A stretch of DNA of 64,000 nt. Source: Octopus sinensis (taxonomy: Eukaryota). Shown here piece by piece: positions 1 through 64,000 of the stretch; positions within the stretch are counted from its first letter, which is position 1, and each line of letters starts with the position of its first letter. The stretch is taken from positions 68,634,001 through 68,698,000 of the forward strand of contig NC_043007.1 in the NCBI RefSeq assembly GCF_006345805.1. The letters are read 5' to 3'. Below the pieces are notes generated by a model that saw only the letters and a program-made list of their open reading frames with translations, searched no databases and was not told where the DNA came from. A program made the translations under genes and the position numbers.

Positions 1-701
1 GGAATTTTATTACTTGGTTTTCAAGCTACTTGGAAACCAAGATTTTCTGTTTTATTATATATGTCAGTACATATTACAATGTTATCCTTAATTACTAGAC
101 TGACATCTAAATAATTTATATTTTTTTATATTATTACCATTTCTGGTGGCTATGTATGTTTGTGTACCTGTGTTTGCTCTCCCCACTATCGCTTGACAAC
201 CGATGTTGGTGTGTTTACGTCCCCGTAATTTAGAATTAAAAAATATGTTTGGATGCTTTTCTGTACGTATATATTGTACCTATGTTTCTTCAAAATATAG
301 TGAGAAGTAGTTTCTCAATTCGTATTTCACTTCTCTGCACTGATGATTTTATATTATTTTCTGACTATATCGCTTCACATTTTCACGATCATTGTTTTTC
401 ATAGAATCAAATATTTCATTAATGCCACATACTATACTAGATTTGACATTCTAGCCTACGTTCTTGAAATGTTTCTTACAAGGAAAAAAAGACAAAGCGT
501 TATTCTATACTTTAATTATTTGTTTCAACCATTGAACTGTTGTCATACTGCGGTGCCATCTTGTTTGTTTTACGGCCACTGATCGCATACGAACATATAT
601 CGGTTATGAAACGATTTCAGCTAAAGACAAACCAGAGGGTGAGAAAATTAGATACTACCACACAACGCACACAACCAAACATAACTCTGTGTGTGACTGA
701 A

Positions 702-782
<81 letters not shown>

Positions 783-1165
783 AAGCATAAGCAGACACAC
801 AGGCATAACACTCACACATATATGCATACATACATATATATATATTTACACATTTATATACACGTTTGTAGGTTTCAATAGGGTGTAACACGAAACTATG
901 AAATATGAGTTTTCGACTCCTGCTGAAAAAATGTGCTATAAGTTTTCACTGGGCTTCGCTTCATTCCTCGTTATCGCCACCGAGAGACGCAGTGCCAATC
1001 CATGTCTCCAATATAGAGGAGACCATGTAGTTCCGGTTAACATGTCTGAAAAGTCATCAATAATGTTTAAGAGCAATAGTCGGCGTGAAACGGATAACAT
1101 ATTTTAAACAATTATATATCATAACCAGTATATATTACTCACCAGCATCTATCTATCTATTTATC

Positions 1166-1248
<83 letters not shown>

Positions 1249-1353
1249 CCAAATAATATTCTACAACATATACTTGTAAGAAAATATATTGTATATATGT
1301 ACATATTTATATATTATATATAATATTCCGTTATATATATATTATATATATGT

Positions 1354-1663
1354 GAAGGCGCAATGGCCCAGTGGTTAGGGCAGCGGTCTCGCGGTCGTAG
1401 GATCGTGGTTTTGATTCCCAGACCGGGCGTTGTGAGTGTTTATTGAGCGAAAACACCTAAAGCTCCACGAGGCTCTGGCAGGGGGTCGTGGCGATCGCTG
1501 CTGTACTCTTTCGCCACAACTTTCTCTCACTCTTTCTTCTGTTGGCCTGCTCGCTTAGCCAGCGGGGTGGTGTCATTTCAAGGCTAAAACAATGCGAAGC
1601 GCATTGTGACCAGCGATGTGTAGCAACATCTGATAGCCTGGTCGGTCACGGTGATCACGGTGA
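1354..1663 (+). mobile_element. tRNA-derived SINE family A, tail type 1
   Basis: A-box TGGCCCAGTGG and B-box-like GGTTTTGATTCC. Head and core shared with 10841-11230(-) and 39234-39541(+). Ends in a TCACGGTGA tandem. Confidence 0.9.
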
Positions 1664-1687
1664 TATTATATACATAATATATATAAT

Positions 1688-1723
<36 letters not shown>

Positions 1724-2112
1724 GATATTATATTATATTATATATATTGTAACTACAGTAATCCATCGACTATCGCGGGTGTTACGTTCCAAAAGCCCCG
1801 CGATAGATAGAAACAGTATTATATTGTATATTTTTTCTAATTATATTTATAATTTGCATATATTTATTTTGCTATAAATGCAAAACAACACCATCGAGGA
1901 ATCGATGTAAGCTTAAATAATAAACCGCGATATGACGAGGGATTGCTGTATCTTGCATCTTATATATATATATATATATATAAGTTGAGTGTAGAAATTC
2001 GGGGTGAGTACTTGATAATTATAAGCACCGGTGTATACCGTTTGGTGGGTAGTAGGGTGGAGTAAATTGATCAAAATAAAAATAAAAATAAAGACATGAG
2101 GCGAAGGATTCA

Positions 2113-2190
2113 GCGGTACATATGTTTCGGGCCTTTATTAGACAGATTCATAACAAATCATAATGTATGTCTGTGGCCTTCTTCAGCCGC
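2113..2190 (-). ncRNA. Type I hammerhead ribozyme, left arm
   Basis: Minus strand: GCGG-CTGAAGA-A-GGCC...GGCCC-GAAAC-ATAT-GTA-CCGC. Confidence 0.8.
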
Positions 2191-4515
2191 GCACAACAGC
2201 TTCCACAAGGACATGTGTACTTCCTAAATTCTTGGTTGGGGATGCAAATCTTCTCGTTCCCGTACGACATAATGCGGCAGCAGCATCGAATTGAATCGTC
2301 CATCTCTTTCCTCTCTCAATGTAGAATGAGGAAACTTGGATGTGAGGTAATGTAAATAAATAATAAATACGTATATAGAGGTGAAGATGGAGGGGCGAGA
2401 GTTCGGGACGAGGGATAAAAAATATAAAATAATATAAAATAATATGAAAATGTAGAGGATAAAGATATAAAGAGTTGTAAGGAGATGTAAAGGGGGTATA
2501 AAGAAATATAAAGAAATATAAATAAATGTAAAGGCATAATGTTGTAAAGTAAAAATAGAAATGGAAATAATAGTAAAAGAAGTAAAAGAACCTGATAAAA
2601 ACATGATAAAAGTGTAAAAGAATGTAAAGATAAGGGATGTATAGAGGTCGCGGACCCAGCATGGTGGTCAGGAGATGATAAAAACTTAGTTGTAGAACTG
2701 TCAGTAAATTAACGGTTTCGTCGTAAATCAGAGCTGATGAGAGTTTAATCTGGTTCCTTGAATTAAATGGACTTTCAGTACATACATATCATCATGGGTA
2801 CATACACCCACATACACGCGTACATATACGTCTCCAAGTCTATAAGCAAACACACGCACTCGCGTGTAAAACACGTACATAAACACACACGCACCACACG
2901 CACGCGCGCACACACACATACATACAACAGAATAGCCGCATATTAGACGGACATTACGCGCGTACACGCTCACATGTATATACGCGTGCCCCTCACTACA
3001 TACGTACACGTATATGCCCACGTCTCTAGGTTAGGTATAAGATATAAAGGATGTGTATAAGAACATATGTAAAGAATCCCGTACTCATGTTAATACGCGC
3101 ACGCACACACGGCTGTGTGTCCGTATGTGCGTGCACATATATATATTCACATACACACACAGAGACACACGCGCCATGGGTATAGTCATAAGATATCGAA
3201 GTATGCATGTACATATACGCGCGCGCATATGTATGTATGCGCATACACACGTACGCGGACGCTCGGATACTCAAAAAAGGGATCCATAGGAAAGTAAATA
3301 AACATATATAGAGGTGTAAAGCGATTTTCTTATTTTATACTGTATTTTTTATTTCTAATCTTTACCCTACCCTCATTTACCCTAATTTATCGCTTTACAC
3401 CTCTATATATGTTTATTACTTCCTATGGATCCGCTTTTTGAGTATCCGAGCGTCCGCGTACGTGTGTATGCGCATACATACATATGCGCGCGCGTATATG
3501 TACATGCATACTTCGATATCTTATGACTATACCCATGGGCGCGTGTGTCTCTGTGTGTGTATGTGAATATATATATGTGCACGCACATACGGACACACAG
3601 CCGTGTGTGCGTGCGCGTATTAACATGAGTACGGGATTCTTTACATATGTTCTTATACACATCCTTTAATATCTTATACCTAGACCTAGAGGACGTGGGA
3701 TATACGTGTACGTATGTAGTGAGGGGCGCGCGTATATACATGTGAGCGTGTACGCGCGTAATGTCCGTCTATATATGCGGCTATTCTGTTGTAGTATGTG
3801 TGTGTGTTGGCGCGTGCGTGTGGGTGCGTTGTGTGTTTATGTACGTGTTTACACGCGAGTGCGTGTGTTTGCTTATAGACTTGGAGACGTATATGTACGC
3901 GTGTATGTGGGTGTATGTACCCATGATGATATGTATGTACTGAAAGTCCATTTAATTCAAGGAACCAGATTAAACTCTCATCAGCTCTGATTTACGACGA
4001 AACCGTTAATTTACTGACAGTTCTACAACTAAGTTTTATCAATCTCCTGACCACCATGCTGGGTCCGCGACCTCTATACATCCCTTATCTTTACATTCTT
4101 TTACACTTTTATCATGTTTTTATCAGGTTCTTTACTTCTTTTACTATTATTTCCATTTCTATTTTTACTTACAACATTATGCTTTACATTTATTTATATT
4201 TCTTTATATTCTTTTACCCCATTTACATCTCCTTACACTCTTTATATCTTTATCCTCTACATTTTTATATTATTTTATATTATTTTATATTTTTATCCCT
4301 CGTCCCGAACTCTCGCCCCTCCATCTTCACCTCTATATACGTATTTATTTATTTACATTACCTCAACATCCAAGTTTCCTCATTCTACATTGAGAGAGGA
4401 AAGAGATGACGATTCAATTCGATGCTGCTGCCGCATTATGTCGTACGGGAACGAGAGATTTGCATCCCCAACAAGATTTAGGAAGTAAAACATGTCCTTG
4501 TGGAAGCTGTTGTGC

Positions 4516-4593
4516 GCGGCTGAAGAAGGCCACAGACATACATTATGATTTGTTATGGAATTGTCTTAATAAAGGCCGAAACATATGTACCGC
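4516..4593 (+). ncRNA. Type I hammerhead ribozyme, right arm
   Basis: Stem I GCGG/CCGC, core CTGAAGA(+A), stem II GGCC/GGCC with inner AGACA/TGTCT, GAAA, palindromic stem III ACATATGT, GUA site (predicted cut after 4589). Confidence 0.85.
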
Positions 4594-4636
4594 TGAATCC
4601 TTCGCCTCATGTCTTTATTTTTATTTTTATTTTGAT

Positions 4637-4679
<43 letters not shown>

Positions 4680-4681
<2 letters not shown>

Positions 4682-4866
4682 TGCTATTAAGTTAGACATG
4701 GCCTGGACCAATCTTTGGTCGAAACAAATCTAAGTTTTATATATATATATATATAATATATATTGTATAATTGTTTATATTATATATAATATATATATAT
4801 ATATATAGGTGCTATTAAGTTAGACATGGCCTGGACCAATCTTTGGTCGAAACAAATCTAAGTTTT
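4680..4866 (+). repeat. Two identical 59-bp units (4680-4738, 4808-4866) embedded in (TA)n
   Basis: GGTGCTATTAAGTTAGACATGG...GGTCGAAACAAATCTAAGTTTT occurs twice. Confidence 0.9.
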
Positions 4867-4909
4867 ATATATATATATATAATATATATATAATATATAT
4901 TGTATAATT

Positions 4910-4949
<40 letters not shown>

Positions 4950-5502
4950 TATAATATATATATATATTACATTATATATGTCATTGTTGTAAAGTGGGTT
5001 CCTCCCACTGGTGTAATGTGTGACTACCGTTGTACTGTAATTGCTGTTTTTCGCTAGTACTCACAATAGTTACTAGTCATCAGATGCCGTTGAATCCCTT
5101 CGTACAGGAATACGCTAACTTCTAACTTACTATGGCTGATAGCACCACAAGACACCGATTCGAACTGTTCGTCTCTCGACCTACTCTTGACGACTGGCTA
5201 TTGTTTTATATATAATGGCTTTACCTACCACTTTTTCTCGGGAGGGGTATACACTTTCACTCTAATACGTATATATATATGTTTGTGGTCCTAGGTGTCG
5301 TTGTGCGTGTGCGCTTGTGTGCATGTATGTATATGTGTATGGCTGTTTCTGTCTATCTCCCTACCATCGCTTCATAACCGGTGTTGATGTGTTTAAGTCC
5401 ACGTAACCTAGCGGTTCGGGAAAATTTATTCATTCGAGTAAAAATTCTTCAAGACGGCACCCCAACATGTCTGTAGTCTAATGCCTAATACAAGTAAGAG
5501 AT

Positions 5503-5540
<38 letters not shown>

Positions 5541-5549
5541 GTGTGTGTG

Positions 5550-5588
<39 letters not shown>

Positions 5589-5814
5589 TGTGTGTTTGTG
5601 TGTGTATGTATGCATGGATGTATGTTACAGAGTAAAATAGTGGAATTAGTTGTATCTTAAAAATCATAATAAAGATAAGTATATAATATTATCAACATTG
5701 TATTAATAAAGTTTAACTATGATTATTAAAATGTTTTAAAATGTTTAAAAGTTTTTAGGATCGTTTAGTGAATATACTTCCTCTTAAAATAAAATGTAAA
5801 GATGATAAGCATTG

Positions 5815-5846
<32 letters not shown>

Positions 5847-5925
5847 GTATGTGTGTATATATATATCTTTTTATATACAAAGTGACAAAAAATGCTCAGT
5901 TGACATATATATATGTGTGTGTGAG

Positions 5926-5966
<41 letters not shown>

Positions 5967-6639
5967 GTGTGTGTGCGTACGTGTACAGAGCGTATTTCAT
6001 TCGCTTTTATGCTGCAAACCTCTATTTTCCTCATCTTTCATTATGTCCTTTATCAGATGTTATCATATTTGACTGGGCGTCCTGCTTTTGTTTTTTTGGT
6101 TTTTTCGTCCCACACTTCTAACCTTCACTTCATTCTGAGAATTAACTTCGCTCGATGATCTTTCTTTTTATTCAATGTCTGTGATTAGGACTCCTCCTTG
6201 TATTTCTTGCACTTCACTTCTATTTCTTATTGTACATTGAAGTGCTACCTGTTCCTTTATTTTGGGAATTCCGATCCCTAATTCACCTTCAATATTCTTA
6301 ATGATTCATTCTATTTTCCATTTTTCTCTTGTTGTCTCTGTCTCTCTCGCTCTATGTGTGTGGAAGTGTGTATGTGTGTGTGTGTGTGTACGTGTGTGTG
6401 TGCGTGCGCGCGTGTTTCTGTATCTCTGAGTTTGTGTATGTGAGTGCATATGTATAGTTAAGTTATTGATCTCGCGGTCTCAAGATACTGATTTCGATTT
6501 TAAAACCGGCGTTACGTTCGTTCTTGAGCAAAAACACTTCATTTCACGTTGCTTCTGTCTACCCAGTTGTAAACAGACCACTCTGTGACGGATAACACAA
6601 TTTTCAGTCACTGTCCTTTGACTAAATTATAGTGAGCGA

Positions 6640-7250
6640 GAAATGAACTACCTTCACAAAATCTAAAATCCTGAAGTTGAGCTTTGTAGAGAATCATTCA
6701 ATAAAAAACCACTTCCAGACAAGATCCGAACAAAATATTGGAAATTCAGATAGCCTAGCTAATAATTTCATTTCCATAGATACTAGGACCTGCTTCTTTA
6801 TCAGCGAAGCTTCCCGGTAGTGCATGTAGAGTAAAATGCCTTCGGTGGACGCAGTTTTGAAAACGTTTATACATCATCAAAAGAGTTTTAATTGCTCCCA
6901 ACTGCCTTTATCATCTTAAACGTGAGTAAGAATGATCGGTCGCATTTTGGTAGTCATGCAAGTTTGGTAGTCATGCAACTCCCTTGAGTACAGACGAGAC
7001 ATTTGAATTGTTACATCTCTCACCGTAACTGTCTATGTGTATTGAAAAAGACTTCTCGGCAGTTTACTGGAGATAATATCAACTCAGAAACAATGTCCTT
7101 GAATGAGTGATGGCAGATGAAATTGACAAAATATTTGGTACCGATTATAACCAATTCCCATGAACTCACATAAAATGGATTACTATGATCTAAGACACGG
7201 CGAGATAATCTGTATCACGTATGAATTCAAAATCCACGAGATAAGCAACT
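6640..7250 (-). pseudogene. Very degenerate LINE reverse-transcriptase remnant
   Basis: Minus strand shows traces resembling the ..DH.., GVPQG and (F/Y)xDD motifs in the expected order, with many stops and frameshifts. Confidence 0.35.
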
Positions 7251-8006
7251 TAACGATATAATTATTTCGTTTCTGAACATATTTAGAAATATATCAATTC
7301 TGTTTTTATGCCGTTCATGTGTTTAATGAATTAGTGATCTGAGAGCAGTGTCATTACATAATAAAAACTAACCGAAACAAAAATACAGATCGTAAGTCCT
7401 ACTAACTACGAACTCACAATCTCTAATTCATTATTAATGTTAAACTGATGTTGAATTGATGTTAAGTTGATGACAAATGCCTAGACGTCTTGACAATAAA
7501 TCTCATAGCTAAAAACTGAATATCCCAAGGCGAAATGTAATAAACTTGCGACAGGCTTTTGTTTAATTCTGTTACTATTGTTATATATAATATCGACTAA
7601 CTGCAAATCGATTTGACTTGTGTATCGTTTCTATATTAATATTCGTTCCTTGAAACTAATGTAACTTCAGCTCCAGGCCAGAATCAATTAACTTAATTTA
7701 TAAGGCTGACGAATACATGAATATAAACATCGTTATTTGAAATTTCCATTAGATTTTGACAAAATATTATATCATCATAAAACATGAACTTTATTGTATG
7801 TGGAAAGAATGGAAAACATGAACTTCAATTATGAATCTTATATACATATCGGTATATTCGCAAATTATGAGTGACAACCGTAAAACGGACATGAGTCTAC
7901 TAAATAACTAAATACAACAAAGGCGCACATATCACATCCAAACATAATCTTCGAAGCCACGGTGATATTTTTCCTTGTAAAATTTATGTGTGTGTATGTG
8001 TGTGTA

Positions 8007-9259
8007 GGGTGTTCGGGTTAAATTTGACAGTTTGCATAAGAGGATAAGAAAACACAATTTCCCGTCCAAATATAAAGTTTTTTTTTTTTTAATCAGAAAA
8101 TATCAACTGACTATGGCTGGGAGATAACAATTTACTCAATGTAGCTGCCCTCACCTTTCACCATTGCTTCCAAGGCTCCGAATCATGGCGAATGATTTCT
8201 TCACTCTGTCCCTAGGAAGATCTTCCAGTACCTCCTTTATCACGGCAATCAGCTCGGCTTTTGTGTCGGAGAAAGAAAGATTAATGTCTTTCTCATCCTT
8301 GGCCATATATATGAACACAACCAAGGGAGTTAGTGGCGTAACTGGAACTAGTGAAATCGTACAAGTTCTCTAAGGACCACTTCTGACTCTTTTCGGTCGT
8401 ATTCTAAGGATCCGAATTCTGATGCCACACATAAGGCCTTCCAGTAGCAACCATATCCAGTCAGGGTTTGACCAGTGTAACCAGCAACTTCAAACAGCCA
8501 TCTGAATTCAGCCTAAGGTCCTGTTCAAAGATGTGAAGCGGCATGGCGGTGCACTCACTGGAAACACACCAATCACTGTCAAAGTTTGGGAGAACATGGT
8601 TATCATGATACGTGGGATATCACATGGATATATTCTGGGCATTGTGAAACTTGTCCTAGCAAAAGTTCTTTTCATCTGAGAAGATCCAGATCATCCCCGG
8701 CTCACCTTGTTCAGAAGCAGCTTCTTTGCCTTCGTCGAACGATTCTCCATGGTTTTGATTGCCAGAATTTGTCCTTAATGCCTCTTTTACGGGTGATTGC
8801 AAACACCCTCATCTAGGACCAAATTCATGGTGGTGACTCTAATACCCATCTCTCATGCCAAAGTACACATTCCTTTACTCGGATCTTCTGCCATCTTGCT
8901 CTGCATTTGTGGGATGAATTCTGGTCTGTGGAGACAGCCAGGGCGCATGCTGCCCCATTTTCTGCTGGGTGCGACTTCATGGTCTTCGTTGTCCATGTCA
9001 CGTCTTACAGCCTTTACAGTGTTCACAGTGAATTGAGCAGTAGCCATGGTGTCGGGATCTTAATACACGATGCGAATCATCATGAGACAGGTAATTCCTT
9101 TTCCAAACCACAGATGGCTTCGAATTCTCCATATCGGTTAACTTATTCCCAACTACGAATTTAATATTTACGCATTCCAAAACCAAAACCGTTGACAGCT
9201 CACCAATACATCAAGATGTTTCTGTAAAAGGAGACGTAAAAATCGTGAAATTTAGGCAC

Positions 9260-9260
<1 letters not shown>
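8007..9260 (-). mobile_element. Decayed Tc1/mariner (maT-like) DNA transposon
   Basis: Minus-strand peptides RPEFIPQMQSKMAEDPSK and PYVWHQNSDP parallel RIPEFVGELEAIMDNDPSK and YVWQQDSAP of the 21-kb copy. TA-GGGTG terminus and partial TIR. Confidence 0.85.
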
Positions 9261-9333
<73 letters not shown>

Positions 9334-10324
9334 ATGTGCGTATGTGTGTGTCTGCGTATGCATGTGCGTGTGTGTGCATGTGCATATGCGTGTGTAATTT
9401 TATATATAATTTAATATAGAGGGGCCTTTAACCAACATTGTGAGTAGCGACGAATGTTAAAAATTGATCGCCACAGTATGTATCCGGATGGAAGAGAAAA
9501 GGGGACATCTCTACGCGGGTTTCTATTCATGCTGTCTTTGTCATCTATACACATTTGTGCATGCGTTTGAGTATGAATGCATGTGTATGTAAGCTATATA
9601 GAGGTGGATATTCACATATCTACGCATACAGGCATATATGTGTAGCGGGTACGTGTGTTTCTATGTGCATTGTTAGTTTGAATGTAACGGGTGGGATACA
9701 AAATAAAGCTGTAACACAAAGATAACTGGATTCCAAATTACATTTAAAACTAATTAATAATATGATGTTCAGATTGACGAAAATGCTTTAGCGTTAATGA
9801 GGACTTAATGAAGTTGATGATATGCACTTGTTTGTAAGGGACTCTCTTTTATTTCATTACACTGTTTTATACTCTGAAGTGGTACATTTTCCGAGAACTG
9901 GTATGGTTGGTTGCAACGATGTTTAAAATCGGTTTCAGCCAAACAAGTTAATGTAACATGCGAAAATCTAAGTGATTGAGAATCGGCAAATTAAGCTTTT
10001 AATTATGGACATGTGAGTTAACTCGATAAGAGAATTTTTTTTTTTTGCTTTTGTTCTTTGTATATCTTGCTGTTGTTTTTTTTGTGTTTTTGTTGCTATT
10101 TTTATTATTTTTTTTTGTTTTGCATCGAAATAACAATTGAGCGAGACATTGTCGACAAAAAGTTTCTTGTTGACTAATTGTTTCTAGCTAGCCTTTCCAA
10201 AGTCCTGAACATTAACTTGTTTTCTAATTTAGTTTAACAATCATGGTTAAAACGATGATGAACCATACTGTAAAATTAAATCTTGTTTTCAAGTATGTGC
10301 TTAATTTGAAAAAAAATTGTTTTT

Positions 10325-10730
10325 GCTCTTATTAGACTGCAGCTATGCTGGTGCACCGCCTTGAAGAATTTTTACTCGAATTAATCAACCCCAGTACTTA
10401 CTTTTTCTTAAGCCTGGTACTTATTCTATCAATCTCTTTGGTCGAACCGCAAAGTTACACCTGTTTTAAAGTGGTGATAGTTGTGGGAGACAAACACAGA
10501 CTCAAAAGGACACACACACACAAACACACACATACACAAACACACATACACTCACACACAACAGGTTTCTTTCATTTTCACAAGTCTCTGGTCGGCCCAA
10601 GGCCATAGTAGAAGATACTTGCCCAAGGTACCACACAGTGGAACTGAATTCGGAACCATGTGGTTGGGAAGCAATATTCTTACAGCCGAGGCTATAGTAG
10701 AAGACACTACCCCAAGGTGCCACGCTGAAG
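10325..10730 (-). mobile_element. SINE family B with internal CA microsatellite, degenerate
   Basis: Reverse complement of the head and tail seen at 13993-14410. Confidence 0.8.
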
Positions 10731-10840
10731 TAAAGTGAAACCAAAAAGTGGGGGGGAGTGCAATTATGAGACTAAAGCAAAACTGCTGACAGAGAAATAC
10801 ATCAGTTGCAACAGATAAAGATAAATTCTTATGGATGGAA

Positions 10841-11230
10841 GCACTTCTTTAGCACTCCGTCGGTTACGACGATGAAAGTTCCGGTAGATCCGAATCAACG
10901 GAACAGCCTGCTCGTGAAATTAACGTGTAAGTGGCTGAGCACTCCACAGACACGTGTACCCTTAACGTAGTTCTCGGGGATATTCAGCGTGACACAGAGA
11001 GTGACAAGGCCGGCCCTTTGAAATACAGGTACAACAGAAACAGGAAGTAAGAGTGAGAGAAAGTTGTGGTGAGAGAGTACAGCAGGGATCACCACCATCC
11101 CCTGCCGGAGCCTCGTGGAGCTTTAGGTGTTTTCACTCAATAAACACTCACAACGCCCGGTCTGGGAATCGAAACCGCGATCCTATGACCGCGAGTCCGC
11201 TGCCCTAACCACTGGGCCATTGCGCCTCCA
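10841..11230 (-). mobile_element. tRNA-derived SINE family A, tail type 2
   Basis: Minus strand GGAGGCGCAATGGCCCAGTGGTTAGGGCAGCGGACTCGCGG...GGTTTCGATTCCC. Same core as the 1354 copy, different 3' tail. Confidence 0.9.
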
Positions 11231-11502
11231 CTCTTTACTTATATATACATAAACATACATCGCTCGTACATACATTCACTCACATACACACATATTATAT
11301 TTACCTGGGATTATATCTAATGGCCTATACCTTCACGGAAGTACGGACCAACCCCCATACCCTCTGGAAGAAGATGAGCTGTAAACTTTATTCTCCTGTC
11401 TGTATACTTCTATCAACTGTTTCACTATTTATTCTTCTATCTACTATTTTATTTTATTATAAACTGTGAATCTCCCTATCTAGAACTCTCCATACATACC
11501 TT

Positions 11503-11579
11503 GTCTCTGATGACGGAATACCCAAGGTACGGACATGCTAGCCTATCACCTGGGGATATGCCAGAAGCAGCAGTTGGAC
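11503..11579 (+). ncRNA. Degenerate hammerhead in a pLTR-like fragment (about 11300-11670)
   Basis: GTCT-CTGATGA-CGG...CCA-GAAGC-AGCA-GTT-GGAC; resembles 56893-56940. GAAA is mutated. Confidence 0.55.
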
Positions 11580-11691
11580 TTCAAGTTCATCGTACCCTAA
11601 TTAAATGTTCTTAATGACTTAAGATACTCGTCCTACCTTGGTTTTTGCTGTCTTTTTTACTTTAATATATGTACCTGCTTGCTGGGCCTAA

Positions 11692-11921
11692 GGCGGCGAG
11701 CTGGCAGAAACGTTAGCACGCCGGGCGAAATGCTTAGCAGTATTTCGTTTGCGTTACGTTGTGAGTTCAAATTCCACCGAGGTCGACTTTGCCTTTCATC
11801 CTTTCGGAGTCGATAAATTAAGTATCAGTTATGCACTGGGGTCGATGTAATCGACTTAATACCTATGCCTGTCCTTGTTTGTCCGCTCTGTGTTTGGCCC
11901 CTTGTGGGTAATAAAGAAATA
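11692..11921 (+). mobile_element. SINE family C (GGCGGCGAGCTGGCAGAA head)
   Basis: B-box GAGTTCAAATTCC and central GCCTTTCATCCTTTCGG(G/A)GTCGATAAA domain. Many copies in the window. Confidence 0.9.
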
Positions 11922-12092
11922 GGTATGAACGCGAAACCTAACGGGTAACCCATTATATCACTCAAAAAGCGTACCTATTCGTTTAGATCACCAGAGAACT
12001 AAACCCCTCATATTCTCCCTCTACGCACACACATATATATATTCATGTATATATATATATATGTGTGTGTGTGTATATATATATATATTTAT

Positions 12093-12556
12093 ATTATTAC
12101 ATTATATAAAAGGGCTTAGTAAAATAAATTACTTTGCCGCATACTGAACTCATTAGAAATAGCAACCAAAGAAAACTTTTTTAAAACTATTTCTAATACT
12201 TAAAGAAAACCTCTCTCATATAGTGTTTGTTCAATTCAACTCACGCAAATATGGGGGTAGAGACATTAAAAAATCAAGTGCACTTGATTTTTTAATGTCT
12301 CTACCCCCATATTTGCGTGAGTTGAATTGAGCAAACACTATATGAGAGAGGTTTTCTTTAAGTATTAGAAATAGTTTTAAAAAAGTTTTCTTTGGCTGCT
12401 ATTTCTAATGAGTTCAGTATGCGGCAAAGTAATTTATTTTACTAAGCCCTTTTATATAATGTAATAATTTGAATTCGCCTTAAATGGTCCCTTTGCATAC
12501 TGAATACTTGGTGAAATTGATTAATTAATTAATTTTACCCTCAATTGTTGAAATTA
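12093..12556. mobile_element. Spacer-less palindrome (188-bp arms, centre 12280/12281) plus one-sided tail, in (TA)n
   Basis: 12093-12280 is a near-perfect reverse complement of 12281-12468. Right arm and tail resemble 45870-46020 (CTGCTATTTCTAAT..GTATG.GG.AA, TACTTGGTG.AATTGAT). Confidence 0.9.
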
Positions 12557-12591
<35 letters not shown>

Positions 12592-12600
12592 CGTATACAC

Positions 12601-12632
<32 letters not shown>

Positions 12633-12769
12633 ATATATATGAGCATATTATGTAAGTGAATTTATGTACGATTGATGAATATATGTATGAATGTTGTATG
12701 TATGTACGCGTGCATGTGTACGTGTGCTTTCGTGTATGTGGGTGTATGCGTGTGTGTGTGTACGTGTGT

Positions 12770-12831
<62 letters not shown>

Positions 12832-13175
12832 AGACGAGTATGAAAGTATGCACTCGATCATAAAATCGTAAGTTCGATGACCAGAGTAGAAGATGCATAG
12901 TGCTCTTTGGCACAGTACTTTACTACTCATTTCTCCATTCCTCTCAGGTGACAAAAAACATTATTAGCGCTATCGGAATGTCATTTCAGTGTCAAGTTAG
13001 CACTGCACAACCAAATCGTTCAAGTATGAATAAGAATGTGTCAAACACACACACATACACACACATACGCCACACACACACACTATCTATCTATTTAACT
13101 CCCTCTCTCTTTCTCTCTTTGACTCTCTGTCTCTCTCTCCCTGTCTGTTTGCCTCTCTCTCTCTCTCTCACTGTA

Positions 13176-13227
<52 letters not shown>

Positions 13228-13236
13228 TATACATAC

Positions 13237-13414
<178 letters not shown>

Positions 13415-13485
13415 TGGAAAGAGTTATTAGAAAGGTCTTAAATATTCGGCCATACTGTGCCTACAAATACACATAGAAACATATA

Positions 13486-14155
13486 CTAGGTTTGATCAAT
13501 AAGTATCCGGACTGTTGCCATAGTAAAAAACTAAAGCATGCACAGTGAAACTGCTTGACAAAAATTTTGACCATAATCTCTGCTGTGATTGTGCGGTAAG
13601 TTTTAACCCTCTATCTCACTTCTGCTGTTTACAGCAGTGCTTGGAACGAACGTCTGTAGCGCGTGATCGTCGCATTGAACATGACAGCGAAAGTTGCCAT
13701 GGCGATAATTGCTCAAGGTCCGAAAAAAATGTTGATATTGACGAACGTTCTAGGAGACCCGCAACCAGCAGAACTGAGAGTAACATCGCAGATGCGAGGG
13801 AAAATCATCGAATCCGTGAATTATCAGAATTCAGTTCAGTTCAGTCCATTATCACTGAAGATTTCGGTATGAGACACGTGTCTGCCTAGTTTGTCCCAAA
13901 ACTGCTTTCAGTTGACCGAAAAGACACTTGGATTTCATTTGCACAAGATCTCCTTGATTGTGTCGAGAACGATGGAAACTTTTCGAAAACTAGGCGCAGG
14001 AGTGGCTGTGTGGTAAGTAGCTTGTTTACCTACCACATGGTTCCGGGTTCAGTCCCACTGCGCGGCACCTTGGGCAAGTGTTTTCAACTATAGCCTCGGG
14101 CCGACCAAAGCCTTGTGAGTGGACTTGGTAGACGGAAACTGAAAAAAGCCCATCG

Positions 14156-14187
<32 letters not shown>

Positions 14188-14645
14188 TATATGCGTGTGT
14201 GTGTTTGTGTGTCTGTGTTTGGCCCCCTAGCATTGCTTGACAACCGATGCTGGTGTGTTTATGTCTCCGTTACTTAGCGGTTCGGCAAAAGAGATCCGAT
14301 AGAATAAGTACTGCGCTTAGAAAAGAATAAGTCCCGGGGTCGAGTTGCTCGATTAAAGGCGGTGCTCCAGCATGGCCACAGTCAAATGACTGAAACAAGT
14401 AAAAAGAAAAGCCTCTGAGCAAGTACCGTCAGGCTTTTGGCAAAATTTGATGTTGATTCTCTGCTCAACTTTCTTTGTCATGTTCAACGCGACGCTCACA
14501 TGCTACATACGTTCCTTCCAAGCACAGCTGTACACAGCGGAAGTAAGCTAGAGTGTTAAGAGTTAGTGCGCATGCACAGTAGTATTCAAGGTCAACCTTT
14601 GCTAAGCGGCTTTACTCTGTCCGAATATTTATTGATCACACGACG
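13486..14645 (+). mobile_element. Internally deleted mariner with long TIRs, interrupted by a SINE
   Basis: TA-flanked ends (TGATCAATAAGTATCCGGAC / GTCCGAATATTTATTGATCA). Peptide DERSRRPATSRT...SVQSIITEDFGMRHVSA*FVPKLL matches the mariner HTH and WVPxxL linker. Confidence 0.85.
13993..14410 (+). mobile_element. SINE family B, full-length
   Basis: A-box TGGCTGTGTGG, B-box GGTTCAGTCCC, CACCTTGGGCAAGT core, internal TA/CA tract, tail ending GACTGAAACAAGTAAAAAG. Further fragments near 165-233, 5355-5505, 19240-19445, 20685-20840, 53138-53217 and 59220-59380. Confidence 0.92.
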
Positions 14646-16261
14646 TATATGCCTATGGACGTTTTGTTACAAAAACACTATAGTGCAGAATTTAATAATC
14701 ACTTTATCATGGGACTCTGGATATATTTTCAGTTTGTTTTTCATGTTAGTGTATTTACAGTGAATCAGTCTTCTGGATACTTGTTATTCCTAAACTATGT
14801 CTATTATAAGCTATAAACATGATAGGATTAACTCAGATTAGGAAAATGATAATCAGTTATCGAATTCATACAGTGCTAATTCTTGTCTCGAGTCTCCACC
14901 TGTTCACCGTTATAAGGATAGTTTCATTCAGAGCTAGGTGGGATGTTAATGCAAGATTTTTTATAAGGATAGTAGCAGTGAGGATGGAAAATGTGACTTG
15001 AAAACTGTAATGTTCAATAAAGGTACGCTTATTTTATTTTATATTTATAGACTTACTTCTGAGAAATAAGATGCCTTCACATAAAGAATCATACGGGTGC
15101 AGATTTTATTTTGTTTTAGCATTCATAAAGTAGAAAGGGCCAAATATTTAATTGATATTTATTGGTGGGTTCCAGTATCTGTGGAGTAGAAATGCACCGT
15201 GTTGACAGACAACTGGCAACCTATCAGTGCTTGATATGTGAGAAACATGAAACCCCATCCACACGGTCACCTGCATAACTCCATGAATAATACTGTACAG
15301 CAGCTAAGCAAACTGCCGAAAGTAACACATTATATAAAAAGAAACTACTTAATTAGTATATACAGAAGGAAAGAATATTTGTTGCTTTAGCATGAAGCAA
15401 TGAGAAAATAATTTTGAAAAAAAGCAAGCAAAAGAAGAAGTCAAATCCTCAACTGCCACTATGCTTAACGAAGGTCTATACATATCCAGCATATCTAGCG
15501 TGTGGGCTTTTCCTATACTCAACGATTGTATGCAAGTATATGCACTAGCTTAGTAGAGAGCCAGCAGTTAACACGGACTTCCAACAGTAAACTGCTGAGG
15601 TAAATATTTATAGCAACCTACTAGACTTTTATTTTATACCAGGCAAATGCATTTGCATATGAAAACTAATACTTGCCTTAAATTAATTAAATTTTCTCTT
15701 GCTTTCTTATTAAGCCACTATATTTTATTCATGATAGTATATTTATTTATTATATATCATTATTTTTAGCATAGATGTTACAACTTTATTTTAAAGTTAA
15801 ATTTTAAGATTCGTCATCAGTTCCCAACTTACTTTCATAACTATTGTGATAACAACCAGATAGGAAATTCTTTCTACAAGCTTTGAAAGTTCTAATTACA
15901 TGGTACGTTTATTACGCACCACTTAAATTTCTTTCGACAACTATCTCTGGTTAAGTTTATAATTAGTTATAACTAAATAATACATTTTGCATTAAAACAC
16001 AACTAAGAAGATAATTTGAACAAAAATCTACATTAATGCAATTACGACATTTTTTGGGTGTAAGATCAGTTACAGTTTAACCCAAGTATTTCACTCGAGT
16101 GTACAATGAATCTGCTGACCACAATATTTTGGTGTTCAATACACTTTACGCCCATCAGCATATGTTGGTAAATATCATTGTAAAAGCAGTAAAATCTACT
16201 GTTATATCTAAGTGATCCAACATTAAATTTTATATTTAAACAGTATGTTTGAATACTAAGT

Positions 16262-16620
16262 TTAAACATTATATCTAAGGACTATCTAAACGCTATATCT
16301 TAACACTATACCTAACATATCATGTCTAAATATTATGTCTAAAACACCATGTATGAAACACTACGTTTAAAACATTGTTAAAACTACTGTCTAAAATACT
16401 ATGTCTAAACATTATATCTAAACACTATGTCTAAACACTATATCCCAACACTGTTTAAACACCCTCTTTAAAGCACAATGTTTACGCACTATGTATAAAA
16501 CTCTGTCTAAAACACTGTATCCAAAGAATTATAATTAAAGCATTATGTATAAACACTATGTCTAATACAATATGTCTGAAACACTGTCTAAATACTAAGC
16601 TAAACACTATATCTAAAGCA
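16262..16620. repeat. Degenerate minisatellite of about 13-15 bp (AAACACTATGTCT)
   Basis: Repeated variants such as aaacactatgtcta and aaacattatatcta. Confidence 0.85.
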
Positions 16621-18031
16621 CTAATTAAATACTTGATAACCATTCATTGATTGCCCAGTGGTGTCTCTAAGAATATCTTTTCCTCAGGTACAGCTAGACA
16701 ATCTTTGAGTCTGAAATTACCACCTCCAGAACAACCCAGCAGTAACTCATTATCACAAATTTCTGCTTTTTCAGTCTGAAGTTAGTATTCTTACAGAAAC
16801 CCAACAAAAACCCCAGCTCAGCAAAACCCTTTCTCTCTCCTATGACACTATTAAATATCCTGTCAAATGATTTTCATTCTCTTTAAAATATGATTTTTAA
16901 ACATAGAAACACTTAAATTTGGTGGTTGGGATATAGTCGATTTAATTGACTTAGGTCCTCGACTGGTACTTATCAATCTCAGGATGAAAGACTAAGTTGA
17001 ATCTTGTGGGATTTCAATGTTAATTTTCTTATTCTAATATTTCACTTGCTGGATCTTGAGGAATGGGCAGAGCTCATGAAGCACGCAGGCCCTCCAATAC
17101 TAGTGAGATGGATACCGTTAATATTACATTTAAACTCGCAAATCAATATTTGCAGGTTAGATATCAACAGGAAGGAAATTTCAGTGGGAATTTCTGTTCT
17201 GGGAAAGGAGGACGGAGTATAGGGATTATCATGGTTAGTAAAGAAAATAATTCAATTACTGCTGATGTAGCCATACTAATCTCGCATTAAAATATTTTTG
17301 CAGTTAAAAAATCCAAGACGCATTATGAATGTAGACCCACATATGAAAATTGACGGGGAAAAGCATGGCTAGAAATTATTTGATTTAGAGTTTAATAAAT
17401 TAGGAATAATCTAGGGTTAAACCACAACAGCAGCAATAACAATGTACCTGTAAAATACATCACTGTTTCCCTAACAATGAAAGCAGGGAATAGTGTGGAA
17501 GGGATTGTCATTAGAAGAAATGTATACACGTATACACACACGCACACACACATACACACACACACGCAACCCTAATATATATATATATATATCGATTGTA
17601 TTCGGTTGTTAGCCATAGAGTTTACTCTGTTAAGCTTGTCGATGGCTACATTCAATTTTAGAGCGATTGTTTTTCTGATCGTATTTCTGAAAATACGTAA
17701 ATTGAGTAGAATGATATGTAATTATTCACAAGGAGAATGGAGTGAACGGTCGTTCTATTACATATCGATGAAATGATTGTAAATTTATGTAATAGAACGA
17801 CTTGCTCTCTTCATTCCCCTTGTGAACAATTATGTACACACATACATGCAGATACATACATAAATATGTAAACATACATACATACATACATACATACATA
17901 CATACATACATACATACATACATACATACATACAACATAATACATACATACATACATACATACATACATACATACATACATACATACATACAACATACAT
18001 ACATACATACATACATACATACATACATACA

Positions 18032-18065
<34 letters not shown>

Positions 18066-18269
18066 CATACATATATACATGTATGTGTGTTTGTGTGTGT
18101 GTATGTGTGTGTACATATGTGTACATTACATATTCATATTTTATTGCTCATTTCAAAATTATACTTAATTTTCTTTTATATATGCATATAGAATTATGTA
18201 TAATTTTTTTCTTAGTTACAACAATTATGATCACAGGATTAGGAAATTCATTTGTTTCTTTATTATTGA

Positions 18270-18475
18270 TTTCAAATTTTGGCACAAGGCCAGCAAATTC
18301 GGGGAAGACGTTATGTCAATTACATCGACCCCAGCATTCAACTGGTACTTACTTTATCGACCCCGAAAGGATGAAAGACAAAGCTGACCACTGTGGCATT
18401 GGAACTCAGAACATAAAGTTCGGAAGAAGTGCTGCTAAACAATTTTGCCGGTGCAGTAACTTTTCTGTAAGCACA
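18270..18475 (-). mobile_element. SINE family C, degenerate
   Basis: TTTATCGACCCCGAAAGGATGAAAG is the reverse complement of the family central domain. Confidence 0.8.
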
Positions 18476-20108
18476 CCACTCGTTCTTTTAGTATTAAGAC
18501 CTATAAATATAACTTACTAGCGAAGATTATGTTTTCTTTCTCCTTCCCTAAATCTATCAATTTCAGCCACAATGCGAAGAGGTGTAGGAACTTGATAAAC
18601 TGTTTTCTGACATTTATCAAAAACATTTTAGCCACAAAGGTCACTCAACTGACTTAGGCATTTTTCATTAAATTCAGCAGGTATTTCACCCATTTTAGAG
18701 CCATCAATTTCATTAGCGGTATTATTTATATTCGAGAGAAAGGAATACAAATATATCTTCCTATATTTGTGTGATCTGTATTTATCACCGCACTTCTACT
18801 TCTATCTTTACTACTTTTAGCAGGTGATTTTACAATATATTTAACAGATAGTAACTTTTAAAATAGACTAAATAGGACAGTTGGAGACACGTGGGATGGA
18901 AGAGGTGAAGAGGTCACAGTTGTGTGACGAAAGATTTCCAGACAATAGAAATAATCATTTTATTTTCTTGTGTTTGTTTTCGACATTGTCCTGTACCGTT
19001 ACTTAGCTATTCCCAGTAGCTTTTTGCTACTGACGTCACTAAAAGTGAACAGTATCAACGATAAAAGGTGCGGTATTGTAAGGATCTTTTGGAAGTTGAC
19101 TGATGAGGAATTAGCTACGAATTTACCATTTATTGTTTTGTCAAAGTTTCCGTTTGATGCTTTTGTTAAATCTTTGAAATATTATATAACACTACTCGCT
19201 CATTATATATATATTATGTGTATGTGCGTGCGTGTGTGTGTTTGTTTGTGCTCCCACCATCGCTTGACAATCAGTGACGGTGTGTTTACCTCCCTGTAAA
19301 TAGTAGATTGACAAAAGAAACCGATAGAATAAGTACTTTGTTTAAAAACAATAATTTCTGAGGTCGATTTCTTCGACTAAAACTCTTTGAGGCGGTGCTC
19401 CAGCTTGGCTTCAGTCAAGTGACTGAAACGAGTAAAAAAATAAACGAATGAAAGAATATCTCGTTGTACTGCTTTCCTCTTACTGCAACCCACAAGTTTT
19501 GTTCGGTGGTTTCTTTCATTTTACTTGACCTTGCCAATGTTGTTACAACGGTCATGCGCACTGCTTTTACTTCACCAATTAAAATTTTTAAAAAATAATA
19601 ATAAAAAAACAAAAGCAAGAAAAGCCAATTAGGCTACGATCGATATGGTTCGGCTTTCTATTCTCTGGGATCAAATGAAATATATGATATATTTTGAACA
19701 CATATTCTTGAAATTTGGTGCGCTGCATTACATTTCTAGGTTAGTCCTCGTTCTGCATCGTCAGATCAACTTGCATCTAACTCTCAAAATATAATCCTCA
19801 CTTTAACACTTGTATGTAAATTTCTTTTTAATCTTTTTAATTTTCTAATCCTATTTCAAATCTAACATCAGATTCAATTCATCAATTTTCTTCTTCTTTT
19901 GACTTATTTTATTCTTTATAAATTAAATGACTTTCTGCAAGTCTTTAAAGAATCAACTAATCTTTACACAGCTTTCCGTGTATCAAACTGAACATTCTGT
20001 TTCATGTTATCATATTTGTGCAATCCGAACGGATGAAAGGCAACGTCGACCTCGGCAGTATTTGAACTCAGAACGTAGCGACACGCGAAATACCGCTATT
20101 ATATATAT

Positions 20109-20532
20109 TAAGGGCATTACTACACGCAAATGCCTCACGCTATGAGGGACACTTAAAGTCAGAACTACTATAATAAACATACAAGAATATATTCAGTGCT
20201 GAAATATTCTGAATATACACGTGTACGGAGATGCAAGTTGAAAAGCCCGCCTCTTACATAGATACATAAGGGTCAACATTTCTATGTGCTATCTTGGATA
20301 CATATTGTGTTCGTCGTTTGTTGAATTTTATTCATTTTTTGTCTTGATTATGCCTGCACTGACGATTAGAAGGTGGATTGTGTACACTAACTATGAAATC
20401 TTATGATTTGCGGCTGAATCTGTTTTTAAAGGGTGGCTTCCAAAGTTGAATTTCCTCGCGTTCGGTACACTGTATATGGCAGTTTTGACTTTAAGAGTCC
20501 CTCATAGCGTGAGGCATTTACGTGTAGTAATG

Positions 20533-20537
<5 letters not shown>
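20109..20537 (+). mobile_element. Fold-back element with about 55-bp inverted ends and an internal hammerhead (20354-20413)
   Basis: 20113-20167 is the reverse complement of 20481-20534. CTGCA-CTGACGA-TTAG...CTAT-GAA-ATC-TTAT-GAT-T-TGCGG. Flanked by TA repeats. Confidence 0.7.
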
Positions 20538-20615
<78 letters not shown>

Positions 20616-20845
20616 GTATATGTATATATGCAAGTATGTATGTATGTATGTATGTATGTATGTATGTATGTATGTATGTATGTATACGACAGACGTCTTT
20701 CAGTTTCCACCTATCAAATCCACTCACAAGGCTTTGGTCGGTCTGAGGTCATAGTAGACGGTACTTGCTGAAGATGCCACGCAGTGGCATCGTGTGGTTG
20801 AGAAGCAAGCTTGTTGCCTTACAGTAACTCCTGCGCGTACACACA

Positions 20846-20876
<31 letters not shown>

Positions 20877-20923
20877 CACAACACACACACACACACAGGC
20901 ACACACACACATATATATATGTA

Positions 20924-22209
20924 CAGGGTGCGATAGGTAAATTTCCCCATTTTATTTTTTTAATTTCGCACATGCACATTGCTTACTTCTGATTTTGTTG
21001 AATAGGGTATAGTAGGGTCAGTTGGGCACCGTCTGTGAGAAAAGCAGCACCATGGCGCAAATCTCTCTGCCAAAAATCTGGAAACGACATACTGTACTGC
21101 TTGGCATTCGAACCGGAAGCTCCAATACAAACATTTCAGAGTGTTTGGATGTCAATCTGAGGATAGTGCGGAGGATTCGGAAAGAGTTGCCTGACTCTCA
21201 TGGGGATAATGAAGGTACAGCAGCTCGGAAAACTCATTTTGATTATTCTGATAGCAAAAGAATTCCTGAATTTGTTGGCGAGCTCGAGGCCATAATGGAC
21301 AACGATCCCTCCAAGTCAATCATGTCCATCACCAGGAACATGGGAATGTCTAAGTTTCTTATCAGACAGGCAGTGCATACAGATATTCGGTTTTCCTCAT
21401 ACAAGATGAGAAAAGGCCAATTTTTATCCCAAGCCATTAAGAACAAGAAGAAAGATCGCGCTCGGAGGCTTTTGAACAAACTCAAGCATCCCCTCCATCC
21501 GAACATGCATTGTTTTTTTCTCAGACGAGAAAAAATTCTCCCAGAATCAGAACACACAGAACAACTGTTAGCTTGCCATGTCCCTAAAACATGTACCAAG
21601 GGTGATAAAAATCAAATCATCTTGTTTGGAGTGATATCTAGTGATGGCGATATTATGCTTCCATTTATCTTCCCACGCAGCCTCATACTCAACACCGAGG
21701 CCTACACCAAGTGCCTGGAGGAGATGGTACTGCCCTGGATCAAGAGGGTGGCTGTTGGAAGACTCTATGTCTGGCAACAGGACTCTGCACCATACCACAC
21801 AATCAGGAAAACCCAGTCATTGCTGTCAGACAATTTCTGCGACCACATCACCTTTAACATCTGACCACCTAACTCCCCAGACTGCAATCCTCTTGGTTAT
21901 TATGTGTGGGCGCTGTTGAGCGAGAGATCAACAAAACTCCTTGTAACACAAAAGATGAACTGATGGCAAAGATTACGGCAGAATTCAGCAACTTAAACAA
22001 GGAGATCTTCCGGAAGAGTTGCAGGAGATTCCGCAGTCGTCTGGAGGCTGTGGCTGACGCCAATGGCGTTTTTATTGAATAAATTTACCCTTTAGTATTT
22101 CAAGATATTTTTATGTAATTTTGGTAAATAAATATATCTATAAAAATGAAATGTCAGTGTTATTTTCATTCCTGCGTAATTTAGACGATGATTTATTCAC
22201 CGTACCCTA
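20924..22209 (+). mobile_element. Near full-length DD37D (maT-type) Tc1/mariner transposon
   Basis: TA-CAGGGTGCGATAGGTAAAT at the left end and ATTTATTCACCGTACCCTA at the right end form imperfect TIRs. Confidence 0.92.
21052..22082 (+). pseudogene. Transposase pseudogene (DD37D)
   Basis: YVWQQDSAPYHT...I*PPNSPDCNPLGYYVW: 37 residues between the second D and the third catalytic position (D mutated to G). In-frame stop at 21862 and frameshifts. Confidence 0.92.
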
Positions 22210-22214
22210 ATATA

Positions 22215-22250
<36 letters not shown>

Positions 22251-22751
22251 TGTATGTATGTATGTATGTATGTATGTATGTATACATGGATACATGTATA
22301 TGCACAAACGCACACAATACACATGTGTATATGGAGAGAGTAAGACAGAGTCAGAGATTGAGTGAGTGAGTAACTGAGTGATTTAGTGAATGAGTGAGTG
22401 ACACATTTAGAAATCATTGCTTCATAAATCTTAAAGTCGCATTTTGAGGAAAACTGCAAACTTACCCATTATAGAAACTATACCACCTACCATTTTTCCA
22501 TAATCGATGGCTATGAAATAATGCAAAAATTATTGATCGAAATCTAGAACAACAAGCATTAGCCGTGCTAAAAATAAAAACAACATCTAGATTGCCATCA
22601 TGCTAAATAAACTGTTGTTATGATGCTAGACAATTACAAAAGTAACGAAATAACAGAGTGTAATTATAATACCAGATTGCTGTGGTTGTTACTTCCTGGA
22701 TTGCATGAAATCCTGAAATCCTGAAATTCTGAAATCATAGGTTTATGCGAT

Positions 22752-22950
22752 ATGGCCAGTTCTATTAACAGCAAACTCCACATCATGCAATACATCATTG
22801 AAAGTGTGGATCATAAAAATAGTTTCTGTCAGACCCTCTCCGATTTGTATCAATCGAAAGCTTTCGATTATGTTGACCATCAGGACTTGTCGCCTATCTT
22901 CGAAGAACCGGCTTTAGTTCCGTCTTCAGGGCCCGGATCGCTTCGATGAA
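22752..22950 (+). pseudogene. L1/Tx1-like reverse transcriptase fragment
   Basis: KLHIMQYII...LYQSKAFDYVDHQDL resembles the LDQxKAFDRVDHxYL RT motif. Confidence 0.7.
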
Positions 22951-23340
22951 CAGCGGCATCTACTAAGTGAGTAAACAAATATTGACATTTCGAATCCACT
23001 TCCCGTCATTTGCTCGGCTGGTCACAAATTTCCTCTTTAAGCCTTTCTGCTTGTGTTGGACTCTGTAGTCACTTCTGAGGTGTTTCAAGATTTTGAGTGG
23101 CATTCCCTTTGACCTGTAACGTAGAAGTTCATTATCAACATGCGTGGATAATTTCACCGAAGGAATGTCGTACAATGTTTTAAACGATTACGATGTGATG
23201 ATACGAGTAAAGATTAACACGGGCAAGTCAGTGGGAAGCAATTACAAGCAAAATAATTGGACTCACTTTGACGTAGATTGAGAGGAGCTTAGTGTTGAGA
23301 GGACAGGCAGAAATGATGATGCGATATATACATGTATATA

Positions 23341-23508
<168 letters not shown>

Positions 23509-23536
23509 CTTCCTGGATTGCGTGAAATCCTGAAAT

Positions 23537-23715
23537 GATAGATCGTTAGCCACTACACACATTTTTTTCTCTCCTTGTTTTTTTCTGTGTCCCTTTCTGT
23601 AGAAAGGCGTAGGCTCGAAACGTAAAAGACTTTTTCTATTCCTGAGCGTTATACTAATACATCTGTTTGTTTTGTACACCACCTGTCTTCGTCTTTTGCT
23701 TTTTTCCTAAACTCT

Positions 23716-23718
<3 letters not shown>
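23537..23718 (+). mobile_element. Short pLTR-like repeat with a minimal hammerhead-like motif (23593-23628)
   Basis: CTTT-CTGTAGA-AAGGC-GTAG-GCTC-GAAACGTA-AAAG. Ends in (TA)n. Second family member at 42178-42365(-). Confidence 0.65.
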
Positions 23719-23758
<40 letters not shown>

Positions 23759-24106
23759 ATGTTTTATTTTCGTCTAAGCTAGGTTAGACCATCGGCCCTT
23801 TTATTCTTGAAAGCTCTAATAGACTAAGAAGGTAGAGAAATTTGGAGGACGATAGATATACCAGAACAGGCAGTATTAAGAGTAGATCCTGGTGGTTGTT
23901 GTGACGACAGCACTACAAACTGAACCTTGGAACATAGCGAAGGAGATCACTGCGTGAGAAGTCCGAAAAGCGAACGAAACAGAGAGCCCCACCCTCACTA
24001 CCAGTAAGTAAAACCTCATCTTATCGTAATGAGAGAAGATAAGGGAGCTCGCAAAAGAAAAACAAAGATAAACAACGGTAGATAGAGGGAATCGACTATA
24101 TGTTGA

Positions 24107-24336
24107 GGCGGCGAGCTGGCAGAAACGTTAGCGTGCCGGGCGAAATGCTTAGCAGTATTTCGTGTGTTGTTACGTTCTGAGTTCAAATTCCGCCGAGGTC
24201 GACTTTGCCTTTCATCCTTTCGGGGTCGATAAATAAAGTACCAGTTTTGCACTGGGGTCGATATAATCGACTTAATCCCTTTGTCTGTCCTTGTTCGTCC
24301 CCTCTATGCTTAGCTCCTTGTGGGCAATAAAGAAAT
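24107..24336 (+). mobile_element. SINE family C with TSD
   Basis: Full copy; TATATGTTGA(G) duplicated on both sides. Confidence 0.92.
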
Positions 24337-24339
24337 ATA

Positions 24340-24680
24340 TATGTTGAGAGAATCTACTACACCGGAAGGGAGTACCCCGCTACAAAGTTACTCAGCTACG
24401 TTGTGGTTTTAGGTGAGAACCATAAACTGAGTGGAAAGCAATAAAAAAGTACTTTGATAATTGAAGGGGTGTAGCGACACCACTATTGGAAGCAATTATT
24501 TGGAGAAAGACCACGCTAAAAATCGAGAAATATTTTATGGGATATTTAGCACAAAATTGTTTACCGTTAGAGTCTCAGTCGACACAGTAAATGCTCATGG
24601 GTGCATTTCGCGGTACCCGTTTCCGAAACAGCTTGTATCAGGTACAGAAAGTCATGGGGATTTTCTGATCCGACCTTGTT
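24340..24680 (+). pseudogene. Possible Gypsy LTR retrotransposon remnant (protease end joined to integrase piece)
   Basis: Frameshifted PLL/GSNYLEK resembles LLGRNWL; ISRYPFPKQLVSG resembles FARYGLPEQLVSDNG. Confidence 0.4.
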
Positions 24681-25130
24681 AATATCCTCTCTGACCCATG
24701 TCACAGAAAGCTACCCAATCGGTTACTTATGTTCTTTAAATTATATATTTTCCCAAAGATTTAATGTTATTACATAACCATTTATTGTAATTTGCATATA
24801 CATGTATAGTTAATTCTTACCAAATTCGTTTATACACACGTACATACCCACGTAGACACTCACACACACTTGTAAGCGCATGAATGCTCATACGTCACAT
24901 GTGTATTCCAGTTCAAGCACACTGACTCACACACATACATTCGCACATTTACTACAACGACTTAAATCCTTCACTCAATTTTATGACACTGAGTTATTTC
25001 ACCTGGTCTCTCACCAAACGTTTTGTAACGCCTACTCATAACGTTTTCCTTTTATATTTATTAATATTTATATATAAGTATACATATATATATGTGGTGG
25101 GTGCGTGTATATATATATATATATATATAT

Positions 25131-25284
25131 AATACAGTGTACACTTAAACAAATCAAGAGGTTTCCATCATATGAATCCTGTACGTTAGAAAGAACAGGT
25201 AAAGTCCAAACTTTAGCTGTTCTTTCTAGCGCAAAGGATTCCTATCATGGAAACCTCTTAATGTGTTTAAATGTACACTGTATT
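25131..25284. repeat. Imperfect palindrome (about 75-bp arms) adjoining (TA)n, with one-sided tail
   Basis: AATACAGTGTACAC..AAGAGGTTTCCAT..AGAAAGAACAG pairs with CTGTTCTTTCT..ATGGAAACCTCTT..TGTACACTGTATT. Confidence 0.85.
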
Positions 25285-25924
25285 TTATATGAATGATATA
25301 TATCTATTGACTAATTTTTCTGTACGCTAGGCCACTGGTAGTAAAAATTTCTAAAATCTTTATTACCCTGATATCAAATATATATATTTCTTTCCTGAGC
25401 GTCAACAATACTTTAATTGTTCCACGTCCTGCGTTGCTGTGGGTTTTTTTCTCTTTTTTTCTGTGTTTTCTTGTTTGGATTAACTATATATATATATATA
25501 TTTATATATGTATGTAAGTATGTATGTATGGTATGTATGTATGTATGTATGTATGTATGTATGTATGTATGTATGTACGTATGTATATGTATATGTATTT
25601 TCAGTGATGTCATTATTTTGGGTTTTTCGATGGTTTATTTTGATTCTTTGTTCGTATTCAGTGCTTAACCAAAGTTGGAAGCTTTGAAACGGAAATGTCG
25701 AACAATGGAAATGGAAATGAGTGCTCAACACCGCGTTGGTGGATATAATTTCTTTATTTGTGAATTAAGACTACCAGTTTTTTGACGTTAAGAAAAGTAG
25801 GAAAATATCTTTGTGCCTTAACAATTTTTCAAGCCCATGACATGGAGAAAGATGTTCACTTTTACTTTGGAAAATAGTTTTCCTCCCCGCAAATATCAGG
25901 CTTTGTGCCTATTATTATAATAAT

Positions 25925-26037
<113 letters not shown>

Positions 26038-26046
26038 CATTATTAA

Positions 26047-26270
26047 AGTGGCGAGCTGGCAGATTCAGTAGCACTCCGGGAAAAGTGCTTAGCGGTACCT
26101 TGTTCCTCCTTACGATCTTTGTTCAAATTACGCCGAGGTCGACTTTGCCTTTCATCCCTTCGGGGTCGATGAAATAAGTCCCAGTCAAGCAGTGGGTTTG
26201 ATGTAATAGGCTATCCCCTTAGCCCCAAAATTTCAGGCCCTGTGCCTACTTTTATAATAGAAAGGATTAT
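26047..26270 (+). mobile_element. SINE family C variant within trinucleotide repeats
   Basis: GTGGCGAGCTGGCAG head and central domain. Related copies at 33655-33990, 38080-38290 and 31450-31610. Confidence 0.8.
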
Positions 26271-26808
26271 TATTGTTGTTGTCGATATTATTATTGTCGT
26301 GTTGTTGCTGCTGTTGTTATTGTTGTTATTATCAAGTTGTTCTTGTTGTTGTAGTTCCTATCGATGTTATTAGTAATTTGGTTTAACGAGCAAAGCATTA
26401 CATTATGCAAACTTCTTTTAAATACCGTTTCCTATTGTTTACTAACCTTTTCCGTTCATGAAAAATATATACTTGTTTATCAGAGAAATTTCTAAAGAAA
26501 ACTATCGCCATACACAAAGCCAGACAGTATTAAGAGAGACGTTAAGAAAAACAGTAAAGAATCCATAACGACAACAAAACCTCTTATATTATAAAATATC
26601 TAGAGATAATTATAGTTACCTACGTATTTATAGTAATATTTGTTTTTAGCTTAGACAAAAGCTATCTAGATTTATCCTTCGATGTTCCAAACAAATCGAT
26701 TTCAAGCCCACAATTATGTACTTACGTACGAATGTATGTATATACATATATCAATTTATTTATCTCTGTCTCTGTCTCTCTCTTTGTATGTCTTCCTTTC
26801 TCTCTCTA

Positions 26809-26861
<53 letters not shown>

Positions 26862-27005
26862 TATATATATATATACATTTATATATATCTCTATGCGTAC
26901 ATACATTCATATATGCCTATATACATATATACGTATATACATATATATATATATGTATATATATGTATGTATGTACGTATGTGTGTATGTATGTATGTAT
27001 ATATA

Positions 27006-27049
<44 letters not shown>

Positions 27050-27639
27050 CATCGTACATACTCATACATATGTACATATATAAACATATTTATGTATGTA
27101 TATTTTTTCCCTTAAATTATTGATATCAGTAAGATCTTGAGAGTAATGTTTATGGCTAAATTTAGACGACCATATAACATCGAGCATAAAAATACTGATG
27201 CTATTTATATAACTATCGATTCTATTTGTTTTATTTAGTTTTAGACGCATTCTTTCACATATGTATGTTTATAGATTTATGTCGTTGATCTGAGCATCCT
27301 CCTCCGTGTATGTGTGGGGGGTGTTACCTTTTTATTAAATTATGTTCAATGATGACTACTTAGATATCAGTGACCCTCAGGGGAATTAGTTTGTTTTTTG
27401 TTTTTATTTGAATCAAGAGGGAAAGGAGTTTCCATGACCTGACAGTGCCCAAGACTGGTGGAGCAGTGAGTTCGTAAAGTATCCTGACACTGGAAACACA
27501 GCCCAAATGCTTGCAACAGAAAGGGTTCCTGTAAGGACACCCTAAGTTGTTTGGTAATGGTGTTATGCCTGACTATTACTTAATTGAAGGATATGCAGAA
27601 GCGTATTATGACATTTCAATATGTCTTTTATCATATATC

Positions 27640-28317
27640 TGTTACTTGCTTTAGTCATTAGACCGCGGCCATGCTGGTGGCACCGCCTTTCAAGAACTTT
27701 AGTCAAATGAATGGACTCTAGTGCTTATCTTATCGGCGTCTTTTGCCGAACGTCTAACATACGTGGAGGTACACAAACCAACACCAGTTGTGAAGCGCTG
27801 ATCACACACACACACCACACACACACACAAACGCACACACACATAAACACACACACACACACGTATAGACACACGACGGGCTTCTTTCAGTTTCCGTCTA
27901 CCAAATCCACACACAAGGCCTTGATCGACCCAAGGTTACAAAGGGAGCGCTTATCTAAGGTGCCACGTACTGGGACTGAATCGAGAAGCAAGCATCTTTT
28001 GATTTGTCATAAAAATTAATGGACTCTAGTGCATTAATGGACTCGCGTATAGATACATTAATGGACTCACGTATAGATACACGACAGGCTTCTTTCAATT
28101 TCCTTCTACCAAATCCACACAGAAGGCCTTGATCGACCCGAGGTTACAAAGGGAGGCACTTGCCTAAGGTGTCACGTAGTGGCACTGAACCCAGAGGCAA
28201 GCTTCTTTTGTTTTGTGATAAAAATTTCTTCCGTCTACCAAATCCACACACAAGGCCTTGATCGACCCAAGGTTACAAAGGGAGCGCTTATCTAAGGTGC
28301 CACGTACTGGGACTGAT
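27640..28317 (-). mobile_element. SINE family B with locally triplicated head segment
   Basis: ACCAAATCCACA..AAGGCCTTGATCGACCC.AGGTTACAAAGGGAG occurs three times (about 27900, 28108, 28238). Confidence 0.8.
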
Positions 28318-29016
28318 CAACCCTGTCTTGTGTTTGCAGCAGAAATAATGAGTGAAACATCGGAGCTAATGTCCTCTTCTTGTCTCCTGTCCTGACAACG
28401 TTAAGGAGAAGGTAAATAGATGGAAATACAATACACAAAAAGCAAACATGATTGTGTATTAAAACAAGTGTAAAATATTAAAAGTGCAGCCTTATGAAGA
28501 TGCACGCATAATGTCTAAAATATGAAAGCAGCTGAAGACAAATATTGTCTCTATAATATTCGGTATCATGCCTCCATTTTGCGCGAAATATCTGATTAAG
28601 AATTTAACCTCAGCGGGGTTACAGGAGTTGATTTAATATAAGCTGAATTCCCTTTGTCCCAAGCCCACTGATGCCGGCGCCTTATTGACCAGCATTAAAT
28701 TTTCATTCTACATTTTGTGTGGTAAACTTGTTCATCAGTCTCTTCTTATCGGAACTGCATATGTGTGTATGTATGTATGTGTGTGTATGTGTGTGTGTGT
28801 GTGCGTGTATGCATGTATATATATATATATGTATAGAAAGAGAGAGAGAGGGAGAGAGAGATAATTGTATAGGGTACAATTATACAATTATATATCTCTA
28901 AAAATGTATTTTACATAAAAGGTTTTATATGCTGGTCACTGATAAAATTCTTTAATTTTATTGATTGTATCCTTTGATTATATATATGTGTGTGTGTGTG
29001 TGTTTCGATGTATGTG

Positions 29017-29061
<45 letters not shown>

Positions 29062-29749
29062 CGATGTGTATTTCTTTGCCATTCAACATTGACGATTGAG
29101 AAATACATGCGACAAGACGGACGAATCTTTTGAAATGAAATTCCTTGCGGCATTTGTTCAACAACGTGTCATAGACACTCTTTTGTCACTGCCACCTTAG
29201 CAGTGACAAATGCAGTCAAACAAACAAGTATTAGCTTGTTGGTCGTCTGTAATATCATTTTGGTAGACATTGCTGATGCTATTTTACATTAACTGCGTTA
29301 TACGATAAAGGAGAATAAATTATTGCATTAATAAACCGAGACTTAATATCACATTTACTCGCAATAAACATCATCGCAACCTACCTCAAACGATAGTGTA
29401 TCTCCAAATTAGCATAATGCGCATATTACATTACAGATTGCCAATATAATCGTTCTATAAGAGCCGTTTCCATTCACTTGCACTATTGAAATGAAATACA
29501 AGCATGGGTGTCATTTTTAGAAATCAACAGGGTTCGTTACTTACAGATATGAAGATCTGATTAAGACGTCAAACAGTTTACCCAACAATATAACATCCTA
29601 TATATGGAAAATTAAATATTGATTGACAAGATTAAAATGTTTGCTGCTTTCAGCTGTTGACTTATATTTACTTTCTACATCGTTGAATAAAGCCAAATAT
29701 TTATCTTGTGATCATTGATCATTGACCAGTGACCGTATATATATATATA

Positions 29750-30006
29750 AGACACCAGCATCGGTTGTCAAGCCATGTTGGGGGGGGGGGACAAGCACAT
29801 ACACACAAACATATACACACACATACATATATATATATACATATATACAACGGGCTTCTTTCAGTTTCCGTCTAGCAAATCCACTCACAAGGCTTTCGTC
29901 GGCCCGAGGCTATAGTAGTAGACACTTGCCCAAGGTGCCACGCAGTGGGAATGAATCCAGAACCATGTGGTTGGTAAGCAAGCTACTTACCACACAGCCA
30001 CTCCTG
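29750..30006 (-). mobile_element. SINE family B, 3'-truncated
   Basis: CTTACCACACAGCCACTCCTG and GACACTTGCCCAAGGTGCC are the reverse complement of the head. Confidence 0.88.
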
Positions 30007-30023
30007 CTGTGTATATGTGTGTA

Positions 30024-30090
<67 letters not shown>

Positions 30091-30389
30091 GTCTCTTGTA
30101 TGAATGTATCTACCTCTCTCTTCTCTCTCTCTTCTTCTCTTTCGCTGTGTGTCTCTCTCTCTGTTTCGCATGTTAGCAGTGCATTATTCAATTTCTTACA
30201 TTATGAGCTTTGGATATTTAGACTATGAAATCGCGCGCGCGCATTTGCTTAGTGCGCGCGCGTGTGTGATGGTAAATTTAAGAACATGCAATTAAACCTT
30301 ATTTCTATTTCTTAAGCTGTTCAGCACACACTTCGCTAAACGTCCAGCCGCTTGTAGGCTTAACAGTAAATAACCCAAATGTGTTATGG

Positions 30390-30432
<43 letters not shown>

Positions 30433-30433
<1 letters not shown>

Positions 30434-30672
30434 CCGGAGTAAACACATAAATGTGAAACAAGGTGGAAAAAAGAGTACTTAAATACCAGTGGTAGAGTAA
30501 TATGCTTTATTTAAAGCAGCAGAAAATTCATCAAAATCTGTTACTCTGAGTTTCTCGTTGCCGTTCATCAGACAGTTTTTGACAGTTTTTCTAGCAAAAA
30601 CAGTCTGATGAACGGCAACGAGAAACTCAGAGTAACAGATTTTGTTGAATTTTCTGCTGCTTTAAATAAAGT

Positions 30673-30675
<3 letters not shown>
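30433..30675. mobile_element. Fold-back element with two back-to-back hammerheads (30538-30575 minus, 30601-30638 plus)
   Basis: CTGT-CTGATGA-ACG-GCAA-CGA-GAA-ACTC-A-GAGT-A-ACAG. Arms about 30500-30580 and 30596-30675, tail 30433-30499, TA flanks. Confidence 0.85.
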
Positions 30676-30706
<31 letters not shown>

Positions 30707-30842
30707 AATTCAACAAAAAATGTACTCCATCTGGTGAGAGATAAATATTATTTGTTTAAACGGCCCAATACATGTATTAAAGCACTACTAATAGCTTCAT
30801 ATGCATATTCTTCATAACGAACTAGTTTGTGATATGTGGTTT

Positions 30843-30896
30843 GCGCTTGAAAAATATGTTTGAGTTTTTCTCAACATATGAAACTATTAGTAGCGC
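30843..30896 (+). ncRNA. Hammerhead ribozyme with U3-A8 core variant
   Basis: GCGC-TTGAAAA-ATATGTT(T)GAG-TTTTT-CTC-AACATAT-GAA-ACTA-T-TAGT-A-GCGC. Its 3' part has an inverted copy at about 30767-30803. Confidence 0.75.
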
Positions 30897-31002
30897 TTTA
30901 ATATATGTATCGTGTCCCTTACATAAATAATATATACATGTATATACTCGTATGTCTGTATACACGCATATATACACACGTACATCTATACATACATACA
31001 TG

Positions 31003-31058
<56 letters not shown>

Positions 31059-31884
31059 ATATATTATATATATATATTATATATATATATATATAAATTA
31101 GTAAAACATCTTACTATCTGAGTAATTCATGTTGCATTTAGTTTATCTATTAGATGATTTAAATTCAACATTTCAGTTTAATTGAAAAGGTTAGCGCATT
31201 GTTTTAGCATTGCATTTTATCGGGTGGGCATTCTAACTTATCTACTCACTCAGTGCTTCATTTTCATTTATTACTTATTAGGTACTCAAATCTAACGGTG
31301 GTCGACTTTGCTTTTCATGCTTCACGGGGCCTACAAAATAAATAAGGTAACAAACAAGTATTCAGTGAGGGTTTTTGTGGTAATTGACTAACGCCTTTAT
31401 CCCAAAATACATGCCACGCGCCTTAAATAAAAAAAAAAAGACCTGTTGGTTTATTAGAAACGTTAGAACATTACAAAAATATGTTCTGTAGCATTTCTTT
31501 CGAACTTTTACATTATGAGTTCAAATTCCGCTAGGGCCAACTTTGCTTTTCATCCTTCCGAGGTGAGGATTATAAATTAAAGTATTAATCAAGTACAGAA
31601 ATCGATTTAATCTACTAACCGCCTTACACCCATAATAAATTCTGATCATGGGCCATATCGAAATTAATTATTTACACCGTGAAAATATTCCGGGCATTAC
31701 CAGTCACTAGAACGTTGGAGTAAGTAACTTGTTGTATTTACCTACGTCCTTTAAACTCAAGGCCCGTCGGAAATGATTTTTATTTTATTTTCCAGGACAA
31801 CTTATTAGTGTCTTTGTAAAAAATACCCTCTTGTAAAACGTGTGAGACTTTGCTTACTTCAGAGCATATGATTGTTGTGAAACA

Positions 31885-32103
31885 GGTGGCGAGCTGGCAG
31901 AAACGTTAGCACGCCGGGCGAAATGCGTAACCATATTTCGTTCTGAGTTCAAATTCCGCCGAGGTCGACTTTGCCTTTCATCCTTTCGGGGTTGATAAAT
32001 TAAGTACCAGTTGAGAACTGGGGTCTATGTAATCGACTTAATCCATTTGTCTGTCCTTGTTTGTCCCCTCTGTGTTTAGACCCTTGTGGGTAGTAAAGAA
32101 ATA
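31885..32103 (+). mobile_element. SINE family C with TSD
   Basis: ATTGTTGTGAAA at 31871-31882 and 32108-32119. Confidence 0.92.
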
Positions 32104-32134
32104 TATTATTGTTGTGAAAAAGGCTACTTTAGAG

Positions 32135-32390
32135 CAGTGGTTCTCAACTGGGGTGCATATGGCCCTTGGGGTCCATATAAGATTTTGTTGTTAAAATTTA
32201 TCTGAAATAAGGTGGTTATACTTCAACAATATACAGACTATTTTAATAATTATTCTTATACAAAGCCAAATAATATTTTATTATGAAAATATAATAAATA
32301 TTCTTATCATCGAATCACTAAGATGGTCCATCCGTATAAAATAGCAATCAAAGGGGGCCACAGATAAAAAATGGTGGTTGAGAAACTTAG
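32135..32390. mobile_element. hAT-type MITE
   Basis: Ends CAGTGGTTCTCAAC and GTTGAGAAACTTAG; imperfect 8-bp TSD CTTTAGAG/TTTTAGAC. Confidence 0.7.
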
Positions 32391-33097
32391 TTTTAGACAG
32401 TCAGACTAAAAGCCCGCCACACAGAATTTCGTTTCAACCCTTCATATTCTGAGATGAAACTTCGTATGTTATCACCCCAGTATCGCTAGATAAGAGTAAC
32501 GAAGTTTTTCACAAGAAATCTTTTGAAGTGATTTCATTTAATATATACTATCATATATAACTATACACGACTTTTACAGAAGATTTGGCCCTGTGCCAGT
32601 ACTATAGATCATTAAGAAGCGAAAGCGAAAACTGTATTTTGGGCGTATATTTGAAAATGAGTCTGTGTGTTTATGTCTGAGAATAAACTACTATCATTAC
32701 TACTAGTGGTAGTAAAAGTAGTATTTTTGATTCTACTATCGCTGCCGCCGCCATCAGACCTGCTTTGGTCGTTATTAAGTAATTCAGCTTGTTTTGTTAC
32801 GAAATATGTAAAAATTTTCTGAACTGCATATCATCATCAGAGGGGAAAAAAAACAAAAACAAAAGGAAAAATAAAAGGTAACGAATTCCTGCATTCGCAG
32901 CTACTGCTGCCAAGAATGTTGGCTGTCTATCATACATGCTATCTTCATTTGCGTTCCATTGGGATATCGTTGCTATGCAACAAGATGACACAGTGGGATG
33001 AACGTAAGCTTTCATATGCTTTGAATAATGTAAGGTTATACAACGTTTTGAGTTATACGACGCGATGACACGAAGGTGCTTCCTATGCTTGTTTGCA

Positions 33098-33145
<48 letters not shown>

Positions 33146-33398
33146 CATTATTATTATTATCATTATTATTATTATTAGAAATATTGAATTTCTAAATGTC
33201 TCAGAGAGACATAAGCGGTGGTGGAGCGATATAAGTAGCCGTATACTGTCAACACAATGTGACAGTCCCGTAAGGGAATTACACCACCGTCATTTAGCCC
33301 TAGGAAACATCGACGTCTCCTGTCGGCTTTGACACATTTTCTGTGTCCTTATATTTGCAATGGGGGAGGCAGTCACCCCCGCAAGCCGGGACAAGGCA

Positions 33399-33444
33399 CC
33401 TGAAGACATATGTTTCTGAGTGTATTGCTCATCGTCAGTTCAGG
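33399..33444 (-). ncRNA. Type I hammerhead ribozyme with intact core, in a pLTR-like insert (about 33177-33460) within (ATT)n
   Basis: Minus strand: CCTGAA-CTGACGA-TGAG-CAATACA-CTCA-GAAAC-ATAT-GTC-TTCAGG. 6-bp stem I, GUC site. Confidence 0.9.
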
Positions 33445-33469
33445 GTAGCCTGCCTCGCTATTATTATTA

Positions 33470-33571
<102 letters not shown>

Positions 33572-34018
33572 GTAGTAGTAGTAGTATAGTAGTAGTAGTA
33601 GTAGTAGTAGCAGTAGCAGTAGTAGTAGTAGTAGTAGTAGCAGTAGTAGTAGTAGCGAGTTGGGAGAATCGTTAGCACACCGGTCAAAATGCTTTGTGGC
33701 ATTTTTGTCCGTCTTTACGTTCTGAGTTCAAGTTCCGCGAGGTCGACTTCACATTTCATCCTTTCGGTAAATTAAGTACCAGTTGAGTACTGGGATTGAT
33801 CAAATCGACTAACCCTCTTCCATAAAATTTCAGGCCTTGTGCCTTTAGTAGAAAGGGTACACCAGGCATATACATCACAGCCATATGTGTGCGATATGGT
33901 GATCTCATATGAAGATAAACAGCACCTGATAAAAAAATACCATTTGAGTACTGGGGTCGATACAATCGACTTACACACTTTCCGCAATTGTTGGCCTGGT
34001 GTCAAATTTTTTAAATTA

Positions 34019-34079
<61 letters not shown>

Positions 34080-34543
34080 CATTAATGTTGTTGTTGTATA
34101 GGCGTACTTCATGTCACAGAAACATTCTCCTTTCCTGAAAATTATATCTTAATGTGGAATTTCGTAACGCAGAAATTATATTACTGTAGAATTCCACGTT
34201 ATATGAAAAGTCAATGAATACAGAATTAAACGGAACAATTTTCTTTCGCGATACGAAACCCACGTTACGGCAAGATTATCATGAAATTATTACTTGCGTA
34301 ACGTGTAGGCTCGCATTTAGAAGGTTAGTCTTGGAAGTTTTGTCAAAATGTAGTATTTCGTAATGTAAAATCTAATTTACTACTGTCTTCCATGTTATAT
34401 GCATGTGAATGAACATGGAATTCAATGGAAGTATGTGCATTTGGCAATGCGGAGACTCGCCTTGCAACAGAGTTTTTCATAATGCAAGGTTAAGCTTGCA
34501 TTTGTGTGTCTAGGGAGTAAGATTTTTTTTAGTTACCATTAGA

Positions 34544-34703
34544 CGTAGGAGTGGCTGTGTGGTAAGTAGCTTGCTTACCAACTACATGGTTCTGGGTTCA
34601 GTCCCACTGCGTAGCACCTTGGGCAAGTGTCTTCTACTATAGCCTCGGGTCAATGAAAGCCTTGTGAGTGGATTTAGTTGGGGGAAACTGAAAGAAGCCA
34701 ATC

Positions 34704-34789
<86 letters not shown>

Positions 34790-35012
34790 TATATATATAT
34801 ATACATATATATATATATGATTAGCTTCTTTCAGTTTCCGCCTACTAAATCCACTCACAAGGCTTTGATTGACCCGAGGCTATAGTAGAAGACACTTGCC
34901 CAAGGTGCCACGCAGTGTGACTGAACCCAGATCCATGTGGTTGGTAAGCAAGCTACTTACCACACAGCCACTCCTACGGCATTAGACTGTTTCTAATTAT
35001 CTGCTGATCTTC

Positions 35013-35059
<47 letters not shown>

Positions 35060-35290
35060 GTGTGTGTATACACGGTATATGTTTGAGTGTCTGTGTTTGT
35101 CCCCCCAACATTGCTTGTCTTCCGATGCTGGTGTGTTTACGTCCCTGTAACTTAGCGATTCAGCAAAAGAGACCGATAGAATAAATACTAGGCTTTCAAA
35201 GTAGAAGTCCTGGGGTCGATTTGCTCGACTAAAGGCGGTGTTCCAGCATGGCCACAGTCAAATGACTGAAACACGTAAAAAAGAGTAAAA
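34544..35290. mobile_element. SINE family B with inverted duplication of its head (34544-34978) and displaced tail (35085-35290)
   Basis: Order is head (+), microsatellite, head (-), then tail (+). Confidence 0.88.
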
Positions 35291-36114
35291 GAGTATTAGG
35301 AGGAGAGGTGACAGTGTTCATTTTTTTTTCAGACTGGGATCTGGGTCGAGTTAAGGGAGTTTGACTGTTGCCGTTTAATCTAAGGTCAACTCTGAATGAG
35401 TAGCCTATGTTTAAAGGCATTTCAGCCATAACATCCTACTTTTTCACTTTATGCAAGTAATGCAAGGTCACTTCCAAAGTGCTTTTCATAAAACGCTGGG
35501 ATGTAATTCCTAGGAGCCTGGTTGCTGTGTCTATTATCTACGCTAAGGTCTCCTCTTGGAAATCGAAGTCCATTAGTGGGTTCATTAATCAGTTTAATGA
35601 AGATCAGCAGATAATTAGAAACAGTCTAATGTCGTATAAAATTAAATGTTTTGTGTTATTTATTTATTTCCTGCTAACTTGTAATTTACATCTCTCTAGG
35701 ATTGATTTTAAGAAATACCACTCTGAAATTAAGAAGATCGATAAAACAAGATATTGAGCTCCAGCCAAACTACAGAATGCAGTAAAAAAAAAGGCTTTAA
35801 GATTTATCACTCAGGATAAATGTTTCATCAGCAAATACAAAATGTACACTGATCCTAATCATAATGGGAAGTAATAAAACAATAAAACATTAAGCCCATT
35901 AACTAGTTAGAAGATTTCTATAAGATATGAAAGCAGTAACTATACTGATAAGTAATGTTTATTGCTATTTCAACATAGCTGTTCCGTAGGAACCGACGTT
36001 ACTGTTATTTTAACCCCAGGAGGACACCCCCTCTTGCTGGTTATTCGATGCAATCTGCACCCGATATATATTGCAAGCAGGAGAGCGAACCCCTATCGTC
36101 TTCCAGCGACGGGA

Positions 36115-36163
36115 CCACCAGACTGTACGGTTTGGAGCTATTTGTGCTTTTCCTCAGTGGTGG
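36115..36163 (-). ncRNA. Degenerate hammerhead
   Basis: Minus strand: CCACCA-CTGAGGA-AAAGC...GCTC-CAAAC-CGTACA-GTC-TGGTGG. G12 is lost. Confidence 0.7.
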
Positions 36164-36439
36164 AAACTCATCTGCTACAGATAGCTACAGAAAATAAACG
36201 ACAACCAGTCACTGTTCTTGCGACAAGGAAATAGCTACATAAAAATAACATTGCGATTTGCCTATCTTTAGCCGCGCCATATCAGTAGTGGTGTAAGATA
36301 TGGGTGCCTTTCTGTTTCACTTGGTATTAAACTCTTTCATATGGAATATATATTAGCGACAGAAAAAGAATTAATACCCAGAGGTAATATTTCTTCTATA
36401 GCCAGGTTCGAACACAAGCCGCAGAAACTAAGTCTACCC

Positions 36440-36700
36440 ACCACACCTCTCTTTCCAACACTACTGCCTCGAGTTCCTTGATGCATTTCAGATCAGTGTC
36501 TGAGATCAAGTTGTCGATGTAAGTGTGATAACGTTTTCCTCTCCTTACCCATGAACTAGTTTGGATGCTTCCAGTTCATGTTGGTGTATGCAGTGACCAG
36601 ATATTTACAAGTCTTTGCCTGATCTTCTCCCTAACTTTCGGCAGGATCTTCATGTGAATGTTCTGTTAGTACAAGCTATATTACGGTAGGTAACATGACC
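36440..36700 (-). pseudogene. RTE-like LINE 3' end remnant
   Basis: Minus-strand fragments SGHCIHQHELEASKLV and TYIDNLISDTDLKCIKELEAVVLEREVW resemble the RTE ORF C-terminus. Confidence 0.6.
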
Positions 36701-37017
36701 AAAATATCTCATATTGGCTTATGATGCAAAATACGCTCTTGTTTATATCACTAACGGGGAGATAACTCCCCGATATTTCCAGCGCTGAGACCACCAGATT
36801 ACGTGATTCCGACTTCTTTGACCGCGTCATAAGAATAGACTGCTTTGTGCTAGAATCAGAAAACAATATAGAATAGCTTAAAGAGAATAAGCGATGATAA
36901 GCTTACGTAGGCAGGACATTGAAACAAGATTCTACCCTCACCATCCATATCGGTTTCCTTGCCCGAAACTGGTTGCATCTTCCTGCCTAACGTGAACTTA
37001 TTAAACTGTTTATTTTC

Positions 37018-37193
37018 TGTTCTATATTTAAGAGATGACGAATTATGCACATTATTTACATTCGACAGATATTTGTCCTCATCTTGTTTGTTGTTAACAC
37101 ATTTCGGTTGATATACCCTCCAGCCTTCTTCGGGTGTCTTGGGGAAATTTCGAACCTGGGTTCTCATTCCTAAGGTATTTTTCGATGTTGTTG

Positions 37194-37246
<53 letters not shown>

Positions 37247-37345
37247 GCTGTTGTTGTTGTTGTTAGTGTTCAGGATACTGTTTGGAATCGAACTCGGAAT
37301 CTTGGGGTTAGTAGCCCGCGCTCTTAACCACTACGCCATATGCCC
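37018..37345 (-). mobile_element. tRNA-headed element: pol III head, (AAT)n, hammerhead-bearing tail
   Basis: Head GGGCATATGGCGTAGTGGTTAAGAGCGCGGGCTACTAACCCCAAGATTCCGAGTTCGATTCC has A and B boxes. Degenerate HHR at 37097-37137: ACAC-CCGAAGA-A-GGCTG...CAACC-GAAAT-GTGT. Confidence 0.7.
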
Positions 37346-37997
37346 GTGGGTATATTTATTTGCTGTTGTAACACAAAATACATTTCTGCAAGTAATGATT
37401 ACGAGCTCTGATAATTATTAGTACTTGCATCTGAGGTGACGACTGCACAGTCGAGTACTGGTTCAGTTCACTCTCCCTTCCCTCTCCTTCTCCAGCTGTT
37501 ACACCCTCGATATTCCGATAGATTATTAGTGGGCCAAGAGTGTGTTTATGTCTGCTCGCGATTACATGGGCACCTAAAAGAATTAGCAAAAGCAAGGTAC
37601 ATACATCCAATTCATACTCGCTTATGGTTGACAACTCTAGTTTGGTCGAGTCACGATATATTCTAATGAGGGAGGCTTGTATGTAGAGAAAAGAAAGGGG
37701 TACTAATATGAAATCGAGGATCGTGGTCTGACGTTATATTGTAATTCGGAAGGTTAGTCGAAGTACTGAAAGCATTTCGACCTTCCACGGTCGATAAAAT
37801 AAAGCACAAGTCAAATACTGCGGCTAATATAATATACCATAGTTATCTCCCATATTCAGGGCCTTTTGCCCAAGCAAAAAAAAAATCAATATTTACGTAA
37901 GCACCATTTTCTACCTGTCACTGATTTTGAATATTTATTGATGTTGTCTACAGTGTGTTGTTGTTTTTGTTATTGTTATTGCAGTTGTTGTTGTTGT

Positions 37998-38033
<36 letters not shown>

Positions 38034-39233
38034 GGAGGAGGAGGAGGAGGAGGAGGAGGAAGGCAATATTATGTAGGACAGAGGAGCGCATTGGCACGAG
38101 TCGCGAAAACATCGGATCAAATTCATTAGATGTATGTTCTGGTTCTTTGCATTCTGAATTCAAATCACGCAGAGGTCACTTTTTTCTTTCATCCTTCAGA
38201 AATCGATAATTTAAAGTTCCAGGCAAATACTTAGGTAGATGTAATCTGCCAAACTCCACCATTGAACATTGTTGGCCTTGTGATTCAACTAGAAATAGTG
38301 ATTATTATGTTGAATTTTTTATTATACACAGAATGGGACAATACAAAACGTGACAAACATAAAATCGGGGAACTTAAAATACAAAAAGATGAATTAAGAC
38401 GGAAAAAACCCCAAAACGAATGAAAATATGAAAGAATATAAATGAGGCGCAATGCCCACTCGACCCCCGAAGTCAAGTGGTTATATTTCGACAATTTTTC
38501 CCTTTATCATAAATGAATATCACAAAAATTCAATTGAATTTTTCTTTTTAGTCTCTCATATTCTATTATGGCGGGTGGACTCTCATGCAGCAGACACCGT
38601 TTCATCAGTTTTACATTTTTTGCAAATCCCGCTATGAATTTATTATATCTCTCCCTAGGTATCAAAATACCTCCGTCATTTACGTCAAAAGTGTCTCTCG
38701 ACAGCGCCACTCTCACCTGTCCCTTCACTTACACTATTTTTCTCTCCGCGTCTGCACAATAATGATTATTATGTTGAAGCGTAGAAGTCATCACAGCTTA
38801 GCCATTAAAAACAGATAAACAGTTAACTTCAGTTAAAAATATATTATTTGGTGTCAAACTTTTCGCCGCACCGTCTGCAACCCGGTTACTATGATTGTTA
38901 TTGCTGACCAAATATCAGGTTTCAGACTTTAGGATTCGAAAATTTCATAATGCGCGGGAAAAACAGGAAGAGATATTGAGTATTTCGTCTCCATACATCC
39001 GCGAAGTCTGGTGTGCAACAGATGATCTTCATGCACTGGTATCAGGGACTTCTTTGAGAATATTGTAGCAAATAATAACTCAACATGGCGGCGACAAAAT
39101 TTTAACAAATCAACACTACGCAAACTGAAGAGAAAAAGCATTGGTTGAACAATGACCTTTACGTAAGAGAGGCAGTGGTGAGAGCTCAAAATCTGGAAAC
39201 AACAAAGTAGATTAACTACAACTAAATCTCAGT

Positions 39234-39541
39234 AGAGGCACGTGGCCTAGTCGTTAGAGCAGCGGACTCGCGGTCGAGGGATCGCAGGTTCGAATCTGAG
39301 ACTGGGCGATGTGTGTGTTTATGAGTGAAACACCTAAGGTCCATGCGGCTCCGTCAGAGGGTAATGGCGAACTTCTGCTGACTCTTTCGCCACAACTTTC
39401 TCTCACACTTTCTTCCTGCATCTTGCAGCTCACCTGCGACGGACCGGCGTCCCGTCCAGGTGAGGAACCTATACGCCAAGGAAACCGGGAAAGTGTCCCT
39501 AATGAGCCAGGCGTGGTTCGAGAAGGAACAAACAACAACAA
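39234..39541 (+). mobile_element. tRNA-derived SINE family A, tail type 3, with TSD
   Basis: A and B boxes, shared core ACTCTTTCGCCACAACTTTCTCTCAC, (AAC)n end, TSD TAAATCTCAGT. Confidence 0.92.
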
Positions 39542-40028
39542 ATAAATCTCAGTTAAGTAAATTTAGAAATGGGTGTGCGATAGGATATGGGAATTAATCT
39601 CACACTTGGCAGACATGGTGAAAACTCTCAAACAAGTGCTTACTGATACCACTAGATGGCAATATTCTCAGCTACAAAGAATTTGGGGAAATTCAAACTG
39701 CAGAAAGACAAAGTTTATCGCAAGAAAATATGAATGTTGATGCAAATTGGAGGACAAGGAAGGCTATTACAAAACAACAAAGAGAAACAAAAGAAATAGA
39801 AAGTTCGAAGTAAAATGAATGGAAATAACTGCAAGGAAACGAAATGAAATTACGAGTACAACAAGCAGCAAAGAAAAAATATATAAGGAAAATGAATTAC
39901 TGACAGGAATCAGAAATGAACCCAACTGAATATTATGGGCAGCGTAAGTAGCATGTTAGCAGTTTATAAAGTAAAATACAATTCAAATAAAGGAGTTCGA
40001 TGTAGTTACATGATATGTTAGGAATAGA

Positions 40029-40115
40029 ACACACTGCCTTAAAATAAAATAAAATAAAGTTACACACTGCCTTAAAATGAAATAAAATTAAGTTACACAC
40101 TGCCTTAAAATAAAA
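40029..40115. repeat. Three-copy tandem of about 32 bp
   Basis: ACACACTGCCTTAAAAT(A/G)AAAT repeated three times. Confidence 0.85.
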
Positions 40116-41332
40116 TCAGTTATCCATTTGGATGACTATTTCTTGGCGCACACTGTGAAAAATACAAAAAGCTTTGAAGATAACTGCTAGATTTAGAATA
40201 CCTTTGAGGATAGACAGACCTGCTCGATCGGGGCTGGCCAAGAGCAGCACAGCAGCAGTAGTAGCACTAACAACAACAACACTAACAACAGCAACAACAA
40301 CTTCCAAAGTTTTTTGTGTTTTTTTTCAATGCAAGATGTAATCGGAAGTAATATCCTACTGTGTTGAGAGGTTGAAAGAAGCATCGAGTAAGAAAAAAAA
40401 ACACAATAAAACGTTAAAAACATTAAAAACAATAAACTAAAACAAACAGCACAGAACGGAAGTGAGATGAAGAAGACACCATCATATTTAGGTTCAGTCT
40501 TCAATGAAATTCTATGCCCACTTGTATAATAATTAAGTGTTGGTCTACGGTTCAGTTGAGATGAGGAGTTGTGTGCAGCTTCGCGTTATCTATCTCAAGG
40601 GCATCCTGGTACTAGTGTGTTTATGTTAGCATGTGTGTGTGTATATTTGTGTGTGTGTGTGTGTGTGTATTTTTGTGTGTGTGTGGAAGTGTATGTATCT
40701 GTGTATATATGTGCGGACGTATATGCGTTTGAGAGAATGGTTGTGAGGAAGACGTTGTGTAGATGTATGCATAACTGAATGAGCATAAGAATTCATGTAG
40801 AAGTTAATATCTTGTTTAGGAACATATAGCTTTATATACATATATATATATATATATGTGTGTGTGTGAGTGTGTGTGTATACAAACATACATGCATACA
40901 CACATTTGTGCATACATATTTATTCACATACACACATATATATGAATATACATATACGTGCACAAGGCTGCGTAGCATAACTCTGTGTGTGTATCACTAT
41001 ATCTGTTAGTGAAACATATGTGAACACGGTGCTTCAACCACATACGTATGTTGAAGGGAGAGCCTATCTCCATATGTATATCAATAACTACGTTCAATAA
41101 CTTGTATATATAAATGTACATTACTGTTTTTATTCAAAATACGCAGATAGGCATAATTTCGGAGCACATTTTCAATGTGTGTTAGTGCTAGAGCAAGCTG
41201 AAACTTCGAAATTACTGTCAATATTTCTCTTTGTAGGAGTTAACAGAGATATAGTCAACGAAAAAGCATCGGGTGATCATTCAGTTTAATGTTATTTTAT
41301 TTTTAAATATAACTTGACAAGAAAATAAACAT

Positions 41333-41386
<54 letters not shown>

Positions 41387-42094
41387 GGGAAAAGTAAGAA
41401 AATAACCGATAATGCACATTGGAAATCAAAAAAATGTAAAGGCTTTTTATGAAAAGTAACGATAGATATATACAATTAGATGAACTGAGGTAGGAAAAAA
41501 GTAAAAAAAGTCATTATTGCGAATTGTTAAACAGGTTAAAAGGTATACCGGTTTCGTAAATTATTGTTCACTGTACACACAAAACTGATAAAATGTAAGG
41601 AGAATTAATGATTAATTGAGATCGCTTATTGTAAGCTATATATTTTCATATGTTCCTATTAACACATGCTCACTTCTTTGTAACAACAGTTGTTAATTTA
41701 AAAAAAAATAAATACGATAATATTGAATCCTACAAGTATATGAATGAATAGACCAAGACTGATTCACCTTCCCCAAATACAATCAATTAGTGGTACAACG
41801 AAGATTTATGTAGAATTCCAAAATTCTCCAAGTGAGATACCTGGTTTGAATGCACGCACGCATTCATGAAATTTACTCACATACGCACATAGAAATAATC
41901 ATATGCTAACCGATTCATACATATACTATAAACACCAAGAGGTGTATTAATTTTATCAAAAGTACTAAGTAACCTACTTAGTGACTGACTTGGATTCTAC
42001 CATAGAAAAAACTTTAAATCCAAAGGGGACATATAAATATACATAAATACATACATACATTATAGATATATATATCTGTGTGTGTGCGTGTGTG

Positions 42095-42148
<54 letters not shown>

Positions 42149-42177
42149 GTGTGTGTATGATATATATATATATATTT

Positions 42178-42541
42178 GGAATTTACAAAAAAACAAGAAA
42201 AGACGAAGACAGGTGTATAATCAATACACAGGTGTATTAGTTTAACGCTCGGGGAGGTGAGAAAGTCTTTTATGTTTCGAACCTACGCTCTTCAACAGAC
42301 TGGAACTCGAGCAAATAAACAGAGAGAGAATAAGAAAGCTTTAGTGGCTAGGGGTCGATCATGGTGGCTAATCAGAAAATGGAGAAAACTTTTGATCATC
42401 AAACAAACAAATTGGACCACATCGGTTGATTATTTTTTTAATACAAAACATGACATAACTTTTCTTATGGCTGTTTCTGCTTTCAATATTAATCGGTGTT
42501 TACGAAAGAAATTCAATTCAGTACGTGGAGCTTCATCAGAG
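42178..42541 (-). mobile_element. Two adjacent pLTR-like fragments with degenerate hammerheads (42264-42301 and 42463-42541)
   Basis: Minus strand: CTGTTGA-AGAGC-GTAG-GTTC-GAAACATA-AAAG, and CTGATGA-AGCT...AGCA-GAAAC-AGCC-ATA-AGA. Confidence 0.6.
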
Positions 42542-43617
42542 TAAATAGAAACGCGTATAATAAAATGAACGAAGAGAAGAGGGAAAAGGAAGGAACAGGG
42601 CCTCGAGAAGAGAACAGAAGGCTCAATATATTAAAATCATGCCATGCTGCAGCATGGGGCTTGAAGTCGATAGGCGAAAGAGTTACGTGTTATTTCTATA
42701 TAAAGAGGAACTAAGGTGTTTGAATAATAGTGAAACGAAGCTAACACTAAAATAAGACAAGAACTACCAATATGTCTAGAAAAAAGAATAGTATTTATGA
42801 TATTGTAAATAGGGCTAATTAATATTTACCCCAAAACAAAACCGTAGGGTTATTATAGTGGTGTACTTACTGAAATATTATAGAGAATATTTGTCGTCCA
42901 CAACAGAATTGACCAAAGTCTATTCATCCCTACAATTGGTCAATTATATTTGAACCAAGAGCAAAAGTTAAGACCGTTACAGGGGATATGTAAATGAAGA
43001 AGAAACGAACCAATAAATAAAGGGTGCGGGGGAGAAGACTGTGATATAAGTGGCACGATGCGGCTTCTGGCCTTCCGCAACTTCTCAACATAACATAAAT
43101 GAAAATAAAATAAATAGATAAATGCTATCAGTCAAACGGTTGTAACATTTTTATAGTTAAGAGGAGACAATTAGTATAAGAGATGCATGCTAGTGGGAGT
43201 TACCTACAAAACTAGTGCTTAATCTTACATCCTAGATAACCAGTAAAATTTCAAGTAGTGGTAATAATGGACGAACAAGTAAAAGTCTACACGTCCCTAA
43301 GTAAATTCTTCCCCATAGGTTCACGATAGGGAAAAAGCATAAAACCTCAAACATTTAAGCGATTAAAAATTAAAAATTAAAATACTTACTAATTACTACC
43401 ATGGTTACAGACTCCATGTCCCAACACACTTCTTTAAATCTTACTTAGTATGTATTATTAGAAGTTAGATTGTTATCATAAGAAGTTAGATTGTTCATAT
43501 CAATAAATTGTTTAATTATATTAACCCTTACGCGGGGCCCAGCCTTACTAGGTCTACCACCAAATTTATTTCGTTATTGCCCAAAGGGGGCTAAATATAG
43601 AGGGGACAAAGAAGGAT

Positions 43618-43798
43618 CGCTCGCTACACACGTTCCTTCTAAGCAGAGCTGTAAACAGCAGAAGTGAGCTAGAACGTTAAAACTTACTGCGCATGCACAG
43701 CATGAGTTAAAGTTGAATCTTTGCCAAGCGGCTTCATTCTGCTTGCTTTAGCTTCGTTACTATGGCAACCGTCCAGATACGTATTGATTAGTCCGCGT
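43618..43798. mobile_element. Solo long TIR of the 13486-14645 mariner family
   Basis: Similar to 14500-14645 and to the reverse complement of 13486-13665. Confidence 0.8.
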
Positions 43799-43946
43799 GT
43801 GTGTGTATGTATACATATATATATATTATCACATGTAGGCCAGCAAATTGAAAGAACAAAACCAGACACATCAAAATTTGAGCCAGAGTCATGAATATTT
43901 CTGCACTGGAAAAGTTGGTACCGAAGGCTAACACAGACGCTCTCTT

Positions 43947-43978
<32 letters not shown>

Positions 43979-44451
43979 GTGTGTATATGTATGTTTGTAT
44001 ACAGATATACATAAACACACACATACACATACACACACGCGCAAACACAGTGGTACATGTACATATACATAGCTATAGATGTATGTTTGTGTGCACACGT
44101 GTATGCATATATGTGTAGTTTTAGGTGTCAGAGATTGTATATGAAAATATGCATTGATGCATCTCACTTATCCAAAAGTTTGTGGAATTTGCTAATGTTA
44201 TCTATAAATTTTTCTTGAATTGTGTTTGTGAATGTGCTTGTACTGAAGTTTTGAGTCGCTATATTCCGCCTTTTTTCCAATGTACCTCCGTCTGTATGAC
44301 TCTATTTCTGAGTGTCTCTCTGTGTCATTTTCTGTCTATTTATCTATGTCCCTTTCTTTCTCTTTCTCTCTCACTCCCCTCTCTCTCTGTCCTATCTTTC
44401 CCTGTTATTCTCTTATTATGCATACACACACACACACAACACACACACACA

Positions 44452-44518
<67 letters not shown>

Positions 44519-44782
44519 TGTATGTATATATATATAACACGCATTGAGTCGAAACAGGGGCAGCTGAAGAAGGGAAATGTTCCTTGTATTGTTTGTCTTG
44601 TACTCTGTTTTTTCGTTGTTAAAAAAAGTCCGTTTCCTTGTTTGATTTTATGCTTTCGTTTCTCGTTGTGTTCTACGTTTATTTGTGGTGTCCTGTACTC
44701 ATATATGCATGTATATATATACATATAGATGTACGTATGTACATATATATATATATATGCATATGTTTTATTTATTAAATTG

Positions 44783-44819
<37 letters not shown>

Positions 44820-45004
44820 TGTGTTTGTAAATGTACGCATAGCACGTACACAAACAAATACACACGCACATAAACACCCGCACACACGTGTTTTGTAGAG
44901 GAAAGTATCAATAAAATGTAAATAATACTCTCTCGCCCCCACATACCGTTTTATGCATAAAGAAATATATATGTGCCTGCGCGTGTCCGAGGTTTCCTTT
45001 TGTT

Positions 45005-45054
<50 letters not shown>

Positions 45055-45476
45055 TGTGTGTGTGTGTGTGCGTGCGAGTCTCTGTGAGTGCATGTGTTTG
45101 TTTGTGTTTGTGTTGGGAGATTTAAACGCTTGTGTTGGCGGATGTGTCATATATTGGCGTAAAGGAAAATAAAATATCTATTCTTTCTTTGATTTAAAAC
45201 CGTGTAATACAATATTTCATTTCGTTATTCCTCGAAGAAAAGTTTAAATATTTAAACATCCATTTAAGATGTACTGCATTCAGAAGACTTGCCTCGGAAC
45301 AATGGCAGAAAAACTAAATGATGTTGAATACCCAGTTGGCCACACGTTCAATATACATTTGCCTCATAAAAAGACTAAACTTGGTTAATTGCAGTGAATT
45401 TAACATTATATATTCGTATGTTTTACTTTTTTTCAGTCCTCCGCAGTCTTATTTTTTCTCTATGTTATCCGAACCG

Positions 45477-45558
<82 letters not shown>

Positions 45559-45595
45559 CTCTCCTCTCTCTCTCTCTTCTCTCTCTCTCTATATA

Positions 45596-45651
<56 letters not shown>

Positions 45652-45655
45652 GTAT

Positions 45656-45753
45656 TCTACGCTGAAGAGAAAAGAAGTTTTGGTAAGGTAGAATTATTTA
45701 ATATTAATTCTTATGCTTTCCTAAAACTTGATTTCGAAACGTGCGTCCGTAGA
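45656..45753 (+). ncRNA. Type I hammerhead ribozyme, intact
   Basis: TCTACG-CTGAAGA-GAAA...(long stem II)...TTTC-GAAAC-GTGC-GTC-CGTAGA. Predicted cut after 45747. Confidence 0.92.
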
Positions 45754-46222
45754 TAACTTAAAATTGTATGATAGATTGCCGTCAATTCATTCTCTCTTAC
45801 CTGTTTGTGTCTGCCTCCATTGCTGTTTTTACTGAGATCTCCTTTTTAGTAGAGAAATAGCTATAACTCTTTGACTGCTATTTCTAATTCGGTATGTGGT
45901 AAGGCAATTCGTTGCTAAATCCTTTATTGCTTAGTATTACTTAAATTTTCTCGAATGAGGCTTTACATCCGAAGACTACTTGGTGTAATTGATAATTATT
46001 CCAAATTAATTAATTTCACCTTCATTATTACGGATAACCATATTATCTCAGTAGATGACCACAGCATCTTTTTTGCTACACGCGGTGGAAGGGGCTGTGA
46101 CACATCTTTCATTCACACATTGATTTGGTGATACTAGTTGCGGATTCTAGCTCGCTCTGATACTGAGTTGAGTTGGTGCCTTCTAGTATCTCAAAATTAT
46201 ATATCATTTATGATTATAGTAT

Positions 46223-46321
46223 TCTACGCTGAAGAGAAAAGAAGTTTTGGTAAGGTAGAATTATTTAATATTAATTCTTATGCTTTCCTAAAAACTTGAT
46301 TTCGAAACGTGCGTCCGTAGA
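46223..46321 (+). ncRNA. Type I hammerhead ribozyme, intact, second copy
   Basis: Same motif. Predicted cut after 46315. Confidence 0.92.
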
Positions 46322-46708
46322 TAACTTAAAATTGTATGATAGATTGCCGTCAATTCATTCTCTCTTACCTATTTGTGTCTGCCTTCCAATTGCTGTTTTT
46401 ACTGAGATCTCCCTTTTTAGTAGAAGAAATAGCTATAACTCTTTGACTGCTATTTCTAAATTCGGTATGTGGTAAGGCAATTCGTTGCTAAACCCTTTAT
46501 TGCTTAGTATATATATATAGATATATAGATATATATTTATCTCTCTATTTCTCTATCTATTTATCTGTCTGTCTGTCTGTCTGTCAGTCTGTCTGTCTCT
46601 CTCTCTGCACACACTCACACACACATATACATATACATATGCATATATGTATGCATACGTATGTATGTATGTACATATATATATATATATATATTATGCG
46701 TTTGTGTG

Positions 46709-46739
<31 letters not shown>

Positions 46740-46809
46740 ATATACATATATTTGTATCTATACACACACACACATATAATCAAAAGAAGCCACGGGATAT
46801 CAAGAAATG

Positions 46810-47195
46810 ATGTAGTACGAACGTTTCAATCGACTCCATTTAATTGAACAATACAGTAATTACAGTAATTACTTTAGTTTAAATGCAGAGCTTTCATCAT
46901 CTGCACAAAATTAATAGAATTTTAATCAGTTGGACACATTAATATTTTCCTCAAATACTTTAATAGAGTAAGAAGGTGGAAGAAAACCATTGTAGCTATT
47001 GTAGGTAAGAATAGACTCTTCTTCGACTGAAGAGACACACAATAAGGTCAAAACACCAGAGTGTCTCAAAGTCCCTTTACAGTGGCGAATCGCGTGTATT
47101 TTAAACACATCGTCTCTAAAGGGAAAATATTCTCCAATGGCGACATACAAGAGTGATCAGAAAATTCGGGTTCGAATCTGCTGGAATGTATTGAG
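46810..47195 (-). pseudogene. Possible Penelope 3' remnant: GIY-YIG C-terminus-like peptide followed by a decayed HHR
   Basis: Minus peptide FQQIRTRIF*SLLYVAI...VFKIHAI, then ATGATGA-AAGCTC...GAGTCGATT-GAAACGTT. Confidence 0.35.
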
Positions 47196-47269
47196 AATGA
47201 ATAGATAAGTAATTGATATAAATGGAAGGTTGTTTATAAATATGGGCGAAAGGAAGACAGTGAGGAAGT

Positions 47270-47307
<38 letters not shown>

Positions 47308-47783
47308 GAGAGGGAGAGAGAGAGAGAGAGAATGACAGCAAATAGAGATAGAGATATACGAGGGAACGATGAAAAGAGAAGACGAGAAGTAGAGCGAGAC
47401 ATTGAAAGAGTCATTGATTGTGAGATCGACATAAATACATTTATCGTCCGGCGCGAGGGGTAGAGATAGATAGTGATAGATAAATATGATTGGCTGTTTG
47501 GTCTGCTGTCGTTCGGTCAGTAGCTCTGACGGTCGTCTAGGCAGTTAGACATTCCAGAGGCCAGTCAATCATTCAAGAGCTAGCTTTCAGCCACTAGCTA
47601 AGCAATCAGATCAGTCAGCTAGCCAAGCAGTCACTCAGTGAAAACGAGAATGATAGACAAATAGCTAGAGACACATGACGAGTGTGAGAGAGAGGGGGAG
47701 GAGTGAGAGAGAGGAGAGTAAAATAAAAATTAAGACACACACTGACAAATAAGAGAAGATACACACACATACACACACATATA

Positions 47784-48944
47784 GAGAGTGCGTAAGGTAT
47801 TTGAGGACACTTTTTGCGGGGGGGGGGGTTATTGCTGCATTTTTTCCTAACTCTATAATCTTTGTTTCAGAAAATACTAATGGTGCACTCTCAGTTTACT
47901 CAAGAAAGGAAGAGGTATGATGTTATTGTGGTTATATAGGCTGAGCATGGCGATTTAAAAATATCTCGATTTTTAAAAGTTGCCAGATCTTTCGTCTACA
48001 AAGTTTGTAAGGAGCTAGAGACTGAAGATGGAAACGTATCACCAGTATCAAAGCATAAAAAGTATTCTAAGCGCTCTCAAACAATCAGAACACCTGGATT
48101 TATCCAGAAAGTTCATCAGACCATTGATTACAATCCCAGAAAGTGCATGAGGTCAATTGCAAATGGTTTTCATGTGTCAGAAGGAACAATCAGAAATGTT
48201 GTCCACGAAGACATCAGATATCAGTCTTATATGATGGGGAAAGGTTAATTTGTCAGAAAAAAGCAAAAGAAAATAGCTACATCAGTTCTAAAAGGCAAAC
48301 TGGAAAATCCAGCAGAAGATTGATTTGGTTTTTCTCAAACGCGAAAAACTTCGACCAAGATCAAAAAGTTAAAAGAAGAAATGACAGATGGTATGTGCAG
48401 ACCCTTCTGAAGTTCCAAGTGTTATGCATACAAAACTTCCTGCCACTGTCATGGTTTTAGGTGTCGTCAGCAATGAAGGACATGTGATGCCACCATATTT
48501 CTTTCCACAAGGCCTTAAAGTTAACTCTACCACTTTCATTGAGGTCCTGGAAATAATTAAGCTCTGGATAGACAGTATATGCAATGGAAGGCCAAATGTG
48601 TTTCAGTAAGACTCTGCACTATCCCACATGGCTCTTGTAACACAGGAATGGATGGCTGAAAATTTTCCTGATCACATAACCCCACAACACCAAAGATTCT
48701 GTGAAAGTAGCCATAGTCAGTGTAATGTCCAAAATGAACCAGGCCCACTTGATTCGAGCATGTAGAGGATTTAGATCTCATATAGAAGTAGTTGCTGAAG
48801 CTGAAGGTGGCTTTATTGAATAACATTATAGAAAAGAATATTTATTTTTATCCTCATTGCATTTTGAGATAAATAAAATTATCTGTTATTATATATCTTT
48901 TTTTTATAAACATAAATCTGACCTCAAATAACTTACGCATCCTG
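47784..48944 (+). mobile_element. Decayed maT-like Tc1/mariner transposon
   Basis: TA-flanked TIRs TGCGTAAGGTATTTGAGG / CCTCAAATAACTTACGCA. Peptide VMHTKLPATVMVLGVVSNEGHVMPPYFFPQGLKVN...RPNVFQ*DSA. The WPPxSPD region is deleted. Confidence 0.9.
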
Positions 48945-49004
48945 TATGTATTTGGGTGGGAAAGAAATTAAGGAGTGCGTGCGTTATATAAACAATATTT
49001 TAAA

Positions 49005-49249
49005 ATATTTACAGGATTAAATAAAAAGACAACAAACGGAAAATTCGACATAGCTATATATATATAGATGTTTTCGATCTAGTTTGAATTCTTTGCCATT
49101 AAATTTGAAAACTTTGCCATCAAATTTGAATTCTTTGCAATCAAATTTGAATTTTTTGCAATCAGATTTGTTTGCAAAGAATTCAAATTTGATTGTAAAG
49201 AATAAAAATTCGATGGCAAAGAATCCAAACTAGATCGAAAGCATCTACA

Positions 49250-49291
<42 letters not shown>

Positions 49292-49535
49292 ATATAGCTA
49301 AAGAAAACGTGTAGTAAATAAACAAACGAACATACACTAAATACTCAAACACAATTTCGAATGGGCGAAATTGCGTTTGACCTTCTGGCCAATAACTGAT
49401 GAGGAGTTGGTGACCTTCTGTGTTTTCTGTTCGCCTGTGTATTTAGTATATGTTCGTTTGTTTAATTTTAAAATTATATACGGGTATGTCGAATTTTCCG
49501 TTTGTTGTCTTCATTCTGTTTAATCTTGAAAATAT
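49005..49535. repeat. Nested inverted repeats
   Basis: Outer arms 49005-49060/49475-49535. Inner palindrome 49065-49250 built of about 20-bp units (ATCAAATTTGAATTCTTTGC). Third IR at about 49318-49345/49439-49464. Confidence 0.85.
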
Positions 49536-49559
49536 ATGTATATGTATGTATTCTTTTTT

Positions 49560-49950
49560 TTTGTTTTATTGGTTTCAGTCGTTTGACTGTGGCCATGCTG
49601 CAGCACCACATTGAAGGTTTTTAGTCGAACAAATCGCCGCAAGGACTTATTTTTTCAGCCTAGTACTTATTCTATCGGCTTATTTGCTGAACCGCTAAGT
49701 TACGAGAACGTAAGCACAACACTGGTTGTCAAGCGGTGGTGGGTGGACAAACACAAAAGCAAGCGTACACACACACTCTCGTATACATACGACAAGATTC
49801 TTTTAGTTTCCATTTACCAAATCCACTCACAAGGCTTTGGTGGGCCCGAGTCTACAGTAGAAGACACTTGCCCATAGTGTCACACAGTGGGACTGAACCT
49901 GGAACCATGTTGTTGGGAAGCAAGCTTCTTACAATACAGCCATGCCTGTG
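49560..49950 (-). mobile_element. SINE family B, degenerate full-length
   Basis: Reverse complement of head and tail. Confidence 0.85.
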
Positions 49951-50959
49951 CCCTATTCTCACCATATAGCTACGATTTTGCCCTATGTATGTATGTATGT
50001 ATGAATGTATGTAGATATAATGCTTTGTTACGTATTGAAAGAGTCATTACACCAATAATAACACACGCACAGGTTCAATTCTACTTCTTTATTAATAGTT
50101 AATTGATTAGATGGATATCCAACTAACTGATCGATCGTTTGCTTGACTTCCAGGTTAAAAAGTCAATCGTACTTTTTCTTTTAGATTTCTCTTTTTTTTT
50201 CTTTGTTCATCAAATTTCTTTCGATGGCAATCGCAACCTTTTCCGTGACCGTCACATACCAACACGTTTCGAAGGCTGGTATCACCCGTATGATAACTGG
50301 TCTTGCGTCTGTGTGTATGGCAGCTTGTCCGTGTGTGTAGGTAATTAGGGGGCGGGTTAGGATGGGAATAAACGAAAGGTTTGTGCAGGGGGGGGTAGTT
50401 ATGTGTGTATATGTGTGTGTACGCCCGCGTGTGTATGTGTGTGCTTGTGTCGTACGCTCGTGTGATAACTTGTGTGAGTGTTTGTGGGTGTCCGTGTGCA
50501 TTCTTCATCTATGACGCTTTTCAGGGTTAAACCTTCTTTTAGACTTACGTCTGCTGTAGATTTAGAGCAGAGTTCTTCAACCATTTTTTTTTATCTACTT
50601 TTGATTCCTATTTTACTGGAATTGTCCCTCCTAAACATTCGATGATAAAATGATCAAATATCATTATAATTAAATATGATTAGAAATTGTACAGAAAAAT
50701 GTTTAAATATGTTGCATATTGAAGAAGTATAACCAATTTATGGCAAATGAATTTTAACAACAATACGTTGCATGTAGCGTATTGTTGTTAAAATTCATTT
50801 TCAATACGCTACATGCATGTATGTATGTATGTATGTATGTATGTATGTATGTATGTATGCAAGATGCATACTTTTCAACCGCTTGGTTGCAGGTTCAGTC
50901 CCACGGTGTGGGACCTTGGTCAGGTATCCTCTACTATAACTCCGGGCCGACCGAAGCTG

Positions 50960-51276
50960 TTACTTAATTTATCGACCCCGAAAGGATGAAAGGCAAAGTC
51001 AACCTAGGCAGAATTTGAACTCAGAACATGAAGGCAGACGAAATACCTATTTCCTTACTACCCACAAGGGGCTAAACACAGATGGGACAATCAAGGACAG
51101 ACAAACGTATTAAGTCGATTATATCGACCCTAATATTTATCTGGTACTTAATTTATCGACCCCGAAAGGATGAAAGGCAAAGTCGACCCCGGTGGAATGT
51201 GAACTTAGAACGTAGCGGCAGGCGAAATACCGCTAAGCGTTTCGTCTGGCGTGCTAACGTTTTTGCCAACTCGCCG
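50960..51276 (-). mobile_element. SINE family C plus a second partial copy
   Basis: TTTATCGACCCCGAAAGGATGAAAGGCAAAGTC occurs twice; ends GCCAACTCGCC. Confidence 0.88.
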
Positions 51277-51725
51277 ACGTGTATGAGAAACTGAACGAAA
51301 GACAGTTATGCATGCAAATAGGTATTATCATTCATTTTTAGAACAGAAGAACTGTTTGGATACATTGTGTTGTCGACCACTTTTAGTCCTTCTTCGAAAT
51401 ATTTCAGAAGTACCTAATTAAATATCAGCAAATATCGAAAAAACATTTGATGTTCTATTTTCGAAAGTGTATGCCATGTTATTGATATAAAGAATCTGGA
51501 TACTAATATTACTAGAATAAATTGTATTCTGCTAAACACCATCTCTCTCTCTTTCTTCCCCACTCTCTCTCTCTGTCTCTCTCAGTATGTCTTTCCCTGT
51601 CTCTCATTCTCTCTCTGTCCCTCTTACACTTTGTATGTATGCATGTGACACAAGCACACTTACATAAGCATGCATACAGACACACACAGGGACAGACATA
51701 TGTATATACATGTGCATGAAATATT

Positions 51726-51756
<31 letters not shown>

Positions 51757-51839
51757 TGTATATCTTTATCCACACATTGCCTACGCATGTATAAATATCA
51801 GTATTCATATTTCCTTACATGTATGTGTGTGTATACATA

Positions 51840-51879
<40 letters not shown>

Positions 51880-51934
51880 TAAATATTTATTTATTTTTTC
51901 CGCGTTAATTGTTAACAAGGTAAAAATACACTCA

Positions 51935-52007
<73 letters not shown>

Positions 52008-52019
52008 ACATATCTGTAC

Positions 52020-52067
<48 letters not shown>

Positions 52068-52529
52068 CTTTACACACATACAATACATGTATAATTTGGA
52101 TATATGAATGTACACTTCTATATTTTGTGTTTGAAGTAATTCTCCTTTTAGTCTTTTACCATTATCTCCCATTTTATCTGCATTTCCTGTCCGACAATTG
52201 TTTTATAAAACCCTTTTATAGTTCTTAGTTTCCTATTCACATGTCTTTTAAAAATAAATCTTCTTAAAAGCGATTTCCTTGCTACATCTAATATTCATTG
52301 TTCCACGAAACCAAATTTACAAATGATGAGAACAAATGTACATTTTCAAAATATATTGTTGTTTATGGTTTTTAAATGTAACGTGGTTTTCATCGTCGTG
52401 TTTCTCAGAATATTGGTAGAGACTTCGAAACTACGCAATTGTATGTATTTGTCAGATTGCCTAGCGATGCCATGAAAGATAAATACATACATATATACAT
52501 ACACAAATACATACAAACATACATAAGAA

Positions 52530-52588
52530 GAGATAGTTAATGTGTCAGTTCTCTATTAGCTGTAGAGAACTGACACATTAACTATCTC
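52530..52588. repeat. Perfect 26-bp hairpin with 7-nt loop
   Basis: GAGATAGTTAATGTGTCAGTTCTCTA-ttagctg-TAGAGAACTGACACATTAACTATCTC. Confidence 0.9.
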
Positions 52589-52856
52589 CAATGAATTTTT
52601 AATTATTTATTGGAGACATTACACCATTAGAAAAAAAACGTTTTCATTAGGTGAAGACATGAGCCACAAAATTCAAGACATTCAAAAGCCAACGGCATGT
52701 GTACTATTGTGCCTGTAATTCGGTACCCGCGTATGTATTTGTCTACTTTACTTGTGTAGTCATTTTAATTTTGGACCCCACCCAGGGCTTCACCTTTTAA
52801 ATGCTTGATTCATTTTAATCTTGATCTACATAATACATACGTTCATACATACATAC

Positions 52857-52887
<31 letters not shown>

Positions 52888-52949
52888 CATACATACATAC
52901 ATACATAGCAGAGATACTCGGCGTTGCTCAGGATTAAGATGGTATAGTT

Positions 52950-53016
<67 letters not shown>

Positions 53017-53236
53017 AGACTCCATTTGATGTGCTGCAACATAAATTTGCTGTTCTTGGTAAAGTTTCATCTCCCATCTGTACTGAGACTGCATCTGACG
53101 TGCTACAGCATGTCTTTCCTGATATTGAGAAAGTCTGTAGGTGCCACGCAATGGGACTGAACCCGGAACCATGTGGTTGGAAGGCAAACATCTTACTATA
53201 CAGCCAGACCTGCGCCTATTTATCTGCATATATATA

Positions 53237-53408
53237 TGGTGGCACGTGAAAAGCACCATTCAAGCGTTGGGCCTCACGGAGGCAATGTTGCCGATGCCGG
53301 TCTCACGTGACTAGCTCCCGTGCTTGTGATACGTTAAAGCACCCACTACACTCTCGGATTGGCTGGCGCTAGGAAGGGCATCCAGCCGTAGAAACCATAC
53401 CAAATCAG

Positions 53409-53410
<2 letters not shown>
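53237..53410 (+). mobile_element. Fragment of another SINE or RTE-related UTR repeat
   Basis: GGTGGCACGTGAAAAGCACC...TGGCGCTAGGAAGGGCATCCAGCCGTAGAAAC resembles RTE-associated repeat sequence (recalled, not searched). Confidence 0.55.
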
Positions 53411-53495
<85 letters not shown>

Positions 53496-55369
53496 TAGAT
53501 AGATAGAATTTATGACATAAAGAAAGAATAAACGAATAATAGTACACATCGAAAATATCCCACAATATTTTTTTCTGGCACGTAGAAGATTTAGGATCCA
53601 ACGAGAAAGAATTAACCATTACTTTATAGCAAAGAGCGATAAAATATTGCAAATCGCAACCGTATCTTTTATGCATAGAAAACAAATTTTTATTATGTGG
53701 TCTTAGCTACACAATAGTTGCAAAATGAGGCCTCGTGGTAAGAGTGTTGGAGTCCCCATCATAAATTCAAGGATTTGACTCTAGTTTTGACTCTAGCATT
53801 GCGTTCTTCAGACCACGTATTTCATTTCATGTTCCTTCAGTTTACTCATTTGAAATGTGTACCAGCACAGTGCATATACTGTCCCTTCTATCTCCAGTAG
53901 TCACACATGGATATCTCACTGGGTTGTATGCTGGAAGTTCGAAAATTGTTTGCTCTCAACGATATAGACACTGAAAACATGGTACATCCTGATAAGTCAT
54001 CTTCGCTTCCATGTGACGGTCAAAAATATAAGAGACACATTTGTACACAAATGATTGTAGACTTGCTTGATTAGATATTTTTTTGTCGATTAAATAGCAT
54101 TAACAATAGTATAGGGTTAAAATTCTTGCAGTTGTAGAATTTTAATGGCATTTTAATAGCAAAGTTGTAATACCAACAAAAAGTGTATTCAGTCAAAATT
54201 TTTTAACGTTTTAGTAGCGCTTGCAACTACATTTTAATAGCATCAATTTAATAATTACATTTTAATAACACCGATAATTTAATAGATAGAAAAATTTAAA
54301 AGCAACAACAGTTGTATAGGGTCAGAATTTGTATAATATTTTATAAGCATTTTAATCGCAATAATATTCTAATAATATTTTTTTTTAATGTTTTAATCGC
54401 AACAATAAAATAGAAATGACACTTTAATAGCAACAATACTTAAATAGCAACAACAGAAGTATTAGGTCAAAATTTTTTCTGTTATAAAATAAAACTTTTA
54501 TAGCTTTTTAATCACAACAGTAATGTCTGTCAAAAATTTTACAATAATAAAGTTCTTAACAAATTTGACGTTCACCTTTCAATTTTGGTATACTTTGCCT
54601 TGAATATTCCTTACAGGACAGATATAGGAAAACAAAATATGTAAGACATCAGAACACAAGAGAAATTAACCACTTTTAGTCTGAGGGGAGTTAACAACAG
54701 GACCTAAATCTAAGTCCTAAATTTTACTTCTAATGAATACAACAAAAGTTGCGAATTTTTAAGTAAAAACACTTGTCGGATAAGAAACCAAATATTTCAA
54801 ATATTTACTCATTGTTTTTGAAAACATGGAGTAGGAAATTTTGTTAAATTTGATTACATATACTGCAATGAAATTTTCCGCTCCACGTGATGCATCATGA
54901 ACTTCAACCATTTCATATTTCATCCATGGATCAATGTTTGATATACGAATATTCCAGATCTGAAAACGAGAATCAGCATTACGAAGGGCCTACAATTCCA
55001 TCTATTACCTTAATAATGGAAACAAAGAAACATTAGTCAGCCAAAAGGGTACTAAAGGGCTTGCAAGGAAGCTTCTATAGAGCAAATATAACAGGATGAA
55101 AGTGATTCGTTGGTGTTCCCATTTGAAATCCTAAATGCTATTATACGTATGCCGTATGCCTGGAAAGTACTTTGATATGCTTAATTAGATTATGAAGCAA
55201 ATCAGGTGGGTTGCTACTTTCGTGACAACAAAATGCATGCTGATTATTACTGAAGATATTTAATACGTTCATTGGAGAAATATTACAAAAGGTAATGTCA
55301 GTGAATGCGTATTTCTGGCGAGATGTTTAAGGGTAAGAATGTATGTACAAATGTATGTATGTATATATG

Positions 55370-55418
<49 letters not shown>

Positions 55419-56606
55419 TATATATGCGTGTGTGTGCGTGCGTCTGTGTGTGTCTGCGTGTGTGTGTATGTATATATGTGTGTGTGTGTATATATATATA
55501 TATACATATATGTATATATACATATATACATACATACATACATATATATATATATATGTATGTGTATCTTTACATATGTGTGTGTGTTTGTGTGTGTGTG
55601 TGTCTCTGTGTGTGTGAGTGTGCTCGTATTCCGATGTGTTAATGTATATTCATAAGACTGAATATGTATAAATGAAAACGCAGCCGCGCATATATATCAA
55701 TATATGCTTATATAAATATACATATATAAATACAGATATCTGTCCATCTATCAGTATTTATAAACATACAAACACACACGCACATACACACACATCCACA
55801 CACTTACACACATACACGCACATGCACACGCTTTTTAAGGTATTTATATATATATATTTGATTGTAAGTACGTTAGTAATACCTTGAGTGTAGACTGTTC
55901 AATGCATTAATCTAAACTTTGAATAGATTGTATGTATGTAGGTTTATGACTGAGTATATATGTGTGTAACACATATTTTGTTGTATCGGAAACCATGCAA
56001 TATAACTTAGACAACATGGTGATATTCATGTTACCCTCACTTCTGAACCAGATCCATCTTACACGCAACATGATTAGTTTGATAGAACTCTATATAACAC
56101 TGATTGCGAAGGAAACCGTTTCGTATACTTGCAATAAAATGTTTCGCTTTTAATCTTCATTTCCATCAAATTCTGCCATCAATGGGTAATAAATGACAGA
56201 TCATTTGAAAATGTTACCTCGCTCTCTCATACACACATACACCCCCCCCCACACACACGTGGACTATATGAAGGCGACTTCAAAAGTCGCTATGCTAATC
56301 ACATATCTTCTTTCCGACACTGGGTGAAAACTAAAGCTACTACATTGGCTAGCTACGTATAGGATTTGAAGTCGAACGCTATTCCATATACGACAAAGCG
56401 GAAAACCTTCTAAAAATCCACACCCTGACTTAACGGATGTAAGCTATGCGTGGCTGAAAGAAATCAGATTCTTTTCAAATCTAAGAGTTCTAGTTCTGAA
56501 ATTTTCATAAACATATGGCTAAGATCCTGTTGGAAGTACCACCTTCTGCAGATTGAGCAGCTGCACCGCAGACTCTTGACCATTATCTTTTCCCGGAACT
56601 GTGCAT

Positions 56607-56679
<73 letters not shown>

Positions 56680-56682
56680 TAT

Positions 56683-57365
56683 GAGAGGTAATGGTGTCAA
56701 TAAGACCCAAAGGTGTCAGGTAATGCTGAGTAAGTGCTATGGAGAGACCACAGTTAAGTTCCAGGTTCGGTGATTATGCGAATAAGAAGTCCAACGTAGG
56801 TCATATATCAGCATGTGTATATATAAAAAACTTTTTTCCAACGAGATAAAAAAACAAAGCTGGGAAGATTTTAGAACATTTATGAATAGAAGGTCTTACA
56901 GCTGTTTCCAGGATATTTATTATATCCCTTCATCTGGGACGTGTGAGAAAGTGATTAAGCAATAGTTAATTTAGATCAGATATGAAATAGAGAGTGAAGT
57001 GGAAGAATGAAAATTGATGTGAGAATTTCAGGGACATTGCATTTGTAGATCCATTATTTAAGCAGAATTGGATACATATAAGATTCCAATAACTTGTGAG
57101 TAAATTCCAATAGTATATAAATTGGTCATTCCAAGTATAGAGTTTATACACTGTGCTATTGAATCGAGGATTTTATTTAATGTGACCTAAAAGTAGGAAA
57201 TGTATTTGTCAGGTCAAATCGAAAACAGAAAGAGAGGAATAAAGAAAAGAAAAAAAAATTCCTTATTCGCATAATCACCGAACCTGGAGCTTAACTATGG
57301 TCTATCCATAGTAGTTATTCATCATTACCTGAAACATTTGGGTCTTACTGACACCATTACCTCTC
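56683..57365 (-). mobile_element. Fold-back element with 104-bp inverted ends and an internal hammerhead (56893-56940, minus)
   Basis: 56683-56786 is the reverse complement of 57262-57365. Minus strand GTCC-CAGATGA-AGGGATA-TAATAAA-TATCCTG-GAAAC-AGCT-GTA-AGAC (U4 changed to A). Confidence 0.8.
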
Positions 57366-57382
57366 TCTCACACACTCTCTCT

Positions 57383-57433
<51 letters not shown>

Positions 57434-57478
57434 TATATATATATAAATATATTTATATCTATACATATAGTTAAAATA

Positions 57479-57750
57479 ATTTGCCAAACTAACGTGGCAG
57501 TTGAATGTTAGTGTTATTTAACCCCAGGAAACATCGTCTCCAGCTGGCTATATGACACACAATCCGTATCCTTATATTTTCGAAAATGTAAGGAAGCAGA
57601 TTGTGCATCGTATAGCCAGCTGGAGACGATCTTTCCTGGCGTTAACTAACACTAATATTCGACTGCTACGCTATGTTGGCAAATAATCGTTACTCTAGAG
57701 TACTGTTACTAAGTGTCACTTGTGGAGAGATTTGCAAATAGAAATTTTCT
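57479..57750. mobile_element. Palindrome (57479-57684, centre 57581/57582) plus one-sided tail; carries the HHR-associated hairpin module
   Basis: CCAGGAAACATCGTCTCCAGCTGGCTAT pairs with ATAGCCAGCTGGAGACGATCTTTCCTGG. Similar to 33291-33360 and 36004-36076. Confidence 0.8.
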
Positions 57751-57786
57751 TATGCATACATATACATACATACATACATACATACA

Positions 57787-57822
<36 letters not shown>

Positions 57823-58912
57823 TATATAGGCATGCATATATATGTGTGTCTGTGTGAGTGTGCGTGATGTGTGTGTTAACATACTTTTCAGGAGAGTTAC
57901 TCGTTTATGGGAGCAAAAGTCTGGCTCTTCAATGTTGTCGATAATAGATAACTTTTTTATACGGTTCGATGGTTCGTGACACAGAAGAGGTTTATATCAA
58001 ACATTAAATCTAGATCCATCAATAGTACACTGCTGAACTACATCTCAAGTTTAAGGTAAATAGCAAATCCCAATACAAGTTTGCTTAATGTTCTCACAAT
58101 GTTTTATTTATTTAGTGTTTTATGGTATGTTGGAAGAAACGGAACATTCGTTTCACTTTCAAACCTCTAAAACTGCTAGGAAATAAAAGTTAATATAAGC
58201 CTGATGACATGACCAGACGATTTGCAAGACATGGAATCAGTTAAATAAACCCAAGAGTCTAAAAGTGCTTTTAAACAGGATAAAATTTAAGTACAATGTC
58301 CTTATCCAAACATAATTCATTTAAATCTAATCTACGCATTACCGTTCAAGCTGCAACGGTTTTTAGTTTCCGATATGAATGTAGCAAAGTAAAAAGAAAA
58401 AAACAAAACAACTAAGGAGGGATGAGAAATATACGGTATTTACTACTAAGTACTAGCTACTTGTGAAATAAATGCAGACTTCAAGACATAATTAATGACT
58501 AAGTAACCACTAAGGTTACTTTTTCTTATATCAGGCAATTACAGACAAGTAGAAACAAAAATAATTATAGACAACTAAGCTTAATTACAACCATATAACT
58601 CAACTCCAGAAATTCTTGATCGATTTTTAAAACCAAAATTAGGTAGCAGGGCATTGAAAAACTCTCAACGTCTCTGTTTTAATTCCTTTTAGGACACTTC
58701 ATATTTTGATAGTTTCTCTAATAGGGAAACGGTCATGTTAGGACGACTATATCGATCTCCAGTACTAGTCTCGTACTTATTATCATCGATCTCGAAGAAC
58801 GATGCATGAATATAACAATCACCTATGTGAAGACAACTGAAAAAGAAGGTAATGTAGTACATTTTATTTACCTTATACGCACGTATATAAACATACACCA
58901 CCCATATAATAT

Positions 58913-58955
<43 letters not shown>

Positions 58956-59655
58956 GCATATATATATATATGTATATGTATGTATAAAAATACGTATAAA
59001 TCTATGTATATATACATATATATAGTCACATTATATAAATGTGCATATATACATACTATACGTAGAAACACATATATATATACATATATACTATGCGTAA
59101 AGAATAATATAACATGAGTATGGAGGATATCAGGCTTTAACAGTAGAACGCAACATTAATTTCTGCACCGCACATTAGCTTTAAGTTGGTGAGATTATAT
59201 ATTCTTTTATTCTTCTATACATTCATTTGTTTCAGTCGTTTGACTGCAACCATGTTGGAGCACCGACTTTAGTGGAACAACTCGACCCCAGGACTTATTC
59301 TTTCGCTATGTTACGGGGAACGTAATCACACTAACATCGGTTGTCAAGCGATGCTTAGGGAACAAACACAGACATACAAACATATATACGACCGCTTTCT
59401 TTCTCACACACACATATACATACATATATATATATAATATATATATATATATATAATATATATATATATATAATATATAACATGCACAAAGATCAGAACT
59501 TAACTGCAGCTCTTGGTGGTCCAAATCGGATATGAAATCTATGTGGGTGTCTTTTCAATATATTGTCCTGGTTAAAAAGCTACATCAGACGCCATGATGA
59601 ATCTAAGGTTTAGGTACAAGAAATGGTCAGACTCTGAATAAAGAGTAGACAACAG

Positions 59656-59755
<100 letters not shown>

Positions 59756-59780
59756 ATATCTATCTATCTATATATCTATC

Positions 59781-59819
<39 letters not shown>

Positions 59820-59998
59820 CTGTGTGTCTGTGTGTCTGTGTGTGTGTGTGTCTGTGTGCGTGGGTGTATACATACAAACATACATATATATATATAAGAT
59901 ATACATATCTACGATATATAAACATAAATACACATGTATATGTGTGTGTGCGCATGCGTGCGTGTGTGAGTTTTATGTGCGCTTGTATATGAATATAT

Positions 59999-61110
59999 AT
60001 AGAGTGCCCAAGATAATGTAGACACATTTTAGTGACTGATTACTTGATTTTCGTTCCTTTTTAATATTTAATCCATTAAAACTAAAGAGTCCTAGACAAG
60101 ACTTTGCGCAAAAGAAATTTAACTGAAAGTGTTAGTTGTGTAATGAAATGGTAGTTAAAGAGCAAATACAGTTTAGAAGGGACTTTCAAACAAATCCATC
60201 TACGTGATTTCCCATTACTCGAATAGGAGTTAAGTTTCGATAAGACGGAACTATTAAGAATGTCCACATGAAACATTCCGGAAATCTACAGAAATCGACG
60301 AACCGCACAAAGTAATAAAGAATAACAGAAAAGTATTGTCAGAGTTTCAGAAAATCTGTGCAGCAAGCGAACCGTAGAATAGGAATTACAAAAATCAAGC
60401 ATCCATCGCATTTCGAAGCGCAGTCACTAGAATAGTCATATTCCAAAAATAGGCCACCCATGTACGAGTACGAGTATAGCTCTGCGATTGTTATGTAGGG
60501 AGGTGTGCAGAAGATGCATTCTTTCTAACGAGGGTCGTTTACAATGATGAAGCTACATTAAAATTAAATGGCTTAATTAACTGCTGTAGTTGTAACTACT
60601 GGAGACTTGAGAATCCGCATATTGCAGAAGATCAGCATGTTATTTTCCTAGGAGTTAAAGCAAGGTGTGGATTATCATCAAAAGTGTCAACTGGGCCATA
60701 TTTTGGCTGTTTCATTTATTTGAACTTATTGCGGCAATTCGTCATGAGTATATTACAGATGCAAAGTTATATTTCCTGCAAGATGAGGAACCCGCTCACT
60801 ACCTTACTAATCTAAGGACCTACTAAGATGAGAATCTGCCAAACAGGTAGACTGCACCAAGAGGTGAAGCAGAACACTTACCGTGTCCACTGTATATCAA
60901 GTCATTTGGTTTTCTTGTATGGGGATACTTAAAATATAAACTGTACGGTGCAAATTGGCAACACTCGTCGGATTTCGGGCAAGCATGCCACAAAAATGCG
61001 TGCAAATACCAAACGAAATGCTTCTTTCATGTTTGTGAAACACTACTTCGCTTTATCAGCAGTTGTTTCTTGATGGAGGGTCATCAGTTTAAAAACAGGC
61101 ATTCATAAAA
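59999..61110 (+). mobile_element. Decayed DD41D (rosa-type) Tc1/mariner transposon
   Basis: VVYNDEATLKLNGLINCCSCNYWRLENPH...CGLSSKVSTGPYF...FLQDEEPAHY...FGFLVWGYLK; 41 residues between the second D and the third catalytic position. Confidence 0.85.
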
Positions 61111-61216
61111 AATTCAATTCTGCCAAATAAATTTGAATACATACATACATATACACATATACATACATGCATACATACATACACCCCCCCCCACACACAA
61201 ATATATGAGAGTGTGT

Positions 61217-61256
<40 letters not shown>

Positions 61257-61319
61257 AGACGGAGAGTGCAAGAGAGAAAGAGATAGATTGATAGTTAGAT
61301 AACTAGCTAGCTAGCTAGC

Positions 61320-61379
<60 letters not shown>

Positions 61380-62962
61380 GAGGGGGGAGAGACATGCATA
61401 CATATAAACACGTGTATATGAATATATGTATATATGCCTATCTATTTATATCAAGCATTGTTCCTTAGTATTAGTCTCACAAAATTCACACACAAATCAT
61501 TGGTTGAAATGAGACTATGATTAAAGATACCCCTAGTGTCATGCATGGGATGGAACAAGTACGTGTGTATTCATCATTATTTAATTGCATTTTAGAATAA
61601 TTGAAGCGTATCTTTGAAAGTTTCGGAGTGTATCGAACTTACTTTGTGCATGTCATTTGGCCCACCTTGTACTTTTTAATTTTATTTTAGAAATTTATAT
61701 GATATTGAGGCTGATAAGACATCGATTCCATGAAAGTGTCAATGCTATAAGAGGTTCGCTGACTCCTGCACAAAGTTGAAATTTGACGCTAACACCCTAG
61801 GCAAAACAATTTGCAAGGTTTAATTTACGTTGAACTTTGAAAAGTTTTTTGAAATCGTGTATTGTGTTTTCATGAGGAATTACTGACCAACATTATCAAG
61901 CAACAAGTATTTAACAAGACTGAACTTGTTGAACTAGTCATTAGTTTCTGTATATTTAGCGTAACACTCAAATTTGCTTCCAATAAACTTTTTATTTGTG
62001 TAGAATCAATAAAAAGTTCATGGAACCAAATTGTAGTCCAATTTAAAATACTAATTCTTAATTCAACATTTTCATTCATTTAAAAACATTTGTTAGCTAA
62101 TATTGCTTAATTTTACTCGACATATACTAAAAAATATAAAAGTTACAAATTATAGAGAAATAAAAATCATTTATTCATTTATCCAAAAGTTCTAAGGTAT
62201 GAGTATCAGACAACCTCTAACCAAATTTCTTTGCCGGTTTTGAAGAATTTAGCTCGCAGAAAATATGTTGATCAAATAACTACAGTAGCACTATTAAGAA
62301 TTTTCACTTCTTAAAAAAAAACAATTATCCTTTTCGGGGTTGATTCTCATTAAACAAAACGGTAATAAGATAACTAGATTCAAATAAAAATACAAATAAA
62401 TGATTTAAAATTGGTGCCTCAGGTAACAACTCGCATCTAATCATCAATACCGTTTAATGTAATTATATACATTCTTTCTTATCATGCAAAGTTACAGACA
62501 AATGTACAATGTCAGGCACTCGCATTGTTTTGTACATGCTCAAAAACACAAAAGGGAAAACGAGCGCTCGCAATACAATAAACATGCAAATAAATATACT
62601 TTTTATACAATTGAATGTGCAATCAAAATTTAAATGCATTTTGGACACAAATATATGTTACTAAACGCTAACGTGAGAACATCGACCTCTTATAAAAAAT
62701 AACTATATAATACACATATGTAACAAAATAAATAATTATAAACATCCATTTACTCTAGCAAACAATGACTGCACATACACAGGTATACTGCAAGCAAGTT
62801 TGATGAGCAAATCCCATATCTTTACAAGGAGGAAGAATGGCGAAAAGACATAGACATAGATATGTAGGGATACACATAAATACACGCACTCACATACACA
62901 TACACATACACATGTACATATACATACACAGAAATATATGTATGTGTGTGCGTGTATGTATG

Positions 62963-63006
<44 letters not shown>

Positions 63007-64000
63007 TGGGGGGGTGTATCAATTCTTTTACTCGTTTCAGTTCTTGTACAGCGGCCATCTTGGGGTGCCGCCCTGGAAACTTGCCCCAGATGAAGATTGA
63101 ACTCATGGCTTTCAGGTGATCAGATTCTGCAATGTACGTTCTTAATTATGAGACAGATACGTTGTCTACCACGCTATCGTGGGATTTCCTCCACTCTCAT
63201 CCTACCACTTCAACCACTAAACGTACACTCACACACACATATATATCTGTACACACATGCTCTTCATATATGGTAGCAATAACAGTGATGGTGGTGTATC
63301 TCTGTTGTACGATGATGATTCAGTCGTTCATTCAACTGAATTAACTTCTCTTGAATTAACGTGTAAGCGCTCGATCAATTCAGACGTGCATCAGGTTGAA
63401 TCAATATGGTACGCTGTATGACAAGTTGTAATCATTTTACATTATGGTTACAATCCACTAGACAAGGAGTTTCCGTCTCGCTAAATTCACTCACAAGCTG
63501 TGGGTCAAGTTGAGGTTACACATAACATATACATAAAATATCATGCAATGGGTTTGAACCCAAGTTCTCATGGTCGCGAACCAAATTTTTTTAGCCAGAT
63601 AACGATCAGAGCAAACATACATAATATCCATATAACTAAATTAACGACACAACTTTTTTTTTATTGGAAGTTTCCTTTAAGTATATTAAGGAATTATCTT
63701 AAGAAGGTAGATATATCCAACGTGATAATGTAGCAGGTAATTAGGTGAGAGTTGAATGGTTCGAATGATATCATTTTACTGATAACTACTAAATCACTTC
63801 ATGATTAAAGTCACGAATAAAGATTTAAAATTTACGAATCAGTAAGCAGTAGATAATATCTATAATATATACCTAAAAAGAGACAAAAACAAAAACAGTA
63901 TATATTTATTTCTCCCCAAGCAGAGACGGTTTCTGTCTAGACTTTGCAGAGTTGAATAAAGCTGGAAAGAAAGTCTAAAGTAGCAAATATATTATATTGG

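Follow-up and report, generated by a model that had tools for sequence, protein, structure and literature searches.

A 2.6-kb palindrome in the genome of Octopus sinensis, bearing a hammerhead ribozyme motif (HHR) near each outer end and lying between two (TA)n runs, raises the question of whether it exists for the sake of the RNA hairpin that it could form or is the footprint of a transposition event. Within the window (the whole 64,000-nucleotide stretch of DNA that was analysed), the locus is read here with good confidence as two 3′ pieces of one abundant HHR-carrying repeat, set head to head within (TA)n, most likely by a single retrotransposition event of a Penelope-like element (PLE). 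As an insertion of PLE type it is likely ordinary, apart from the unusual length of its arms and tail, and it is probably not a purpose-built RNA hairpin. The features of the locus, with the evidence for each, are as follows:

1961..1982, no strand: (TA)n target microsatellite, left (sequence)
1982..2065, minus strand: 3′ tail of the left copy, 84 nt of family sequence, absent in the right copy (contigs in four of four runs)
2066..3325, minus strand: left arm, inverted copy of the element's 3′ part, its 5′ end 63 nt short of that of the right copy
2113..2190, minus strand: candidate type I hammerhead motif of the left copy (descriptor scan)
3326..3388, plus strand: “spacer,” read as the 5′-most 63 nt of the right copy (contig depth in X1, X2, and X3; loose ends at 3325, 3326, and 3368)
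3389..4640, plus strand: right arm, tail-less and non-coding copy of the element's 3′ part, TG/CA-rich and then CT/T-rich
4516..4593, plus strand: candidate type I hammerhead motif of PLE type, right copy (descriptor scan)
4639..4679, no strand: (TA)n target microsatellite, right (sequence)

An initial annotation of this DNA had described mirror arms, an outward-facing HHR near each outer end, a tail of 84 nt on the left side only, and (TA)n on both sides, and each of these elements was recovered. When the arm 2066-3325 is aligned with 4640-3389, 1231 of 1274 columns are identical (96.6%), the differences amounting to 7 substitutions and 33 gap events, nearly every gap being 1 nt. The tail (1982-2065) separates the left arm from the TA run beside it and is without a second match in the 64-kb window. 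The outer flanks of the two arms are unrelated and are not mirror images, and no long direct repeat occurs inside the palindrome. Directly to the right of it lies a 128-nt tandem repeat (4661-4936) with an identical 59-nt core between TA runs; this core was considered as a hammerhead and rejected, as our own scan found a small stem followed by GAAA, without CUGANGA.

To what kind of sequence the arms belong can be read from public sequencing data. Part of the stretch was present in 20 of the 22 runs listed (9 studies, three organisms), and half or more of it in none. A query composed of the tail, the left arm, the spacer, and 52 nt of the right arm was compared with the contigs of four public runs (X1, X2, X3, and X5), in which 2152, 959, 533, and 57 contigs, respectively, fell on one arm plus spacer, the contig pieces measuring 76-199 nt among those listed. 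On the strength of these counts and of the shortness of the pieces, the palindrome arms belong to a very abundant and variable repeat family. All four runs have contigs over the tail, from which loose ends behind 2048 continue into the arm, and in one X5 contig (TA)n is joined at 1992; the tail is thus family sequence that is contiguous with the arm in other copies. In X1, some contigs jump back from 2047-2048 to 2005-2010, a short tandem duplication within the tail. Summed contig depth, which is no copy number, is 9- to 33-fold lower at the centre than at the HHR end in each of the four runs. This slope fits 5′ truncation and is partly due to subfamilies that share only the HHR end and diverge just beyond the hammerhead, as the loose ends at 2196-2218 indicate. 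Some contigs of X1 and X5 carry different letters before 2723, which suggests a longer variant of the high-complexity block 2680-2770 that would be missing from the present copy. Sequence patterns (26-nt HHR) had no match among metagenome and viral contigs. No description of this particular family was found in the literature searched, which included text passages of a repeat annotation of Octopus vulgaris that reports 31 recently active Penelope-like families (PMC13282606).

The same contigs bear on the nature of the spacer, which had first been described as CCCTA-rich. The quoted motif is present at 3361-3385; a separate CCCTA element did not hold up. The 63-nt spacer contains one CCCTAA, presumably the host's telomeric unit, and the tail contains none. 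The spacer is covered in X1-X3 (X5 lacks cover over 3354-3402), at a depth of about the same order as that of the inner arm ends in X1 and X2. Beyond 3325, where they depart from the arm, five X3 records match the reverse complement of the spacer's right end, and in one X3 contig (a single contig of a single run) the spacer is preceded by non-arm letters 5′ of 3326. Read from these contigs, the spacer belongs to the right copy, of which it forms the 5′ part, and in the family it leads into the right arm, which would place the true join at about 3325/3326, where two copies with ends 63 nt apart appear to meet head to head. At this join, microhomology of at most 1-2 nt can be read, within an error-prone T run. 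No contig bridging 3325/3326 or spanning the stretch occurs among the 32 listed of 3721 pieces. A telomeric array or loop in the spacer was rejected on the grounds of the single CCCTAA per 63 nt, and a telomeric PLE deficient in endonuclease (EN) (Athena/Coprina) was rejected as well, as no reverse-complement telomeric repeats lie beside the HHR and the spacer is 1.1 kb from it.

How the two arms are related was judged from 40 of the 43 contig variant rows, 18 of which had more than 75% of the depth against the left arm in each covering DNA-like run. At 15 of these 18 places both arms carry the same rare letter (one of the others is a left-arm error and two are at gaps), so the arms are likely to derive from one template or one very young source. 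The caveat, raised at the outset, that differences between the arms mostly reflect sequence error fits the contigs, in which 10 of the 40 differences appear in the form of the right arm, no variant row being available for the remaining 30; most arm gaps are likely to be consensus errors in both arms. Gaps between the arms occur at 2.6 per 100 nt, against none in a 388-nt hairpin of the same window, and the palindrome stretch is therefore poorly polished or thinly covered. Such gaps are not peculiar to the palindrome, since a direct-repeat HHR pair in the window has 2.1 per 100 nt. A fold-back read yields a second half that is included in its first, and by our own reasoning a single such read cannot be the source of the palindrome, because the left copy has the tail and no spacer, the right copy has the spacer and no tail, and the flanks are unrelated.

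The hammerheads were sought with a descriptor in any block order on both strands of both arms, and the only ones found are of CGS order, at 4516-4593 (+) and at the mirror position 2113-2190 (-). In 1000 dinucleotide shuffles of the arm, the descriptor had no match. The right motif comprises a 4-bp stem I, a CUGAAGA core at 4520, one extra A before G10.1, a 4-bp stem II, a G10.1-C11.1 pair, GAAA at 4578, and a palindromic 2-bp helix III, with a predicted cut site 3′ of A4589. In the left motif, the 3′ strand of stem II is longer by one C, a place at which the contig rows listed hold no variant. Both calls rest on the descriptor, since Rfam detected neither: the whole window gave no match at gathering level, and the 51 weak matches obtained at E ≤ 10 over 1900-5200 include none to a hammerhead, belonging instead to miRNA and snoRNA models, far under their cut-offs and mostly on TG/CA-rich sequence. 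Free folding of the HHR region did not yield the ribozyme fold (z 0.18 and 0.49); this is expected of a dimer-type hammerhead motif, and the z-scores are therefore not counted as support. Core-like words on opposite strands near 2700-2745 and 3975-4020 had suggested a second or permuted hammerhead, which the scan ruled out, and a SECIS reading of the same places was dismissed by eye only. Non-circularly permuted hammerheads (SGC, CSG, or GCS; PMC10085705) were likewise rejected, the CGS order being the only one found. Each strand would thus carry one sense, dimer-dependent hammerhead, and the ribozyme is predicted to be silent at this locus.

If the locus were read through, its RNA would bury the hammerhead in duplex, as would that of any such insertion; the computed energy of the hammerhead paired with its antisense is -131 kcal/mol, vs. 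-7 kcal/mol for the ribozyme fold. Published cases of editing include palindromic repeats in frog and Penelope in lizard, and octopus is described as having a high dsRNA potential (PMC5625713); editing here, if found, would accordingly be expected rather than new. Variant places of A>G and T>C type number 3 and 7, respectively, in X5, tentatively taken to be an RNA run, and 3 and 5-8 in X1-X3; contigs cannot reveal editing, and these counts speak neither for nor against it. If transcribed, such palindromes would add to the dsRNA load behind high cephalopod editing, a general link that has already been made (PMC5625713). Nothing in the analysis indicated a selected role for the hairpin, which would be a by-product of insertion, possibly edited by ADAR if transcribed.

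Insertions of PLEs are described as 5′-truncated, many of them adjoined on the 5′ side by a truncated copy in inverted orientation, with a 30-40-bp tail at one end and a bias to microsatellites that hides the TSD (PMC8557442). The remark in the initial annotation that such insertions often carry an inverted partial copy agrees with this anatomy. The corresponding traits are present here: an inverted 5′-truncated copy at the 5′ end, joined head to head with ends 63 nt apart; a tail of element sequence at one end only (84 nt, left); a type I hammerhead motif of PLE type in both arms; and a (TA)n target on both sides, in which any TSD would be hidden. As a route to this arrangement, a PLE endonuclease-reverse transcriptase (RT), acting in trans or supplied by a longer parent element, would cut both strands in the TA run, and each cut strand would prime reverse transcription on the same RNA. 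An outer start site would yield the left copy with its tail and an inner start site the right copy without it; both cDNAs would stop early, 63 nt apart, and would then be joined. Two primings would account for the tail on one arm, the 5′ extension on the other, and the common rare letters without an extra step, and this route takes slightly more than half of the probability given to a genuine insertion.

The remainder, somewhat under half of the genuine-insertion case, goes to a variant that lies within the PLE explanation and does not add to it. In this variant, a tail-bearing cDNA would fold back near its 3′ end, with the 63 nt as the loop, and copy itself, and the endonuclease would trim the tail from one end during integration. 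Taken by itself, we regard this snap-back as possible, on the less probable side. In its favour, the short distance between the two 5′ ends, just 63 nt in an element no shorter than 1.4 kb, is better accounted for than by two primings, and the common rare letters would follow without further assumption. Self-priming has been proposed from palindromic junctions (PMC3846280), and PLE tails have been ascribed to EN-mediated resolution (PMC8557442). However, snap-back needs the extra trimming, a plain fold-back from either target strand being unable to put the tail and the 5′ extension on different arms, and the microhomology at the join is no longer than the 1-2 nt mentioned above, again in an error-prone T run.

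Two further explanations do without an insertion of this kind. An assembly artefact is unlikely; it would require that a long read folding back within one copy be linked wrongly, by way of the repeat, with a differently flanked and almost identical copy elsewhere. The high rate of 1-nt gaps between the arms and the lack of a bridging contig among the pieces listed speak for it, a fold-back would likewise leave a short single-copy stretch at the turn, and the family is abundant enough to mislead an assembler. Yet each half contains sequence that the other lacks and the outer flanks show no mirror symmetry, which excludes a single fold-back; two faults and a second locus with the same 15 rare letters would be required, the published one-sided tail would be mimicked by chance, and the direct-repeat HHR pair has a similar gap rate. 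Less probable still, and to our mind very improbable, is that the whole palindrome is the mobile or selected unit, either foldback- or MITE-like or retained to supply ADAR or Dicer with dsRNA and at the same time to silence the ribozyme. In MITEs and foldback DNA transposons, symmetric terminal inverted repeats define both ends; here, the left end extends 84 nt further in family sequence than the right, and this identity was rejected. The depth of the spacer, close to that of the inner arm ends in X1 and X2, and the several other self-palindromes of the window would suit a whole unit, as would the strength of palindromic repeats as ADAR targets and the richness of octopus in dsRNA potential (PMC5625713), but the ends are asymmetric, with a tail on the left only, depth falls steeply towards the centre, and one X3 contig has the spacer preceded by non-arm letters.

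The preferred reading of a PLE insertion has points against it as well: the gaps between the arms, the lack of a bridging contig among the pieces listed, a tail longer than those published, and the coding capacity of the palindrome. No Pfam family was found at E ≤ 1 in seven ORFs of the arms, nor any remnant of RT or GIY-YIG, and all frames are broken. The palindrome is filed as PLE-mobilised and not as an autonomous PLE, and the copy appears truncated. The proposal that it is a long non-coding Penelope-dependent element stands in part: the Penelope-like anatomy and the lack of coding capacity in at least 1.4 kb bear it out, and the family as a whole may either lack coding sequence entirely or constitute the 3′ portion of a larger, autonomous element. 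We consider it doubtful that the family, abundant and measuring at least 1.4 kb, is non-coding throughout and Penelope-dependent, with each insertion made by a PLE RT that primes on a single RNA two times, once from either target strand. If true, kilobase palindromes would be a genomic record settling how the inverted ends of PLEs arise, the origin of these ends and of the tails being still called open (PMC8557442), and, in a genome subject to heavy editing, a self-contained supply of long dsRNA comparable to Alu pairs. In an abundant family with long arms, the tail-bearing arm and the distance between 5′ ends could be counted across copies, which would separate two primings from snap-back. 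As a known PLE footprint, the single locus is of minor importance, and its value is that of test material.

Several other repeats were noted in the window. A second, unrelated HHR family occupies 45647-46510 (+), where two direct copies (45647-45937 and 46214-46510) that are 97% alike lie between TA runs with a period of about 567 nt, each with a type I motif that has a 6-bp stem I (cores at 45662 and 46229); this could be a retrozyme-like partial tandem able to form a dimer ribozyme. At 12087-12474, a near-perfect 388-nt hairpin without spacer adjoins TA runs and has 184 of 186 inner pairs matching, without gaps. A weak similarity (69-78% over 42-96 nt; E between about 1e-3 and 1e-5) links the outer part of this hairpin to the 3′ part of the HHR unit at 45.6 kb, and the hairpin is possibly another inverted PLE stub or a MITE. 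Palindromes are common within the 64-kb window: four more self-palindromes (25109-25307, 30500-30676, 49055-49275, and 57476-57687) measure about 180-220 nt and are 77-92% symmetric, and TA runs adjoin all but the last. At 34544-34978, a dispersed SINE-like repeat is present as two inverted copies around a TA/TG tract (88% symmetric). A 282-aa stop-to-stop frame at 21016-21864 (+), which by eye looks like a remnant of a Tc1/mariner-type transposase, gave weak Pfam matches only (DUF3461, E 0.08; HTH_23, E 0.12).

Among known systems, the motifs at this locus resemble the minimal type I hammerheads of PLEs (Cervera and de la Pena, 2014; PMC4209133), which are described as weak as monomers and which share with them the short helix I, the extra nucleotide before G10.1, the G10.1-C11.1 pair, and the palindromic helix III. 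The loop II region is long in comparison (42 nt). Pairs of HHRs on opposite strands are reported from Schistosoma at distances of 100-700 bp, whereas those of the palindrome are about 2.3 kb apart (PMC4209133). Metazoan non-LTR retrozymes (PMC7229834; bioRxiv 10.64898/2026.07.22.740005) are likewise non-coding, equipped with type I HHRs, and probably PLE-mobilised, but they are head-to-tail tandems of units of about 300 nt with at least two HHRs on the same strand. The head-to-head arrangement of more than 1.3 kb seen here, with one HHR per strand and no long internal direct repeat, led us to reject that identity. Naiad PLEs are described as having no canonical HHR (PMC8557442) and were set aside by this criterion, an HHR of canonical (CGS) order being present.

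A closer likeness is offered by Pen2a of Adineta vaga, with which the locus has in common an inverted, 5′-truncated copy that is slightly shorter (the inverted pLTR of Pen2a is 37 bp shorter than the direct ones), a one-ended tail, a microsatellite target, and an HHR near the 3′ end (PMC3846280; PMC8557442). Unlike Pen2a, the palindrome has no ORF and no direct pLTR, its arms measure 1.25 kb against about 0.2 kb for the pLTR, and its tail of 84 nt exceeds the 30-40 published for PLEs (PMC8557442). For the purified Poseidon protein of Anolis carolinensis, a predicted dimer, cleavage and extension of both strands at AT-rich targets have been shown in vitro, with two RT start sites bounding the tail and no need for hammerhead cleavage (PMC11167929). 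The pLTR and tail of Poseidon overlap the start of its ORF, whereas no notable ATG-led frame follows the HHR here; by analogy, the AT-rich target, the cutting of both strands, and the two start sites of Poseidon would match the two-priming route proposed for the octopus locus.

Follow-up and report, generated by a model that had tools for sequence, protein, structure and literature searches.

What is the hairpin that follows a hammerhead ribozyme in this stretch of octopus DNA, and what does its conserved pairing serve? The window, i.e., the whole 64-kb stretch analysed here, is AT-rich and microsatellite-rich animal DNA. A preliminary description had placed one two-stem hairpin at three loci within it and had offered reverse transcriptase (RT) recognition, end protection or a translation signal as its function. 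We find that this hairpin is one part of a predicted RNA domain of ~185 nt, which starts 44-45 nt past the hammerhead cut site. The two stems are present as described, while the number of loci and the extent of the fold have to be revised: the window holds five copies (A to E), all of them single or truncated units, and the fold has at least three further helices.

Copies in the window and their hammerheads

Copies A, B and E sit behind a hammerhead or the remnant of one. For copy A, sequence and motif scan place a type I hammerhead at 33393-33456 (-), which comprises stem I (33444-33439/33404-33399) with a bulged extension, the core CUGACGA (33438-33432), stem II (UGAG/CUCA), GAAA and a palindromic 2-bp stem III ACAUAUGU, with the predicted cut after C33405. 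Thus, every type I feature is present (core CUGANGA, GAAA, NUH, stems I-III, open at stem I), where the assignment follows the motif and the descriptors in PMC4209133 and is known here from sequence alone. The Rfam hammerhead models gave no match at E<=10 at the A or B locus. Among predicted Xenopus dimers, only 1 of 9 was cleaved (bioRxiv 10.64898/2026.07.22.740005). The hammerhead of copy B (36163-36115, -; cut site position 36121) had been taken as intact; it is in fact decayed, i.e., CAAA replaces GAAA and stem II is broken, and the family B majority restores stem II among the variant rows listed. Copy E retains a remnant at ~36835-36791 (-). The distance from the cut site to a TTGCAA-like motif is 45 nt in A, 45 nt in B and 44 nt in E. 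Such a lead-in had been described for all loci; it holds for the hammerhead-linked copies, while the third locus starts with TTCGAA.

Two minor observations concern hammerhead sequences. In copy A (33432-33430, -) and in the family B majority (36151-36149, -), A9, the next U and G10.1 spell AUG, and the frame so opened inside hammerhead A closes after 19 codons. The ORF of PAc (Poseidon of Anolis carolinensis, Frangieh et al. 2024) reportedly starts where stem II begins (PMC11167929). A further hammerhead-like string at 20359-20408 (+), CTGACGA...GAAA, was rejected; it has poor stems, is without the downstream module and likely arose by chance.

The two-tier hairpin, H2 in the following, has its inner stems at 33320/33303 (A), 36034/36019 (B) and 57541/57527 (C), all on the minus strand. 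Its outer stem reads AGCC/GGCT in A (33328-33325/33299-33296), (T)AACC/GGTT(A) in B (36042/36012) and (T)AGCC/GGTT(A) in C (57549/57520), such that a single pair of this stem is G-C in A, G-U in C and D, and A-U in B. The third locus, reported to carry the module alone, is actually a head-to-head pair at 57466-57581 and 57582-57697, whose arms of 116 nt (copies C and D) are 82% complementary.

A and B are ~55% identical. Homology was assessed with a covariance model trained on the 57.5-kb pair (C, D) alone and then run over the 64 kb. It gave 14 matches at E<=5, among which the only significant ones outside the training pair are 33277-33359 (A, E 1.2e-7) and 35966-36074 (B, E 2.7e-5). Both lie behind a hammerhead and in the same register as the hand-set one; the next-best match has an E-value of 0.13. 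An nhmmer profile found no match in the reversed window. The homology thus goes beyond chance. Copy E was picked up by nhmmer from copy B (E 0.003) and not recovered by the C/D model, and leave-one-out nhmmer recovered neither B nor E. We thus regard homology as firm for A-D and as weaker for E.

Over A, B and C/D, the hairpin domain matched no Rfam family at the gathering threshold. Sub-threshold matches were chance or hairpin matches only, i.e., to microsatellite or hairpin miRNA models. Near-perfect long inverted repeats elsewhere in the window are likewise matched by miRNA models (49063-49249, 12234-12327, 30538-30638, 34630-34893); these four are possibly other head-to-head insertions or MITEs. 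One metagenome scan for the motif of H3b, a hairpin described below, had one locus (L001) as its sole match, which we discarded as a chance hairpin; the 800 bases covered there show no further part of the domain.

Architecture and covariation of the predicted fold

The domain follows a constant order: H0; the TTGCAAATATAA segment; H1; H2 with its two tiers; P3, a long-range stem around H3a, H3b and an unpaired stretch; and a tail that ends in TAGAAA..TTCT. In copy A, all parts lie on the minus strand. H0, a G-rich/C-rich hairpin 3' of the hammerhead, was found by folding at 33362-33380, with equivalents at 36079-36094 (B) and 36756-36771 (E), both (-). The TTGCAAATATAA segment, identified by sequence, covers 33349-33361, 45 nt past the cut site. 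The family A majority letter at 33361 creates the palindrome TTTGCAAA, and the C/D pair is inverted about the position that matches 33361. H1 is a 6-bp hairpin at 33331-33347 (RNAalifold and hand register), which persists, with changes, in B (36061/36047), C (57570/57554) and D (57593/57609), and in part in E. H2 (33296-33328; folds, covariance model) consists of a 4-bp outer stem, an internal loop and an inner stem of 6-7 bp. It is followed by the 3' multibranch domain at 33214-33291, delimited by folds, the pair test for the 3' domain given below and contig ends. Here, P3 (33291-33282/33223-33214) encloses H3a (33277-33266), H3b (33266-33245, with an 8-nt loop) and the unpaired AC-rich stretch. 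The tail (33175-33212; sequence, fold) folds into a hairpin (33212-33196) and carries the terminal inverted repeat TTAGAAAT/ATTTCTAA (33195-33175).

Copy B (35904-36236, -) is one ~333-nt unit of a tandem-forming family according to sequence, contig joints and folds. Beside H0 and H1, it shows H2 (36043-36011), P3 (36006-35998/35940-35932) and the terminal TAGAAA-TTCTA at ~35920-35908. Its degenerate sister, copy E (36660-36835, -; nhmmer), has H0, H1 and an altered H2; it is interrupted at ~36660 by another repeat, which leaves a module part of ~36660-36755. Copy C (57466-57581, -), the short arm of the head-to-head pair, shows H1, H2 and H3b without H3a. In the long arm, copy D (57582-57750, +), the tail reaches TAGAAATTTTCT (57739-57750) and then (ATAC)n/(TA)n. 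The terminal TAGAAA..TTCT motif is common to A, B and D. An 11-nt inverted repeat (82%), 33351-33361 with 33174-33184, could close off copy A's domain as a whole; in copy B this repeat is weak. A pairing over long range between TTGCAAATAT and the terminal motif was also considered, which is present in A and was dropped since it is weak in B.

On alignments made from sequence only, RNAalifold found H1 and H3b in four copies and P3 in A and B, where 4 of 7 pairs are changed on both sides. For the covariation test, we took the pairs from copy A's own fold, used a sequence-only alignment (MAFFT) of four or five diverged sequences and permuted the changing columns. Of 12 pairs that are changed on both sides between A and B, 10 retain their pairing (null mean 5.2, P=0.014), which bears out the earlier reading that pairing is kept while sequence changes. 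The total of pairs kept over the whole A-B alignment is not significant (30/48, P=0.13), because MAFFT misregisters H2 and the tail helices of A are not kept. The same permutation test yields P=0.04 and 0.01 for A vs. D and no significance for A vs. C (P=0.09 and 0.81). For the 3' domain alone, which was picked for testing after the RNAalifold result for P3 had been seen, 17/20 pairs are kept (P=0.007) and 8/8 double changes pair (P=0.002), with slid controls keeping 3-8 of 19-20. Hand-set registers, which lean towards pairing, give 112/125 paired cells; between A and B, all 12 double changes pair in this register and outnumber the single changes (5). In copy D, only 5/9 of P3 are paired.

Over the first 80 nt, copy A folds better than shuffles (z -3.7), while B, C, D and E alone do not (z -1.1, -1.2, -0.6 and -0.3). 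Within helices, the hammerhead strand has 14 G-U cells vs. 6 A-C cells; this excess is a modest sign that the hammerhead strand is the folded one.

Variation within families was read from public contigs aligned to two stretches, which are the source of all family-level evidence given here. We scored 24 of 35 variant rows for family A and 9 among the 40 rows listed for family B (109 further ones lie outside this set). Among the rows scored, all 9 majority variants within helices keep or restore the pair. They include an identical P3 mismatch that is repaired in families A and B; in H2, the family A majority shows a double change from A-U to G-C at 33316/33307. Minor variants in helices number three among the rows scored, two of which (6-10%) break stems. 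The fixed spacing of 44-45 nt, the covarying pairs and the lack of a matching Rfam family together support the proposal of a hammerhead-linked, cis-acting structured element.

Families, tandem unit and insertion ends

Family A contigs occur in runs under four organism labels. Relative to single-copy sequence, the summed contig depth over the module is ~3,600-5,700x for A, 750-1,100x for B and ~200x for E; as a rough guide to copy number only, this suggests families of roughly hundreds to thousands of copies. In A and B, the module depth is 11-16x the hammerhead-side depth (summed contigs). We rejected this contrast as proof of truncation, since upstream parts that are >20% different or the 4-nt deletion in B would also lower depth.

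Contigs link the 3' end of B back to 36232, and the family B unit is therefore ~333 nt and tandem-forming. The joint 36232->35904 is seen in one contig per run in 4/4 runs and perhaps reflects one locus; three other junction versions imply the same ~333-nt unit. Such a unit fits a non-LTR retrozyme (PMC7229834, in its accessible text; bioRxiv 10.64898/2026.07.22.740005). Evidence for tandems comes from family B only, and copy A ends on both sides in (AAT)n. The longest stop-free frame over B, 92 codons at 35956-36231 (+), runs antisense over most of the copy and is probably due to chance in a decayed copy. The GC content is 0.43-0.45. As the window copies are decayed, an ancestral coding frame in retrozyme copies is conceivable.

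The insertion ends fall at set places of the fold. Copy A lies between two (AAT)n microsatellites identified by sequence, one upstream (33461-33570, -) and one downstream (~33101-33177, -). Some contigs of family A stop at 33231-33241, where the flanks are mixed and AT-rich in 2/4 runs; others extend to ~33180. The first end in copy A (~33231-33240) is thus inside the unpaired AC-rich stretch within P3, and the second (~33178) is joined to (AAT)n. The same two sites delimit the head-to-head pair, which sits in a TA-rich microsatellite, (TA)n/(ATAC)n: arm C halts just past H3b, at site 1, adjoining (TA)n, while arm D reaches site 2, ~53 nt beyond, at the terminal motif. Both insertion ends therefore fall inside the domain or at its end. 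A and C/D are thus set in microsatellites, (AAT)n and (TA)n/(ATAC)n, respectively, which does not hold for B and E. Loose contig ends at 33363 were considered as an inversion and rejected, as they are a clipped continuation.

A tail on one arm together with an inverted 5'-truncated copy are described as marks of Penelope insertions (PMC8557442, PMC3846280). The C/D pair, as one example, has this type of footprint, i.e., an inverted 5'-truncated arm and a tail at one end only, where the tail of ~53 nt compares with 30-40 nt published. The third locus is therefore an insertion that is truncated and inverted, rather than a module standing by itself. We gave no weight to the palindrome at the C/D centre, since every inversion creates one.

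No autonomous partner element was found in the window frames or in the supplement of Craig 2021. Pfam gave no informative match for 27 window frames (picked partly from a list of 74), i.e., none for an ORF with RT and GIY-YIG, and no such ORF adjoins a copy. A search of the Craig 2021 supplement with six motif strings yielded nothing relevant, although matches split by a line break could have been missed. In the Hydra-1_Obim given there, the sequence past the hammerhead is too short to contain the domain.

A predicted start site for a borrowed reverse transcriptase

RT recognition is the best fit of the three proposed functions, as both fixed insertion ends lie in the domain. We thus favour, with somewhat better than even confidence, that the domain is the predicted binding and copying-start site of a borrowed Penelope-type RT. 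Its position is no proof of enzyme binding, since 5' truncation enriches any domain at the end where the RT starts. The domain had been placed near the 5' end left by self-cleavage; in DNA, however, it forms the 3' terminus, i.e., the side of RT start.

The predicted cycle would run as follows. Transcripts of the tandem units would be cleaved at the hammerhead and possibly closed into circles by ligation, as in other retrozymes. The RT-endonuclease of an autonomous Penelope-like element would bind H1-H2-P3 and nick an (AAT)n or (TA)n tract. The cDNA could then be primed at either of two internal sites, namely the unpaired AC-rich strand in the P3 junction (site 1) or ~53 nt downstream, past the terminal hairpin (site 2). 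Early stops would yield solo or inverted domain copies without hammerhead.

The host elements are of a known kind. With metazoan non-LTR retrozymes (Cervera and de la Pena 2020, PMC7229834; Li, Clavereau and Pollet, bioRxiv 10.64898/2026.07.22.740005) they share the type I hammerhead, whose stem III is short and palindromic, the ~333-nt tandem unit (family B), many dispersed monomers and a proposed dependence on Penelope-like elements. As in those retrozymes, no coding region was found, with an ancestral frame conceivable as stated above. In contrast to non-LTR retrozymes with shown cleavage and circles, they are known here as sequences, and the window holds single units only. The helix set conserved across families is not described in the accessible text of PMC7229834 or in bioRxiv 10.64898/2026.07.22.740005, and the accessible part of a 2020 review presents animal retrozymes as having no conserved motif that points to a helper (PMC7761336). 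We found no description of the domain in the literature searched, i.e., the cross-family domain is undescribed there; Lunse et al. 2017 (PMC5785218) and the supplement of PMC7229834 could mention such hairpins.

The closest enzymatic parallel is PAc. As far as PMC11167929 is accessible, the PAc RT has two internal start sites downstream of the hammerhead, in an AC-rich stem-loop, and its tail equals the distance between these sites; the RT requires the 172 nt that follow the start of the ORF, and its preference is for ATT. Shared with the octopus domain are the location downstream of the pLTR hammerhead, two adjacent start sites that define the tail, the AC-rich start region and the ATT target preference, a likeness drawn from the description of PAc. 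For PAc, the region belongs to the coding sequence, its start sites being 111-118 nt into the ORF; it is presented in the same text with a single named stem-loop and without comparative structure. The octopus domain, by contrast, appears non-coding, has at least five helices, and its ends lie ~175 and ~225 nt past the cut site. Hammerhead cleavage is reported to be unnecessary for PAc insertion in vitro, for this one Penelope element studied (PMC11167929).

EN+ Penelope-like insertions share head-to-head arms, a tail at one end, a palindromic junction and microsatellite targets with the octopus copies (Arkhipova 2013, PMC3846280; Craig 2021, PMC8557442), as far as these are covered in the accessible text. 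For these elements, pLTR sequences are described there as sufficient in cis for mobilisation in trans. They differ in the tail length given above and in that the octopus copies are without an RT or GIY-YIG gene.

In telomerase RNA, and in the 3' stem-loops that SINEs have in common with their partner LINEs, the structure of a non-coding RNA recruits the RT and sets the start of copying. This is a functional analogy only, given the other enzyme class or substrate and the internal initiation at two sites predicted here.

A broader version of the RT reading is more tentative. H1-H2-P3 may be a folded scaffold that is common to retrozyme families and their helper and is read by Penelope-type RTs, a possibility to which we give roughly one part in three. 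It is similarly speculative that these enzymes, the sister group of telomerase RT, recognise an RNA fold rather than a short sequence, and that one template start lies within the multibranch loop and the second past the terminal hairpin. If the scaffold reading is true, the domain would supply the cis signal so far missing, by which animal retrozymes can be assigned to a helper, and would offer gene insertion driven by Penelope a portable tag.

The fold could instead serve the RNA itself, i.e., the stability of circles or of the 5'-OH end, access for a ligase of the host or the shielding of hammerhead folding, while the RT reads local end sequence. Retrozyme circles are predicted to be highly self-paired with the hammerhead left free (PMC7229834, in its accessible text), and the spacing fixed at 44-45 nt speaks for it as well. 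General stability, however, needs neither a constant helix order nor the 8-nt loop of H3b and the terminal motif at ~55% identity, and both insertion ends are at set places in the fold. We thus consider this explanation rather unlikely; end protection may still be among the functions of the domain.

That the domain works as DNA, with ATATAA as TATA-like internal promoter and inverted repeats for the GIY-YIG endonuclease or for fold-back priming, appears improbable. It is in accordance with the TATA-like promoters of pLTRs and the palindromes at inverted junctions (PMC3846280), the D. virilis tail required for endonuclease recognition of DNA (cited in PMC11167929) and the promoter within schistosome hammerhead repeats (PMC6765202), each as given in the accessible text, and the C/D inversion centre falls at the TTGCAA-like/ATATAA motif. 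Yet the compensatory double changes and the G-U bias of the hammerhead strand fit a single-stranded structure and not a duplex motif, and no tRNA gene was called in the window by ARAGORN. A DNA-level reading may apply to the TTGCAAATATAA segment alone.

Less probable still is that the helices are unselected leftovers of a structured ancestor, with a module that is prominent only because 5' truncation multiplies the 3' end. The decay of the window copies, the non-significant whole-alignment results for A vs. C and for total pairs in A vs. B, and the lean of hand registers towards pairing would agree with it. Drift, however, mostly gives single changes that break pairs, in contrast to the excess of double changes between A and B, all of which pair in the hand register, and the family majorities repair mismatches.

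A translation-initiation signal for RNA uncapped by self-cleavage, for which RNA viruses and other retroelements provide ribozymes with a link to translation initiation as a precedent (PMC7761336, PMC13725137, in their accessible text), is very improbable and little supported, since the family B unit returns to the hammerhead after ~333 nt, Pfam on nearby frames revealed no protein family and the AUG in hammerhead A reads just 19 codons.

For the question of how protein-free animal retrozymes recruit an RT, a covarying domain with both insertion ends provides a mutable target: in the Penelope assay already established in vitro, its stems could be disrupted and then restored. With a covariance model, the domain could also help to find the autonomous partner.

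Other repeats occur in the window. The one that joins the 3' side of copy E, 36330-36660 (-), has ~40-80x single-copy depth. One of its frames (one stop) gave no match in Pfam and homologue search; we take it to resemble the C-terminus of an RTE-type LINE protein. By eye, a tRNA-like SINE head at ~37270-37350 (-) has A-box/B-box-like strings; (AAC)n/(AAT)n comes next, and ARAGORN makes no call there. Two related SINE-like stretches, which presumably resemble a common octopus SINE, lie at ~33700-33815 (-) and ~38150-38240 (-), the first of them upstream of the copy A microsatellite.
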